Below, piece by piece: positions 1 to 64,000 of a stretch of 64,000 bases of DNA. Position 1 is the first letter of the stretch. Each line of letters begins with the position of its first letter. The notes below the pieces were generated by a model. It searched no databases and was not told the origin of the DNA. It was given only the letters and a program-made list of their open reading frames with translations. The position numbers and the translations under genes were made by a program. Where the stretch lies: the NCBI GenBank assembly GCA_964004705.1, contig CAXFOQ010000001.1, forward strand, positions 7,467-71,466, given 5' to 3'. Source of the DNA: an uncultured Flavobacteriales bacterium. GTDB lineage: Bacteria > Bacteroidota > Bacteroidia > Flavobacteriales > UBA7312.

Positions 1-2
1 TT

Positions 3-1358
3 AATAATCAATTTGCTTTACCTGAAGTATATGAAGATGCTGATAAAATGGAAAAGTTGATGGCTAAACAAGGCGAATTACAAGATCAAATTGATGCTGC
101 TGGAGCCTGGGACTTAGAAACTAAGTTGAATATAGCTATGGATGCTCTAAGATGTCCAGAAGGTGAAAAATCGATTTCTGTATTATCAGGTGGTGAAAAA
201 AGACGAGTAGCATTGTGTCGTTTACTACTAAAAGAACCTGATATTTTATTACTAGATGAGCCAACAAATCATCTAGATGCTGAATCGGTAAATTGGTTAG
301 AGCAACATCTACAACTTTACAAAGGAACCGTAATTGCTATTACTCACGACAGGTATTTCCTTGATAACGTAGCGGGTTGGATATTAGAATTGGATAGAGG
401 AGAGGGTATTCCTTGGAAAGGCAATTATTCATCTTGGTTAGATCAAAAATCTAAACGATTAGCTCAAGAGGAAAAGCAGGCCAGTAAACGAAGAAAAACA
501 TTAGAGCGTGAGTTGGAATGGGTTCGAATGAGCCCCAAAGGAAGACAATCCAAATCCAAAGCTCGTTTGAGTAATTACGATAAACTCATTAGTGAAGAAA
601 ATAGGCAGAAAGAGGAAAAAATAGAATTATACATTCCGCCAGGGCCTCGTTTGGGCACAAATGTTATTGAGGCAAAAGAAGTTTCCAAAGCCTTTGGAGA
701 TAAGTTATTGTATGAGGATTTGAATTTTAAGTTACCCCCAGCAGGTATTGTTGGTATTGTAGGCCCTAATGGAGCTGGAAAAACAACACTTTTTAGAATG
801 ATCATGGGACAAGAAGTAGCTGATAGCGGCTCATTCAGTATTGGAGAAACTGTAAAAGTGTCTTATGTTGACCAACAACACGCTGATATAGATCCAGAAA
901 AAACTATTTGGGAGCAAGTAACAGGTGGAAATGAATTGTTAGAAGTTTCTGGTAAAAAAGTAAATTCTCGCTCCTATGTAGCTAAATTTAATTTTCAAGG
1001 TTCTGACCAAAATAAAAAAATAGCTTTTTTATCTGGTGGTGAAAGAAACAGACTTCATTTAGCTATGACACTTAGAGATGAAGGCAATGTGTTGCTTTTA
1101 GATGAACCTACTAACGACTTAGATATAAATACTTTACGTGCATTAGAAGAGGGTCTAGAAAATTTTGGTGGTTGTGCAGTTATCATCTCTCATGATCGTT
1201 GGTTCTTGGATAGAGTGTGTACTCATATTTTAGCATTTGAAGGCAACTCACAAGTGTATTTCTTTGAAGGCGGTTATAGCGATTATGAAGAAAATCGTAA
1301 AAAACGTTTGGGTGATGTTGGCCCAACTCGTATTCGTTACAAGAAGTTACTACGTTAG
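3..1358 (+). CDS. ettA: ABC-F ATPase, EttA-type translational throttle protein (5' end cut by window edge)
   Basis: The frame stays open upstream of the first Met to base 3 (NNQFALPEVYEDADK), so the N-terminus lies outside the window. ABC signatures LSGGEKRR and LSGGERNR, Walker A GPNGAGKTT, Walker B LLLDEPTN twice, and a charged inter-domain linker typical of ABC-F. Confidence 0.9.
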   Translation, partial: NNQFALPEVYEDADKMEKLMAKQGELQDQIDAAGAWDLETKLNIAMDALRCPEGEKSISVLSGGEKRRVALCRLLLKEPDILLLDEPTNHLDAESVNWLEQHLQLYKGTVIAITHDRYFLDNVAGWILELDRGEGIPWKGNYSSWLDQKSKRLAQEEKQASKRRKTLERELEWVRMSPKGRQSKSKARLSNYDKLISEENRQKEEKIELYIPPGPRLGTNVIEAKEVSKAFGDKLLYEDLNFKLPPAGIVGIVGPNGAGKTTLFRMIMGQEVADSGSFSIGETVKVSYVDQQHADIDPEKTIWEQVTGGNELLEVSGKKVNSRSYVAKFNFQGSDQNKKIAFLSGGERNRLHLAMTLRDEGNVLLLDEPTNDLDINTLRALEEGLENFGGCAVIISHDRWFLDRVCTHILAFEGNSQVYFFEGGYSDYEENRKKRLGDVGPTRIRYKKLLR

Positions 1359-2731
1359 TTATTGTTTGCAAATAATTTCTTAATGTTGGATAAACTAAAT
1401 AACTTAGAGTCCATATTGGCTTTATGACTTAGTATTATACCTACAGGTAATAGTAAAAGATTCGCTATCCACATACCTGTAAAAACAGATATTTCTGATT
1501 CTTTCACCATCTTTTCAGCAGTCACAGATACGATGTGATACATAATAAAAAACCCTACTGAAACAATCACGGGCATTCCAAATCCACCTTTTTTAATAAT
1601 AGCACCAAGAGGAGCGCCTATCAAAAAGAATATAATACATGCCACTGCAAGTGACCACTTTCTATGCCATTCGACTTTATGTTTAATAGCAATTTTTTGA
1701 TAATAAGTTTGATCAGATATGATATTGTTTAACATTGATTTTATATACTTTACAGAAGAAATAGCATTGGTATAAATAATAGATTTATTGTGTGTTATAT
1801 TGTTATCTTTTCTTTTGAAGTTGTTTTCTAATTTTTGAAAATCAAATTTTATTTTATTTGAAATATTAGATTTGTGTAGATATAATTTGGTATTACTCTT
1901 TGAATATATAGAATCTATTGCAATACTAAGTTGGGCATTATTCATCATAGCATAATGATTGCGATACAATTCCTCGCTGGTTCGTTTCATACCAAAATCA
2001 GATAAATCAAACCTTAAAATATCTTTTTTAAATTGACTTCGCTGTAAGGGGCGTTTTTCGCCTTTTTTATTAATGTTCATCTCAAAATAACTGTAGCCAT
2101 TTTCTAAAGAAATAATGAAATAGTTTTCATTTTCTGAAAGGTACATTTGACCCTTTTCAGCAATGATTACCTTATCGTTACCTTCTTCTGAGGTGTGGTC
2201 ATATATCATAACACCCTCCAAATCGATACCATTTTCTAACTTTTTATCGATCTTAATACTATAACCACTCAATTCATTGTTAAATATACCTTCCTTAATG
2301 TTTAAAGCAGGTTTTTGTTTTCTTATATCATATAGCAGTGAACCAGCTTTAAGGTTAGCGTAAGGCATAAAATAATTGGAGAAAAGGAAAGAAATTGACG
2401 ATATAATAATAATGAATATTAATAATGTTTTCATGCATTTTTTTAAAGATATGCCAGCTGATTTAATAGCTATCAGTTCATTTTTTTCTGCAATATTTCC
2501 AAAAGTCATGATAGAGGATAACAATACTGAAATAGGTAATGCAATAGGAACAAAACGAGCAGTAGCATAAAATAATAACTTAGATATAATCAATAAGTCC
2601 AAGCCTTTACCAACCAGGTCATCTATGTACTTCCATAAAAATTGCATGAGCAATAGGAAAATAGCAATTAGAAAAGTATAAATAAAAGGACCTGTAAAAG
2701 ATTTTAAAATGAAAAGATTTAGCTTTTTCAT
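1355..2731 (-). CDS. LptF/LptG-family (YjgP/YjgQ) LPS export permease
   Basis: N-terminus MKKLNLFILKSFTGPFIYTF..., 3+3 TM layout with a large central soluble loop, typical of the LptF/G family. Convergent 4-nt overlap with ettA. Confidence 0.8.
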   Translation of the reverse strand: MKKLNLFILKSFTGPFIYTFLIAIFLLLMQFLWKYIDDLVGKGLDLLIISKLLFYATARFVPIALPISVLLSSIMTFGNIAEKNELIAIKSAGISLKKCMKTLLIFIIIISSISFLFSNYFMPYANLKAGSLLYDIRKQKPALNIKEGIFNNELSGYSIKIDKKLENGIDLEGVMIYDHTSEEGNDKVIIAEKGQMYLSENENYFIISLENGYSYFEMNINKKGEKRPLQRSQFKKDILRFDLSDFGMKRTSEELYRNHYAMMNNAQLSIAIDSIYSKSNTKLYLHKSNISNKIKFDFQKLENNFKRKDNNITHNKSIIYTNAISSVKYIKSMLNNIISDQTYYQKIAIKHKVEWHRKWSLAVACIIFFLIGAPLGAIIKKGGFGMPVIVSVGFFIMYHIVSVTAEKMVKESEISVFTGMWIANLLLLPVGIILSHKANMDSKLFSLSNIKKLFANNN

Positions 2732-2746
2732 TTAGTATGAAGTACT

Positions 2747-3121
2747 TTATGATCCAATAATATGTTTCAAATTGTCAATTTGTGTATCCCAAAGGTTTGT
2801 TGCGTCTTCTTTATCTTCTTCATCATCGGCAAAATCTGAAATTATAAGAGAAACATCAGAGGTTAATTCGTCAATTTGTATTCTAAATTCAAAATATTCA
2901 TCGGTTTCTGAGTCTAACCATCTAAATCGGATATGCTCACCTTTCTTCTTACTGATTAACTCAGCATCTTGTGAGCTACCTTCCCATGTAAAAGTATAAA
3001 TACCTTCTCTGTTGATATTTACATCGTCAGCAAACCATTCTGATAATCCACTAATAGTACTTAAACGTTCGTAAAGTATTTTTACAGAAGAATGTAAAGG
3101 GTATTCTAGTTGATATAACAT
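2747..3121 (-). CDS. START/SRPBCC-like small protein (AHSA1-like), function unknown
   Basis: 124 aa with a GLSEWFADDV motif and acidic C-terminus. Resembles START-like domain proteins conserved in Flavobacteriia. Assignment is from memory of the family only. Confidence 0.5.
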   Translation of the reverse strand: MLYQLEYPLHSSVKILYERLSTISGLSEWFADDVNINREGIYTFTWEGSSQDAELISKKKGEHIRFRWLDSETDEYFEFRIQIDELTSDVSLIISDFADDEEDKEDATNLWDTQIDNLKHIIGS

Positions 3122-3179
3122 TGGACATTTATTTTAAGCTTCGAGCTCAATATATGCAAATAATTTACAATGACAAATT

Positions 3180-3896
3180 TTAATATTTATGAATTAAAAA
3201 AACACTAGGCTTTTTATTCAAGTTTAGGTTCTTTTTTCTCCAATTTTTAATATTGTCTCTTATAATACTTTCCGACTCCGTACTAATATTTGTTACAATT
3301 ACTAGTTCGGTGCTAGCTTGACAATATTTACATAAATCTTCTAGCATATGATTGTTTCGAAATGGTGTTTCTATAAATATTTGTGTTTGTTGTTGCTTAA
3401 ACGATAAATTCTCTAAAAATAGTATGCGATTCCTACGATTTGTTTTTTCTTTGGGTAAGTAACCATTAAAAGCAAAGTTTTGACCATTGAGTCCTGAAGC
3501 CATAAGAGCCATTAAAATGGATGATGGACCAACTAAAGGAATTACATTAATACCTCTATTATGAGCTATTTTTACAATATCAGCACCCGGATCAGCAATT
3601 CCAGGACAACCAGCTTCTGAAATTAATCCAATATTTTTACCATATTCAATGCAATCTAGCATAGAAGATAATTCAAAATTCTTGGTGTGCTTATTAAGTA
3701 AATGAAATTTTATATCGTCAATAGCTGTATTTATACTAGATTTTATAAGAAAGCGTCTTGCCGAACGTATATTTTCCACAATAAATTCAGAACAAGAATT
3801 TATATAAGTTGTATTTTCTTGAGGAAGTACTTTGTTTACCTCTGTTTCTCCTATTGTACTAGGAATTAGTATTAGCTTACCTTTCTTAGATTTCAT
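3180..3896 (-). CDS. SAM-dependent methyltransferase, tetrapyrrole-methylase fold (RsmI/YraL-like)
   Basis: GLISEAGCPGIADPGADIV motif characteristic of TP_methylase/RsmI-like enzymes; 238 aa. Confidence 0.7.
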   Translation of the reverse strand: MKSKKGKLILIPSTIGETEVNKVLPQENTTYINSCSEFIVENIRSARRFLIKSSINTAIDDIKFHLLNKHTKNFELSSMLDCIEYGKNIGLISEAGCPGIADPGADIVKIAHNRGINVIPLVGPSSILMALMASGLNGQNFAFNGYLPKEKTNRRNRILFLENLSFKQQQTQIFIETPFRNNHMLEDLCKYCQASTELVIVTNISTESESIIRDNIKNWRKKNLNLNKKPSVFLIHKY

Positions 3897-4311
3897 TATT
3901 TATTCTTTGACAAGCCTCGTACAACATCTCATATACTTTAATAAAACCTTCTTTTCCACCAAAAAAAGGATCTGGAACATTTTTTTGTTTTGATAGAGTG
4001 TAATGTACTTTTTCTTTAAAAGTTTCGTTTTCTGCTAGAGCTATAACATTTTTAAAGTTTTCATCATCCATAATGAAAATCTTATCAAATCGATTAAAAT
4101 CCTCTGTTGTAAATTGCCTAGCAGCTAGATTTGAAATATCTAATCCGTAAGATCGCGCCGTTTCAATCATTCGTCTGTCAGGTGGGCTACCAATATGGTA
4201 ATTAGAAGTTCCTGCAGAATCGACATTAATATTAGGATTTATGTGTCTAAAAATACCTTCAGCAAGAGGTGAGCGGCAAATATTTCCTAAGCAAACGAAT
4301 AGTATTTTCAT
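3886..4311 (-). CDS. Low-molecular-weight protein-tyrosine phosphatase
   Basis: N-terminal P-loop VCLGNICRSPLAEG (CX5R-S) and a C-terminal DP motif; 141 aa. Overlaps the downstream methyltransferase by 11 nt. Confidence 0.9.
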   Translation of the reverse strand: MKILFVCLGNICRSPLAEGIFRHINPNINVDSAGTSNYHIGSPPDRRMIETARSYGLDISNLAARQFTTEDFNRFDKIFIMDDENFKNVIALAENETFKEKVHYTLSKQKNVPDPFFGGKEGFIKVYEMLYEACQRINNEI

Positions 4312-4331
4312 CTTGCTTTGTTTTGAAAATA

Positions 4332-5765
4332 TTAGTTAAGTGTTAACTTTTTTTCAATGTCGTTAACAAAAGCTCTAAATTGTTTGTCGGTATCAATAAG
4401 GTTATTGACTGTTTTACAAGCGTGTAAAACTGTTGCATGATCTTTATTACCACAATGAATTCCTATATTAGCAAGTGAGTTTTTAGTTAGCTGTTTAGAG
4501 AAAAACATTGCTAATTGTCGAGCTTGAACGATTTCTCTTTTTCTAGTCTTAGATTTCATTAATTCGATAGGAATATCAAAATAGTCGCAAACTACTTTTT
4601 GAATGTAATCGATTGAAATTTCTCTGGCAGTATTCTTCACAAACTTATCTAACATTTCTTTAGCTAAGTCAATAGTAATATTCTTTTTATTGAGTGAAGA
4701 TTGAGCAAGTAAAGAAATCAGAGCGCCTTCTAATTCTCTTACATTCGTAGTGATTGAGTATGCGATATATTCAACTACCTCGTATGGCATTTCAATACCA
4801 TCGTTGTATAATTTCTTTTTAAGTATTGCAATACGTGTTTCTAAATCAGGTGATTGTAAATCCGCTGATAAGCCCCACTTAAATCGAGATAGTAATCGTT
4901 GTTCTACACCTTGCATATCTACAGGTGCTTTGTCTGATGTTAAAATAATTTGTTTGCCATTTTGGTGTAAATGATTGAAAATATGGAAAAAAGCGTCTTG
5001 AGTTTTCTCTTTTCCTGCAAAGAATTGTACATCATCTATAACTAATACATCAATAGATTGATAGAAGTGGATAAAATCATTTTTCTTATTGTCCATAATT
5101 GAGTCAACAAACTGTGTTTGGAATTTGTCAGCTGAAACATAAAGAACAGTCTTGTCTGGATATAAATTTTTTACTTCAATTCCAATAGCGTTGGCAAGGT
5201 GTGTTTTTCCTAATCCACCATTACCATAAATAAGTAATGGGTTGAAAGATGTACCCCCGGGCTTTTGTGCTACTGCATAGCCAGCGGAACGAGCTAATCT
5301 ATTACAATCGCCTTCAACAAATGTATTAAAGGAAAAATTAGCATTGAGTTGAGGGTCTACTTGTATCTTTTTTAAACCTGGAATGACAAATGGATTTCTA
5401 ATAGAAGTCTCATTTATATTAATAGGCATGTGAATAGGAGTATTCTTGAGGTTACCTTTGTTTCTGCTTGGTATTTTAGTAACATAAGGTTTTGTGTTGT
5501 AATTGTTATCCATTACAATGCTATACTCTAACTTGCCTTCTTCACCTAATTCTTTTTTAACAGTTTTTTTAAGCAAATCAATATAATGTTGCTCTAGCCA
5601 TTCGTAGAAAAATTGAGATGGTACTTGTATTGTGAGTACATTACCTTTCAAACGAATAGGCTTAATAGGTTCGAACCAAGTTTTAAAAGATTGTGGGCTA
5701 ACATTATCCTTGATAATGCTAAGACAATTGTTCCATACAACCTCGAAAACTTTATTTTCTGTCAT
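4332..5765 (-). CDS. dnaA: Chromosomal replication initiator protein DnaA
   Basis: 477 aa; AAA+ Walker A GNGGLGKTHL, DDVQF Walker B, sensor and box motifs, and the C-terminal DNA-binding helix region IGIHCGNKDHATVLHA. Confidence 0.97.
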   Translation of the reverse strand: MTENKVFEVVWNNCLSIIKDNVSPQSFKTWFEPIKPIRLKGNVLTIQVPSQFFYEWLEQHYIDLLKKTVKKELGEEGKLEYSIVMDNNYNTKPYVTKIPSRNKGNLKNTPIHMPININETSIRNPFVIPGLKKIQVDPQLNANFSFNTFVEGDCNRLARSAGYAVAQKPGGTSFNPLLIYGNGGLGKTHLANAIGIEVKNLYPDKTVLYVSADKFQTQFVDSIMDNKKNDFIHFYQSIDVLVIDDVQFFAGKEKTQDAFFHIFNHLHQNGKQIILTSDKAPVDMQGVEQRLLSRFKWGLSADLQSPDLETRIAILKKKLYNDGIEMPYEVVEYIAYSITTNVRELEGALISLLAQSSLNKKNITIDLAKEMLDKFVKNTAREISIDYIQKVVCDYFDIPIELMKSKTRKREIVQARQLAMFFSKQLTKNSLANIGIHCGNKDHATVLHACKTVNNLIDTDKQFRAFVNDIEKKLTLN

Positions 5766-5884
5766 TTAACTTAAAAATTAAAAATTAAATACGTTTTTTT
5801 CTTTGTTTTAAATTGAAAAACAAATGTGTTAATAAAAAAGTTTAAAAAAAAATTTTCTACCACTTGATTTTAATGTTTTTTTTA

Positions 5885-5915
5885 CAGATAAGATTTTTTT
5901 TATGACTCTTATCTG
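5885..5915. repeat. 9-bp perfect inverted repeat CAGATAAGA-N13-TCTTATCTG in the dnaA upstream region
   Basis: Read directly: left arm 5885-5893, right arm 5907-5915. No U-run follows it in either orientation, so it is not a canonical intrinsic terminator. Confidence 0.6.
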
Positions 5916-5939
5916 AAAGGTAAAACAAAAACTTTTTTT

Positions 5940-6869
5940 TTAGGCAGTTACATCTAATACTTTGCTATCAAATGAGTGTTCAAAACTACGATAATTTGAC
6001 ATATTTTTATTAAAATAAAAGTCAATTTTACCTAATTTAATAGCTCCAAATCCAACTTGACTGATAAGTACATCTTTTTTAACACTATTTTTTACAATTA
6101 CGGGTTCATTGATAAAGGAATGAGTGTGCCCCCCAATTATCAAATCGATGTTTTTAGTTTGAGTAGCTAACTTCATATCACTGACTTTGTTGTTTTTGTA
6201 TTTAAAGCCTAAATGAGACAAGCAAACGACTAAATCACAATTTAACTTTTTCTTTAGATAACTGGCTTTTTTATTGGCAACAGATATGGGTTCAAAATAT
6301 TGTGTATTACCATAAAGTTTTGGGTCAACCAAACCTTTTAACTCTACACCTATTCCAAATACTCCTACTTTTATTCCTTCTTTATTAAATACTTTATGTG
6401 GTATTACTTTATCCTCTAATATAGTATTTCTAAAGTCATAGTTTGAAGAAATGAATTGGAAATTAGCATGATGCATTTGACTTGCTAGTCCATCGATTCC
6501 ATTGTCAAAGTCATGATTTCCAATAGTCACAGCATCATAGCCAATATCACTCATTAGTCTAAATTCCAGTTCTCCACCAAACAGATTAAAGTAAGGAGTG
6601 CCTTGAAAAATATCTCCAGCATCTAGCATAAGAATATTTTCTTCTTCTTGTCTTAGCTTTTTAACAAGCGAGGATAATTGTAACATACCTCCTAACCCTT
6701 TGTTACTTCCTGACGAAAATGCTTCGATATGACTATGCATATCGTTAGTATGAAGTATAGTTAGTTTAATTGGTTTTTTAGCAGGGTTAGAAAAAGCTTC
6801 TAGAGGAGATAAACTTACAAGGGCAGTGCCTAGTCCAATTTGTTTTATGAATGTTCTTCTAGTTTTCAT
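5940..6869 (-). CDS. Metallophosphatase (N-terminal-type catalytic domain of UshA-like 5'-nucleotidase), Tat-exported
   Basis: Twin-arginine signal MKTRRTFIKQIG. Calcineurin-like motifs HTNDMHSH, DAGDIFQG, GNHDFD and GGHTH. Confidence 0.85.
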   Translation of the reverse strand: MKTRRTFIKQIGLGTALVSLSPLEAFSNPAKKPIKLTILHTNDMHSHIEAFSSGSNKGLGGMLQLSSLVKKLRQEEENILMLDAGDIFQGTPYFNLFGGELEFRLMSDIGYDAVTIGNHDFDNGIDGLASQMHHANFQFISSNYDFRNTILEDKVIPHKVFNKEGIKVGVFGIGVELKGLVDPKLYGNTQYFEPISVANKKASYLKKKLNCDLVVCLSHLGFKYKNNKVSDMKLATQTKNIDLIIGGHTHSFINEPVIVKNSVKKDVLISQVGFGAIKLGKIDFYFNKNMSNYRSFEHSFDSKVLDVTA

Positions 6870-7533
6870 CTAATAGAATTAAATACCTTTTGTCTAAGTT
6901 TGACGAAATACTGTCTTTTTTAATACAATAGTTTATGAGAGCATCTCTCATTTTGATACCCACTTTGTGTTGTGTTTTATATTTAAAGAATTTCATTTTA
7001 TCACCTCCATTAGCCAAATAGTCTGTTGTAAGAACTAAAAACAAGCTATCATTAAGTGAAAAGTCATCAGTAAAAGCTACAGGTTGTCCACCAGTTAAGT
7101 TGAAATAAGCTTTTAAATCAAGCATTTCAGTTTTGTTCAACTCTAAAACAACTAATTCATTTTCGAAAGGCATAAGCTTATATAAATCTCTTTTGGTGAT
7201 GTCTCCTTTAGGTATTGGACTTCTTAGACCACCGTTATTGAAAAAACCAAGGTCAATATCATCTTCATACATATCTTGAGCCATTTCTAAGCATACGTCA
7301 GAAGTCCAATTACCTAACAAACTCTCTGGTTTTTTTTTGCTCATCTCAACTGTAGAATGACATATAACAGCATTCATTTGAGAATCTAGCTTAGTTTTGT
7401 ATGGTATAATAGTATTATATATATTGCTGTCTACCTCTAAAGATAGTACGTCGTAAACTTCACGATTAAAACTGTATTCAATAGTATTTGATATAGAAAG
7501 CGAAATGACCAATAAAAAGTAAATGAACTGCAT
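6859..7533 (-). CDS. 5'-nucleotidase C-terminal (substrate-binding) domain protein
   Basis: Hydrophobic N-terminus. NNGGLRSPIPKGDIT..LMPFENELV and TTDYLANGGD motifs typical of the 5_nucleotid_C domain. 11-nt overlap with the downstream metallophosphatase gene. Confidence 0.8.
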   Translation of the reverse strand: MQFIYFLLVISLSISNTIEYSFNREVYDVLSLEVDSNIYNTIIPYKTKLDSQMNAVICHSTVEMSKKKPESLLGNWTSDVCLEMAQDMYEDDIDLGFFNNGGLRSPIPKGDITKRDLYKLMPFENELVVLELNKTEMLDLKAYFNLTGGQPVAFTDDFSLNDSLFLVLTTDYLANGGDKMKFFKYKTQHKVGIKMRDALINYCIKKDSISSNLDKRYLILLDEN

Positions 7534-7622
7534 AGTACAAATCTAAAATTTATACTTAAATTATTGTTAAAAAATTATTGATTAATTAATCTTTTGAAAA
7601 TATCATCAGTAAACTAATTTGT

Positions 7623-7630
7623 TAAATTTG
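7623..7630 (+). promoter_or_regulatory. Bacteroidota-type -7 promoter box TAAATTTG (TAnnTTTG)
   Basis: Exact match to TAnnTTTG, 26 nt upstream of the SPFH gene ATG (7657). Confidence 0.45.
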
Positions 7631-7656
7631 ATTTTTAATAAATTAAAACTAAAAAC

Positions 7657-8595
7657 ATGAACACATTTTTCTTTATTTTACCTTTAATTATAATTATAGT
7701 TCCGCTTTCATTTTTTATAGTTAAGCAACAAACTGCTGCTGTAATAGAACGTTTTGGTAAGTTTACCTCTATACGCCATTCTGGGCTTCAACTTAAAATC
7801 CCTGTTATTGATAGAATAGCTGGTAAATTGAGTTTGAAAATTCAACAATTAGACGTAGTCGTAGAAACTAAAACTAAAGATGATGTCTTTGTTAAGCTTA
7901 AAGTATCTGTACAGTTTCAAGTGATTAAAACAAAAGTGTACGATGCTTTTTATAAACTAGATTATCCACACGACCAAATTACATCATACGTTTTTGATGT
8001 TATTCGAGCAGAAGTTCCTAAAATGAAGTTAGATGATGTCTTTGAAAAGAAGAACGATATTGCTATAGCTGTAAAGTCAGAGCTAAATGATGCTATGGTA
8101 GAGTATGGGTACGATATCATCAAGACTTTAGTTACTGATATTGACCCTGATGCACAAGTTAAAAATGCAATGAACCGAATTAATGCTGCCGAGCGCGAAA
8201 AAGTAGCAGCTCAATATGAAGGTGATGCGGCACGTATTTTAATTGTTGAAAAGGCTAAAGCAGAAGCAGAAAGTAAGCGTTTGCAAGGTCAAGGTATAGC
8301 CGATCAAAGAAGAGAGATTGCTAGAGGATTAGAAGAATCTGTTGAAGTGTTAAATAAAGTAGGAATAAACTCACAAGAAGCATCAGCATTAATTGTAGTC
8401 ACTCAACATTATGACACCTTACAAGCTGTTGGTGCTGATACCAATAGTAATTTGATTTTATTACCTAATTCCCCACAGGCAGGTTCAGATATGTTGAATA
8501 ATATGGTGGCTTCATTTACTGCAAGTAATCAGATAGGTGAAGCTATGAAGAAGCAAGATAAGAAGAAAAATTCAACTGCTGACACAAACAAATAG
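7657..8595 (+). CDS. SPFH/band-7 (stomatin/HIR-like) membrane protein
   Basis: N-terminal TM helix followed by AAVIERFGKF...LQLKIP, and an A/E-rich coiled coil (EREKVAAQYEGDAARILIVEKAKAEAESKRLQGQG) typical of SPFH proteins. Confidence 0.85.
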   Translation: MNTFFFILPLIIIIVPLSFFIVKQQTAAVIERFGKFTSIRHSGLQLKIPVIDRIAGKLSLKIQQLDVVVETKTKDDVFVKLKVSVQFQVIKTKVYDAFYKLDYPHDQITSYVFDVIRAEVPKMKLDDVFEKKNDIAIAVKSELNDAMVEYGYDIIKTLVTDIDPDAQVKNAMNRINAAEREKVAAQYEGDAARILIVEKAKAEAESKRLQGQGIADQRREIARGLEESVEVLNKVGINSQEASALIVVTQHYDTLQAVGADTNSNLILLPNSPQAGSDMLNNMVASFTASNQIGEAMKKQDKKKNSTADTNK

Positions 8596-8598
8596 AGC

Positions 8599-9006
8599 GT
8601 GTTTTCCCACCAAACCAAAATAAGAGTTCGCTATGCCGAGACGGACAAAATGGGTTACGTCTATTATGGTAATTATGCAACTTACTTTGAAGTAGCTAGG
8701 GTAGAAGCCTTAAGAAGCTTAGGTATTAATTACAAAGAAATGGAGGGTAAGGGAGTGATGCTCCCTGTCCTTTCTTATTCTACCAAGTTTTTTAAACCGG
8801 CTTATTACGATGAAGAATTGACCATTAAGTTATTCATAAAAGAAATGCCTCAAGCCCGAATTCATTTTCATTTTGAAACTTTTAATGAATCGACTGTGAA
8901 AATTAACCAAGCAGAAGTCGTTTTAGTTTTTGTTGATATGGAAAAAAATAAACCCTGTTCTGCTCCTGAGGAACTGACATCTAAGTTAAAATCTTTCGGA
9001 TTATGA
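8599..9006 (+). CDS. Acyl-CoA thioesterase, 4HBT/YbgC hot-dog fold
   Basis: GTG start; RVRYAETDKMGYVYYGNYATYFEVAR motif characteristic of YbgC/FadM-type thioesterases; 135 aa. Confidence 0.8.
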   Translation: MFSHQTKIRVRYAETDKMGYVYYGNYATYFEVARVEALRSLGINYKEMEGKGVMLPVLSYSTKFFKPAYYDEELTIKLFIKEMPQARIHFHFETFNESTVKINQAEVVLVFVDMEKNKPCSAPEELTSKLKSFGL

Positions 9007-9638
9007 AAAAGTATTGGGCAGAGTTTTTAGGCACTTTTATGATGGTATTTACTGGAACAGGTGCTATCGTTATAAACGATTTGTATGGTAGCGTTTCGCA
9101 TTTAGGTATTGGCTTAACTTTTGGTTTGGTAGTGATGGCAGTTATATATTCTATTGGTAGTATTTCTGGAGCACATATTAATCCTGCAGTTAGTATTGCC
9201 TTTTGGGTAGCTAAACGCTTTGAAACTAAAGAGGTATTGCCATATATAGGCGTTCAGTTGCTTGGTGCTTTTTTGGCTAGTTTATTTCTCAAAATAATGT
9301 TTCCAGAGCATGAATTTTTAGGTGCTACTGTACCTGTTGATAGTTGGCAACAATCTTTTGTTTTAGAATTTATCCTAACCTTTATTCTGATGTTTGTTAT
9401 TCTGTTGCTTTCACAAGGTAGTAAAGAAGTGGGAGTAATGACGGGTTTGGTTATTGGTTCTGTAGTAGCTTTAGAGGCTATTTTTGCAGGGCCTGTTTCT
9501 GGTGCCTCTATGAATCCAGCACGTTCTATTGCTCCAGCAGTAGTTTCTGGTCATTTGACTCACTTGTGGCTATATGTAGTTGCTACAACTCTAGGAGCTA
9601 TTGCTTCTGTGTATGCTGTAAAGTTGATTAAAGATTAA
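9003..9638 (+). CDS. MIP-family channel (aquaporin), NIP/AqpN-like
   Basis: Two NPA boxes (GAHINPAVS and [13 protein letters not shown]) and six predicted TM segments; 211 aa. ATGA start/stop overlap with the thioesterase gene. Confidence 0.9.
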
Positions 9639-10548
9639 TCATCAAATAGTCGTACATCTGAGTCATGGATTCTATATCAGATTTATGCACTTTCTCGTCG
9701 GGTGTATGCACGAAATCTTCGGGAGCACCAATAAAACACCAATCAAATGGGTAGGGCGAACGCTGTAGGGCGTTACCATCGCTACCTCCAGCATTTTCTA
9801 CTTCCAATTGAAAAGGAATGTTACTAGCCTTTGCCAAATCAATAATTCTATTAATGTAAGTCCTTCTAGGAATACCACTATCTCTAATTGATATGGCTAC
9901 GCCTTTAGCGTGTTCAACACCTTTCGTAACCCAAGTTATATCAGAGATAAGAGCTTGTTTGACTCCGAATTTTTCATAGATGAATTTAGCTAAGTAGCCT
10001 ACTGAACCACCGCCATGTTCTTCCCATGCTGAAAAACAAATTATGCCATTTTCTAGCTTTTCAGCCACTTTAAGGGCATTCCACACACCCAAACGGTTGT
10101 CCATATAACAGCATTGAACAAAGTCGTCAGTTTCTCTAAAATCAGCTTTAAACGTTAGTGTTGTACCTCTTTCAACTTCTCTACCTCCGATAAAAAGAGT
10201 TTTATTGCCGTCTTTATCGGTTTTGTGTTGTAGTTTTTCTTCAATTCTTCCTTGGATATCTTGTCCCACTAATACAATACCTTCTTTGGTGCTAGGACCT
10301 CCAATTTTTACTACTTCATTGTTATACTTTACGGTATAGCCAATACTATCTAAGTGTGCAAAAATGGCTGTGGTAGGTTTACCAAAGACCAAAACAATAC
10401 AATCCTGAAAACCATCGCCATAAAACAATTCAGGTTTTACTTTCCAACTGTCTTGATTGATTTTGATATAATCCAACACAAATTCAGTCATATTTTGTTC
10501 AGAGCCCGATGGGGCTTCTATGTGGCAAAGTGTTTTTAATAATTCCAT
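9628..10548 (-). CDS. M42-family metallopeptidase-like hydrolase (FrvX/glutamyl aminopeptidase family)
   Basis: N-terminal [11 protein letters not shown], then [21 protein letters not shown] and GGSDG motifs in the order expected for M42 peptidases. Confidence 0.65.
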
Positions 10549-10549
10549 A

Positions 10550-11164
10550 TTAAATGGTTTTTTGATAAACTAATTTAACTTTATGATTGAGTGCAAATAT
10601 ACTTTGCATTTGTTCAGATTGGCTTTTTCTAATACTAAAAGTTAATTCACATTCTATTTCAAACTTTTGCCGCATAACGTCTAGATTTAAATCCTTAACT
10701 ATTCGCATGACATTATTCATTTCTGGATATTGAAAATACACCACAAAAACTTCCTTTATGTAGCGTTTTTCGATAGCAATATTTTGTAAAGCATCTTGTG
10801 CAGCACTTCTGTAGGCGTTGATGAGTCCACCTACGCCCAGTTTCACTCCACCAAAATAACGAACTACAATGATTAGAGTATTGGTTAAGTCATTAGATAA
10901 AAGCTGACCTAAAATGGGCTTTCCAGCCGTATTAGAAGGTTCTCCGTCATCGCTGTCTCTTTGTATAGATTTATCTGGATTTAGAACGTATGCATAGCAA
11001 TGGTGACGTGCTGAATATTCCTTTTTTCTAACTTCTGCCATTCTAGTTTTCACATCATCTTCATCTTTGATATGAAAGGTATAGGCAATAAACTTACTTC
11101 CCTTGTCTTTAAAAAGCCCCTGAGATGAGCCGACAACTTCTAAATATGAATCCTCGAAAAGCAT
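10550..11164 (-). CDS. yigZ: YigZ/IMPACT-family protein
   Basis: KGSKFIAY...ARHHCYAY...[14 protein letters not shown] motifs typical of UPF0029/IMPACT N-terminal domain proteins. Confidence 0.85.
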
Positions 11165-12004
11165 TTATGAATAGATAAGGATACAAATAGAAGTGATAGC
11201 CAGTATGACACCTAGCCAATTTAGTTTGGATAAATGTTCTTTGTAGTATCCCCAACCGATAAGTGCTGATAAAACCACTACACCAATATTCAAGATAGGA
11301 AAAACTAAACTAGAATCCATTTTATTCAAACTTTTCAAAACAAATAAGATGCTCAAGTAATTAGGAATACCTAGAGATAATCCATAAATCACATTTCTCA
11401 TTTTGAATCCTTGTTTCTTAACGATTAGCATAATAAAGCCTACACAAAAAGCAACTAAAAATACCGTACTCGTAAAATAGTCTTTAGCGGCTTGTGTTTC
11501 AAGGTATTTGAATTGTATATGGGATAAGACTGTATCTAACAATCCTGCACCTACAAATAAGAGTATAGCTAGATATATTGGTACGTTTTTATTTTCATCT
11601 TTTTTGACAGTCAGATAAACCGATAATAGTGCGATAACAATACCTAACGATTTTAGTATTGTCCATAAATCCCCTTGAAATAACAAAGCAGCAATAACAG
11701 GAATTATCAAAGACATTTTACTTGCTAATGAGCCTATGGTAACGCCCAATTTCTGAGTGGTCAAGGCCATAATATTGAACATTACTATAAAAAAAATCCC
11801 CAAAAAGACCGTAGGGATAAACCAATCGGCATAAATAGTATTTTCAATAGTGTAGCCTGAACTGCCAAAAGCTATTGATAAGACTCCAGCAGAAAGATAA
11901 TTGAATGTAATTGCTTCGAGAGTATTAACCTTTCTTCTGTCAAATTCTTTAAAAAAAAGAAATAGACATATGGTAAATAATATGGATAACCCTAATTCAA
12001 TCAT
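11165..12004 (-). CDS. DMT/EamA-like integral membrane transporter
   Basis: 279 aa, about 10 hydrophobic helices, duplicated half-structure. No specific substrate can be inferred. Confidence 0.6.
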   Translation of the reverse strand: MIELGLSILFTICLFLFFKEFDRRKVNTLEAITFNYLSAGVLSIAFGSSGYTIENTIYADWFIPTVFLGIFFIVMFNIMALTTQKLGVTIGSLASKMSLIIPVIAALLFQGDLWTILKSLGIVIALLSVYLTVKKDENKNVPIYLAILLFVGAGLLDTVLSHIQFKYLETQAAKDYFTSTVFLVAFCVGFIMLIVKKQGFKMRNVIYGLSLGIPNYLSILFVLKSLNKMDSSLVFPILNIGVVVLSALIGWGYYKEHLSKLNWLGVILAITSICILIYS

Positions 12005-13023
12005 GAGTTAATGAAATAAGTTAATTTATCGTCACCAACAATTTCTGAGTGATTTATAACTGACTGAATTAAAGGTGATTGAACACCTTTTTCTAATATC
12101 TTTTTTGATGTAAAAACCCTAGCCTCATCCCACACTTTAGCATCAATAAATGTATTTAATGTTTGAGCACCACCCTCAATTATGATAGATTGTATATTAC
12201 GACTGTGTAACTCTTTTAAAAGTGATGGTGCAAGATTGTTAAAATCTATTTTCAAATGATTGTCAGATGATAGCTTATCATTAACAACTAGAGTAGGGGC
12301 GTCATCATTAAAAATAAGGAGGTCTTTATTTAAAGATAATTTTCTGTCTAACACTATTCGAATCGGATTTTTACCTTCAACTTCTCTAGTGGTAAGTAAA
12401 GGATTGTCAAGATCTGCTGTTTTACGACCAACCAATATAGCCTGTTCTTGACTACGCCATTGGTGGACTAAGGTTTTGGATTCAGGAGAGCTAATCCAAA
12501 GGGGTTCTTTTTGATTTAAAGGAGCAATATATCCATCTGATGTTTGTGCCCATTTTAAAATGACATAAGGACGTTTTTTCTCATGAAAAGTGAAAAATCT
12601 CTTGTTGATTGCTCGACATTCTTTTTCTAATACATTTGTAACCACTTCAATACCACTCTTTTTCAAAAGCTGAATACCTTTACCATTAACTTCTGAAAAA
12701 GTATCTAAACTGCCTATAACTACTCTGGGTATTTTACTTTTAACTATTAAATCTGCACAAGGAGGGGTTTTGCCAAAATGGGCACAAGGTTCAAGGCTAA
12801 CGTATAAGGTAGATTGTTCTAGTAATTCTTTATTCTCTACACTGGCAATAGCGTTGACTTCAGCATGATGATAGCCGAATTGTTGGTGATATCCTTGACC
12901 AATTATACTATCGTTGTGAACAATAACACAACCAACCATTGGGTTAGGAAAGGCTAAAGGGAAGCCCTTTAACGCTAAATCGATACAAACTTGCATGTAT
13001 TTTTTGTCCATCAACACGCACAA
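12001..13023 (-). CDS. ribD: Bifunctional riboflavin biosynthesis deaminase/reductase RibD
   Basis: Cytidine-deaminase zinc motifs HAEVNA and PCAHFGKTPPC, plus a C-terminal reductase domain (ILKWAQTSDGYIA). The true start may be the internal Met at MDKKY (13011). Confidence 0.92.
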   Translation of the reverse strand: MCVLMDKKYMQVCIDLALKGFPLAFPNPMVGCVIVHNDSIIGQGYHQQFGYHHAEVNAIASVENKELLEQSTLYVSLEPCAHFGKTPPCADLIVKSKIPRVVIGSLDTFSEVNGKGIQLLKKSGIEVVTNVLEKECRAINKRFFTFHEKKRPYVILKWAQTSDGYIAPLNQKEPLWISSPESKTLVHQWRSQEQAILVGRKTADLDNPLLTTREVEGKNPIRIVLDRKLSLNKDLLIFNDDAPTLVVNDKLSSDNHLKIDFNNLAPSLLKELHSRNIQSIIIEGGAQTLNTFIDAKVWDEARVFTSKKILEKGVQSPLIQSVINHSEIVGDDKLTYFINS

Positions 13024-13042
13024 ATTTAACTAAATTGCTCAG

Positions 13043-13882
13043 ATGAAAATGATTCGTGATATACTGCCTTATTTTGAAAAGGAGTTAATGCAATTTTACT
13101 CTAAGAAAGAGACTCAAAACTTGGCTTTTTGGTGTATTCATTCGATATCAAAACTTAGTCGTTCTGAATACCTATTGTCGTCGAATAGTCCATTATCAAA
13201 GGAAACAGTAAGTTTTTATCAGTCAGTAGTTAGTAGATTACAAAATTTTGAACCTTTACAATACATATTGGGAGAATGTGAATTTTATGGCTTATCGTTA
13301 AAAGTTTCTCCATCTTGTTTGATACCTCGCCCTGAAACTGAAGAGTTAGTTCATTGGATATTACAACATAATTTTACAAAAGCACTAGATATAGGTACTG
13401 GCAGTGCATGTATTCCAATAGCATTAGCTAAGCATAAAGAGGCTCAAATTACGGCTTTGGATATTTCATCTGATGCTTTGTCAATAGCTAGAGAAAATGC
13501 TAAAAAAAACACAGTAGATATTCATTTTATTGAACACAATATTTTTAATGATATTGATTTGAAAACTTCCTTTGATTTAATTGTTAGTAATCCTCCCTAC
13601 GTTTTAGAAAGTGAAAAGACATTGATGAATAATAATGTATTAGACTATGAGCCACATTTAGCTTTGTTTGTTTCAGATAATGACGCCTTAATATACTATA
13701 AGCGTATCATAGATTTTTCAAAAGTCCATTTACAAAGAGAAGGATTGTTGTTTTTAGAAATAAATGAACAAAAATCAGTTGAAATAAAAGATTTGCTAGA
13801 GAATAATGGTTTTGAAAATGTCTTAATAAAAAAAGATATGCAAGGCAAAAATAGAATGGTAAAAGCCGTTAGGAAATCGTAA
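13043..13882 (+). CDS. prmC: Release-factor glutamine N5-methyltransferase PrmC (HemK)
   Basis: SAM-binding DIGTGSACI and catalytic NPPY (VSNPPYV) motifs; 279 aa. Confidence 0.9.
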   Translation: MKMIRDILPYFEKELMQFYSKKETQNLAFWCIHSISKLSRSEYLLSSNSPLSKETVSFYQSVVSRLQNFEPLQYILGECEFYGLSLKVSPSCLIPRPETEELVHWILQHNFTKALDIGTGSACIPIALAKHKEAQITALDISSDALSIARENAKKNTVDIHFIEHNIFNDIDLKTSFDLIVSNPPYVLESEKTLMNNNVLDYEPHLALFVSDNDALIYYKRIIDFSKVHLQREGLLFLEINEQKSVEIKDLLENNGFENVLIKKDMQGKNRMVKAVRKS

Positions 13883-15885
<2,003 letters not shown>

Positions 15886-15886
<1 letters not shown>

Positions 15887-16443
15887 TGCACATTCAATTT
15901 ATAGAAAATATCAAGCAGAAACTTGGTGATTATGTTTTTAAACGTGATTTGGAACACAACGATAGAAAACGTGAAGTTCATAATTTTCATACAGCTAAAT
16001 CTATTGGCATTCTTTATGATGCTACCGATTTGAAAGATATGATGCTCGTAAGCGATTTTGTAAACGACCTTTTTAAGACTAAAAAAGATGTTAAGGCCCT
16101 AGGTTTTGTGAATAGAAATGAACTTACACATCATCATATGCCTATGCTTCAATTCGATTTTTTCTTTTTGAAAGATTTGAATTGGTACTATAAACCTCAA
16201 AATTATATTATCAAAAATTTCTTAGAAAAGGATTACGATATACTGATCAATTTATGTACTAGTAATTGTGTGCCTGTCAAATATCTAGCAGGCGCTTCAA
16301 AAGCTAAGTTTAAAGTAGGTAAATACGAACAAGATTTATCTATCTATGACATGATGATAGATGTTAAAAAAGATGCCTTATCAGTTTTGATAAGTGAAGT
16401 AAAACATTATCTTAACTTAATTAACAAAAAAAATGCTTCGTAA
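15886..16443 (+). CDS. Hypothetical protein, translationally coupled between ligA and dapA
   Basis: 185-aa ORF whose ATG overlaps the ligA stop by 1 nt and whose 3' end overlaps the dapA start by 11 nt. I recognise no motif. Confidence 0.6.
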
Positions 16444-17314
16444 AATAAGTGGAACAGGTGTAGCTCTAGTAACTCCTTTCAAATCTGACTTGAGTATTGA
16501 TTTTGAAGCATTAGCTTCCTTAGTCAATCATTGTGTTGATGGTAACATAGACTTTCTTGTCGTTATGGGCACAACCGGTGAAAGTGTAACACTTTCATTA
16601 GAAGAAAAAAATGCGGCATTAGATTGTGTCAAAAAGGCAAACAATAATAGATTACCCATTGTATTAGGTATTGGTGGAAATAACACTGATTACATTACCC
16701 AGTCTTTTTCTTCTTATAATCTTGATGGAGTTGATGCTATTTTATCTGTTTCACCAGCTTATAATAAGCCTACACAAGAGGGAATATATCAACATTTCAA
16801 AGCGATTTCTGAAAGTTCGCCACTACCTATAATTTTATACAATGTTCCAGGTAGGACATCTTCTAATATGACTGCCGAAACTACTCTAAGATTAGCTAAT
16901 GATTTTGAAAATATCATTGCAATAAAAGAAGCGAGTGCTGATATGGAGCAGATTATGGAAATCATCTCTAAAAAACCCATTGATTTTAAGGTTCTTTCTG
17001 GAGATGATGCAATTACACTTCCTATAATTCTTATGGGAGGTGATGGTGTTATTTCAGTATTGGGTCAAGCCTTGCCAGAAGATTTTTCTTCTATGGTAAA
17101 ATATGGTCTTGAAGGAGATTTAAAAGCCTCTAAAGAATTACATTATAAGATATTGAGTTTTGTTAAGCCACTATTTGTAGAAGGTAATCCAGCGGGAATA
17201 AAGACTCTACTCAATTTACAGGGTATTTGCAAGGAAGAAGTGAGATTACCATTAGTCAAATCTTCGGCAAAATTAAAATCTATATTTAAACAAGAATTGA
17301 ATAAATTAGTCTAG
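16433..17314 (+). CDS. dapA: 4-hydroxy-tetrahydrodipicolinate synthase DapA
   Basis: GTGVALVTPF..., VVMGTTGES, YNVPGRT and IAIKEAS (Schiff-base Lys context) motifs; 293 aa. Confidence 0.93.
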   Translation: MLRKISGTGVALVTPFKSDLSIDFEALASLVNHCVDGNIDFLVVMGTTGESVTLSLEEKNAALDCVKKANNNRLPIVLGIGGNNTDYITQSFSSYNLDGVDAILSVSPAYNKPTQEGIYQHFKAISESSPLPIILYNVPGRTSSNMTAETTLRLANDFENIIAIKEASADMEQIMEIISKKPIDFKVLSGDDAITLPIILMGGDGVISVLGQALPEDFSSMVKYGLEGDLKASKELHYKILSFVKPLFVEGNPAGIKTLLNLQGICKEEVRLPLVKSSAKLKSIFKQELNKLV

Positions 17315-18552
17315 AAACTAGCTAACTTTTCAGAAACATATTCACCTCTCTCTAATTTATCTTTAATAGCACTAAAGGACTCTATTGTGTAGTTTACATC
17401 TTCTAATGTATGAACAGCAGTAGGAATAAGTCTTAAAAGAATTACACCCTTAGGAACAACAGGATAGGTTACAATAGAACAGAATATGCCGAAATTTTCT
17501 CTTAAATCTAAGGTTAGATTAGTTGCTTCACCAACACCACCAGACAAATAAACAGGTGTTACAGCAGATTCAGTATTACCTATGTTAAAACCAGCTTTTC
17601 TAAGTCCAGACTGTAGGCTATTAGCAATATTCCAAAGATTAGATTTCAGCTCTGGTTTAGATTGAAGAAGTTCTAGACGCTTAATAGCACCAATTGTAAT
17701 TGGCATAGGTAAAGATTTAGCAAAAATCTGAGAACGCATGTTGTATCTCAAGTATTCTACAACATCTTCAGTAGAAGATATGAAGGCACCAATACTTGCC
17801 ATAGATTTAGCAAAGGTACCAAAGTAAACATCAATTTCATCGTGGCAACCTAAATGCTCACCCGCACCATATCCTGTTTCTCCCATAGTTCCAAAACCAT
17901 GTGCATCATCAACTAACAGACGGAAATCATATTTTGCTTTTAAAGCTGTTATCTCTTTAAGTTTACCTAAGTCGCCAGACATTCCAAAAACACCTTCAGT
18001 AATAACTAGTATTCCACCATCTGTTTCATCAGTAATCTTTTGAGCTCTTTGTAATTGCTTTTCAAAATTTTCAATATTGTTGTGAGGGAAAACAAAACGC
18101 TTTCCTTGATGTAATCTGACACCATCAATTATACAAGCGTGACATTCACTATCATAAACAATAACATCTTTTCTATCTACTAATGCATCAATTGATGACA
18201 TTATTCCCTGGTATCCAAAGTTAAGTAGTATAGTATCTTCTTTTTTCAAAAAGGAGGAAAGCTCATTTTCTAGTTGTTCATGGAATTTTGTGTTACCAGA
18301 CATCATTCTAGAACCCATAGGGTAACCTAGACCCCAATCTTTTGTGGCTTGTTCATCTGCAAGTCTAACTTCATCATGATTTGACAGTCCTATGTAATTA
18401 TTGATGCTCCAAACTAAAACTTCTTTTCCTCTGAAAAACATTTTATTGGAAATTTCACCTTCTAATTTGGGAAATGTAAAGTAGCCATGTGCATCTTTTG
18501 CATGTTTTCCTAAAGGCCCTCTATTGTTTTTTATCTTATCAAAAAGATCCAT
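17311..18552 (-). CDS. PLP-dependent alpha-oxoamine synthase (Kbl/BioF/serine-palmitoyltransferase family)
   Basis: 413 aa. SNNYIGL, DDAHGFG and PLP-lysine GTFAKSMAS motifs. The N-terminal region resembles the Bacteroidota acyltransferases of sphingolipid/sulfonolipid synthesis. Confidence 0.85.
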   Translation of the reverse strand: MDLFDKIKNNRGPLGKHAKDAHGYFTFPKLEGEISNKMFFRGKEVLVWSINNYIGLSNHDEVRLADEQATKDWGLGYPMGSRMMSGNTKFHEQLENELSSFLKKEDTILLNFGYQGIMSSIDALVDRKDVIVYDSECHACIIDGVRLHQGKRFVFPHNNIENFEKQLQRAQKITDETDGGILVITEGVFGMSGDLGKLKEITALKAKYDFRLLVDDAHGFGTMGETGYGAGEHLGCHDEIDVYFGTFAKSMASIGAFISSTEDVVEYLRYNMRSQIFAKSLPMPITIGAIKRLELLQSKPELKSNLWNIANSLQSGLRKAGFNIGNTESAVTPVYLSGGVGEATNLTLDLRENFGIFCSIVTYPVVPKGVILLRLIPTAVHTLEDVNYTIESFSAIKDKLERGEYVSEKLASF

Positions 18553-18657
18553 ACCTACTAATTAATTTAAGTCGGCTAAAATAATCATTAGTATTTATCT
18601 TACAAAATACATTTTAAAGTATGTAAAATAAATTATTTCAAAAGTCGTACCAATTAC

Positions 18658-18665
18658 TATCTTTG
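18658..18665 (+). promoter_or_regulatory. Bacteroidota-type -7 promoter box TATCTTTG
   Basis: Exact TAnnTTTG match, 16 nt upstream of ATG 18681. It overlaps the TTG (18663) that the ORF track used as a start. Confidence 0.5.
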
Positions 18666-18680
18666 CAATTCATTATCCAG

Positions 18681-19469
18681 ATGAAAAATTTATTAAACAT
18701 AGTACTTTTAGCATCATTATTATCATGTAATGGCTATCAGAAGATAGTAAAGAGTAATGATATTGAGTTAAAATATATGATGGCCAAAAATTACTATGAA
18801 GAGAATGAATACTTTAAGGCCTTACCACTTCTTGATGAATTGCACACTTTATTTAAAGGAACAAATAAAGCAGAAGAAGTAGATTATTTGCTTGCATACA
18901 CTCACTTCGGATTAGGTGCTAATATGATAGCTAGTTATAAATTTAAAGTGTTTACTTTAACATATCCATTTAGCAAGCATAATGAGGAGTTGTCTTACAT
19001 GGCAGCTTATTGTTACTATTTAGAATCTCCTAAATATACATTAGATAAAACAAATACTCTTAAAGCAATTCAAGAGTTACAAACATTCATAGATAAATAT
19101 CCTGAAAGTGAGAAAGTTGAAAAGTGTAATTCTCTAATAGATGATTTAACTTTAAAGATTCATAATAAAGTTTTCGGGATTGCTAGGTTATATTATGATA
19201 TCGAAGATTACAATGCTGCAATTACTGCCTTGAATAACGTTATAAACGATTATCCGACAATTGACAATCAATCAGAAATACAATTTTTAATATTAGATGC
19301 TAACTACAAACTTGCTATAAATAGCGTTTCTAACAAGAAAATAGAACGTTTAAATAATACAATAGCATCTTATCGATACTTTGCCAAAAATTTTCCAGAT
19401 GATAAAAGGATGAGAGAGGCTAATTATATTTATGAAAAATCAAATAAACAACTAGAAAAGTTTCAATAA
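18681..19469 (+). CDS. bamD: Outer-membrane protein assembly factor BamD (TPR lipoprotein)
   Basis: Lipoprotein signal MKNLLNIVLLASLLSC starting from the ATG at 18681, followed by TPR-like repeats in the pattern of flavobacterial BamD/YfiO. Confidence 0.8.
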   Translation: MKNLLNIVLLASLLSCNGYQKIVKSNDIELKYMMAKNYYEENEYFKALPLLDELHTLFKGTNKAEEVDYLLAYTHFGLGANMIASYKFKVFTLTYPFSKHNEELSYMAAYCYYLESPKYTLDKTNTLKAIQELQTFIDKYPESEKVEKCNSLIDDLTLKIHNKVFGIARLYYDIEDYNAAITALNNVINDYPTIDNQSEIQFLILDANYKLAINSVSNKKIERLNNTIASYRYFAKNFPDDKRMREANYIYEKSNKQLEKFQ

Positions 19470-19810
19470 TGACAGATTTTAAAAAATCAAAAGCACCAAA
19501 TACTACAGAAACAAAGGATATTAAACATATGGCTCAGCGTACTGGAAATATGTATGAAGCCGTAGCAATAATGTCTAAACGTGCTGTTCAAATAAACAAA
19601 GACATCAAAGAAGAATTACTTTCTAAACTAGCAGAATTCGCTACTCCTAGTGAATCCATAGAAGAAATTTTTGAAAACAGTGAGCAAATAGAAGTTTCTA
19701 AGTTTTATGAAAGACTTCCAAAAGGAACACTTATTGCAGTACAAGAATTTTTAGAAGAAAACATTTACCATAGAAACGCTAAGTTAGATAACGAAGAGGA
19801 CATTGTCTAA
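19469..19810 (+). CDS. rpoZ: RNA polymerase omega subunit-like protein
   Basis: NMYEAVAIMSKRAVQI resembles the RpoZ N-terminal helix. Conserved position between bamD and coaBC; 113 aa. Confidence 0.65.
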   Translation: MTDFKKSKAPNTTETKDIKHMAQRTGNMYEAVAIMSKRAVQINKDIKEELLSKLAEFATPSESIEEIFENSEQIEVSKFYERLPKGTLIAVQEFLEENIYHRNAKLDNEEDIV

Positions 19811-21021
19811 TGTCTTTCTTTATGGATAAAAATGTAATTGTTGGTGTGACTGCAAGTATTGCGGCATACAAATCTGCACTTTTAGTAAGAGAGTTTGTAA
19901 AACAAGGTGCCAATGTTAAGGTAATACAAACTCCTGAATCTCAAAAATTTATTACGCCTCTGACCTTATCGACTTTATCTAAAAATCCAGTTCTTAGTGG
20001 ATTGGTTAAAGAAAAAGATAAAGATGTTTGGAATAATCATGTAGAAATCGGTCTTTGGGCCGATTTATTTGTTATTGCACCCGCAACTGCTAAAACACTT
20101 TCCAAGATGGCAAATGGTGAGTGTGACAATTTATTACTTACTACCTATTTATCTGCTAAATGCCCAGTATTTTTTGCTCCAGCTATGGACCTAGATATGT
20201 TTAAGCATCAAAGTACGCAAGACAATATAGATAAGCTTAACTCTTTTGGCAATGTCTATATTCCTCCTGGAAACGGCGAATTGGCAAGTGGTTTAAGTGG
20301 CATGGGCAGAATGGCGGAACCTGAAGATATTGTTTTGACTATAGAAGAAAATTTAACTAAACAACTTCCTCTTAAAAACAAAAACATTCTTATTACATCA
20401 GGACCTACTTTTGAAGCTATCGATCCTGTTCGATTTATAGGTAATCATTCATCAGGCAAAATGGGATTTTCAATTGCTGAAGCTGCGGCAAATGCTGGAG
20501 CTTACGTTACTTTAGTAGCTGGACCAACAAACCAACGACTTCTAAATAATAATATTAAGCTAGTTAATGTAGTCAACGCCAAAGATATGTATGATGCTTG
20601 TTTTGACCATTTTGAGTCGACAGACATCGCTATAATGAATGCTGCTGTATCGGATTACACTCCAAAAGTTGTTTCTACTACCAAACTGAAAAAGGATACA
20701 GAAAGTATAAATATAGAATTTGTTAAAACACAAGATATTCTTAAAAGCTTAGGTGATGTTAAATCTGCTAAGCAAGTGCTTGTTGGTTTTGCACTAGAAA
20801 CTAATGATGAAATACAAAATGCTAAAAAGAAACTATCTGATAAAAACTTAGATTTTATTGTTTTGAATTCAATGAATGATAAAGGGGCTGGTTTCAAACA
20901 CGATACAAATAAAATAACTATCATTGATAACAGTAATAAATTGTATAAATTTGAGTTAAAATCAAAACAAGAAGTAGCTGATGATATTATTAACCATCTC
21001 GTAAAACATTACAATGATTAG
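19810..21021 (+). CDS. coaBC: Bifunctional phosphopantothenoylcysteine decarboxylase / phosphopantothenate-cysteine ligase CoaBC
   Basis: Flavoprotein domain (VGVTASIAAYKS, PAMDLDM) and CoaB domain (GPTFEAIDPVRFIGNHSSGKMG, AAVSDY). Confidence 0.93.
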   Translation: MSFFMDKNVIVGVTASIAAYKSALLVREFVKQGANVKVIQTPESQKFITPLTLSTLSKNPVLSGLVKEKDKDVWNNHVEIGLWADLFVIAPATAKTLSKMANGECDNLLLTTYLSAKCPVFFAPAMDLDMFKHQSTQDNIDKLNSFGNVYIPPGNGELASGLSGMGRMAEPEDIVLTIEENLTKQLPLKNKNILITSGPTFEAIDPVRFIGNHSSGKMGFSIAEAAANAGAYVTLVAGPTNQRLLNNNIKLVNVVNAKDMYDACFDHFESTDIAIMNAAVSDYTPKVVSTTKLKKDTESINIEFVKTQDILKSLGDVKSAKQVLVGFALETNDEIQNAKKKLSDKNLDFIVLNSMNDKGAGFKHDTNKITIIDNSNKLYKFELKSKQEVADDIINHLVKHYND

Positions 21022-21958
21022 ACTGTTACTTACACTATCAATATTACTGACTTCTTTTAATGTTTTATACTCCCAAGAAGTATTGTGTAACATTAGAGTA
21101 ATGCCAAAGAACGATCTTCCAATAAGTGATAGACAGAAGCTTCAAACACTTCAAAAATCTGCTAGAGAATTTATAAATAATAGAAAATGGACCAATGAGG
21201 TATTTAAAGATGAGGAGCGAATAGAATTCAATCTTTCTTTTAATATCCTTGAAAAAGTATCAACTGATAGATACGCTGGAACTTTACAAGTACAATTTTC
21301 TCGTCCTGTTTTTAATAGTTCTTATTATTCACCTCTTTTAAATTATCTCGATAAAGAAATAGAGTTTGATTTCATAGATACTCAACCGCTTGATTTTAAT
21401 CAAAACACACATACTTCAAACCTGTCGGCTATTTTATCCTTTTATACATACATAATTATAGGATTAGATTATTCTACTTTCAGCTACAATGGTGGGAATA
21501 TGTATTTTCAAAAAGCTAAAAAGATTGTAGAAAATGCTCAGTCAGCTCCTGAAAATGGATGGAAAGCATTTGAAAGTAACAAGAATAGGTATTGGTTAGC
21601 AGAAGAACTGCTTGATGCCAAATACAGTACTTTTCAATCAGTTTTGTATAGTTATCATAGAAGCGGTCTAGATTTAATGCATGACGATAATGAAAAGGGT
21701 AGAGGCTTTGTGACTGAAAGTATTGAAAACATGAGAAAGGTAAAACAGCTTAATCCTACGGCTTTTATTTTACAGTTATTTTTTAATGCCAAAGCTGACG
21801 AAATAGCTAGTATTTATTCTAACGCTTTTCAAGATGAAAAGAACAGGGTTTACAAACTTCTAACTCAGATTGATCCTGCTAACATCAATAAATACAATAA
21901 GATAAAAGAGCAAAACTCAAATAATGCGCCAATCAATGGTATGCCTAATTCTAAATAA
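21014..21958 (+). CDS. DUF4835-family protein (conserved Bacteroidota protein, function unclear)
   Basis: Signal peptide, 314 aa, and the position between coaBC and recN typical of this family. Assignment is from memory of the synteny and family. Confidence 0.55.
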   Translation: MIRLLLTLSILLTSFNVLYSQEVLCNIRVMPKNDLPISDRQKLQTLQKSAREFINNRKWTNEVFKDEERIEFNLSFNILEKVSTDRYAGTLQVQFSRPVFNSSYYSPLLNYLDKEIEFDFIDTQPLDFNQNTHTSNLSAILSFYTYIIIGLDYSTFSYNGGNMYFQKAKKIVENAQSAPENGWKAFESNKNRYWLAEELLDAKYSTFQSVLYSYHRSGLDLMHDDNEKGRGFVTESIENMRKVKQLNPTAFILQLFFNAKADEIASIYSNAFQDEKNRVYKLLTQIDPANINKYNKIKEQNSNNAPINGMPNSK

Positions 21959-21961
21959 ATA

Positions 21962-23620
21962 ATGCTAAATCGTTTATCCATTAATAACTATGCGCTTATT
22001 GATGAATTATCCATCGATTTAAAAACAGGTTTTACGGCTATTACTGGTGAAACAGGTGCTGGTAAGTCTATTTTAATTTCCGCTCTAGGTCTTATATTAG
22101 GTGAAAGGGCTGATTTTAAAGCCATTGCCAATATCGACAAGAAATGTATAGTTGAGGGTGAATTTAATATTGCAAACTATAATTTAGAGTTCTTTTTTGA
22201 GAACAATGACTTAGACTTCATAAATCCAACTCTGATCAGAAGAGAAATAACACCAGCAGGTAGAAGCAGAGCTTTTGTAAATGATACACCAGTAAGTCTT
22301 AATCAATTAAAAGAACTAGCTTCTTTTCTAATAGATATACATTCTCAACACCAAACACTTCTTCTAAATTCTGAAGATTATCAGCTAAAATTGGTTGATG
22401 CCTATTGTAATCATCAAGATATACTATCACAGTTTAAGTCTGAGTATCAATCTTATCTTTCTAAACAAAAAGAGCTAGATGAATTGATTGAAAATGAAAA
22501 TCAATTGTCTAGAGAATTAGATTATAAACAGTTCTTATTTGATGAACTAGAAGAAGCTAAATTAAGCCTTGAGGATAAAACAATAGAAGAAGAAGTTAAT
22601 AAACTTGAAAATTTTGAAGAAATTCAACAAAAACTGAATCAAATTATGCTAATTTCAGAGAGTAGTGAATCTTCAGTTAGCTCCTTGTTGTCAAATATTG
22701 TAGTTACTCTAGATAGTATAAGAAAAAACGACTCAAAAATTGATGCTTTGAATTCAAGGTTTAATAGTATTTGGATTGAGTTTAAAGACTGTGTTTCTGA
22801 CCTTGAAAATTTAGCTTCTAATTACAATATTGACTTTGATGCAAAACAATTATTATTTCTTCAAGAACGATTTAGCTTAATCAACAAGTTGCTTCAAAAA
22901 CATAATGTAAATAATATTGAAGATTTATTAGAAATGCACTCTAATCTATTAGAAGATTTAGAGCAGTTTCATTCTATGGATAAGATAATAGAGTCCTTAA
23001 GAAATGAATGCGATAAGACTTTTAGTATGGTATCTAAAACTGCTCAAAAATTGAGTAAAAATAGAATATCAATTTTACCAAATATCCAAAAGGAATTACA
23101 AGGCTTACTTGCCAATTTAGGTATGCCGAATGCTAGAGTAAAAATTGCAACTAACTCGTACGATATACTTAATGCCAAGGGTTATGAAGATTTTACATTT
23201 TGTTTTACATCAAACAAGGGTATAGAGCCTAAGCAAATATCTAGTATTGCATCAGGAGGAGAACTATCAAGATTGATGTTATGTTTTAAATATATTCTTG
23301 CTCAAAAAACAAGTTTACCTAGTGTAATTTTTGATGAGATTGACTCCGGTGTTTCTGGAGAAATAGCTCATAAAATGGCAGACCTTATGAGTCATATGTC
23401 TAAATCTATGCAGGTTATTAGTATAACTCATCTTCCACAAGTTGCAGCTAAAGGTAGTGTTCAGTTACTAGTATCTAAATTGGAAACATCAGAAAAAGCA
23501 CAAACTACAATTAAAGAATTATTACTAGAAGAGCGAATCGTTGAATTAGCGAAAATGCTTAGTGGTAAAACAATTACTGATTCTTCGTTGAGTAATGCTA
23601 GAGATTTATTGAATACTTGA
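21962..23620 (+). CDS. recN: DNA repair protein RecN
   Basis: N-terminal Walker A GETGAGKS, long coiled coil, C-terminal signature SGGELSRLML and Walker B VIFDEID; 552 aa. Confidence 0.95.
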   Translation: MLNRLSINNYALIDELSIDLKTGFTAITGETGAGKSILISALGLILGERADFKAIANIDKKCIVEGEFNIANYNLEFFFENNDLDFINPTLIRREITPAGRSRAFVNDTPVSLNQLKELASFLIDIHSQHQTLLLNSEDYQLKLVDAYCNHQDILSQFKSEYQSYLSKQKELDELIENENQLSRELDYKQFLFDELEEAKLSLEDKTIEEEVNKLENFEEIQQKLNQIMLISESSESSVSSLLSNIVVTLDSIRKNDSKIDALNSRFNSIWIEFKDCVSDLENLASNYNIDFDAKQLLFLQERFSLINKLLQKHNVNNIEDLLEMHSNLLEDLEQFHSMDKIIESLRNECDKTFSMVSKTAQKLSKNRISILPNIQKELQGLLANLGMPNARVKIATNSYDILNAKGYEDFTFCFTSNKGIEPKQISSIASGGELSRLMLCFKYILAQKTSLPSVIFDEIDSGVSGEIAHKMADLMSHMSKSMQVISITHLPQVAAKGSVQLLVSKLETSEKAQTTIKELLLEERIVELAKMLSGKTITDSSLSNARDLLNT

Positions 23621-23629
23621 TAATTCGTT

Positions 23630-23637
23630 TATATTTG
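23630..23637 (+). promoter_or_regulatory. Bacteroidota-type -7 promoter box TATATTTG
   Basis: Exact TAnnTTTG match, 23 nt upstream of the fabI ATG (23661). A TTG lies 18 nt upstream (23609-23611). Confidence 0.5.
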
Positions 23638-23660
23638 CAATCAACAAACTAAAACATAAA

Positions 23661-24473
23661 ATGTCAAATAATTTATTAAAAGGAAAAAGAGGTATAATTT
23701 TTGGTGCACTAGATAGCAAATCTATTGCATGGAAAGTAGCAGAACATTGCAAAGAACAAGGTGCTGAATTTGTACTAACTAATGCACCTATTGCAATGCG
23801 AATGGGTACAATTAACCAATTAGCTGAAAAGACAAATTCTACTATCATTCCAGCAGATGCAACATCTGTTGAAGATATTGACAACCTCATTACTAAATCA
23901 ATGGAAATATTAGGAGGGAAGATAGACTTTATATTACATTCAATAGGTATGTCTGTTAATGTAAGAAAAGGAAGGCACTATACTGACCAAAATTATGATT
24001 TCACTGTAAAAGGTTTAGACGTTTCTGCTATGTCTTTTCATAAAGTAATGCAATCGGCATGGAAATTAGAAGCTATGAACGATTACGGTTCTATTTTAGC
24101 TCTTTCTTACATTGCAGCACAACGTACTTTTCCTGATTATAACGATATGGCTGACAATAAATCTTTTCTAGAAAGTATTGCAAGAAGTTTTGGTTATCAT
24201 TATGGTAAAAGAAATAAAGTAAGAGTAAATACGATTTCTCAATCTCCTACTATTACTACTGCTGGAAGTGGGGTAAAAGGCTTTGATGGCTTCTTCAAAT
24301 ATGCAGAGCAAATATCACCACTTGGAAATGCTTCTGCAGACGATTGTGCTAAATATTGTGTTTCTTTATTTTCTGATTTAACACAGTCTGTAACTATGCA
24401 AAACTTGTTTCATGACGGAGGTTTTTCTAATACAGGTGTTAGCGAAGAGGTATTAGATAATTTTCTGAAGTAA
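23661..24473 (+). CDS. fabI: Enoyl-ACP reductase FabI
   Basis: SDR fold. N-terminal KGKRGIIFGALDSKSIAW and ALSYIAAQR...K context typical of FabI; 270 aa. Confidence 0.9.
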   Translation: MSNNLLKGKRGIIFGALDSKSIAWKVAEHCKEQGAEFVLTNAPIAMRMGTINQLAEKTNSTIIPADATSVEDIDNLITKSMEILGGKIDFILHSIGMSVNVRKGRHYTDQNYDFTVKGLDVSAMSFHKVMQSAWKLEAMNDYGSILALSYIAAQRTFPDYNDMADNKSFLESIARSFGYHYGKRNKVRVNTISQSPTITTAGSGVKGFDGFFKYAEQISPLGNASADDCAKYCVSLFSDLTQSVTMQNLFHDGGFSNTGVSEEVLDNFLK

Positions 24474-24526
24474 AATTTAAATTCTCAAACATAAAAAAAT
24501 ACAATAGGAGTTTTTTTAGTTTAGTT

Positions 24527-27100
24527 TTATTCCTCTTTTTTAGATTTTTGAGTATTCACTTTCTTGGGTTTATTAATTTTAACTTTTAACTCACCTTTTC
24601 CTTCATCTAAACTAATCTTAATGTCATCACCTTCTTCAAGGTTTGCTTTAATAATTTCTTCTGCAATAATATCTTCTAAATACTTTTGAATTGCTCTTTT
24701 TAGTGGTCTAGCACCGAATTGAGAATCATAACCTTTATCAGCAATAAAATCTTTAGCTTTTTTATTTAAACTCAAAGAATATCCAAGTTGTGTAATTCTT
24801 TCAAATAATATTTTTAGTTCAATATCAATAATTTCATGAATATGCTCACTACTTAATGAATTAAACATGACTACGTCATCAATACGGTTTAAAAACTCAG
24901 GGGCAAATGCTTTTTTAAGCGCTTTAGCAATGACGCCTTTTGCGTCTGATTGATATGATTCTTTTCTGGCAGTTGTTGAAAATCCAACACCTTGACCAAA
25001 ATCTTTGAGCTGACGAGAACCTATATTTGATGTCATTATGATAATAGTATTCTTGAAGTTTATTTTTCTTCCTAAACTGTCTGTCATATAACCATCGTCT
25101 AATACTTGAAGTAGTAAATTGAATACATCGGGATGTGCTTTTTCTACTTCATCTAATAATATAATTGAGTAAGGTTTTCTTCTTACTTTCTCAGTAAGTT
25201 GACCACCTTCCTCATACCCAACGTATCCTGGAGGTGAACCTACAAGACGAGTGACGGCAAATTTTTCCATGTATTCACTCATATCAATTCTTATTAGAGA
25301 ATCATTGGTGTCAAACATAATTTTAGATAACTCTTTAGCTAACTGGGTTTTTCCAACGCCAGTGGGGCCTAAGAATATGAATGAGCCAATTGGTTTTTCA
25401 GGGTCTTTCAAGCCAACTCTATTTCTTCTTATAGCTTTAACTATTTTACTTACAGCTTCATCTTGACCGATAACTCTTTTTTGAAGTTCCTTTTCCATTT
25501 GAACAAGTTTTTTGCTTTCCTGTTCTGCAATTCTTTGTACAGGTACACCTGTCATCATTGCAACGACTTCTGCAACATTATCCTCTGTAACTATTTCTCT
25601 CTGATTTTTTAACTCATCTTCCCAAATAAGTTTAGCTTGTTTTAGATTATTTTCAATTTTTCTTTCTTCATCTCTTAACTTAGCAGCCTCTTCAAAACGT
25701 TGTTTTTTGATAACATTACCTTTTTGAGATTTGATAGCATCTAACTCTTTTTCAAGTTTTAAGATGTTTTCAGGAACATTGATGTTGTTGATATGTACTC
25801 TTGAGCCAGCTTCGTCTAATGCGTCGATTGCTTTATCTGGAAGGTGTCTATCGCTAATGTAACGGTTAGTAAGTGCGACACAAGATTCAAGTGCTTCATC
25901 TGTGTAAGATACATTATGATGGTCTTCATATCTTTCTTTGATATTTTGAAGAATTTGAAGTGTTTCATCAATAGAAGTTGGTTCAACTAAAACTTTTTGA
26001 AAACGTCTTTCTAATGCACCGTCTTTTTCTATATTTTGCCTATATTCATCTAAAGTAGTAGCACCGATACATTGCAGTTCACCACGAGCTAGGGCTGGTT
26101 TAAACATATTTGATGCATCCAAAGAACCAGAGGCGCCACCAGCGCCAACAATAGTATGTATTTCATCAATAAAAAGAATAATATCACTATTAACTTCTAA
26201 TTCGTTTAGAATAGCTTTCATACGTTCTTCAAATTGACCTCTATATTTTGTACCAGCTACTAATGCTGCCAAATCCAAAGAAATTATTCTTTTATTAAAC
26301 AGAACGCGAGAAACTTTACGTTGTACTATTCTGAGAGCCAAACCTTCAGCAATTGCTGACTTACCAACACCAGGTTCACCAATTAGAATTGGATTATTCT
26401 TTTTTCTTCTACTTAAAATTTGAGAAACTCGTTCAATTTCTTTTTCTCTACCAACAATGGGGTCAAGTTTATCATCAGAAGCCATCTTTGTTAAGTCTCT
26501 ACCAAAATTATCTAATACAGGAGTAGAAGACTTAGTGTTTCCTCTAGTTTGTTTTGGTTTATTACGAAAGAGTTCTTCATCATCTGTGTCGGAATCACCT
26601 AATTCTGCACTAGGATGAGAGCTAAATTCTGAAGTGTCATCATTAGATTCCTCTCCATGTATGTCTATCATTGAAGCAAATTCATTTTTAACGGTTTCAT
26701 AATCTACGTTAAACTGATTAAGAGATAAGGTTACGATACTATCTTCGTCTTTAAGCATAGAAAGAAGTAAGTGAATAGTTTTGATTTCTACGCTTTTAAA
26801 TATCATTAACTCTAAATGAGCTAATTTTACAGCTCTAGCAGCTTGTTTTTTTAACTCTAAATTATTTGAATTTGTGAACTCACTTTTTTCATTATTAACA
26901 ATTGAGCTTTCAACAATCTTTCTAAGTGCTGTTAAATCAACATCTAAGGCTTTGAGAATTATCACAGCAGAACCATTACCTTCTCTCAATATTCCGAGTA
27001 AAAAGTGTTCTGGTCCAATAGCATTATGACCTAGCCTAAGCGCCTCTTCTCGGCTAAAGCTGAGAACCTCATTAAGTCTGGGTGAAAATTTAGAATCCAT
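24527..27100 (-). CDS. clpC: ClpC-type AAA+ chaperone (Clp protease ATP-binding subunit)
   Basis: Clp_N repeats, two Walker A boxes (GEPGVGKS, GPTGVGKT), a short UVR-like middle domain (RFEEAAKLRDEE) and a VGF ClpP-docking loop; 857 aa. Confidence 0.92.
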   Translation of the reverse strand: MDSKFSPRLNEVLSFSREEALRLGHNAIGPEHFLLGILREGNGSAVIILKALDVDLTALRKIVESSIVNNEKSEFTNSNNLELKKQAARAVKLAHLELMIFKSVEIKTIHLLLSMLKDEDSIVTLSLNQFNVDYETVKNEFASMIDIHGEESNDDTSEFSSHPSAELGDSDTDDEELFRNKPKQTRGNTKSSTPVLDNFGRDLTKMASDDKLDPIVGREKEIERVSQILSRRKKNNPILIGEPGVGKSAIAEGLALRIVQRKVSRVLFNKRIISLDLAALVAGTKYRGQFEERMKAILNELEVNSDIILFIDEIHTIVGAGGASGSLDASNMFKPALARGELQCIGATTLDEYRQNIEKDGALERRFQKVLVEPTSIDETLQILQNIKERYEDHHNVSYTDEALESCVALTNRYISDRHLPDKAIDALDEAGSRVHINNINVPENILKLEKELDAIKSQKGNVIKKQRFEEAAKLRDEERKIENNLKQAKLIWEDELKNQREIVTEDNVAEVVAMMTGVPVQRIAEQESKKLVQMEKELQKRVIGQDEAVSKIVKAIRRNRVGLKDPEKPIGSFIFLGPTGVGKTQLAKELSKIMFDTNDSLIRIDMSEYMEKFAVTRLVGSPPGYVGYEEGGQLTEKVRRKPYSIILLDEVEKAHPDVFNLLLQVLDDGYMTDSLGRKINFKNTIIIMTSNIGSRQLKDFGQGVGFSTTARKESYQSDAKGVIAKALKKAFAPEFLNRIDDVVMFNSLSSEHIHEIIDIELKILFERITQLGYSLSLNKKAKDFIADKGYDSQFGARPLKRAIQKYLEDIIAEEIIKANLEEGDDIKISLDEGKGELKVKINKPKKVNTQKSKKEE

Positions 27101-27175
27101 ATAATTTAAAGAGTTTACTTAAAGTTTACAAATTAATGATTAGATTGAGAATTTGACAATAAATCTTCCTTTGAT

Positions 27176-27200
27176 TTATCAACATTTAATGTGTTGATAA
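27176..27200. promoter_or_regulatory. Perfect palindrome TTATCAACA-N7-TGTTGATAA in the clpC/gyrA divergent intergenic region
   Basis: Read directly. Each 9-bp arm is one mismatch from the DnaA-box consensus TTATCCACA. It lies about 76 nt from the clpC start and 81 nt from the gyrA start. Confidence 0.6.
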
Positions 27201-27280
27201 TTATTGATTTTTTTTGGAGCTTGACAAAGAGTGATTAGTTAAATTCGTGAATTAAATATAAACATTAAAATTTAATTTTT

Positions 27281-29794
27281 ATGCTTGACGGAGAGAAAAT
27301 CATTCCTATTAACATTGAAGAAGAAATGAAATCAAAGTACATTGATTATTCAATGTCTGTAATTGTTTCTAGAGCGTTGCCTGATGTTAGAGATGGTCTA
27401 AAACCTGTTCATCGCAGGGTATTGTATGGTATGCACGAATTGGGTGTAACTTCAACAAAAGCCTATAAAAAATCAGCTCGTATTGTAGGTGAAGTTCTTG
27501 GTAAATTTCACCCGCATGGTGACACTTCTGTATATGACACAATGGTTAGAATGGCTCAAGAATGGTCATTACGCTACATGTTGGTAGATGGTCAAGGAAA
27601 TTTTGGTTCTATTGACGGAGACAGTCCTGCTGCCATGCGTTACACTGAAGCACGTTTGAGAAAAACTGCTGAAGAGTTACTCTCTGATATTGATAAAAAT
27701 ACAGTTGATTATCAACTTAATTTTGATGATACCATAAAAGAGCCTGTTGTATTACCTGCCAGGATTCCTAACTTACTTTGTAATGGAACATCAGGTATTG
27801 CTGTAGGAATGGCTACTAACATGGCGCCTCATAACCTTTCAGAGGTTGTTGATGCTACCATTGCATATATAGATAATAGAGATATTGATACACAGGGTCT
27901 TATGAAGCACATTAAAGCTCCTGATTTTCCTACCGGTGGTATCATATATGGATATGAAGGTGTTAGAGATGCTTTTGAAACTGGAAGAGGAAAAGTAGTG
28001 ATGCGTGCCAAAACAACTTTCGAAGAAGTAGGAAACAGAGAAGCTATTATTGTTTCTGAAATTCCATACATGGTTAATAAGGCTGATATGATTAAGAAAA
28101 CAGCAGATTTAATCAATGATAAAAAACTTGATGGTATATACGATATTCGAGACGAATCAGATAGAAAAGGTATGCGAATTGTTTATGAACTTAAAAGAGA
28201 TGCAATACCTAATATTGTTTTAAATAAACTGTTCAAATACACACAATTACAATCCTCTTTTAGTGTCAATAATATTGCTCTTGTAAATGGACGTCCAGAA
28301 CAGTTAAACCTCAAACAAATTATAGGTCATTTTGTAGATCATAGGCATGAAGTTGTAGTAAGAAGAACATCTTACGAACTTGAACAGGCCGAGAAAAGAG
28401 CTCACGTACTTGAAGGTTTATTAATAGCTTTAGATAATTTAGACGCTATCATAAAAATGATTAGAGCTTCTAGAACTCCTGAGGATGCTAGAAATGGATT
28501 AATGACTAGTTTTAAATTGTCAGAAATTCAAGCAAAAGCTATTCTCGATTTAAGACTTCAAAAGTTAACTGGTCTTGAAAGAGATAAACTCAAAGAAGAA
28601 TACGATGAATTGATGAAAACCATTGCCTTTTTGAAAAATATCTTAGAGAATGAAAATATTAGAATGGATATTATCAAAACTGAATTGAATGAAGTGAAAG
28701 AAAAATACGGTGATGAAAGACGCTCTTCAATTGAATATGGGGGTGGTGATTTCAGAATTGAAGATATAATTCCAGATGAAGAAGTCGTAATTACGATTTC
28801 ACATTTAGGTTATGTTAAAAGAACTAAGCTTACTGAATATAAATCTCAAAATAGAGGAGGGGTTGGATCTAAAGGAGCTACCACAAGAGATGCTGATTTC
28901 TTAGAAGATATGTTTGTCGCAAATAACCACGATTATATGCTTTTCTTTACAGAAAAAGGAAGATGTTTCTGGTTAAGAGTATTTGAAATTCCTGAAGGGG
29001 CTAAAGCAACCAAAGGAAGGGCTATTCAGAATATGATCAATATTCCATCTGATGATAAAGTGATGGCTTTTATAAACACCAAGGATCTAAAAGATGAAGA
29101 CTATGTCAATACTCATTATGTTGTTATGTGTACTAAAAAAGGAGTGGTCAAAAAGACATCTTTAGAGTCGTATTCGAGACCTAGACAAAATGGTATTAAT
29201 GCCATTACTATTAGAGAAGAAGATCAGTTATTAGAAGCTAAATTAACAACAGGAAATTCCCAAATTATGTTAGCGGTCAGATCTGGTAAAGCCATTCGAT
29301 TTGAAGAAGAAAAGGTTAGGCCAATGGGAAGGACTGCTTCTGGTGTAAGAGGTGTTACTTTAGCTAATGATAATGACGAAGTAGTTGGTATGATTTGTGT
29401 TAACGATTTTGAATCTGATGTACTAGTTGTTTCTGAAAATGGATATGGTAAGCGTTCAAGCATTGAAGATTACAGAATTACCAACAGAGGAGGAAAAGGA
29501 GTTAAAACTATCAACGTAACTGAAAAAACAGGTAACCTTATTGCTTTGAAAAATGTAACTGATGAAAATGATCTTATGGTTGTCAATAAATCAGGAATAA
29601 CTATTAGAATTTCAGTTGCAGACTTGCGTCAAATGGGTAGAGCAACTCAAGGTGTTAGAATTATCAAACTAAGAGAAAAAGATTCTATTGCTGCTGTTGC
29701 AAAAGTACCAGCGGTAAATAATGAAGAAGAAGAACTGAAAGATGGTCAAACAGAATCAACTGACAACACCGAAAGCTCAACCTCTGAAGAATAA
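27281..29794 (+). CDS. gyrA: DNA gyrase subunit A
   Basis: N-terminus [42 protein letters not shown], active-site [11 protein letters not shown]-terminal beta-pinwheel repeats and an acidic tail; 837 aa. Confidence 0.97.
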
Positions 29795-29834
29795 ATTAAG
29801 CAACTAATTTTTATATTTATTATAACACTCAATT

Positions 29835-29860
29835 AAACGGCACTTATTGCCGTTTTTTTG
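29835..29860 (+). terminator. Rho-independent terminator after gyrA
   Basis: Stem ACGGCA (29837-29842) / TGCCGT (29848-29853), 5-nt loop, followed by a T7 run. Confidence 0.7.
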
Positions 29861-29893
29861 TTTTAAATTTACACCTCTAAAATTAAAATAATA

Positions 29894-32698
29894 ATGAAAA
29901 AAAATTTATTGCTAGTTTGTTTATTATTTACATCAGCTTTGATGTATTCACAAACTTTGATAAACAAAATTACTCCTACAAACAATTATGATATAGCTTA
30001 CGAAGTATGGGAATTAGATAATGGGCTCACAATAATAGTCCATGAAGATGATTCTGACCCTATGGTACATGTAGAAGTAACTTATCATGTTGGTTCTAAC
30101 AGAGAGCAAATAGGTATTACGGGCTTTGCACATTTCTTTGAGCATATGATGTTTCAAGGTTCTGATAATGTGGGTGATGACGAGCATTTTAAAATAATTT
30201 CAGAAAGTGGCGGTACTATGAATGGTACAACCAACAGAGACAGAACTAACTATTTTGAAACAGTACCTAGCAATCAACTTGAAACTGCATTATGGTTAGA
30301 AGCCGATAGAATGGGTTTTCTATTAGACGCAGTAACAGTAGAAAAATTTGAAAATCAAAGGGATGCTGTTAAAAATGAAAAAATGCAGAATCAGGTCAAT
30401 GTACCATATGGAATGTTTTGGGAAATAAAAGACCAAACTTTATATCCACAAGGGCATCCTTATTCATGGCCTACAATAGGATATGTTGATGATTTAGATA
30501 GAGTTACTGTTGATGACTTAAAAGATTTTTTTATGCGTTGGTATGGCCCAAATAACGCCTATTTAGTTGTTGCAGGTGATGTTGAGACAGAAGATGTTTT
30601 AGAACTATCAAAAAAATACTTTGGCCCAATTCCAAGAGGTCAAGAAGTAAGAGATTTAAGAGTAGCTAGAGTAAATTTACCACAGAACAAGTATAGAAAA
30701 TTTGCTGATAGAATATATTTTCCAATGGCTGCTTTTGTATATCCAACTATACCAAATTTTCATAAAGACGAACCTGCTTTAGACGCTTTAGCTGATATGA
30801 TGGGAGGGGGGAATAACTCTTTATTTTATAAAGAATTTGTTAAAACGGAAAGAGCTGTACAAGCCTCTGTAAGTCATCCTTGTTCTGAATTATCAGGAGA
30901 GTTTTTAGTTCAAATTATTTCTTATCCAGATTACACATTTGCTGAAACAGAAGAAAAAATCAATACTCTAATTAATAACTTTGAAGAATACATTACTGAA
31001 GAGGCTTTAGAGCGTTTTAAATCAACAATGAGGTCTGATATTATTGATGGTCTTTCTAGTGTCAGAGGTAAAGCTTCTCAATTGACGTCATGGGCATATT
31101 TATTAGATGAGCCACACAATTTTAGTAAGGAAATTGAGAGATACGAAGCAGTTACGATTGAAGATGTTAAGAAAGTCTACAGAAAGTACATAATGAATAA
31201 AAATTCAGTAGGTATAGAATACTTTCCATTGCCACCATTTTCTGAAGACTCCGTTCAAAGTATTAATCCTTTTGCGCACGTTCCATATAAAAAAGACCCT
31301 CAGTATGATGGTCTAACTTATACTAAGCCTACTGATACATTTGATCGTTCTGTAAGACCTACAGCACCAGCTGCTAAAGCGGTTTCTGTACCAGTATATT
31401 ATGAGTTTAATGTTAATCAATTAGCTGGTGAAAACAAAAATAGTATACCAGTAATTGGTGCAGAAAATAATGAAGTTCCTAAAGTGAATATTTTGATTAC
31501 TCTAGAAGGAGGAGATTTACTTATTGATAATCCTAAAAAAGCTGGATTATCGCAACTAACAGCTATGCTTCTTAATGAAAGTACGGAGAACTTTACAACA
31601 GAAAAGATGAGTGCTAAACTTGATAACTTGGGTAGTTCTATTTCTTTCAGCTCAGGAGATAGAACATCTTCGATTTTTGTCTCAAGTCTTGTTGGTAAAA
31701 TAGATGAAACCATTTCACTTCTTGAAGAAAAACTATTTAATCCAGCCTTTGATGAGGATGATTACAAACGTATCAATAAACAATATAGAGAGTCTATTAA
31801 TAATAGTAAGAAGTCAGCTCAAAATATGGCTAGACAAGCTGTGGCAGAATTGATGTATGGCAAGTCTATTAGAGGAACTATGCCATCGGTCAAAGGAGTA
31901 GAGAAAATCAAACTTTCTGAAGTAAAAGAATTTTATAAAAAGCAATACAATTCAAAACTTGCTAGTGTAGTTGTAGTTGGTGATGTAACTAAAGAAGAAA
32001 TGTTACCAAGATTACAATTCTTAAATAAATGGGAGGGAAGTGATGTTCTCATTAATAAGAACTTACCAATTGGAGAAATTGAAGGTAAAACCATTTATTT
32101 AGTTCATAAACCTGGTCCTCAATCAATTATTACACTTGCCCATAAAGGTTTAAAGTATGATGTTGATGGTGATTATTATAAAGCTGGAGTTATGAATTTT
32201 CCATTAGGAGGAGCTTTTAGTAGTCGTTTAAACCTTAATTTAAGAGAAGATAAGGGATATACATACGGTATTCGATCTGGATTCAATGGAAATGATACTG
32301 ATGGTATGTTTAGTATAAGTACATCTGTACGTTCTGAAGCGACTGATAGCGCCCTTACTGAAATCTATAAAGAATTCGAAAACTATATAACTGAAGGAAT
32401 AAATGAAGAAGAATTAGCGTTTACAAAGAACTCAATTGCTAATTCCGATGCTTTAAGGTATGAAACAGCATTTCAGAAGTCAAGATTCTTAGCTCGTATT
32501 CAGCGTTATGGTCTTGATGGCAATTATACCAAAAAGCAAAAACAAATGTTAAATGATATGACTGTAGCAGATGTTAAATCAATAGCAAATAAATACTTAA
32601 AAAAGGATGACCATATTGTTGTCGTTGTTGGTAATAAATATGCTTTGAAAGATAAACTTCAGAAGTTCGGAAAAGTCACAGAATTAAAAATTAAATAA
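29894..32698 (+). CDS. M16-family (pitrilysin/insulinase) zinc peptidase, double-length, secreted
   Basis: Signal peptide, inverted zinc motif HFFEHMMFQG (HxxEH), and a second inactive M16 half; 934 aa. Confidence 0.9.
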   Translation: MKKNLLLVCLLFTSALMYSQTLINKITPTNNYDIAYEVWELDNGLTIIVHEDDSDPMVHVEVTYHVGSNREQIGITGFAHFFEHMMFQGSDNVGDDEHFKIISESGGTMNGTTNRDRTNYFETVPSNQLETALWLEADRMGFLLDAVTVEKFENQRDAVKNEKMQNQVNVPYGMFWEIKDQTLYPQGHPYSWPTIGYVDDLDRVTVDDLKDFFMRWYGPNNAYLVVAGDVETEDVLELSKKYFGPIPRGQEVRDLRVARVNLPQNKYRKFADRIYFPMAAFVYPTIPNFHKDEPALDALADMMGGGNNSLFYKEFVKTERAVQASVSHPCSELSGEFLVQIISYPDYTFAETEEKINTLINNFEEYITEEALERFKSTMRSDIIDGLSSVRGKASQLTSWAYLLDEPHNFSKEIERYEAVTIEDVKKVYRKYIMNKNSVGIEYFPLPPFSEDSVQSINPFAHVPYKKDPQYDGLTYTKPTDTFDRSVRPTAPAAKAVSVPVYYEFNVNQLAGENKNSIPVIGAENNEVPKVNILITLEGGDLLIDNPKKAGLSQLTAMLLNESTENFTTEKMSAKLDNLGSSISFSSGDRTSSIFVSSLVGKIDETISLLEEKLFNPAFDEDDYKRINKQYRESINNSKKSAQNMARQAVAELMYGKSIRGTMPSVKGVEKIKLSEVKEFYKKQYNSKLASVVVVGDVTKEEMLPRLQFLNKWEGSDVLINKNLPIGEIEGKTIYLVHKPGPQSIITLAHKGLKYDVDGDYYKAGVMNFPLGGAFSSRLNLNLREDKGYTYGIRSGFNGNDTDGMFSISTSVRSEATDSALTEIYKEFENYITEGINEEELAFTKNSIANSDALRYETAFQKSRFLARIQRYGLDGNYTKKQKQMLNDMTVADVKSIANKYLKKDDHIVVVVGNKYALKDKLQKFGKVTELKIK

Positions 32699-33859
32699 AT
32701 GAAAGTATCTAAGATTATTATTTTTTCGCTAGTTTTTTTATTAAATATTAGCGCATACGCTCAAAAAAGTAATGTAAACACTGCATCAAAAGCTTTAAAA
32801 AATGGAAATATTGAAGAAGCAATAAAATATATTGAGCTTGCTGCTGCTAATAGTAAAACAGTCAATGAACCTAGAATGCTAAATAATCGAGGCAAAATCT
32901 ATTATGAAATTTATTCTAATGCTGATTATAAAGCTATGGATCCAATGGCAATTATTAAATGTGCTGAAAGTTGGATTGCTCTATATCAAAATCCAAAAGC
33001 AAAAAAATGGTTTGATGATAACGAACTAAGTAGAAATATTGCAAAAGCGGGTGTTGGATTATTTAATTCTGGAATAAACATGTATAATTCTAAAGATTAT
33101 TCATCTTCAAAAAAAATGTTTAACAAGATTTTTGATTTATTTCCTCTTGATGAAAAAAACGAACTTGAAAGGAGTAATGTAACAAAAGAGAGTGTTTGGT
33201 TAAATTTATTCTATGTATCATCAGCTGAAGAAAATAATAATATATCTAAAGAGTTTTTACAAAAGCTCATTGATGTTAACTATCAAGACCCACAGATATA
33301 CTATTATATGGCTAATATTTTACTAGAAGAAAATGATAGTGATGGAGCTTTAAGAATAATCAAATATGGACGTGAATTTTTCGAATCAGATGTTAATTTA
33401 ATTATTGCTGAATTAAATTATTATTTGGCTCAAAGTGATTTTACTAATGCTGAAAAACTACTAAAATTAGCAGTTGAAGAAGACCCAAATAATCATAATT
33501 TATTTTTCGCATTGGGCAGTAGTTACGATGAGTTGAACGATTTTGAAAAAGCAGAAAATGCTTATTTAGAAGCTATTGATATAAAGCCAGATTTTTATGA
33601 TGCACTTTACAATTTAGGTGTTATGTACTATAATAAAGGCGGTGATATGCTAAAAGATGCAAATAATATTAAAGACTTTAAAAAATATGATAAAGCAAAA
33701 AATAAAGCAAATGATATGATGTTACAAGGATTACCATTTGTCGAGAAGTGTCATAAAATAGATCCTAATGATAAAAACATTTTATTAGTATTAAAAGAAT
33801 TATATTACAGAAATGGTAACGATTCCAAGTACAATGAAATCACAAAAAAATTAAAATAG
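32699..33859 (+). CDS. TPR-repeat protein with signal peptide
   Basis: Signal peptide ending AYAQ and TPR-like A..Y/ALYNLG repeats. Starts immediately after the M16 peptidase stop. Confidence 0.7.
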   Translation: MKVSKIIIFSLVFLLNISAYAQKSNVNTASKALKNGNIEEAIKYIELAAANSKTVNEPRMLNNRGKIYYEIYSNADYKAMDPMAIIKCAESWIALYQNPKAKKWFDDNELSRNIAKAGVGLFNSGINMYNSKDYSSSKKMFNKIFDLFPLDEKNELERSNVTKESVWLNLFYVSSAEENNNISKEFLQKLIDVNYQDPQIYYYMANILLEENDSDGALRIIKYGREFFESDVNLIIAELNYYLAQSDFTNAEKLLKLAVEEDPNNHNLFFALGSSYDELNDFEKAENAYLEAIDIKPDFYDALYNLGVMYYNKGGDMLKDANNIKDFKKYDKAKNKANDMMLQGLPFVEKCHKIDPNDKNILLVLKELYYRNGNDSKYNEITKKLK

Positions 33860-33887
33860 TTTTTATTAATTCCAAAAATATCTATTG

Positions 33888-36425
33888 ATGATAACATACA
33901 TTTTAAAAAAGACTTTAATTGTATTATTTCTTTTCCTTTACTTTAGTAATTATGCTCAAAGATCTCACCCAATACAAAAAATAAGTAAAGTTAAAAAAGC
34001 TGAAAAAAAAGAAATTATTGATGATATAAAATTAAAAACAAAATCTTGTTTAAAATATGATGGTCTTTTCACATTTTATCAAAGCAAAAAAGATGGAAAG
34101 TCATTTATTGAAATAGACACATCACACATTGGTAAAGAATTCATTTATTTTAGTTACTTCGAAAATGGTGTTATTGATGCGGGAGCTGTTAAAGGAAGAT
34201 ACAGAGGTTCTAAAATTATTAAAATTGACAAATTTTTTGATAAGATTGATTTTACTGTAGAAAATACAAAATATTATTTTGATAAAGATAATCCACTTAG
34301 TAAATCCTCTAAATCAAATATAAACACACCCATAATAATTTCAGAAAAAATTATCTCAACAAGTCCTTGCAAGACTAAATTTTTAATTAGTGCAGATAAT
34401 ATTTTTTTAAATGAATCATTTCAACAAGTTAAATACTCTTATAATCCAAGATACAAAGGATTCAAATTAGGTAACATTAGTAAACAAAAAACAAGATTTC
34501 AAGAAATTAGAAATTATCCAGAAAATACTGATGTAATTGTAAATTACGTTTATGAAAGTAAGTACCCATCAAGCAGAGGTGGTAATGCAATTACAGATTC
34601 GCGTTCAGTTTCAGTATTAGTACAACATAGTTTAATTAAAATGCCAGATACTAATTATACCCCAAGGCTTGACGATACTCGAGTTGGTTTTTTTACAACC
34701 CAATCCAACAACATGACTACTATTGATCAAGTAAATTATCGAGATTTCATTAACAGATGGAGATTAGAGAAAAAAAATCCAAATGAATACTTATCAGAAC
34801 CAATTAAACCTATAATTTTTTGGATTGAAAATACAACACCTATTGAACTAAGAAAAATAATAAAGGATGGAGTAGAATCATGGAATATTGCATTTGAAAA
34901 AGCTGGCTTTAAAAATGCAATTCAAGTAAAAGTTCAACCTGATACAGCGGATTGGGACGCTGGAGATATCAGGTATAATGTTTTGAGGTGGACCTCATCT
35001 CCTAATCCACCATGGGGTGGGTATGGTCCGTCTTTTGTTAACCCAAGGACGGGTGAAATACTCGGGGCAGACATTATGCTTGAATGGACCTATATAACAA
35101 ATAGAATTGTTGCAAATGATTTATTTGTGGAGACAGAAAATTATCAACATCACAACAATCATAATAATTGCTATGCTGCTAAATATCAGCAAATTGAAAA
35201 TTATTTTGGAAAAAATTATATAAAATCATTCAATCTCTCATCAGAACTTGAGAAAAAATTAGTTAAGCAGTCATTAAAAAGATTAGTTTTACATGAAGTT
35301 GGACATACACTTGGTTTAAGTCACAACTTTAAAGGTTCATTACTTCTAACTAATGATGAGCTAAATAATAAAAGTATAGTTGAAGAAAAGGGCATATGCT
35401 CATCTGTAATGGAGTATCCTGCAATCAATATAGCTGCAGACTCCGCAAATCAAGGATTATTTTTTGATGTGAAACCTGGAGTATATGATATTTGGGCAAT
35501 TGAGTTCGGATATTCAAGTTATCAAACAAAAGAAAAGGAAAAAGAATTAATTTCAAAAATACTTTCAAGATCAATAGAAAAAGAACTTGCTTTTGCCAAT
35601 GATGCATTTGATATGAGATCACCAGGAAAAGGAACAGATCCTGACGCTATGATTTATGATTTGTCTAGCGATCCTATTCAACATTCTGTTGATAAAATAT
35701 ATATGATTTTAAAAATTGCTAAAAATTTAAAAGAAAACTACACTAAAAGTAACGATACATATGAAGAATTGTATCGTTCTTACAGAACATTATTATTCTC
35801 ATATTATCAGTCTCTTAATATAATTTCTAGAAGAATAGGGGGGGTAAAAGTAGATTTATCTCATACAAATCAAAATTCAAATAAAAAACCTTTTGAAACT
35901 GTAGATCCCTCCATACAAAAAGAAGCTTTAAATATTATTTCTAAATATGGCTTTAGTAATAAATTTTTATTAGAGCCAGATTTAATTCCATTTCTACAGA
36001 AACAACGTAGAGGATTTACTATTTCAGATGATCCTGGAATACATGAACTTGTTTTACGCTATCAAAATAGGTTATTAGATCATCTTTTAAATGCAAAAGT
36101 TCTTAAACGAATAACTAATTCAACTTTATATGGAAATAATTATAATATTTCTAGCTATATGTTTGATCTCAAAAATTATATTTTTGATAATGGTGATTCA
36201 TACAATATATCAACATTAAAACAAAATCTTCAAATTTCATTTGTAAATAGACTTTTACGCATTGTTGATGATAAATCAAATTTTGATAATATTTCTAAAG
36301 CCTCAGCATACAATAATTTAGAATGGCTGTTAAATAATATTAATTCTATTTCTGGAAATATTTCTACTAGACAACACAATAAGTATATTAAATACATCAT
36401 TAATACTCAGTTAAAGAGGAAATAA
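33888..36425 (+). CDS. Secreted zinc-dependent metalloprotease (metzincin-like HExxHxxGxxH)
   Basis: Signal peptide and catalytic motif HEVGHTLGLSHNF; about 845 aa, as in the large Bacteroidota zinc-dependent metalloprotease family. I prefer the ATG at 33888 over the TTG at 33885. Confidence 0.8.
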   Translation: MITYILKKTLIVLFLFLYFSNYAQRSHPIQKISKVKKAEKKEIIDDIKLKTKSCLKYDGLFTFYQSKKDGKSFIEIDTSHIGKEFIYFSYFENGVIDAGAVKGRYRGSKIIKIDKFFDKIDFTVENTKYYFDKDNPLSKSSKSNINTPIIISEKIISTSPCKTKFLISADNIFLNESFQQVKYSYNPRYKGFKLGNISKQKTRFQEIRNYPENTDVIVNYVYESKYPSSRGGNAITDSRSVSVLVQHSLIKMPDTNYTPRLDDTRVGFFTTQSNNMTTIDQVNYRDFINRWRLEKKNPNEYLSEPIKPIIFWIENTTPIELRKIIKDGVESWNIAFEKAGFKNAIQVKVQPDTADWDAGDIRYNVLRWTSSPNPPWGGYGPSFVNPRTGEILGADIMLEWTYITNRIVANDLFVETENYQHHNNHNNCYAAKYQQIENYFGKNYIKSFNLSSELEKKLVKQSLKRLVLHEVGHTLGLSHNFKGSLLLTNDELNNKSIVEEKGICSSVMEYPAINIAADSANQGLFFDVKPGVYDIWAIEFGYSSYQTKEKEKELISKILSRSIEKELAFANDAFDMRSPGKGTDPDAMIYDLSSDPIQHSVDKIYMILKIAKNLKENYTKSNDTYEELYRSYRTLLFSYYQSLNIISRRIGGVKVDLSHTNQNSNKKPFETVDPSIQKEALNIISKYGFSNKFLLEPDLIPFLQKQRRGFTISDDPGIHELVLRYQNRLLDHLLNAKVLKRITNSTLYGNNYNISSYMFDLKNYIFDNGDSYNISTLKQNLQISFVNRLLRIVDDKSNFDNISKASAYNNLEWLLNNINSISGNISTRQHNKYIKYIINTQLKRK

Positions 36426-36539
36426 GTTTTACTTTTTCATGGTGAGTTACTTTTTGTTATTACTTAACATAATATTAATTATCGTTCATTATATATTGAT
36501 TATTAGAAAAGAACGCATGATTGCTATTAAATTTTTCAT

Positions 36540-38414
36540 TTACATCAATTCGTCTAGTTCTAACCAGCGCATTGTCTTGTCATCTAATTCTTGTATTATT
36601 TCTGCTAATTTTTCACTTTTTTCATTGATATCTAGAAATGACAAACCATCTTTAATTAAATCTTCCTCTAATTCTTTTTTAGTCGTTTCTAAGTTCTCAA
36701 TATCTTTTTCTAATTGTTCGTATTCGTATTTATCTTTGTAACTAACTTTATTAGAACCTTTAGATTTTGTTTTTTGTTTGTTTTCTACACAAGAATTTGT
36801 CTTTTTATTTTTTTCTTGTTCTACTTGTTTTTCTCTGTATTCTGAATAACTGCAGTACTCGTTTTTTATAATGCCATCACCTTCAAAAACAAAAAGATGA
36901 TCGGTGAGTTTATCCATAAAATACCTATCGTGCGACACTATTATCAAGCAACCAGAAAATTGTAATAAAAACTCTTCTAATTTATTAAGAGTTAACAAAT
37001 CTAAATCGTTGGTTGGCTCATCGAGAATTAAAAAGTTAGGATTTTTCATCAATACCATTAATAAATAAAGTCTTCTTTTTTCTCCACCACTTAGTTTTGA
37101 AACAAAAGTATATTGTGTTTTAGGAGGAAACATAAAATGTGTTAACATTTGTGATGCTGTTACTTTTTTACCATTAGCCATTACAATTACTTCTGCAATG
37201 TCTTTTAGTGAATCAACAACTCTTTTATCTTCTTTTAATTGTATTCCCTTTTGAGAGAAATAACCATAAACAATAGTTTCTCCAACATTTACTTTACCAC
37301 TATCAGCTATTTCATTTTGAGTAAGTATATCTAAAAAAGTGGACTTCCCCACACCATTTTTACCAACTATTCCTATACGTTCTCCCTTTTTGAAAGTATA
37401 GTCAAAGCCATTGAGTATTTTTATATCACCATAACTTTTGTAGACTTTCTTTAGTTCAAGTATTTTACCCCCTATCCTACTCATTTTTATTTCTAGTTTA
37501 AGCTCATGCTTAACTTTAATTTTAGAGGCTTTTTCTTTTATATTATTGAAGTTATCTATTCTTGACTTGGATTTGGTAGTACGTGCTTTTGGAGAGCGTC
37601 TCATCCACTCTAATTCTTTTTTCAACAACTTGCCAGTCTTTGACAAATTAGTGTGGTATATAGCTTCTCTTTCGGCTCTTTTTTCAAGAAAATAGGCGTA
37701 GTTACCATTGTGATGATACAATCTACTATTTTCTAGTTCTAAAATATGATTACAAACTCTATCTAAAAAATACCTGTCATGAGTTACCATGAGCAATGTA
37801 ATTTTTTGCTGTTGTAAAAACTTCTCTAACCATTCAATCATTTCTACATCTAAATGGTTTGTAGGCTCATCAAGTAAAAGTAAATCAGGTTCGTTGAGTA
37901 GTAGTAAGGCTAAGGATAAGCGTTTCTTTTCCCCTCCTGATAAATCACTAACTTTTTGTGTTAAATCACTAATATTAAATCTAAATAATATTTGTTTGAT
38001 ACGACGTTCATAATCCCAAGCATTTGCCTTGTCCATTTTATCAGTTAAATCTTCTAAAGTTTTACTGTTCAGAGAGTTATTACTAATTTCAATTTGTTTT
38101 AAGACTCTTTGATATTCCTTTATTAACAAGCTAATATCAGTTTGGTTTTCGGTAATTAATTCCTCAATAGTATGATTAGCATCAAAATTGGGTTCTTGAG
38201 CAAGGTAAGCGACTTTTATTCCTTTCCTCAGCGTTACAGTACCTTTATCTGAAATATTTTGACCAGCTATAATCTTGAGAATACTCGATTTTCCAGTACC
38301 ATTATTGGCTATTAAAGCCATTTTATCTCCTTGGTTTAATCCAAATGTCAAACCTTCAAATAAGATGCGTTCACCGTAGTTTTTACTTAAATTTTCAACA
38401 GATAAATAGTTCAT
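36540..38414 (-). CDS. ABC-F ATPase (Uup/YheS-like) with C-terminal coiled-coil extension
   Basis: Two ABC cassettes (GTGKSS / GKNGVGKST Walker A; LSGGEKKR / LSGGEKRR signatures). I prefer the start at [11 protein letters not shown] (38414), since the upstream 13 codons of the ORF overlap the out-of-frame gene relic. Confidence 0.9.
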
Positions 38415-38542
38415 ATTACACTGTTTTTTCCAGCAAGATATCCAGTAGTCCAAGCTGATTGAAAATTAAATCCGCCATTAACACCATCTATATCCAATAT
38501 TTCTCCACAAAAATATAGACCTTTATGAGTCTTACTTTCCAT
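38411..38542 (-). pseudogene. C-terminal relic (43 codons) of an HI0933/BaiN-family NAD(P)/FAD-dependent flavoprotein gene
   Basis: My translation of the minus strand gives [43 protein letters not shown]. This matches the conserved C-terminal ..TMESK..GLYF.GE.LD.DG.TGG.NFQ.A...G motif of the HI0933-like family. An in-frame TAG lies 6 codons upstream of the ATG, overlapping the last codons of the helicase gene, and the relic's TGA overlaps the ABC-F ATG (ATGA). Confidence 0.7.
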
Positions 38543-38547
38543 AGTAT

Positions 38548-40254
38548 TTATTTTGAATCTCTATTAACTCTAAGTTCTCTACCGTCAATGTAAATACCTT
38601 TAAAGCTGTTGGCTAGATTTTTAGAATGGCGACTATCTACCTCAAAAAAGCTACATTTTTTTTGTAAGTCAATATCGCCAACATCTGATTTACGAATTTT
38701 TGCTGTTTCCGAAATAAAATCTACTAAATCAGATTTACTTACTCCATCTAATTTACCTACATTAATAAAGAATCTAGTACCTTTCTTATTTGATTTTTTA
38801 CACTTTTTATCAGCTTTGTCATTTATTTTGAAATCTGACTTGGAGCGGTCTCTTTTAACTGATTTTCTGTTACGCCCTTTACTTCTTCTGTCAGAATATC
38901 CTCTAGATGAACGCTTTGAAGCTTTTTCACTTTCATTTAAATCTTTACCCTTTTTATTGTAGTTTAAAGAATCGATTTCTTTAGAAACTAATTTTTCTAC
39001 AAGTTCTTCATAACTTAAAGAGCCCAAAAGCATTTGAATATCAGTTAATAATTTACCGTTTAAATCTTTTCTAATAGGTGAGTTTAAAAGATTGCTTGCC
39101 CATTTACTGAGGCGTATGTTAAGTATGTCTTCAACGCTTGGGATACTTATTTTATCAATTTTCAATTTAAGAGCTTTTTCAAGTCCATCTAATTTTCTCA
39201 TATCCCTGTTGGTAAGGATAGATAATGAAATCCCTTTCTTACCTGCTCTAGCTGTACGACCACTTCTGTGTGTATAATAGGATGGATCGTCAGGAAGAGC
39301 ATAATGTATAACATGTGTTAAATCATTGACATCTATTCCCCTTGCAGCGACATCAGTTGCAACCAATACTTGTAATGTATGGTTTTTAAATCGCTTCATA
39401 ACTCTATCTCTTTGGGCTTGGGATAAATCACCGTGAAGTGCTTCTGATTGGTATCCACTCTTATTTAAGTCATCTGCAAGTTGTTGGGTTTTAATCCTCG
39501 TACGACAAAATATAATACCTCTAAATTCTTCTTCCACGTCTAGAACTCTTTTAAGTCCTTCAAATTTATCCGATGATTTGACAATAGTATATTGGTGTTC
39601 TATATTTTCGTTCAACTGATTTCCATTAGAAACTTTAACTTCAACGGGCTTTGACATGTAGCTTTTAACAATATTTTTAATTTCTTTTGGCATAGTCGCT
39701 GAAAACAACCAAGTGTTTTTAGCATCACCAGTATATGAAAGAATATCATCTAAATCCTCTTTGAAGCCCATATTTAACATTTCATCGGCTTCATCTAAAA
39801 CAACAAACCTTATTGTAGATAAATCCAAAATCTTTCTTCTCATTAAATCAAGAAGTCTTCCGGGAGTAGCTATAACAATTTGTGGAGTTCTCCTATTAAT
39901 GTCCTTCATCTGAACAACTATGGAAGCACCACCATAGACAGATTGTATTCGAATGTTTGGTAAATATTTAGCAAAAATTTCTAATTGTCCTGCAATCTGT
40001 TGCCCTAATTCTCTAGTTGGAGCAAGAATCAATGCTTGAGTAGTTTTTTGCTCAGAATATATCCAATCTAATAAAGGCAAACCGAAAGCAGCAGTTTTTC
40101 CTGTACCAGTTTGTGCTAAACCTATAAAATCCTGAGGTTTTTCACTTAAAAGTGGAATAGATTGTTCTTGTATGGGAGATGGTTTTTCGAAACCTAGTTC
40201 AGGAAGAACTTGTAAAAGTGGTTTTGAAAGTCCTAATTCTGAGAAACTTTTCAA
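38548..40254 (-). CDS. DEAD-box RNA helicase (DeaD/CsdA-like) with basic linker and C-terminal DbpA-type RNA-binding domain
   Basis: Q-motif region, [12 protein letters not shown] (VLDEADEM), SAT and [10 protein letters not shown] motifs, and a Lys/Arg/Ser-rich tail. TTG start; there is no in-frame ATG upstream before a stop. Confidence 0.93.
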
Positions 40255-40323
40255 ATTATAATAGCTTGATTAAATTTTTTTGTAAAAGTACCCTTTTTTA
40301 TCTCTAAAGAACTATAAAAGTAT

Positions 40324-40358
40324 AAAACAAAAAAAGCCTCTTCAATTGAAGAGGCTTT
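40324..40358 (-). terminator. Rho-independent terminator after the 66-aa ORF
   Basis: Minus-strand RNA: GCCUCUUC-AAUU-GAAGAGGC (40336-40355) followed by U7-G-U4. Separates the small ORF from the helicase gene. Confidence 0.8.
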
Positions 40359-40380
40359 CTAGATAGAATAATCTAAAAAA

Positions 40381-40581
40381 CTATGCTTTCTTTAAGAAAG
40401 GAAGACCAGTTTTTGGATTTTCAACTACTTTTTTACCAGCAGGAACTGCATCTAAACCAGTACTACGCTCGTCTTTTGAGAAATAATAAATAGTTTGAAC
40501 TCTTCCAGTTGATTTTAAAGTTACGTCTTTTGAGTTAAGGTAATAAGTTGTACCTTTACTGTTAGTATGCGCAAATGCCAT
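40381..40581 (-). CDS. Small hypothetical protein (66 aa) with internal T-x-YY-[LF]-x-SKD repeat
   Basis: ATG-initiated ORF with its own strong terminator. Two similar segments (TTYYLNSKD / QTIYYFSKDE) and a basic C-terminus (GLPFLKKA). I cannot assign a family. Confidence 0.6.
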   Translation of the reverse strand: MAFAHTNSKGTTYYLNSKDVTLKSTGRVQTIYYFSKDERSTGLDAVPAGKKVVENPKTGLPFLKKA

Positions 40582-41081
40582 AATTAAAGTTTTTAAATTA
40601 AAAATTTGTTTTTCATTCTGAGGTTCAATTTATAAAAAAATTAATTCTACTAGATATTTTTATATCTTTTTTAAGAAAATAATTATTGACAATTTAAAAT
40701 TTAATTTATAGACTATTTTAAAAATCTTCATTTTAGAATTTTACTAATCATTTTTTCGACTTTCTTGATTTACTAGATAAGAAAATGAATTTCAGATAAT
40801 TATTTCTGATGTAATTACCATTTTAAATTTATAATAAATTGATTATCAATGTTTTACGCTTTATAAGTGTGATTTATACAATTAGACTAAATTTTATCAA
40901 AAAAATTAAAATGAAATATTAAAAACTAAGCTAAAAATTCTTATCGAAAACTATAGCTATCAAACTAGATAAAGACTAAGAACGTACTCAAATAAAAAAG
41001 TTATCAACAGAGAAAAAACGATTTACTCCAATTATTTTAAACTAAAAATAACTCGAAAGTAGTAGTCAAGAGCTAATATAA
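40582..41081. other. 500-bp extremely AT-rich non-coding block with repeated short motifs
   Basis: No ORF longer than about 25 codons in any frame. ACTAGATA at 40649, 40772 and 40964. TTATC(A/G)A at 40843, 40894, 40941 and 41001. TTATCAACA at 41001-41009. Confidence 0.7.
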
Positions 41082-41852
41082 TTATGAACTCCTTGTGAAA
41101 ACAAATGATTTTTCAGTCGAAAAATCTTCATTAAAAACATAACCCTCGTTATTAAATGCTCTTAAATCATTTGGGTTTTTGATTTTATTCTCTAAAACGT
41201 AGCGACTCATCAAACCTCTAGCCTTTTTAGCAAAAAAACTTATGATTTTATACTGACCACTTTTCCAATCTTTAAATACAGGTGTTATAACTTTCGCTTT
41301 TAGTAATTTCATATCTATTGATTTAGAATACTCATTGGATGCAAGATTTAGTAAAAATTGTGAGTTAGTGCTTTCTAAATTATTATTTAGTTCAAAAGTA
41401 ATGTGGTTAGACCAAAAATCATAAAGTGAAGATGAATTGTTTATGCTAATTTTTGTACCCATCTCAAGTCTGTAAGCTTGAATTAAATCTAATGGTTTAA
41501 GTATGCCATACAAGCCTGATAGTATTTTAAAATGAGTTTGGGCATAATCTATAGTATTTGATGTTAATGATGTAGCATCTAAGCCTTTATATACATCTCC
41601 AGTAAAAGCAAAAATTGCTTGCTTTGCATTTTGAGGGTTAAAAGGAGTCTTATAATCTTGATATCGATTGGCATTCAAAAGCCCTAAATCTTTACTTATA
41701 TTCATCAATTTGGATAAATCTTCTGGTGAATAATCTTTCAATACATTAACTATCTTTTGACTTTCATCAAGAAATAGAGGTAAACTAAAATCAGAAATAG
41801 GAGCTTTATTATCAAAATCTAATGATTTTGCAGGAGAAATAATACTAATCAT
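41082..41852 (-). CDS. yaaA: Peroxide-stress protein YaaA (DUF328/UPF0246)
   Basis: N-terminus MISIISPAKSLDF and overall length (256 aa) typical of YaaA. Confidence 0.9.
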   Translation of the reverse strand: MISIISPAKSLDFDNKAPISDFSLPLFLDESQKIVNVLKDYSPEDLSKLMNISKDLGLLNANRYQDYKTPFNPQNAKQAIFAFTGDVYKGLDATSLTSNTIDYAQTHFKILSGLYGILKPLDLIQAYRLEMGTKISINNSSSLYDFWSNHITFELNNNLESTNSQFLLNLASNEYSKSIDMKLLKAKVITPVFKDWKSGQYKIISFFAKKARGLMSRYVLENKIKNPNDLRAFNNEGYVFNEDFSTEKSFVFTRSS

Positions 41853-41858
41853 ATATTT

Positions 41859-41866
41859 ATATTTGT
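41859..41866 (+). promoter_or_regulatory. Bacteroidota-type -7 promoter box TATATTTG
   Basis: Exact TAnnTTTG match upstream of the DMT transporter gene: 48 nt before the TTG at 41914 and 84 nt before the ATG at 41950. Confidence 0.4.
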
Positions 41867-41913
41867 TTTTTAAAATACAAACGATTTCATTTGCAGGCTA
41901 AAATTAGACAATT

Positions 41914-42807
41914 TTGAGAAACTTTACACAAAAGTATAGCTTGTTGACAATGCACCTAATAGTAATTCTTTTAGGATTGACAGGTGTTCTGGGTAAGCTT
42001 ATAGATACAGGTTCTACAGTACTAGTATGGTATCGCATGCTTATTGCTTTTTTATTTTTGGGTGTATATATATACATTAAATCAAACTCATTAAGAGTTT
42101 CAAAAAAGCATTTCATTCAAATAATTGGCATTGGTTGTATTGTTGCAGCTCATTGGTTATTATTTTTTGAAAGTATAAAAGTTTCCAATGTTTCTGTAGC
42201 TGTAGTTTGTATGGGCACCTCTTCCCTATTCTCTTCTGTTATAGAGCCACTTATCATTAAAAGAAAAATATATCTGAGGGAGATTATATTAGCTATTTTA
42301 GTACTTATTGCAATAGGAATTGCTATGAATGCTGACTTCTCATACTTGAAAGGATATGTATTTGGTATTGCTGCTGCATTCTTAGCTACTTTATTTACAA
42401 TTTTAAATGCTCTCTATGTCGATAAGGTAGAGTCCGAAAAAATTACTTCTATTGAAATGCTGGGTGGTTTTCTTTTTGTCTGTATATATATGTTATTTTC
42501 TAATTCATTTTCTTTAGCCGATTTAGTTATTAGTTGGAATGACATACTTTACCTAGTTATATTAGGAGGTATATGTACCAGCTTTGCCTTTGTAGTTAGT
42601 GTAGAAGTTATGAAGTTCTTATCTCCTTATAATGTAATAATGGCTGTCAATCTTGAGCCTGTATATAGTATATTACTAGCATTGGTATTGTTTGGTGAAT
42701 CCGAGAGTATGAATTTTTCTTTTTATCTAGGTGCAGTTTTGATTATTAGTGCAGTCAGTTTAGATGGTTATTTAAAGAAACAAGAAGATAAAAAATCTAT
42801 AAAATAG
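41914..42807 (+). CDS. DMT/EamA-family transporter
   Basis: Ten hydrophobic segments with two EamA-like halves. Start is ambiguous (TTG 41914 or ATG 41950). Confidence 0.7.
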   Translation: MRNFTQKYSLLTMHLIVILLGLTGVLGKLIDTGSTVLVWYRMLIAFLFLGVYIYIKSNSLRVSKKHFIQIIGIGCIVAAHWLLFFESIKVSNVSVAVVCMGTSSLFSSVIEPLIIKRKIYLREIILAILVLIAIGIAMNADFSYLKGYVFGIAAAFLATLFTILNALYVDKVESEKITSIEMLGGFLFVCIYMLFSNSFSLADLVISWNDILYLVILGGICTSFAFVVSVEVMKFLSPYNVIMAVNLEPVYSILLALVLFGESESMNFSFYLGAVLIISAVSLDGYLKKQEDKKSIK

Positions 42808-42834
42808 AAATTAGTAATATTCGTTATAACTCTA

Positions 42835-42842
42835 TATTTTTG
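42835..42842 (+). promoter_or_regulatory. Bacteroidota-type -7 promoter box TATTTTTG
   Basis: Exact TAnnTTTG match, 20 nt upstream of ATG 42863. Confidence 0.45.
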
Positions 42843-42862
42843 ATCCTAAATTTTATAAAACT

Positions 42863-44323
42863 ATGAGAAAATACTTTTTTTATACTCTTTTGTTTTTTGT
42901 TGTCATTTGTAATAGTTCTTTTTCTCAGGAGAGCTATAGGTTTGAGGGTCAAGTTAAAGGTCTGCAAGATTCAACTTGTATGTTGGCTTATTATTATGGC
43001 GATAAACAATTTGCAAAAGATACTGCAGAAATAGACCAAGCAGGTCGGTTTGTATTTAGTGGTGATGATACATTAGATCATGGTATGTATATGGTTATAT
43101 TACCAGATGGTAATTATTTTGAAATGGTAGTGACGGAAGATCGCTTTTCGTTTACTACATCTCTCGACAATTTGATTGGAGATATGAAATTTACTAATTC
43201 CTACGAAAATGAAAAGTTTTACGGATATATGCAGTTTATCTCCGAAAAGCAAAAAGCTCTTAAAGAGCTACAAGCCAAAAAAGAAAATGTTAGCGAAAAA
43301 GAAGCTAATAGTATTGATATACAGATTGAAGAAATGGGCAAAGTTGTAATGGATTTTCAAAATAATTTCACATTTAATAACCCAGACATCTTATTCAGTA
43401 AAATATTAAATGCCAGTAAAGATGTTGAAATGCCACAGTTTCCATTATTAACTGATGGCACTAATGATAAAGATTTACAGTTTAAATATTATAAATCTCA
43501 CTTTTTTGACACTTTTGATTTTTCAGATGATAGATTACTAAGAACGCCTGTATTTCATAGTAAAATAAATACCTATTTAGAAAACTTAACAGCTAAAACA
43601 CCGGATTCTCTCATTGTTTCTTGTGACTACCTTATCGAAAAATCAAGAGTAAATACAGACGTCTTTAGATATGTTGTTTCATATCTAACTTCTACATATG
43701 AACGTTCTAAAATAATGGGGCTAGAAAAAGTTTTCGTACATCTGGTAAATAAATATTATAAAACCAATGAGGTAACTTGGGTTGATGAAGCTCAAATGTT
43801 TAAAATTATTGATAGAGCTGAAACCATTGAGCCCCTAATGATTGGCTCTAAAGCTCCAAATTTAGTGCTTAGAGACTCCTCAGATGTTATACATGATATG
43901 TATGACATCAAGAGAGATTTAACTATGATTATTTTCTATGACCCTGATTGTGGACATTGTAAAAAAGAAATTCCTGTTATTAAGCAAAATTATGACGAAT
44001 GGTTAAATGATGGAATAAGTATAGAAGTCATAGCAGTAAGTGTAGAGTTAGACCGAGAAAAATGGGTTGATTTTATTAATACATACGACATCGGCGATTG
44101 GACAAATGTTGCCGAATTTAAAACCTTTGTTGATGGTGAGTTCAATAGACAAAACGACCCTTATGTTACACCCTTTCCTTATATCAAACAATTGTACGAT
44201 ATAAATGGAACACCAAAAGTATATCTATTAGATAAAGATAAAAATATTTTGGTTAATGCTATAAAAGGAAATATTGGAGTAGAACAATTGTCAGAAGTTG
44301 TTCTTAAAGAGGCAAAAAAATAA
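42863..44323 (+). CDS. Secreted thioredoxin-fold protein (TlpA/redoxin-like C-terminal domain with long N-terminal domain)
   Basis: Signal peptide and a C-terminal CxxC active site in FYDPDCGHCKKE within a thioredoxin-like region; 486 aa. Confidence 0.75.
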   Translation: MRKYFFYTLLFFVVICNSSFSQESYRFEGQVKGLQDSTCMLAYYYGDKQFAKDTAEIDQAGRFVFSGDDTLDHGMYMVILPDGNYFEMVVTEDRFSFTTSLDNLIGDMKFTNSYENEKFYGYMQFISEKQKALKELQAKKENVSEKEANSIDIQIEEMGKVVMDFQNNFTFNNPDILFSKILNASKDVEMPQFPLLTDGTNDKDLQFKYYKSHFFDTFDFSDDRLLRTPVFHSKINTYLENLTAKTPDSLIVSCDYLIEKSRVNTDVFRYVVSYLTSTYERSKIMGLEKVFVHLVNKYYKTNEVTWVDEAQMFKIIDRAETIEPLMIGSKAPNLVLRDSSDVIHDMYDIKRDLTMIIFYDPDCGHCKKEIPVIKQNYDEWLNDGISIEVIAVSVELDREKWVDFINTYDIGDWTNVAEFKTFVDGEFNRQNDPYVTPFPYIKQLYDINGTPKVYLLDKDKNILVNAIKGNIGVEQLSEVVLKEAKK

Positions 44324-44394
44324 CAGATTTTTTTAATAATTAAATTTAATTGACAATTAGAAAAAAGGCAACTGGAGAAATGTTAGTCATTTTT

Positions 44395-44925
44395 TTATCT
44401 AAAGAATACATCAGTAGCGCCACCAGAATACCTCATAAAATCCGAGTCTTTAAAATCAAGCCTAAATGAGTACAATAGATTATGCACTTCTTTTCTCAAT
44501 ACGCCTTGGCCTCTTCCGTGAATGATTACCAATTTATGAACTTTAGCTTTTAATGCTTTATGAATGATATTTTCACACTTATCCAATTGATAGTTTACTA
44601 TTTCATGATTACTCATGTGACAAAAATTGTCAAGTAAATTTTCAATATGAATATCTATTTCCCAAACTAATGGTGTTTTGGATTTGAAAATAGAATTTTT
44701 TTGCAATTTTTTAGTTAACTTTTTAAAACCATCTGGAACATAAGTAGTTTTCAAACTTTTCTCTAAGTCTTGATTAACTTTAATAATGGCATTTATTGAA
44801 TGTTTTTCTTCAAAACCTTCATTAGTTAATATTATGTATGAATTTTCTAAAATTGAAATGACCTCGCCCCCTCCTTCAGAGTCCAAAAACTTAATCTTAT
44901 CACCAATTCTTATTTTATTGTCCAT
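44395..44925 (-). CDS. Smr-domain protein
   Basis: C-terminal Smr motif LVIIHGRGQGVLRKEVHNLL; 176 aa. 11-nt overlap with the upstream DUF2279-like gene. Confidence 0.75.
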   Translation of the reverse strand: MDNKIRIGDKIKFLDSEGGGEVISILENSYIILTNEGFEEKHSINAIIKVNQDLEKSLKTTYVPDGFKKLTKKLQKNSIFKSKTPLVWEIDIHIENLLDNFCHMSNHEIVNYQLDKCENIIHKALKAKVHKLVIIHGRGQGVLRKEVHNLLYSFRLDFKDSDFMRYSGGATDVFFR

Positions 44926-45766
44926 AGTGTAAGGGGTAAAAATTAAGTTTGTTTTGTGATAACTTAAATGCTGGCATAGGTACTTTAATAAAGCTCAATA
45001 TTTTTAGTGCTTTATCAAAAAACTTTTTATTAGTTTTTATCATTCTCAAATTAATATCTAAACTAGCGTAAAATTCTCTATGCGTTCCTTCTTCATCGGA
45101 GTTGCCATTATACATACCATCTGCACCATATCCAATAGCCATATTTAACCAATCTGGTAATAATGTTTTTTTAAAAGAATTAATATTAAACGATAACCAG
45201 TAGACTTGACCGTTATAATCTTTTAATGACTGTTGTAGAAAATTTGAACCTAATAAATCTGGTTTATATTTGGCGTATTCACTAGCATTGAAAGAATACT
45301 TCATTTGTATCCTTTGTTCTTTCCAAAGAAGCTCTTGACCAATAAATACAAAAGTTCCACTTGTATTTGCGATTAAATCACCCCAAGAAGCTCCCCACTC
45401 CTTCGAAAAGCCATCTAAAGTTTCAATAGTTGTTAGAAAAAATGCTCCATATAAACCACCATACCATAATGCTTTTCTTTTGCTTACACCACCCCACTCC
45501 ATTAGATCATTTCCTAACATGCCAACTTGATAAGCAGTTGTGGCATGCCCTACTTTATCCATTTGTAACCAATTAGAATTGTCGTTTATCCAATGAAAAC
45601 TGCTCTTAGGATAGTCCTTATACCACAAGTCGTTAAGAGCATACATAGTAATAGAATACAAAACTATTTCACTCCCAAGGGCAATATGGAATGCTCTAGT
45701 ACTATCAGTTTTTTGTGCAAAACTGATTTGACTAAATAAACATATACCAACTACTAAGCTCCTCAT
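44915..45766 (-). CDS. DUF2279-like exported protein
   Basis: Signal peptide ending SFAQ and a DKVGHATTAYQVG motif reminiscent of DUF2279 (YfiM-like) proteins. Confidence 0.55.
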   Translation of the reverse strand: MRSLVVGICLFSQISFAQKTDSTRAFHIALGSEIVLYSITMYALNDLWYKDYPKSSFHWINDNSNWLQMDKVGHATTAYQVGMLGNDLMEWGGVSKRKALWYGGLYGAFFLTTIETLDGFSKEWGASWGDLIANTSGTFVFIGQELLWKEQRIQMKYSFNASEYAKYKPDLLGSNFLQQSLKDYNGQVYWLSFNINSFKKTLLPDWLNMAIGYGADGMYNGNSDEEGTHREFYASLDINLRMIKTNKKFFDKALKILSFIKVPMPAFKLSQNKLNFYPLHYGQ

Positions 45767-45824
45767 TGTGCAAATATAGTTAGTACCTTTTTGAAATCTT
45801 ACAATTTGATTTGAATTGTTTATA

Positions 45825-45832
45825 TATCTTTG
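45825..45832 (+). promoter_or_regulatory. Bacteroidota-type -7 promoter box TATCTTTG
   Basis: Exact TAnnTTTG match, 23 nt upstream of the fahA ATG (45856). TTTG at 45805-45808 is a possible -33 element. Confidence 0.5.
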
Positions 45833-45855
45833 CTTAGGCTAAAAAAAAATAAGCA

Positions 45856-47106
45856 ATGATTGAAGCTAATAATCCAAATTTAAATACTTGGTTAGACGTA
45901 ACACAAAATAGTGATTTCCCAATACAAAATATCCCTTTCGGAATTGCTTTAATTGATAAATGTAAGTTAGGAGTAAGCCGAATAGGCGATACAATAATTA
46001 ACCTATCAAAACTTTATGAATTAGGTGCATTTCATGATGTCCTTTCCGAAAACTATTTTGATAAAAATTTTTTAAATGATTTTCTTAAAAAGAAAAAATC
46101 AGATTGGCGTTCTGTTAGGAATAAAATTTCTGAAATTTTTACTGATGAGAAAAATATAGATAAATATACTTCTGCATTGTATGAATTAAAAGATGTAGAA
46201 ATGTGTATGCCTTTAAAAATTGGAGATTACACAGACTTTTATTCTTCTCGGCAACATGCTTATAATGTTGGCTGTATGTTCAGAGACCCAGACAATGCAT
46301 TGTTGCCAAATTGGCAACATATTCCTGTTGGTTACCATGGTCGTTCATCTTCGATAGTACTTTCTGGAACAGATATTTACAGACCTAAAGGTCAACAATT
46401 ACCTATCGACGCTAAAGCACCTGTTTTCGGACCTTGTAAATTACTTGATTTTGAATTAGAAATGGCATTCATAACTGGCGAAGGAAAACCTTTAGGCGAT
46501 TCTATTTCAATTGATGAAGCTGAAGATTATATTTTCGGAATGGTGATTTTCAACGATTGGTCTGCAAGAGATATTCAGAAATGGGAATATGTTCCATTAG
46601 GTCCTTTTTTGGCTAAAAACTTTGCCTCTTCCATTTCACCTTGGATTATTACTTTAGATGCATTAGAACCATTTAGATGTATAGGCGAAAAACAAGAGCC
46701 TGAAGTTCTACCATATCTAAAATACACAGGTAATAAAAATATTGATATCAATTTAGAAGTTCAAATAGAGTCCGATAACTTTTCAGCACATACTGTCTCA
46801 AAATCTAATTACAAATATATGTATTGGAATATGAATCAGCAATTAGCTCATCATACCGTAAATGGCTGTGATATTCATGCTGGTGATATGATGGCTTCAG
46901 GAACTATTTCCGGAAATGATGAAAGTGCTTATGGCTCAATGTTAGAGCTTTCCTGGAAAGGTACAAAGCCTTTGTTAATGCCCGATGGTAGTGAACGTAA
47001 ATTCATAAATGATGGTGATACAGTTATAATGAAAGCACATAGTTTAAAGAACAATGTTAGAATTGGATTTGGTGAAGTTAGAACAAAAGTACTACCCTCT
47101 AAATAG
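45856..47106 (+). CDS. fahA: Fumarylacetoacetase
   Basis: 416 aa. N-terminal FPIQNIPFG, then YTDFYSS, GYHGRSSS and a C-terminal FAH fold (DWSARDIQ.WEY.PLGPF). Confidence 0.92.
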   Translation: MIEANNPNLNTWLDVTQNSDFPIQNIPFGIALIDKCKLGVSRIGDTIINLSKLYELGAFHDVLSENYFDKNFLNDFLKKKKSDWRSVRNKISEIFTDEKNIDKYTSALYELKDVEMCMPLKIGDYTDFYSSRQHAYNVGCMFRDPDNALLPNWQHIPVGYHGRSSSIVLSGTDIYRPKGQQLPIDAKAPVFGPCKLLDFELEMAFITGEGKPLGDSISIDEAEDYIFGMVIFNDWSARDIQKWEYVPLGPFLAKNFASSISPWIITLDALEPFRCIGEKQEPEVLPYLKYTGNKNIDINLEVQIESDNFSAHTVSKSNYKYMYWNMNQQLAHHTVNGCDIHAGDMMASGTISGNDESAYGSMLELSWKGTKPLLMPDGSERKFINDGDTVIMKAHSLKNNVRIGFGEVRTKVLPSK

Positions 47107-47114
47107 TTTTCGCT

Positions 47115-49322
47115 TTGCAGTCTATTGATCTTGACATAGAAAGAAAAGAAATTCTCAACAGATATAGAGGGTTGCTTAGAGATTGTAGAGATAAAACTAA
47201 TAAGGAAGACAAAAAAAGTATTCGTAAAGCATTTAACATTGCTGTTGAGGCTCATAAAGATATGCGTCGTAAATCTGGTGAGCCATACATTTATCATCCT
47301 ATTGATGTTGCAAGAATTTCTGCTAAAGACATTGGCTTAGGTACAACTTCCATTATATGTGCTTTATTACACGATGTTGTTGAGGATACCGATTATACCT
47401 TAGAGGATATTGAACGTATTTTTGATTCTAAGGTAGCAAGAATTATAGACGGATTAACAAAAATTTCTGATGTGTATGATCAAAACGTATCTATGCAAGC
47501 TGAAAATTTTAGAAAGATGCTTCTAACCTTATCTGATGATGTAAGAGTTATCCTTATTAAATTAGCAGATAGATTGCATAATATGCGTACACTTAGCTCT
47601 ATGCCTAAACATAAACAATTGAAGATTGCCTCTGAAACATTATATCTGTATGCTCCTCTTGCTCATAGATTAGGACTTTATGCAATTAAAACTGAGTTAG
47701 AAGATTTAGGATTAAAATTTACAAAATCAGAAATTTATAAGGCTATTTCAGAGAAGTTAGCTGAAAGCAAAAGATCTAGAGTACGTTACATCAATAAATT
47801 TACAATTCCTTTAAAAGAAGAATTAAACAAGCAAGAATTCAAATACAATATTAAAGGTAGGCCAAAGTCTATTTTTTCTATTCGAAATAAAATGTTGAAA
47901 CAAGGGGTTGAATTTGAAGAAGTATTTGACAAATTTGCTATTCGAATTATCGTAAACGCTAAACCAGAAGACGAAAAAGCTTTTTGCTGGAGAGTTTACT
48001 CTATTGTTACTGATTTTTATATGCCAAATCCAGACAGATTGAGAGATTGGATTTCAACCCCAAAAGCTAATGGATATGAAGCTCTACACACAACTGTAAT
48101 GGGACCCAATGGAAAATGGGTAGAAGTACAAATCCGAACTGAAAGAATGGACGATATTGCTGAAAAAGGCTTTGCTGCACATTGGAAATACAAAGATTCT
48201 TCGTCAAAAGAATCAAATCTTGATAATTGGATTAACAGAATAAGAGAATTATTAGAAAATCCTGATTCTAATGCCATAGATTTTGTGGACAATTTTAAAA
48301 TGAATCTTTACTCTGAAGAGATATTCATTTTCACTCCAAATGGCGACTTAAAAACATTACCTAAAGATGCCACACCAGTTGACTTTGCATATGAAATACA
48401 CACAGAAGTTGGTAGTCATTGCTTAGGAGCTAAAGTCAATGGTAAACTAGTACCATTTTCTCACACACTAAAAAGTGGAGACCAAGTAGAAATTATTACA
48501 TCAAACAAACAATCGCCAAAAGAAGATTGGTTGAGTTTTGTAAAAACTTCTAGAGCAAAGTCAAAAATTAAAAACGCTTTAAAAGAAGAAAAAAAGAAAA
48601 TTGGACAAGAAGGAAAAGCAATATTGTCAAGGAAATTAAGGCATATAAAAATTAATTTTAGTCATAAGACCGAAAATGAAATGTTAAAGTTTTTTAACCT
48701 TAAAAACAGCTTAGACATGTACTATCTATTTGGTGTTGGCAAGCTGAACAACAAGCATATTCGTTCTTATGTAAACACCAAAAATCAGGGTTGGTATGGT
48801 TTACTTAAAAGTAAAATTTCTAAGAAAGATCAAAAAAATATTGATAGCAGTGCAACAGTAAAACGTGCCAACAGTCAACCTGTTATACTTTTTGGTAATG
48901 ATGAACAAATCCTTGATTACAAAATTGCTAAATGCTGTTCGTCAATAGGTGGCGATGAGATATTTGGGTTTACAACTATAAACGAGGGGATAAAGGTTCA
49001 TAATGTAAATTGTCCTAATGCTATTCAGCTACAATCAAGATATGCTTACAGAATTTTAAAAGCTAAATGGGCAACTGTTGAAAATTTAGAATACTCTGCT
49101 GTTTTACGTATAAATGGTTTTGATCAAATTGGTTTAGTCAACAAAATAACTAAACTCATTTCTAACGAGATGAATGTGAACATTTCATCAATTAATATTG
49201 AAACAAATAATGGAATTTTTGATGGTAGAATTTCTGTAATTGTAATAAATAAATTCCATCTTGAAAATCTTATTAATAAATTAGAGAGTATCGATGGTGT
49301 TGAGTCGGTAGAACGTCTTTAA
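47115..49322 (+). CDS. Bifunctional (p)ppGpp synthetase/hydrolase RelA/SpoT (Rsh)
   Basis: HD domain (HDVVEDT), synthetase domain (YEALHTTV, RTERMDDIAEKG.AAHW), and TGS and ACT domains. TTG start, as there is no nearby in-frame ATG. Confidence 0.95.
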   Translation: MQSIDLDIERKEILNRYRGLLRDCRDKTNKEDKKSIRKAFNIAVEAHKDMRRKSGEPYIYHPIDVARISAKDIGLGTTSIICALLHDVVEDTDYTLEDIERIFDSKVARIIDGLTKISDVYDQNVSMQAENFRKMLLTLSDDVRVILIKLADRLHNMRTLSSMPKHKQLKIASETLYLYAPLAHRLGLYAIKTELEDLGLKFTKSEIYKAISEKLAESKRSRVRYINKFTIPLKEELNKQEFKYNIKGRPKSIFSIRNKMLKQGVEFEEVFDKFAIRIIVNAKPEDEKAFCWRVYSIVTDFYMPNPDRLRDWISTPKANGYEALHTTVMGPNGKWVEVQIRTERMDDIAEKGFAAHWKYKDSSSKESNLDNWINRIRELLENPDSNAIDFVDNFKMNLYSEEIFIFTPNGDLKTLPKDATPVDFAYEIHTEVGSHCLGAKVNGKLVPFSHTLKSGDQVEIITSNKQSPKEDWLSFVKTSRAKSKIKNALKEEKKKIGQEGKAILSRKLRHIKINFSHKTENEMLKFFNLKNSLDMYYLFGVGKLNNKHIRSYVNTKNQGWYGLLKSKISKKDQKNIDSSATVKRANSQPVILFGNDEQILDYKIAKCCSSIGGDEIFGFTTINEGIKVHNVNCPNAIQLQSRYAYRILKAKWATVENLEYSAVLRINGFDQIGLVNKITKLISNEMNVNISSINIETNNGIFDGRISVIVINKFHLENLINKLESIDGVESVERL

Positions 49323-49387
49323 AAGGTGTTGAAAATTAGTCTTTTTTTTTAAAAAAAAAGTTATTTTTACTTTTTACATTATTTAAT

Positions 49388-49843
49388 ATGTCAAAAATCG
49401 AATCGACTTCATCAGTTATAGAAATTTTTACTCAATATCTTGAGAAAAACGGTCAGCGTAAAACTCCTGAGCGTTTTGCTATTTTACAAGAAATTTATGA
49501 TCATGACGGTCATTTTGATATAGAAACTCTATACATTAAAATGAAAAATAAAAAATATAGAGTAAGCAGAGCAACTTTATATAATACAATTGAGTTATTA
49601 ATTGAAAGCAAATTAGTTAGAAAACATCAATTTGGAAAAAATCAATCTCAATACGAAAAATCTCTTATAAGCGGCCAACACGATCACCTTATTTGTAATA
49701 AATGTAACAAAGTTATTGAATTTTGTGATCCTAGAATTCAAAACATAAAAGACACTGTCGAAAACGTACTTAACTTTAAAATAATTAACCACTCTTTGAA
49801 TTTCTACGGTGAATGTAAAGACGAAAATTGTCAATCTGAATAA
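49388..49843 (+). CDS. Fur-family transcriptional regulator
   Basis: Winged-helix N-terminal domain ([20 protein letters not shown]), HDHLIC.KC and C-terminal Cys pairs; 151 aa. Confidence 0.85.
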
Positions 49844-49856
49844 TAAATATATATAA

Positions 49857-51122
49857 ATGTCGGTAGATGTATTGCTAGGCCTACAATGGGGCGATGAAGG
49901 AAAAGGTAAAATTGTTGATGTGCTAACTCAAGACTATGATATTATTGCTCGTTTTCAAGGTGGTCCTAATGCTGGTCACACTCTTGAATTTGATGGTATT
50001 AAGCATGTGTTACATACTATCCCGTCAGGTATATTTCATAAAAATGCCATTAACATAGTGGGTAATGGAGTGGTGATAGACCCTATTATTTTCAAAAGAG
50101 AAGTAGATGCTCTTAATAAGATGCATGTTGACTTACATGAGAAATTATTACTTTCAAAAAAAGCTCATCTAATTCTACCTACTCATAAAATATTAGACGC
50201 TGCCTCGGAAAAAGCGAAAGGTAAAAGTAAAATAGGCTCAACTCTAAAAGGAATAGGACCTACCTACATGGATAAAACAGGTAGAAATGGTTTGAGAGTA
50301 GGTGATATCAATTCATCTGAATTTAAGAATCGTTATGATAATCTTGTTGCTAAACATAGTAAAATGTTGAACAATGATTTTATGGATTTTGACTTAGATA
50401 GTTTAGAAAAAAAATGGTTTGAAGGCATAGAAATATTAAAGTCATTTACTCATATTGATAGCGAACATTATTTACACAAAGCACAAAAAAATGGTAAAAA
50501 GATTTTAGCTGAAGGCGCACAAGGCACTTTATTAGATATTGACTTTGGCTCCTATCCTTTTGTTACCTCTTCTAATACTATATCAGCAGGGGCTTGTACT
50601 GGCTTAGGAATAGCTCCTAATAAAATTGGAGATGTCATTGGTATTTTTAAAGCGTATTGTACAAGAGTTGGTAGCGGTCCATTTCCAACTGAATTATTTA
50701 ATGAAGTAGGCGAATTCATTGGAAAGGTTGGTAATGAATTTGGTGCAACTACTGGAAGAAAAAGACGTTGTGGCTGGATAGATATACCCGCACTTAAATA
50801 CGCTATTACAATAAATGGCGTTACTAAGTTAATGATGATGAAAGCTGACGTGCTTAGTAATTTGAAAAATATTCAAGTTTGTACTCACTATAAATATAAT
50901 GGAAAATTAATTGACTATTTACCATTTGATGCTAGTGAAGATTCTATCGAGCCTGTTTATAAAGAGTTAGCCGCATGGGAAGAAGATTTAACTCAATTGT
51001 CTTCTATTGACGATGCTCCATCACAATTAATAGATTATATCGACTTTCTTGAAAAAGAATTAGAAACACCAATTGTTGTGGTTTCTGTTGGTCCAAATAG
51101 AACTCAAACTATTTACAGATAA
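49857..51122 (+). CDS. purA: Adenylosuccinate synthase PurA
   Basis: P-loop GLQWGDEGKGK, GPNAGHT, GIGPTY and TTGRKRRCGW motifs; 421 aa. Confidence 0.97.
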   Translation: MSVDVLLGLQWGDEGKGKIVDVLTQDYDIIARFQGGPNAGHTLEFDGIKHVLHTIPSGIFHKNAINIVGNGVVIDPIIFKREVDALNKMHVDLHEKLLLSKKAHLILPTHKILDAASEKAKGKSKIGSTLKGIGPTYMDKTGRNGLRVGDINSSEFKNRYDNLVAKHSKMLNNDFMDFDLDSLEKKWFEGIEILKSFTHIDSEHYLHKAQKNGKKILAEGAQGTLLDIDFGSYPFVTSSNTISAGACTGLGIAPNKIGDVIGIFKAYCTRVGSGPFPTELFNEVGEFIGKVGNEFGATTGRKRRCGWIDIPALKYAITINGVTKLMMMKADVLSNLKNIQVCTHYKYNGKLIDYLPFDASEDSIEPVYKELAAWEEDLTQLSSIDDAPSQLIDYIDFLEKELETPIVVVSVGPNRTQTIYR

Positions 51123-51153
51123 TCATTTGATTCTACTCAGAAATATATTATTA

Positions 51154-52620
51154 ATGATAGTATTCATTAATGTGATATATGCTCAAGAAAAAAGTCAATT
51201 AGAGATTATTAATGCTAATTACACCTATTTTGATCAAAGTAAATACCCAGATATTCGAAGACTAGTTGGTGATGTTACTTTCATGCACGAAGGTGCTATA
51301 ATGAATTGCGATAGTGCTTGGTATTACTTTAATGAAAATCGTTTTGAAGCTTATAGTAATATACATATAAATAAAGGAGATAGTATACATTTATATGGAG
51401 CAAAGTTAGATTATAATGGTTCTAACAACAAAGCAATAGTGCGACAAAATATTGTGTTGAAGGATAAGGACATGCAATTAAAAACAGAAGAATTACATTA
51501 TTTCTTAAAAACAAATATCGCTTCATATTATTCAGGAGCAATAATCACAAACAAAGAAAATGTTTTAAAAAGTCGAAAAGGAGATTATCTTTCATCTTCA
51601 AAAACTATAGTCTTTAAAAGCGATGTTACTTTAGATAATCCTGAATATCTCATTGAGTGTGACACCCTACACTACAATACAGAATCAGAGATAGCCTATT
51701 TTTATGGGCCTACAACCATTAAATCTGAGAGCAACTTCATTTATTGTGAAGACGGTTGGTATAATACACTTACCGATATATCTAAATTTAGTGGTAATGC
51801 TTATTTATATAGTGATAATCAAAAACTATCTGGAGATGTCTTATTTTATGATAGAAAAAATGGCTATGGCAAAGCATTGAATAATATAACTATAAAAGAT
51901 ACAACCAATAATTTCACAATCCATGGTCATAAAGCTGAATATTTTGAAAAATTAGATAGTTCAATAATTTCTATAAAACCCTTGTTAGTGGCTGATTTTG
52001 ATGATGACACCTTATTCCTTCATTCAGATACTATAATTGCCACTTTAGATAGCTTACAACATCAGCAAATCAAAGCTTTCACAGGTGTAAAATTTTATAG
52101 TAAAAATTTACAAGGCAAATCTAGAGTAATATTTTACTATATGAATGATTCAACTATTCAAATGTTTAACGACCCAATACTTTGGTCGGACAATTATCAA
52201 TTAAGCTCAGAACATATAATATTAGAAATTAAAAATAATAATATTGATAAAATGAATCTCTTACAAAATGCTTTTATCATTTCTGAAGACAGCTTGGATT
52301 TATATAACCAAATTAAAGGAAGAAATATGATAGGTATCTTTAAAAGAAATGAACTACATAAAATTAATGTTAGAGGTAATGGACAAGCCGTTTATGTCAT
52401 CAAAGATGAGGAAGATAAAATTTCTGGAATAAATGCGGTTATTTGTAGTCAAATGAATATATACGTGGATAAAAAAGAAATACATCAGATATCTTTTCAA
52501 AAACAGCCTAATGCAACCATTTTTCCAATTGAAGAATTACCACAAAAATGGAAAAAACTGAAAGGATTTAATGAGCGTTATTCGGAACGTATAATTGAAA
52601 AAGAAGATATTTGGGATTAA
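51154..52620 (+). CDS. OstA-like (LptA/LptD N-terminal fold) periplasmic protein
   Basis: Signal-like N-terminus MIVFINVIYAQE from ATG 51154, and repeated beta-jellyroll-like segments as in the OstA-like proteins of Bacteroidota. Confidence 0.65.
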   Translation: MIVFINVIYAQEKSQLEIINANYTYFDQSKYPDIRRLVGDVTFMHEGAIMNCDSAWYYFNENRFEAYSNIHINKGDSIHLYGAKLDYNGSNNKAIVRQNIVLKDKDMQLKTEELHYFLKTNIASYYSGAIITNKENVLKSRKGDYLSSSKTIVFKSDVTLDNPEYLIECDTLHYNTESEIAYFYGPTTIKSESNFIYCEDGWYNTLTDISKFSGNAYLYSDNQKLSGDVLFYDRKNGYGKALNNITIKDTTNNFTIHGHKAEYFEKLDSSIISIKPLLVADFDDDTLFLHSDTIIATLDSLQHQQIKAFTGVKFYSKNLQGKSRVIFYYMNDSTIQMFNDPILWSDNYQLSSEHIILEIKNNNIDKMNLLQNAFIISEDSLDLYNQIKGRNMIGIFKRNELHKINVRGNGQAVYVIKDEEDKISGINAVICSQMNIYVDKKEIHQISFQKQPNATIFPIEELPQKWKKLKGFNERYSERIIEKEDIWD

Positions 52621-53084
52621 TCAGCATATCTTGCTAGCCAACTTTCTGATAATGGCACTTTCCACTTACTTTCATATTCAATTTTGGTGCTTACCAAATT
52701 ATCATAAACAATTGTTTGCGGAGTAAGTATTTTTTTAAACTCAGCTATGGGTAATACCTTGGTTGATTCACCGTCTAAAAAGGCAATATTCATTCTATTA
52801 AAAAAGTCGATATTGTATTTATTAGCGATAGCTTTTATCACCGCTACAGAACTATCTATAGAACAACCACTTGCCGACTGCTTATTTTCATCTACAAACA
52901 AGCAAATGAACCAATCGTGTATCTGAAATGAACAATGCAATGCCGTGCCGTGGGTATTCCAATTATTACATAATTCGATTAGTTGACTTTCTAAATCTGT
53001 CTTTTCAGCAGAACTAAAGGTCCTATCAGATTGATAAATCCATACTCTAGCATCAGAGCTAATTTTGTTATAAGGAACGTACAT
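52617..53084 (-). CDS. Conserved hypothetical protein, last gene of the Fe-S operon
   Basis: 155-aa ORF starting 2 nt after the CCG-domain gene stop. I recognise no motif. Confidence 0.55.
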   Translation of the reverse strand: MYVPYNKISSDARVWIYQSDRTFSSAEKTDLESQLIELCNNWNTHGTALHCSFQIHDWFICLFVDENKQSASGCSIDSSVAVIKAIANKYNIDFFNRMNIAFLDGESTKVLPIAEFKKILTPQTIVYDNLVSTKIEYESKWKVPLSESWLARYAD

Positions 53085-53086
53085 GT

Positions 53087-53875
53087 TTAAAGGTCTTGAG
53101 CTTGAGCAATCATTTCAGCAATATCCATAACTTGAATGTCATTTTCTTTCTCTTTATTTTTGATACCGTCAGTCATCATTGTATTACAAAATGGACAACC
53201 TGTAGCAATAAATTCGGGTTTTACTTCCAAAGCATCTTCTGTACGCTCAATATTAATGTCTTTATTGCCTTTTTCTGGCTCTTTAAACATCTGAGCACCT
53301 CCAGCACCACAACATAAGCCTTTAGCTTTGCAACGTTTCATTTCAACCAATTCGGCATCAAGTTTCTTAATCAATTCTCTAGGCGCTTCATAAATATTAT
53401 TAGCTCTACCTAAATAGCAAGGGTCATGAAAAGTAATTCTCTTTCCTTCAAAACTTCCTCCTTCAATAGTTAGTTTATTATTATCTAACAACTCTTTAAG
53501 TAATTGTGTATGATGAACTACATCATATTTTCCACCTAAGTCAGCATATTCATTTTTTATTGTATTGAAGCAATGTGGACAAGCTGTAACAACTTTTTGA
53601 ATTTCATAAGCATTCATTACTTCAATATTTGCCATAGCTTGCATTTGGAATAAAAATTCGTTTCCAGCTCGTCTTGCAGGATCACCACTACAACTTTCTT
53701 CAGTACCAAGAACAGCAAACTTGACATTTGCTTTATTTAAAAGTTTGACAAATGCCTTTGTAATCTTCTTTGCTCTATCATCAAAACTTCCTGCACAACC
53801 AACCCAAAAAAGAACTTCTGCTTTTTCTCCGTTAGCCATGAGTTCTGCCATCGTTGGTACTACTAATTCACTCAT
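53087..53875 (-). CDS. CCG-domain (Fe-S)-binding oxidoreductase subunit (HdrD/GlpC/LutA-like C-terminal half)
   Basis: Two cysteine-rich CCG-type modules: VGCAGSF...ACPHCFNT and LCCGAGG...GCPFCNTM; 262 aa. Confidence 0.8.
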   Translation of the reverse strand: MSELVVPTMAELMANGEKAEVLFWVGCAGSFDDRAKKITKAFVKLLNKANVKFAVLGTEESCSGDPARRAGNEFLFQMQAMANIEVMNAYEIQKVVTACPHCFNTIKNEYADLGGKYDVVHHTQLLKELLDNNKLTIEGGSFEGKRITFHDPCYLGRANNIYEAPRELIKKLDAELVEMKRCKAKGLCCGAGGAQMFKEPEKGNKDINIERTEDALEVKPEFIATGCPFCNTMMTDGIKNKEKENDIQVMDIAEMIAQAQDL

Positions 53876-53878
53876 ATC

Positions 53879-54304
53879 TTATTTTTCAAATACTTGAATA
53901 GTTACATTTTTTTCTACTAAATCTGTAAATTTACCTTCATATCGGGTAGCTCTCACCAAGTGATTATCTATCCAATGGTAATTCCCTCCTCTTGGTTTAC
54001 CCATGAGCATACCATGGTATTTGAATCCGTGTTTTTTCAACCATATTTCTGTTATTTCTCGGTGTTCTTCAATTCGAGAGGTAAAAAAGGTAATGATGTG
54101 TCCTTCATCATACCATTTATTTAACGTCACTAATGCATCTGGATATAATTCTGCTGTAGCCATTCTTTCAGGCTCTTCATTTGGGATATCGTCACATATA
54201 GTACCATCGATATCAATCATATAATTCTTAATATGTTCTGGTAATACTGGACTTATAAGTTGTCCATCTACAATTTTATCTTCTAAATTAATCTTGTTAT
54301 TCAT
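53879..54304 (-). CDS. HAD-superfamily phosphatase-like small protein
   Basis: Motif I DIDGTICDD (DxDGT) and a FFTSR motif II-like segment; 141 aa. Overlaps the upstream Fe-S gene by 8 nt. Confidence 0.55.
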   Translation of the reverse strand: MNNKINLEDKIVDGQLISPVLPEHIKNYMIDIDGTICDDIPNEEPERMATAELYPDALVTLNKWYDEGHIITFFTSRIEEHREITEIWLKKHGFKYHGMLMGKPRGGNYHWIDNHLVRATRYEGKFTDLVEKNVTIQVFEK

Positions 54305-55604
54305 CTTTCCAATTCAGTCGGTCTGACATAGAAAATTGCCATGGCGCACCATTATTTTCTATGTTAGTAAATATATTATTCAATTCCATCGGTGCGGCTG
54401 ATTCTTCCATCACTAAATATCTTCTCAAATCTATTATTATTGATAAAGGATCAATATTTATTGGACAGGCATTTACGCAGGCATTACATGAGGTACAAGC
54501 CCATAATTCTTCTTTAGTTATTAAATCTAATAAAGATTTGTTATCGTTAAAAGTTTTCCCTTCTTTGTCAATTCCTTTTCCTACTTCTTCTACTCTATCT
54601 CTAACATCCATCATAATTTTTCGTGGAGAAAGTAATTTTCCCGTTTGATTTGCTGGGCATTCAGAAGTACAACGACCACATTCTGTACAACTGTATGCAT
54701 TCATTAATTGAATCCAACTTAAATCTTGAATATCTTTAGCACCAAAGCGTTCTGGTAAAGTATCATCACTATCAGCAAAAGAGTCTATATTAGGGTCTAG
54801 CATCTTTTTAACCTCATTAGTCACCGAATCCATATTTGCTAATTTTCCATCAGCTTCTATGTTAGAATAATAAGTATTTGGGAAAGCTAAAATGATATGT
54901 AGATGCTTAGAAATGACTAAGTAATTTAAAAACGCTAAAATGCCTACAATGTGAAACCACCAACAAATACGTTCAATTAAAATCAAACTGCTTTCAGAAA
55001 AATTATTAATTAAAGGAATAAAAAATTGACTTACAGGATTTGCAAACTCTACATTATAATGAGCAGAACTCATAGTAACCAACAAAGAGTCGCTTGCGTT
55101 CATCAATAGAAAAGCAAACATTAAAACTATCTCAAACACTAAAATTAGATTTGCATCGGTTTTAGGCCAACCCTGCATCTCTTTACTCGAGAATCTTGGA
55201 ATACGCATAATGTTTCTTCTAGTCAGGAAAAAGACACAAGCAATAAGAACTAAAGCAGCTAAAACCTCAAAAGTCCCAATTATAAAAGCATAGAAAGGCC
55301 CTAATAAAGATAGAACACGATGTGTTCCAAAAATTCCATCAATTATTATTTCAATAACCTCAATATTTATGATAACGAAACCAACATAAATTAAGAGATG
55401 TAAAAAACCCGCAATAGGTCTGCTGACCATTTTAGATTGCCCAAGAGCAACACGAATCATTATTTTCCATCTTTCTGAGGGTTTGTATGATCTATCAACT
55501 TCTCTACCTAAATTTATATATCGTAGGGTTTTTCTAAAATTTATAAAAAATAAGAGCGTAAAGCCAATAAAAACTAATATAAAAATAACTTGTTCTATTC
55601 CCAT
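54297..55604 (-). CDS. Membrane-anchored 4Fe-4S dicluster protein (HdrD/GlpC-like N-terminal half fused to a multi-TM domain)
   Basis: About 5-6 N-terminal TM helices with conserved His (FLHLL, WWFHIV, KHLH), then two ferredoxin motifs CTECGRCTSECP and CTSCNACVNACP. Confidence 0.8.
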   Translation of the reverse strand: MGIEQVIFILVFIGFTLLFFINFRKTLRYINLGREVDRSYKPSERWKIMIRVALGQSKMVSRPIAGFLHLLIYVGFVIINIEVIEIIIDGIFGTHRVLSLLGPFYAFIIGTFEVLAALVLIACVFFLTRRNIMRIPRFSSKEMQGWPKTDANLILVFEIVLMFAFLLMNASDSLLVTMSSAHYNVEFANPVSQFFIPLINNFSESSLILIERICWWFHIVGILAFLNYLVISKHLHIILAFPNTYYSNIEADGKLANMDSVTNEVKKMLDPNIDSFADSDDTLPERFGAKDIQDLSWIQLMNAYSCTECGRCTSECPANQTGKLLSPRKIMMDVRDRVEEVGKGIDKEGKTFNDNKSLLDLITKEELWACTSCNACVNACPINIDPLSIIIDLRRYLVMEESAAPMELNNIFTNIENNGAPWQFSMSDRLNWKDE

Positions 55605-55613
55605 ATACTGAAC

Positions 55614-56600
55614 TTACTTACTAGTATCTTTTTTTAATTCAAAAACAGTTTTTTTACCACCTAATAAAGAGAATGTTAAATAACGTTTAGGATATTTTTT
55701 CATATCTTCAATTAATAAATCAAGTTGATTAGAGGCACTGGTTAAGTTGTTATACATTTCTTTATCGTTTAAAAGTAAACCAATAGTACCTTCCCCTTTT
55801 TCTATTTTTTGCAAAATTTTATCAAAATCAGCTAAGGACTTATCTAAATTATTAATGGTGCTCTTAATGTTAGACTTAGCAATAGAATCCGATATAGCCT
55901 CGAAATTCTTTAAGGTTCTTGCGATAATATCGTTGTTATTGTGCAAGTTAGTAGTAATAGACTCAACATTTTGAATTATATTACTTACTCTGACATCATT
56001 TTTATAGATTACACTATCTAACCTTACCATTGCTAATTCCATAGTACTAAAAGTTCTGTTGAGACTTCTCAAACTACTTGATAAACTTTCTCTAGCATCT
56101 TTATCTAATACAGTTGTAATTACCGTCATAACAGAGTCAATTGATGAAATGAGCTCTTCAGCTTTATTCTTAAGCGGAAGAACTTGTTTATTCACTTCAT
56201 CTTTGAGCCCGTCTTCTATCTCTGAATATAGTGTGTCCCCAGCAGATGCAAAAATATTAGAATTTCCATAAATTAATTTAACAGCCTTAGTTCCCATAAT
56301 ATCTGAATTATAAATTTTTGCTATAGAATTTCTAGGAAACTTAATATCATTATTTAACGTGAATTTAACAATAATATCTCCTGAACTATTAGGATGAAAG
56401 TAAATTTCAGTTACATTTCCAACTGTTAAACCATTTATTCTTACTGGAGCTGAAGACTCAAGACCATCTATATTTTTATATATGGAATAATACTCATTAG
56501 AGTTTTCAAAAATATTATTACCCTTTAAAAAACTAATACCCCATATAAGTAAAAATATAGAAAAAATACCGATAACACCAATCTTTAATTCTGCTTTCAT
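55614..56600 (-). CDS. MlaD/MCE-domain protein
   Basis: N-terminal TM and an MCE domain (YKNIDGLESSAPVRINGLTVGNV) followed by a long helical region; 328 aa. Confidence 0.85.
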   Translation of the reverse strand: MKAELKIGVIGIFSIFLLIWGISFLKGNNIFENSNEYYSIYKNIDGLESSAPVRINGLTVGNVTEIYFHPNSSGDIIVKFTLNNDIKFPRNSIAKIYNSDIMGTKAVKLIYGNSNIFASAGDTLYSEIEDGLKDEVNKQVLPLKNKAEELISSIDSVMTVITTVLDKDARESLSSSLRSLNRTFSTMELAMVRLDSVIYKNDVRVSNIIQNVESITTNLHNNNDIIARTLKNFEAISDSIAKSNIKSTINNLDKSLADFDKILQKIEKGEGTIGLLLNDKEMYNNLTSASNQLDLLIEDMKKYPKRYLTFSLLGGKKTVFELKKDTSK

Positions 56601-56602
56601 TA

Positions 56603-57724
56603 TTATTGTTTTTGAATATTTATAGCATCTGAAATTCCTATTTTTTTATTGTTTAAAAAAGCTATAATAAAAGCATCTTTATAGCCATTTTCAACAGCTA
56701 TTTTTTTGATTTCTCTAGCTTTTGCTATGTGTTTTTCATTGCCGATAGTATACTTAAACATATTTTTTTCTTTGAAAAAATCTACCTTATATTTCATTAC
56801 GGATGCAATTTCTTTCTCCTCCATTGAGGTTTTTATTTGGACTTTAAATATAACACCTTTTTGAGTGGTATCATTTTTAAAAAATAATTTTGTTGAATCA
56901 GCTTTAATTTTATTTAAAACTGGTATTACTGCTAAATTAGAAGATGACAATTCTAATTCATTTTTATATTCTCTAATAGCTCTAAAAATTGCAGATGCCA
57001 TGTAAGATTGGCCATTTTCAGAGTTTAAAAAATCTTCTTCACTTGGATTTGAAATAAAACCTAACTCTACCAAAACACTAGGCATATTAGTAGCTCGTGT
57101 TACCCATAATGGAGTTTGTTTAACTCCCCTATCTGTTCTTTTTACTCTTTCTCTAAATTGTTCTTGAATTTTCTGAGCAATTAAAATACTTTGATTAAGA
57201 TAAGTAGTTTGACTAAGAGAAAAAGCAATTATGCTTTCGGGTGAATTTGGGTCAAAACCATCGTAATTTTCCTCATAATTGTCTTCAAGAAAAATTACAG
57301 AGTTTTCTTTTTGAGCAACTCGTAAATTAGCTTCTGTATATCTTAAACCCATTACGTGCGAAGAACTTCCTTTAGCAGATGATTTTGTAAAAGAATCACA
57401 ATGAATAGAAATAAATAGATCTGCATTAGAATTGTTAGCTATGTCTGTTCTATCTTTTAATGTTGGAAATGTATCTTTTGTTCTAGTGTAAACAATTTTC
57501 ATTTCAGGAAAAGCTTCTTTGAGGTACTTTCCTAATTTAAGAGTCACATCTAATGCAATGTGTTTTTCTGTTTTAGTATACCTTCCAGTACCAGGAGCTC
57601 CAGGATCTTTACCACCATGGCCAGCATCAAGTACAATAGTTTGAACAACACTTTTTTGTGCTAAAATACTATCAGCAAAAAATAGCATAATTAGAGCAAG
57701 AAATATAAAATAAAAGCGTTTCAT
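56603..57724 (-). CDS. N-acetylmuramoyl-L-alanine amidase (Amidase_3) with C-terminal SPOR-like domain
   Basis: Signal peptide; IVLDAGHGGKDPGA, SIHCDS and VLVELGFISN motifs; the C-terminal ~80 aa resemble a SPOR domain. Confidence 0.9.
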   Translation of the reverse strand: MKRFYFIFLALIMLFFADSILAQKSVVQTIVLDAGHGGKDPGAPGTGRYTKTEKHIALDVTLKLGKYLKEAFPEMKIVYTRTKDTFPTLKDRTDIANNSNADLFISIHCDSFTKSSAKGSSSHVMGLRYTEANLRVAQKENSVIFLEDNYEENYDGFDPNSPESIIAFSLSQTTYLNQSILIAQKIQEQFRERVKRTDRGVKQTPLWVTRATNMPSVLVELGFISNPSEEDFLNSENGQSYMASAIFRAIREYKNELELSSSNLAVIPVLNKIKADSTKLFFKNDTTQKGVIFKVQIKTSMEEKEIASVMKYKVDFFKEKNMFKYTIGNEKHIAKAREIKKIAVENGYKDAFIIAFLNNKKIGISDAINIQKQ

Positions 57725-57755
57725 AATATCAAGCTTTTTAAATAGTAGAAATGCT

Positions 57756-57763
57756 TAGTTTTG
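57756..57763 (+). promoter_or_regulatory. Bacteroidota-type -7 promoter box TAGTTTTG
   Basis: Exact TAnnTTTG match, 19 nt upstream of the TTG start (57783) of the LptD-like gene. Confidence 0.45.
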
Positions 57764-57782
57764 AATCCAAATACAAGTGTAG

Positions 57783-60266
57783 TTGAAAAAGCACCTTTAC
57801 ATTTATAAATCATTCTCAAAAGTAGCATATTTTATGTGCTACATATTAGTCTCACTATTTGTTTTTTCAACAAGCAATGCACAAGAAATCGAAAGAGATT
57901 CTATATATCTTAATTCCAATTTAATTTCAGATGATAAAATTGATGAATCAGTTATAAGTTCTGCTAAAGATTCTATAAATTATGATATTCAAAATAACAA
58001 AGTGTACTTATACAATAATGCTGAAATTAAATACGGAAGTATAACACTTCAAGCCTCATATATTGAACTTGATTCAGATAAAAATATTGTTTTTGCTAAA
58101 AGTCTTGTTAATGATAGTACTGGTGAAAACTATGGATATCCAGTATTTACTGAAGATGGTAAAAGCTTTACTTCGAAAGAAATAACTTATAATTTCAATA
58201 CTAAGAAAGGTATAATTAAAGAGGTACGGACTCAAGAAGGCGATAGCTACATTCTTGGAGAAAAAGTAAAGAAAAATCAAGATGATGTAGTATTTACATC
58301 AAGGGGTAGATACACCACTTGCGATGCCGACATACCACATTTTTCTATCAAAGCAAAAAGAATTAAAACTATTCCTAATAAGAAAATTATTACTGGTCCA
58401 GCAGTGCTAGAATTCGGAGGTGTCCCTACTCCACTTGCCATACCATTTGGCTTTTTCCCAAATCAGAAAAAACAAAGCTCAGGCATCATTTTTCCATTTT
58501 ATGGAGAATCTTCCAATCAAGGTTTCTTTTTAAGAAATGGTGGCTACTACTTTTCCATTAACGACTATATGGATTTATCACTTATTGGAGACATTTACAC
58601 TAAGGGTTCTTGGAATTTAAATGTTACATCTAATTATAAAAGAAAATACCGCTATCAAGGAAATGTTAATATAAGTTACTCTAGCTTAAAAAGTGGTAAT
58701 ACTCTTGTTGGTGATAAGACAGATAGAAGAGATTTTTTTATTCGTTGGAAACATCTACAAGACACTAAAGCTAATTTAAATAGACGATTTTCCGTAAATA
58801 TTAATGCTGGAAGTAGCACCTATCAGCAAAACAACTCGTTTTCAGATAAAGATTATCTCAGTAATACTTTTCAATCAAATTTGTCATATTTAAGAAATTG
58901 GAAATCTGCAAATATGTCAATTAACATTAGGCATAGTCAAAACACCCTTTCCAAACAATTGAATTTAAGTTTACCAGAGATGAGTTTAAACTTTAATCGT
59001 TTCTATCCCTTAAAACGTTTTAATAAAACTAATAAATCTAAATGGTACGATAAATTATATATTAATTATACTACTAATTTTAAGAATAGTATTTCTATAG
59101 CCGATAGTTTACTTTTTCAGCGATCGGCATTAACTAAATTCAGAAATGGTGTTGTGCATAATATTCCTATTTCTACTTCTTTTACAGCTCTTAAATACAT
59201 TAACATCTCTCCTTCTTTTAGTTATAGAGAAAGATGGTATTTTGATAGAATAGAAAAAACATGGCTTGATAACAAATTAAACACGGATACGGTAAATGGT
59301 TTTTACAGAGTTTTTAATTATTCTTACAGTTTGTCAGCTAGTACAAAGATTTATGGAATTTTAAATTTTAAAAATAAAAGACTAAAGGCCATAAGACATA
59401 TTGCGAACCCCTCTATTTCACTAAGTTACTCTCCTGATTTTTCATCAGATAATTTTAACTTTTATGACGAGGTTCAGATTGATACTCTAGGTAACTTACA
59501 GGAATATTCTTACTATCAAAATGGTATTTACGGAACCCCCGGAAGTCAATCAAATGCTTCTTTGCGATTCTCGTTAGGTAATATTCTCGAAATGAAAACA
59601 CTGTCAAAGGATACAATTAACCCTGTAAAAAAAATTAAGTTACTAGAGGGTTTGAATATTTCTTCAGGTTATAATTTATTAAAAGATTCTATGCAATTAG
59701 CTAATATATATATCAACGGCAGAACTCGATTATTTAATAAATTTGATATTACTTTTAGCGGTTCATACGACCCTTATCAAATTGTTAATGGCAGCAGAGT
59801 TAATAAATATTACTTCACAAAAACATATCTTCCTGCTAGATTAACTAATGCTAATGCAAGTTTAAATTTTAGATTAAACGGAGGAGCAAAAAATGAAGAA
59901 AATAATATAGCTCACTGGTTAGATTATGTTGACTTTAATATTCCTTGGAACTTGAGTGTAAATTATACGATGAGCTATAACAAGCAGTCCATAACTCAAA
60001 AGTTAAAACAATCATTAAACTTTTCAGGTGATTTAAAATTGACTGATAAGTGGAAAATTGGGTTTAACTCTGGTTATGATTTTGAAGCTAATGATTTAAG
60101 TTATACCTCTTTAAATATTTACAGAGATTTGCATTGCTGGGAAATGTTAGTTAAGTGGATTCCATTTGGATATAGACAAAGCTATAATTTTACCATAAGA
60201 GTAAAAGCTTCAGTATTGCAAGATTTAAAATGGGAAAAGAAAAAAGATTGGTATGACTATCAATAA
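57783..60266 (+). CDS. LptD-like LPS-assembly outer-membrane protein (Bacteroidota type)
   Basis: 827 aa. Signal peptide ending SNAQE, an N-terminal OstA-like region, and a long beta-barrel-like C-terminal part ending in aromatic residues. Confidence 0.75.
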   Translation: MKKHLYIYKSFSKVAYFMCYILVSLFVFSTSNAQEIERDSIYLNSNLISDDKIDESVISSAKDSINYDIQNNKVYLYNNAEIKYGSITLQASYIELDSDKNIVFAKSLVNDSTGENYGYPVFTEDGKSFTSKEITYNFNTKKGIIKEVRTQEGDSYILGEKVKKNQDDVVFTSRGRYTTCDADIPHFSIKAKRIKTIPNKKIITGPAVLEFGGVPTPLAIPFGFFPNQKKQSSGIIFPFYGESSNQGFFLRNGGYYFSINDYMDLSLIGDIYTKGSWNLNVTSNYKRKYRYQGNVNISYSSLKSGNTLVGDKTDRRDFFIRWKHLQDTKANLNRRFSVNINAGSSTYQQNNSFSDKDYLSNTFQSNLSYLRNWKSANMSINIRHSQNTLSKQLNLSLPEMSLNFNRFYPLKRFNKTNKSKWYDKLYINYTTNFKNSISIADSLLFQRSALTKFRNGVVHNIPISTSFTALKYINISPSFSYRERWYFDRIEKTWLDNKLNTDTVNGFYRVFNYSYSLSASTKIYGILNFKNKRLKAIRHIANPSISLSYSPDFSSDNFNFYDEVQIDTLGNLQEYSYYQNGIYGTPGSQSNASLRFSLGNILEMKTLSKDTINPVKKIKLLEGLNISSGYNLLKDSMQLANIYINGRTRLFNKFDITFSGSYDPYQIVNGSRVNKYYFTKTYLPARLTNANASLNFRLNGGAKNEENNIAHWLDYVDFNIPWNLSVNYTMSYNKQSITQKLKQSLNFSGDLKLTDKWKIGFNSGYDFEANDLSYTSLNIYRDLHCWEMLVKWIPFGYRQSYNFTIRVKASVLQDLKWEKKKDWYDYQ

Positions 60267-60823
60267 GCTATCCAATTATCTATTAGCTTATCTCCTTGTG
60301 GTGTTAATATTGATTCTGGATGGAATTGTAACCCTTTGACATCAAATTGTTGATGTGACAATGCCATTATTATATCATCACATTCGGCAATTATTTTAAT
60401 TGAATCTGTAATACTGTTTTTATCTAGATACCATGAATGATAATGACCTACGTAGACTGGATCATTTAATTCTCTAAAAAGGTAATCAGATTTATCATAA
60501 TTAGTCAATATCGACTTTACTCCATGTCTTACATCGCTCATTTTTAGTAATTTACACCCAAACACCTCTCCTATTGCTTGATGACCTAAGCAAATACCTA
60601 AAATACTTTTTTTTGAAGAAAAAATTTCTATTAACGGCTTTAGTAATGAACTTTCGGAAGGTAATCCTGGACCTGGAGATAATACAATTTTATCATATAG
60701 ATTTACTTTATCAAAGTTAATTTTATCATTTCTAACTACATCTACTATTGAAACTTTATTTTGTAATAAATAAAACAAGTTAAAAGTAAATGAATCGTAA
60801 TTATCAACTAATAAGATCTTCAT
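60260..60823 (-). CDS. Glutamine amidotransferase subunit of anthranilate/aminodeoxychorismate synthase (TrpG/PabA)
   Basis: Class-I GATase motifs: MKILLVDNYDSFTFNL, catalytic GICLGHQ, and HPES at the C-terminus; 187 aa. Confidence 0.9.
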   Translation of the reverse strand: MKILLVDNYDSFTFNLFYLLQNKVSIVDVVRNDKINFDKVNLYDKIVLSPGPGLPSESSLLKPLIEIFSSKKSILGICLGHQAIGEVFGCKLLKMSDVRHGVKSILTNYDKSDYLFRELNDPVYVGHYHSWYLDKNSITDSIKIIAECDDIIMALSHQQFDVKGLQFHPESILTPQGDKLIDNWIAY

Positions 60824-60834
60824 TAAGTTATTGA

Positions 60835-61962
60835 TTAATGTTTAGATATTTTTAATAAAGTCGATTTATAAGTTTTAGCAATGTTATTCCAAGAAAATCG
60901 TTTAACAACACGATTAGTATTTTTACTATAAAATTTTATATCTTTTAGAATTGATATTACCGCTAGTGATATGGCTTGAGGAGTATTGATTATGTGAAAA
61001 CCAGCATGTTCAGTTTCTAGTACTTTCCAAGGTGTATTTTTAGACGCAATAACAGGTGTATTATGAAATAAAGCTTCGGCAGCCACCAAACCAAAATTTT
61101 CAGTGTGCGATGGCATTACTAAACATTGTGCATGTTTTAAGAAACAATTCTTATTATTTGAATTTAAATGACCAACAAATTCAATATTATCTTGAATTTT
61201 CAACTTTATTGAAAGATCTTTTAGTCTATTTAGTTCTCCCTCATCTGATCCAGCAATAAATAATTTTAAATTCGAATAAATTTTTAAAATGCTTGGCATA
61301 GCTTTTAGCATAATATCATAACCTTTGACTTTATGAAGTCTTCCTAAACATGCAATGTAAAAACTATTTTGCCATTTTTTGCTACATTCGCTTTTAATAT
61401 CACTTTCTTCAAAATCTACACCATCACTAACTAATTCAATATTAGCATCAGGAAAAAAATGTTGAATATCTCCAATCTCTTTTTCTGATGTTGCATGCCA
61501 AAAAATACGCTTTTGAAATGGCTTAATTAAGAATTTAATCCAAATTTTTTTTATTAATCCTCTATGTTTAAATGACCACAAAGATAAACTCCCTCTTGGC
61601 GACAATAAAACAGTCTTTTTTTGCAAATTAGAATGAAAGAGAGCTAATATCGTACTTAGAGAATATATAGATTGAATATGAACAACATTAGCATCTTTTA
61701 TATCTTTAGATAGTCCAAAAATCATTTTAAATGAAAAGAATGGTAATAAACAATTATTGTAATATTTAACATTTAAACCACATTGATCAATAAAAATATT
61801 AGTTACAACATCAAGTTTATCATCACCATTTAGATTAGTAGTTATAATATCAATATTAACGCCATTTTCAGCCGCTTTTTGGCTTAAATGATATGCGGCA
61901 AAAACAGGTCCACCGTAAATAAAAGCTGGATAAAAATATGGGATTACAACAACTACTTTCAT
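60835..61962 (-). CDS. GT-B glycosyltransferase (GT4-like)
   Basis: C-terminal E-x7-E region SHTENFGLVAAEALFHNTPVIAS; 375 aa. Confidence 0.8.
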   Translation of the reverse strand: MKVVVVIPYFYPAFIYGGPVFAAYHLSQKAAENGVNIDIITTNLNGDDKLDVVTNIFIDQCGLNVKYYNNCLLPFFSFKMIFGLSKDIKDANVVHIQSIYSLSTILALFHSNLQKKTVLLSPRGSLSLWSFKHRGLIKKIWIKFLIKPFQKRIFWHATSEKEIGDIQHFFPDANIELVSDGVDFEESDIKSECSKKWQNSFYIACLGRLHKVKGYDIMLKAMPSILKIYSNLKLFIAGSDEGELNRLKDLSIKLKIQDNIEFVGHLNSNNKNCFLKHAQCLVMPSHTENFGLVAAEALFHNTPVIASKNTPWKVLETEHAGFHIINTPQAISLAVISILKDIKFYSKNTNRVVKRFSWNNIAKTYKSTLLKISKH

Positions 61963-62027
61963 TTTAAAAAATATTTTTCAAAATAAAAATAATTAAAAAA
62001 GAATTGTTAGATAAAATTTAAATATGT

Positions 62028-63101
62028 CTAATTATAAATTTTTGATAATGCCAAATTTAATTGTTTAGAATAAAGTTTAAAATTCCAATAATTGTGCATT
62101 AACTCATATGCATTATTAGTAAAGAATTGATATTGGTCTTTATTTTTAAATAGTAATTGCATTTTATTTGCCAAATCTCCCTTCTTAGTGGCATCAAATA
62201 TTAATCCTGTATCCTTATCTTTAATTAAATCATAATTAGCACCTATACCAAGGTTTGATAAGACTGCTAAAGATGCCGATAAGGCCTCATTTATAACTAG
62301 GCCCCAATTTTCATTATTTGAAGCTAACACTAAAGCATGTGCTAATTCAAATTCTCTTTTTAAATCCATTGTAGTTAATCGACCTTTAAATAAAATATTT
62401 GAATATCTTGAATACTTTTTATAATTAATATCAAATCTAGGCCCATCCCCAACTAGAACTAATTGAACAGATGAATTTTTTTCAAACTTTATTAAAAACT
62501 CTTCAATAATAACATCTATCTGCTTTAAATCTATGAAACGTCCAACATATAGAAATGTAAACACTTCACTTCTTTTTCTTAATGGAGAAAATTTAAACTG
62601 ATTAACATCAACAACCATCGGTAAAAAATGTATTCTATCAGAAGACATTCCATAATATCTAAACAATTTCTTTTGGGAGTCATTTCCTCCAGCCAAACCA
62701 TTTAAATATGGATTCTTAAATAAATAGTTTAAATACCATTTTTTAGCAATTCGCTTAAAAGGATTTGAAGGTATTTTAAGAGGGGTATCAGAAATTATAG
62801 AAATCGGTTTTTTATGTTTAGAAAATATGTGAATAATCAATAATAAAATAAATGAAATTGAAGTATAACCACTAAAAAGAATAATATCATTTTCATCATA
62901 ATCTTTCTTCAGCGTTTTGAAGCGAGGAATAATAGATAATCTTTCTAAAAATATATAATTATCAAACTTTTCGAACGATTTAGGCATTGAATAGGATGAG
63001 GTATATAAAAATTTATAGTTAATACACATAGGCAAGAAAACCTCATTAACAAGATCAATTGTATATGAAGCCGGTTCAGTCAGAAATACTACTACTTTCA
63101 T
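62028..63101 (-). CDS. GT-B glycosyltransferase (GT4-like)
   Basis: FLYVGR...KGRL and NENWGLVINEALSASLAVLS motifs; 357 aa. Confidence 0.7.
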   Translation of the reverse strand: MKVVVFLTEPASYTIDLVNEVFLPMCINYKFLYTSSYSMPKSFEKFDNYIFLERLSIIPRFKTLKKDYDENDIILFSGYTSISFILLLIIHIFSKHKKPISIISDTPLKIPSNPFKRIAKKWYLNYLFKNPYLNGLAGGNDSQKKLFRYYGMSSDRIHFLPMVVDVNQFKFSPLRKRSEVFTFLYVGRFIDLKQIDVIIEEFLIKFEKNSSVQLVLVGDGPRFDINYKKYSRYSNILFKGRLTTMDLKREFELAHALVLASNNENWGLVINEALSASLAVLSNLGIGANYDLIKDKDTGLIFDATKKGDLANKMQLLFKNKDQYQFFTNNAYELMHNYWNFKLYSKQLNLALSKIYN

Positions 63102-64000
63102 ACTTTTGATATAAAACGTTTAAAAAGTAAGCAAATGTTAGCCAAAACAGATTAGTTTGAAAAAAGTTTATGCCAATAATAGTATTTTCAAAGAAACCGT
63201 TAACCAAAGCATAAGTTATTAAGAAAAAAAGAAACTTGGTTTGTAAAATATTCTTTCCATAAACATCAGTTTTTTGTTTGTATATTTTAATTAAATAAAA
63301 AAATAAAATAGAAAAAAATATTATTGAAAATATAGCACCATACTGAACAATTATTGAAAGATATCCATTATGCGCGCCAAAATTAATTTGTTCATCATCG
63401 AACTTTATTAAAGAAAAGTCTATGTATGCGTAATTTTTTAGTCCATGACCAAACAAAGGTTTTTGTAAAAATGTTTCCACAGCATATATGTATTCATATT
63501 TTCTATTATTTAATAAATCAGATTCTAATACTCTACTAATTGCATTATATTCGCTACTCAAAAATGAGAATAAAAGTAATGACCCAATAATTAAAAAAAT
63601 ATTTAATTTTTTTTGTGATTTATTAAATAATAGATAAGAGATTAATGCTAAAAAAAGCCCTATTACTGCTGATCGCGAACCTGAAATAATTACTGCAAAC
63701 AAGAATAACGTTAGTATTAAATAGTTAATAGTTGTTCTTTTACTACAGAATAAAATAACTGCAAAACCTATTACCATTATTATAGCAAACTCATTGGGAT
63801 TCCAAAAAATTCCATGATATCGTGATTCAAAATTTGGAAATTTAAATACTAGTGATGTAAATAAACTACCGAGTGTGATAAATTTTAAAAACTTAACAAA
63901 TTGATTAGCAAAATCTTCACGCAAAAGGAATATTGAAATTGAGAAAATAGAGAATTGAACAAATCTAGCGGCTAAATATTTTAAAGATTCAAAATCTCCT
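63076..64000 (-). CDS. O-antigen ligase/polymerase (Wzy/WaaL-like) membrane protein, 5' end beyond window
   Basis: Polytopic membrane protein with an LFGHGLKNY loop motif. My check of the frame shows it stays open from 63924 to the right edge (GDFESLKYLAARFVQFSIFSISIFLLRED...), so the TTG start in the ORF track is probably internal. Confidence 0.6.
   Translation of the reverse strand, partial: GDFESLKYLAARFVQFSIFSISIFLLREDFANQFVKFLKFITLGSLFTSLVFKFPNFESRYHGIFWNPNEFAIIMVIGFAVILFCSKRTTINYLILTLFLFAVIISGSRSAVIGLFLALISYLLFNKSQKKLNIFLIIGSLLLFSFLSSEYNAISRVLESDLLNNRKYEYIYAVETFLQKPLFGHGLKNYAYIDFSLIKFDDEQINFGAHNGYLSIIVQYGAIFSIIFFSILFFYLIKIYKQKTDVYGKNILQTKFLFFLITYALVNGFFENTIIGINFFQTNLFWLTFAYFLNVLYQKYESSSISD

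Follow-up and report, generated by a model that had tools for sequence, protein, structure and literature searches.

The block described here (positions 40582–41081 of the window, by which we mean the whole 64-kb stretch of DNA that was analyzed) lies between two minus-strand genes, yaaA upstream and a gene for a 66-aa protein downstream, and it is therefore the DNA directly upstream of the 66-aa gene on the coding strand. The co-directional upstream neighbor, yaaA (41082–41852, minus strand), encodes a peroxide stress protein (NF002542 at 368 bits, together with PF03883). Behind the 66-aa gene (40381–40581, minus strand) is a strong intrinsic terminator of its own (40331–40360, minus strand), a 13-pair stem followed by a T-run, which separates it from a gene encoding a DEAD-box helicase with a DbpA C-terminal domain, giving the order block, 66-aa gene, terminator, helicase. 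The window has a GC content of 31% (30.9%) and a typical Bacteroidota gene content (DUF4369, DUF5106, DUF4953, and DUF5117 domains), its closest reference genome is a Flavobacteriales MAG, and no tRNA genes were found.

The 66-aa product belongs to an uncharacterised all-beta family with five predicted beta strands, for which we detected 298 homologues in Bacteroidota, Patescibacteria, TM6, Aminicenantes, and a MAG of the Aenigmarchaeota (a DPANN archaeon). Contigs encoding an exactly identical protein came from TARA and other marine metagenomes. The protein had no match in Pfam, NCBIfam, PHROG, or PDB sequences, and no cold-shock-domain match by sequence or fold. Its AlphaFold (AF2) model showed five beta strands at a pLDDT of 91.8, and a Foldseek search with this model gave no significant match (best E = 0.17), the top matches at E = 0.17 or worse being OB-fold proteins (Pf3 ssDNA-binding protein, SSB, and S17). 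The share of C-ending two-fold codons in the gene was 0.50 (14 codons), the maximum in the window, where the median is 0.23, and its four-fold degenerate sites were more conserved than those of the neighboring genes; these two observations suggest high expression. Taken with its own strong terminator, they indicate that the 66-aa gene is real and probably highly expressed.

No other intergenic gap in the window is as long as the block (500 bp); those that rank after it measure 180, 174, and 126 bp, and the median spacer is 8 bp. In a genome this compact, the retention of 500 bp of non-coding DNA signals function. An earlier note on this DNA, made from the sequence alone, had described an unusually long non-coding gap with stops in all frames, and this description held: each frame contains 12–23 stops, stop-free runs extend to 31 codons at most, and the block has no ORF of at least 30 aa. 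It had also called the block ultra-AT-rich, which is true of its GC content (18.4%, compared with 30.9% for the window) but does not set it apart, because nearly all spacers of at least 71 bp in the window are equally AT-rich (13–24% GC, with one exception). Within the block, a search for long internal repeats, or for inverted repeats of the invertible-promoter type, returned only weak AT-rich matches, and A-tracts showed no significant phasing (best period 11 bp, uncorrected p = 0.03 among 13 periods). At the far end, a weak A/U hairpin following the yaaA stop codon (41030–41053, minus strand) appeared in both the MFE and the centroid folds and may mark the 3′ end of yaaA; it showed no compensatory changes among relatives, and no canonical terminator was found there.

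For comparison, we gathered loci carrying the same or a related 66-aa gene (106 loci fetched) and aligned the window with eight relatives (nine sequences in all; alignment A6). Throughout the clade the locus retains the arrangement yaaA, gap, small gene, helicase, the gap measures 460–500 bp in all clade relatives, and the block has the same orientation in all relatives. As a neutral yardstick we used the four-fold degenerate sites of the flanking genes, at which identity to the window was 70–81% in L002, L011, and L103, about 70% in L099, and 33–43% (saturated) in L106, L098, L101, and L017. The 125 nt adjoining the start codon (40582–40706) were 72–100% identical in every A6 relative, including L106, and two islands (40982–41031 and 40757–40781) also exceeded the four-fold baseline, the former being 64–84% identical in L099 and L106. 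Indels in the block among relatives were single bases, as expected of non-coding DNA. By this comparison of sequences, the block is under purifying selection.

The conserved elements, all given here as read on the minus strand, begin directly before the start codon with an A/U-rich leader (40582–40622). Its last 25 nt were 96–100% identical and the preceding 25 nt 80–100% identical, and this held in all eight A6 relatives, including L106, in which four-fold sites are only 43% identical. The leader also contains a 7-codon upstream ORF, which was not conserved in relatives. It is preceded by a T-tract with TATAAATTGAAC (40623–40640; TAAATTG at 40626–40632), a candidate core-promoter box that is invariant in the window clade; because the search pattern that recovered L097–L106 included this run, its invariance in those sequences is by construction. 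At −75 stands a proximal TATCTAGT box (40649–40656; ACTAGATA on the plus strand), where ATCTAGTA is invariant in A6. The element at −112, ATTGTCAATAA (40683–40693), contains the palindrome ATTG-T-CAAT (ATTGTCAAT, 40685–40693), stands where other lineages carry GTTAWTAAC, and did not vary among the 15 sequences of the proximal alignment, even though it lay outside the search pattern. It is overlapped by TAAATTGT (40689–40696), which matches the SM5-type box TAnnTTGY.

Farther from the gene, TGATTAGTA (40742–40750) is similar to the TATATTAGT or TAGATTAGT boxes found in other lineages and is conserved within the window group only; in a stacked view of the modules, it might tentatively be taken as the core box of a promoter module in the middle of the block. 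At the middle TATCTAGT box (40772–40779, at −198), ATCTAGTAA is invariant in 9/9 A6 sequences, L099 and L106 included. At −268 lies the palindrome TTGATAATCAA (40839–40849) with the core TGATWATCA (TGATAATCA); in relatives the site reads CTGATWATCAG, both flanks having changed symmetrically. Beyond it are a conserved island, CTAATTGTATAAATCACACTTATAAA (40860–40885), which varies little within the window group and is retained in part in L106, and the distal TATCTAGT box (40964–40971, at −390), kept in eight of the nine A6 sequences and lost in L106. The outermost element, GTTGATAAC (41000–41008, at −427), differs by one base from the palindrome GTTAWTAAC and overlaps TTATCAACA. The block thus holds three modules of a palindrome and a TATCTAGT box (GTTGATAAC with 40964–40971, TTGATAATCAA with 40772–40779, and ATTGTCAAT with 40649–40656), and the proximal module is followed by the T-tract with TATAAATTGAAC and then by the leader.

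Two families of repeated words had drawn attention to the block in the earlier note. The three copies of ACTAGATA (40649, 40772, and 40964) are indeed present, all on the plus strand, each reading TATCTAGT on the coding strand, and they make up three of the 7 copies in the 64-kb window. An 8-mer with at least two G/C occurring at least three times was found in 3.0% of 5000 first-order Markov simulations of the block (a post hoc test), and the box is conserved in relatives (all three copies invariant in the window group and two kept in both L099 and L106). The four same-strand TTATC(A/G)A boxes (40843, 40894, 40941, and 41001, all on the plus strand) and the three opposite-strand cores, which read GATAA on the plus strand at 40776, 40795, and 40968, were also found in place. 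None of the 5000 simulations (again post hoc) reached four or more same-strand TTATCRA, but only the boxes at 41001 and 40843 fall in conserved elements, while the 40894 and 40941 boxes differ between close relatives. Conservation is stronger evidence than the post hoc chance simulations.

We also compared the upstream regions of the small gene in other Flavobacteriales. In many other MAGs of this order the gap is 340–940 bp long, whereas in many family members only 80–125 bp lie upstream, so the long architecture is not universal. The distant spacers cannot be aligned with the window, yet the same succession of words appears in them: GTTAWTAAC at about −100 to −113, ATCTAGT at −71 to −78, a T-tract, a TATA-like box, and a leader. 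In these lineages the T-tract is followed by TATATTAG, TAGATTAG, or TATAAATTG, the leaders often contain TATTAAC, and farther upstream there is a second GTTAWTAAC with an ATCTAGT box of its own, the palindrome (C)TGATWATCA(G) sitting between the two GTTAWTAAC copies. Over 33 upstream regions, with expected values taken from Markov simulations and with some counts inflated by kinship among the sequences (all six ATTGWCAAT sites, for instance, belong to one clade), GTTAWTAAC was observed 19 times against 0.30 expected (an 89-fold excess compared with the remainder of the same loci), ATCTAGT 18 times against 0.94 expected (18 sense and 3 antisense), and TGATWATCA 7 times against 0.23 expected. 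The ATCTAGT box at −71 to −78 (near −74) was present in 8 upstream regions, including those of the unalignable L020, L021, L023, L062, and L092.

The association with the 66-aa gene is close. No exact GTTAWTAAC occurs elsewhere in the 64-kb window, in the 106 fetched loci its exact form was found almost only upstream of the 66-aa gene, and the motif set accompanies this gene into contexts without yaaA and the helicase. We conclude, from these sequence comparisons, that the elements share their order and position across deep lineages and that GTTAWTAAC is linked near-exclusively to the 66-aa gene. A short palindrome that is both over-represented and positionally conserved upstream of orthologues, as would be looked for in an operator, is thus present here. 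At the −112 site, GTTA-T-TAAC of other lineages corresponds to ATTG-T-CAAT in the window clade, a change that affects both half-sites in mirror fashion. Around a 1-nt center such a mirrored change makes a hairpin impossible, and it would fit constraint by a dimeric protein that binds double-stranded DNA. A literature search for the motifs of the block returned only unrelated primers and tags and no matching operator. Searching the window with ATTGTCAATAA, TTTATAAATTGAAC, ATCTAGTA, and GTTAWTAAC for other members of a regulon yielded no further convincing sites; one candidate, GTTATAAC upstream of a thioredoxin-like gene at 42863, was set aside, as relatives conserve only TTCGTTAT there.

Our interpretation, which we hold to be fairly probable, is that the block is an extended, modular promoter/operator control region of the 66-aa gene (40381–40581, minus strand), possibly with tandem promoters. 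The comparative data thereby support the suggestion in the earlier note of a long regulated leader or promoter for this ORF. In the arrangement we envisage, an unstructured A/U-rich leader of about 40 nt would be preceded by the T-tract and a TATAAATTG core-promoter box, and upstream of these would stand three repeats of a module that consists of a 9-bp palindrome (ATTGTCAAT at −112, TGATAATCA at −268, and GTTGATAAC at −427) and, 30–70 bp downstream of it, a directional ATCTAGT box. The palindromes would be occupied by one or two dimeric DNA-binding regulators, which may cooperate or loop between sites 150–320 bp apart, while the ATCTAGT boxes would either be bound by a further factor or be part of tandem promoters. 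Together, palindromes and boxes would set the level of an apparently highly expressed gene, with start sites and direction of regulation that we infer. A further proposal, which we consider quite unlikely, is that the 66-aa beta-barrel protein is itself an unrecognised nucleic-acid-binding regulator or stress protein that autoregulates through the palindrome/ATCTAGT modules, gene and block forming a self-contained unit; if true, this would explain why GTTAWTAAC is nearly confined to one spacer per genome.

The main rival to a promoter/operator region, and one that is not mutually exclusive with it, is a long unstructured leader acting at the RNA level. The block would then be mostly transcribed, from a distal promoter, as a 300–450-nt unstructured A/U-rich 5′ UTR, with sense-strand AUCUAGU bound by an RNA-binding protein, possibly the 66-aa product itself, in a cspA-like autoregulation. 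We judge this a minor possibility, to which the strand bias of ATCTAGT lends some weight, as does the observation that both strands fold less stably than dinucleotide shuffles (z = +1.73 for the sense and +2.36 for the antisense strand), which fits selection for an open RNA. The module-like repeats could be tandem promoters giving long leaders, the 66-aa gene adjoins a DEAD-box RNA helicase gene, and the top fold matches of the 66-aa model, none of them significant, are OB-fold nucleic-acid binders. However, the remaining recurrent elements are palindromic around a 1-nt center, as is typical of double-stranded DNA sites, and no more than about 50 nt separates the ATG from the conserved T-tract and TATA-like box. 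An Rfam search of the block gave nothing at the gathering score and nothing credible at E ≤ 10, and 0/11 predicted pairs covaried. RNAalifold, applied to eight proximal sequences, predicted only one long-range helix, an invariant pairing of the −112 element with the start codon that showed no covariation; this anti-start-codon helix was rejected, its duplex (−7.5 kcal/mol) being weaker than the best duplex that arises by chance in simulated upstream sequences (−8.9 kcal/mol on average). The lack of an Rfam match, the poor folding, the lack of covariation, and the absence of an internal terminator make a structured RNA or a separate sRNA gene unlikely. The AT-rich sRNA proposed in the earlier note, taken as an independent small-RNA gene in the spacer, on either strand, we regard as very improbable: the conserved islands in the distal half that have no assigned role (e.g., 40860–40885) could belong to such a gene, but 40582–41081 contains no terminator-like site, even E ≤ 10 brought no Rfam match, and folding fell below the shuffled expectation on both strands.

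The two remaining suggestions of the earlier note are disfavored. If the block were the eroded remains of deleted genes, comparable to the relic next to the helicase, it would be neutral DNA awaiting deletion, and this clade is in fact losing genes nearby: bipA and an HI0933-like gene are missing or fragmented, and a sister lineage (L007, L008, L009, and L016) has a partly decayed TMEM164-family gene between yaaA and the small gene. Those TMEM164-carrying lineages, however, still keep a spacer of about 380 bp before the small gene, and tblastn of the block with TMEM164 fragments, yaaA, and the small protein gave no match better than E = 0.75. A block that is more conserved than the four-fold sites of its flanking genes, and whose motifs are common to distant lineages, makes this account highly unlikely, although the 70 nt nearest yaaA could be neutral. 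We assign next to no probability to an origin of chromosomal replication, or a locus that titrates DnaA, displaced from dnaA. Such a reading draws on a non-coding, AT-rich stretch whose length is unusual for the genome and on one TTATCAACA box (41001–41009), confirmed as a single mismatch from the DnaA box (TTATCCACA), and boxes with at most 2 mismatches occur at 8 per kb (four in the block) compared with 4.4 per kb window-wide. Yet there is only this one box with at most 1 mismatch in 500 bp and no cluster, and the box is polymorphic. Its G, which TTATCAACA and GTTGATAAC have in common, is carried by the window, L003, L100, L103, and L011, whereas GTTAATAAC or GTTATTAAC (GTTAWTAAC, 2 mismatches) replaces the box in four of the eight close relatives (L001, L002, L099, and L106) and also stands there in three more distant ones (L017, L098, and L101), at the same distance in all seven (−404 to −430). 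Alignment of the orthologous intergenic regions thus showed that the TATCTAGT boxes and the palindromes are conserved in relatives and that TTATCAACA as a DnaA box is not. The AT content is that of other spacers, the conserved elements are not DnaA boxes, the local GC skew in the 64-kb window simply tracks gene orientation, and the same elements follow the small gene into loci without yaaA and the helicase, unlike an origin; a false origin candidate is thereby removed. The identity of TTATCAACA with both arms of the inverted repeat at 27176–27200, in the spacer between a clpC-like gene and gyrA, is correct as the earlier note gave it, but TTATCAACA is a polymorphic variant of a palindrome, so the identity is most likely coincidental; the window has five copies of TTATCAACA.

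The promoter/operator reading can be set beside several known systems. In E. coli, YaaA is linked with stress from peroxide and iron, and TGATAATCA is identical to the central 9-mer of the classical Fur box (GATAATGATAATCATTATC). The flanks in the block are not conserved toward the Fur consensus, however, and a Fur-box reading of TGATAATCA was rejected, because the best full 19-mer match (13/19) was reached by 65% of shuffles. With oriC regions and their clusters of DnaA boxes the block has in common AT-rich non-coding DNA and one near-consensus box; it differs in having no box cluster, in that its single box is not conserved, and in being tied to a gene and not to a chromosomal position. Control regions of the cspA type combine an UP element, a long 5′ UTR with a cold box, and autoregulation. 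Like them, the block provides a long conserved AT-rich upstream region and a leader for a small protein (about 66 aa) rich in beta strands, the gene for which adjoins a DEAD-box RNA helicase gene in this clade; unlike them, it has no predicted structured leader, the protein has no cold-shock-domain match, and in other lineages the gene is not beside the helicase.

With regard to flavobacterial promoters, the Bacteroidota sigmaA −7 box TAnnTTTG, looked for some 20–60 nt ahead of a start codon and present in 11/24 other upstream regions in the window, was absent from both strands of the block. The invariant cores of the block contain two TAAATTG boxes, TAAATTGT and TAAATTGA. Besides the sigmaA type (−33 TTG, −7 TAnnTTTG), an SM5-type promoter motif, TAnnTTGY, has been described in Flavobacterium psychrophilum (PMC9723704), the box of this type being placed at −12 to −5 relative to the start site; TAAATTGT (40689–40696) fits TAnnTTGY and TAAATTGA (40625–40632) fits TAnnTTG, while L098, L101, and L017 lose the TA of the distal box. 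By this analogy the two boxes are candidate promoters. Depending on the lineage, 21 to 35 nt separate ATCTAGT from the TATA-like box, and ATCTAGT is therefore not a fixed −33 element.

The block also resembles the multi-operator regions of the lac, gal, deo, and ara type, in which several short palindromes are spread over 150–430 bp upstream of one promoter, with one site near the core promoter and with positions conserved relative to the gene. It departs from them in that its palindromes are 9 bp long with 4-bp arms, each is paired with a directional ATCTAGT box, and looping is something we infer. The class of the element is an ordinary one, a cis-regulatory region and not a new genetic element, and it is the motif set that appears to be undescribed. 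These are conserved regulatory words before a widespread, probably abundant, uncharacterised small protein of marine Flavobacteriales, a group in which few promoters or regulators have been mapped, and they supply concrete oligonucleotides and a target gene for experiments.

Around the 500-bp AT-rich spacer (40582-41081), hereafter the block, we located six DnaA-like boxes, each with one mismatch, within approximately 4 kb (38501-42425), at 38501, 39269, 39814, 41001, 41709 and 42417. Their density is about three times the window average; the boxes are spread out and form no cluster, and four of the six fall in coding sequence. A perfect inverted repeat, TTATCAACA-N7-TGTTGATAA, lies further away at 27176-27200, in the 180-bp spacer that separates gyrA (27281-29794, plus strand) from a divergently oriented gene for a ClpB/ClpC-type ATPase (24527-27100, minus strand). 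We consider this repeat a possible operator; a tie between it and the block is unsupported.

We also found GTTATAAC at 42840-42847 in the window group, with GTTATTAAC as its counterpart in the lineage of L105, one of the fetched loci of relatives carrying the same or a related 66-aa gene (L105 9516-9524). In both forms the site sits directly upstream of the sigmaA-type -7 box that belongs to a DUF4369/DUF5106/thioredoxin-like gene. Since conservation in the other relatives is limited to TTCGTTAT, it is doubtful from the sequence comparison that this site is related to the palindrome of the block.

Within the leader of the 66-aa gene, a 7-codon upstream ORF (ATGAAAAACAAATTTTTAATTTAA; 40595-40618, minus strand) stops 13 nt ahead of the main start codon. 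Because its ATG is missing from L011, L099 and L106, this ORF is unlikely to encode a leader peptide.

In a sister lineage, a gene for a TMEM164-family (PF14808) membrane protein separates yaaA from the 66-aa gene (L007 2920-3590; L016 2919-3621; L009 848-1130); it carries a frameshift in L007 and L008 and an internal deletion in L009. Between the helicase and ABC-F genes, relatives encode bipA/typA (585–589 aa) and an HI0933-like flavoprotein (~397 aa); in the window, a gap of 94 bp and an ORF of 43 aa are all that this interval contains (38411-38547). When this interval was compared with L001, L002, L004, L007, L008 and L011-L016, several relatives displayed truncated intermediates of 39–104 aa, which indicates that gene loss is ongoing in the clade of the window.

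The family of the 66-aa protein (40381-40581; loci L017-L096) is without a Pfam, NCBIfam or PHROG model, and its fold gave no significant match against the PDB. That fold was confidently predicted as a five-strand beta structure, and the family ranges across Bacteroidota, Patescibacteria/Saccharibacteria, TM6, Aminicenantes and one Aenigmarchaeota MAG.
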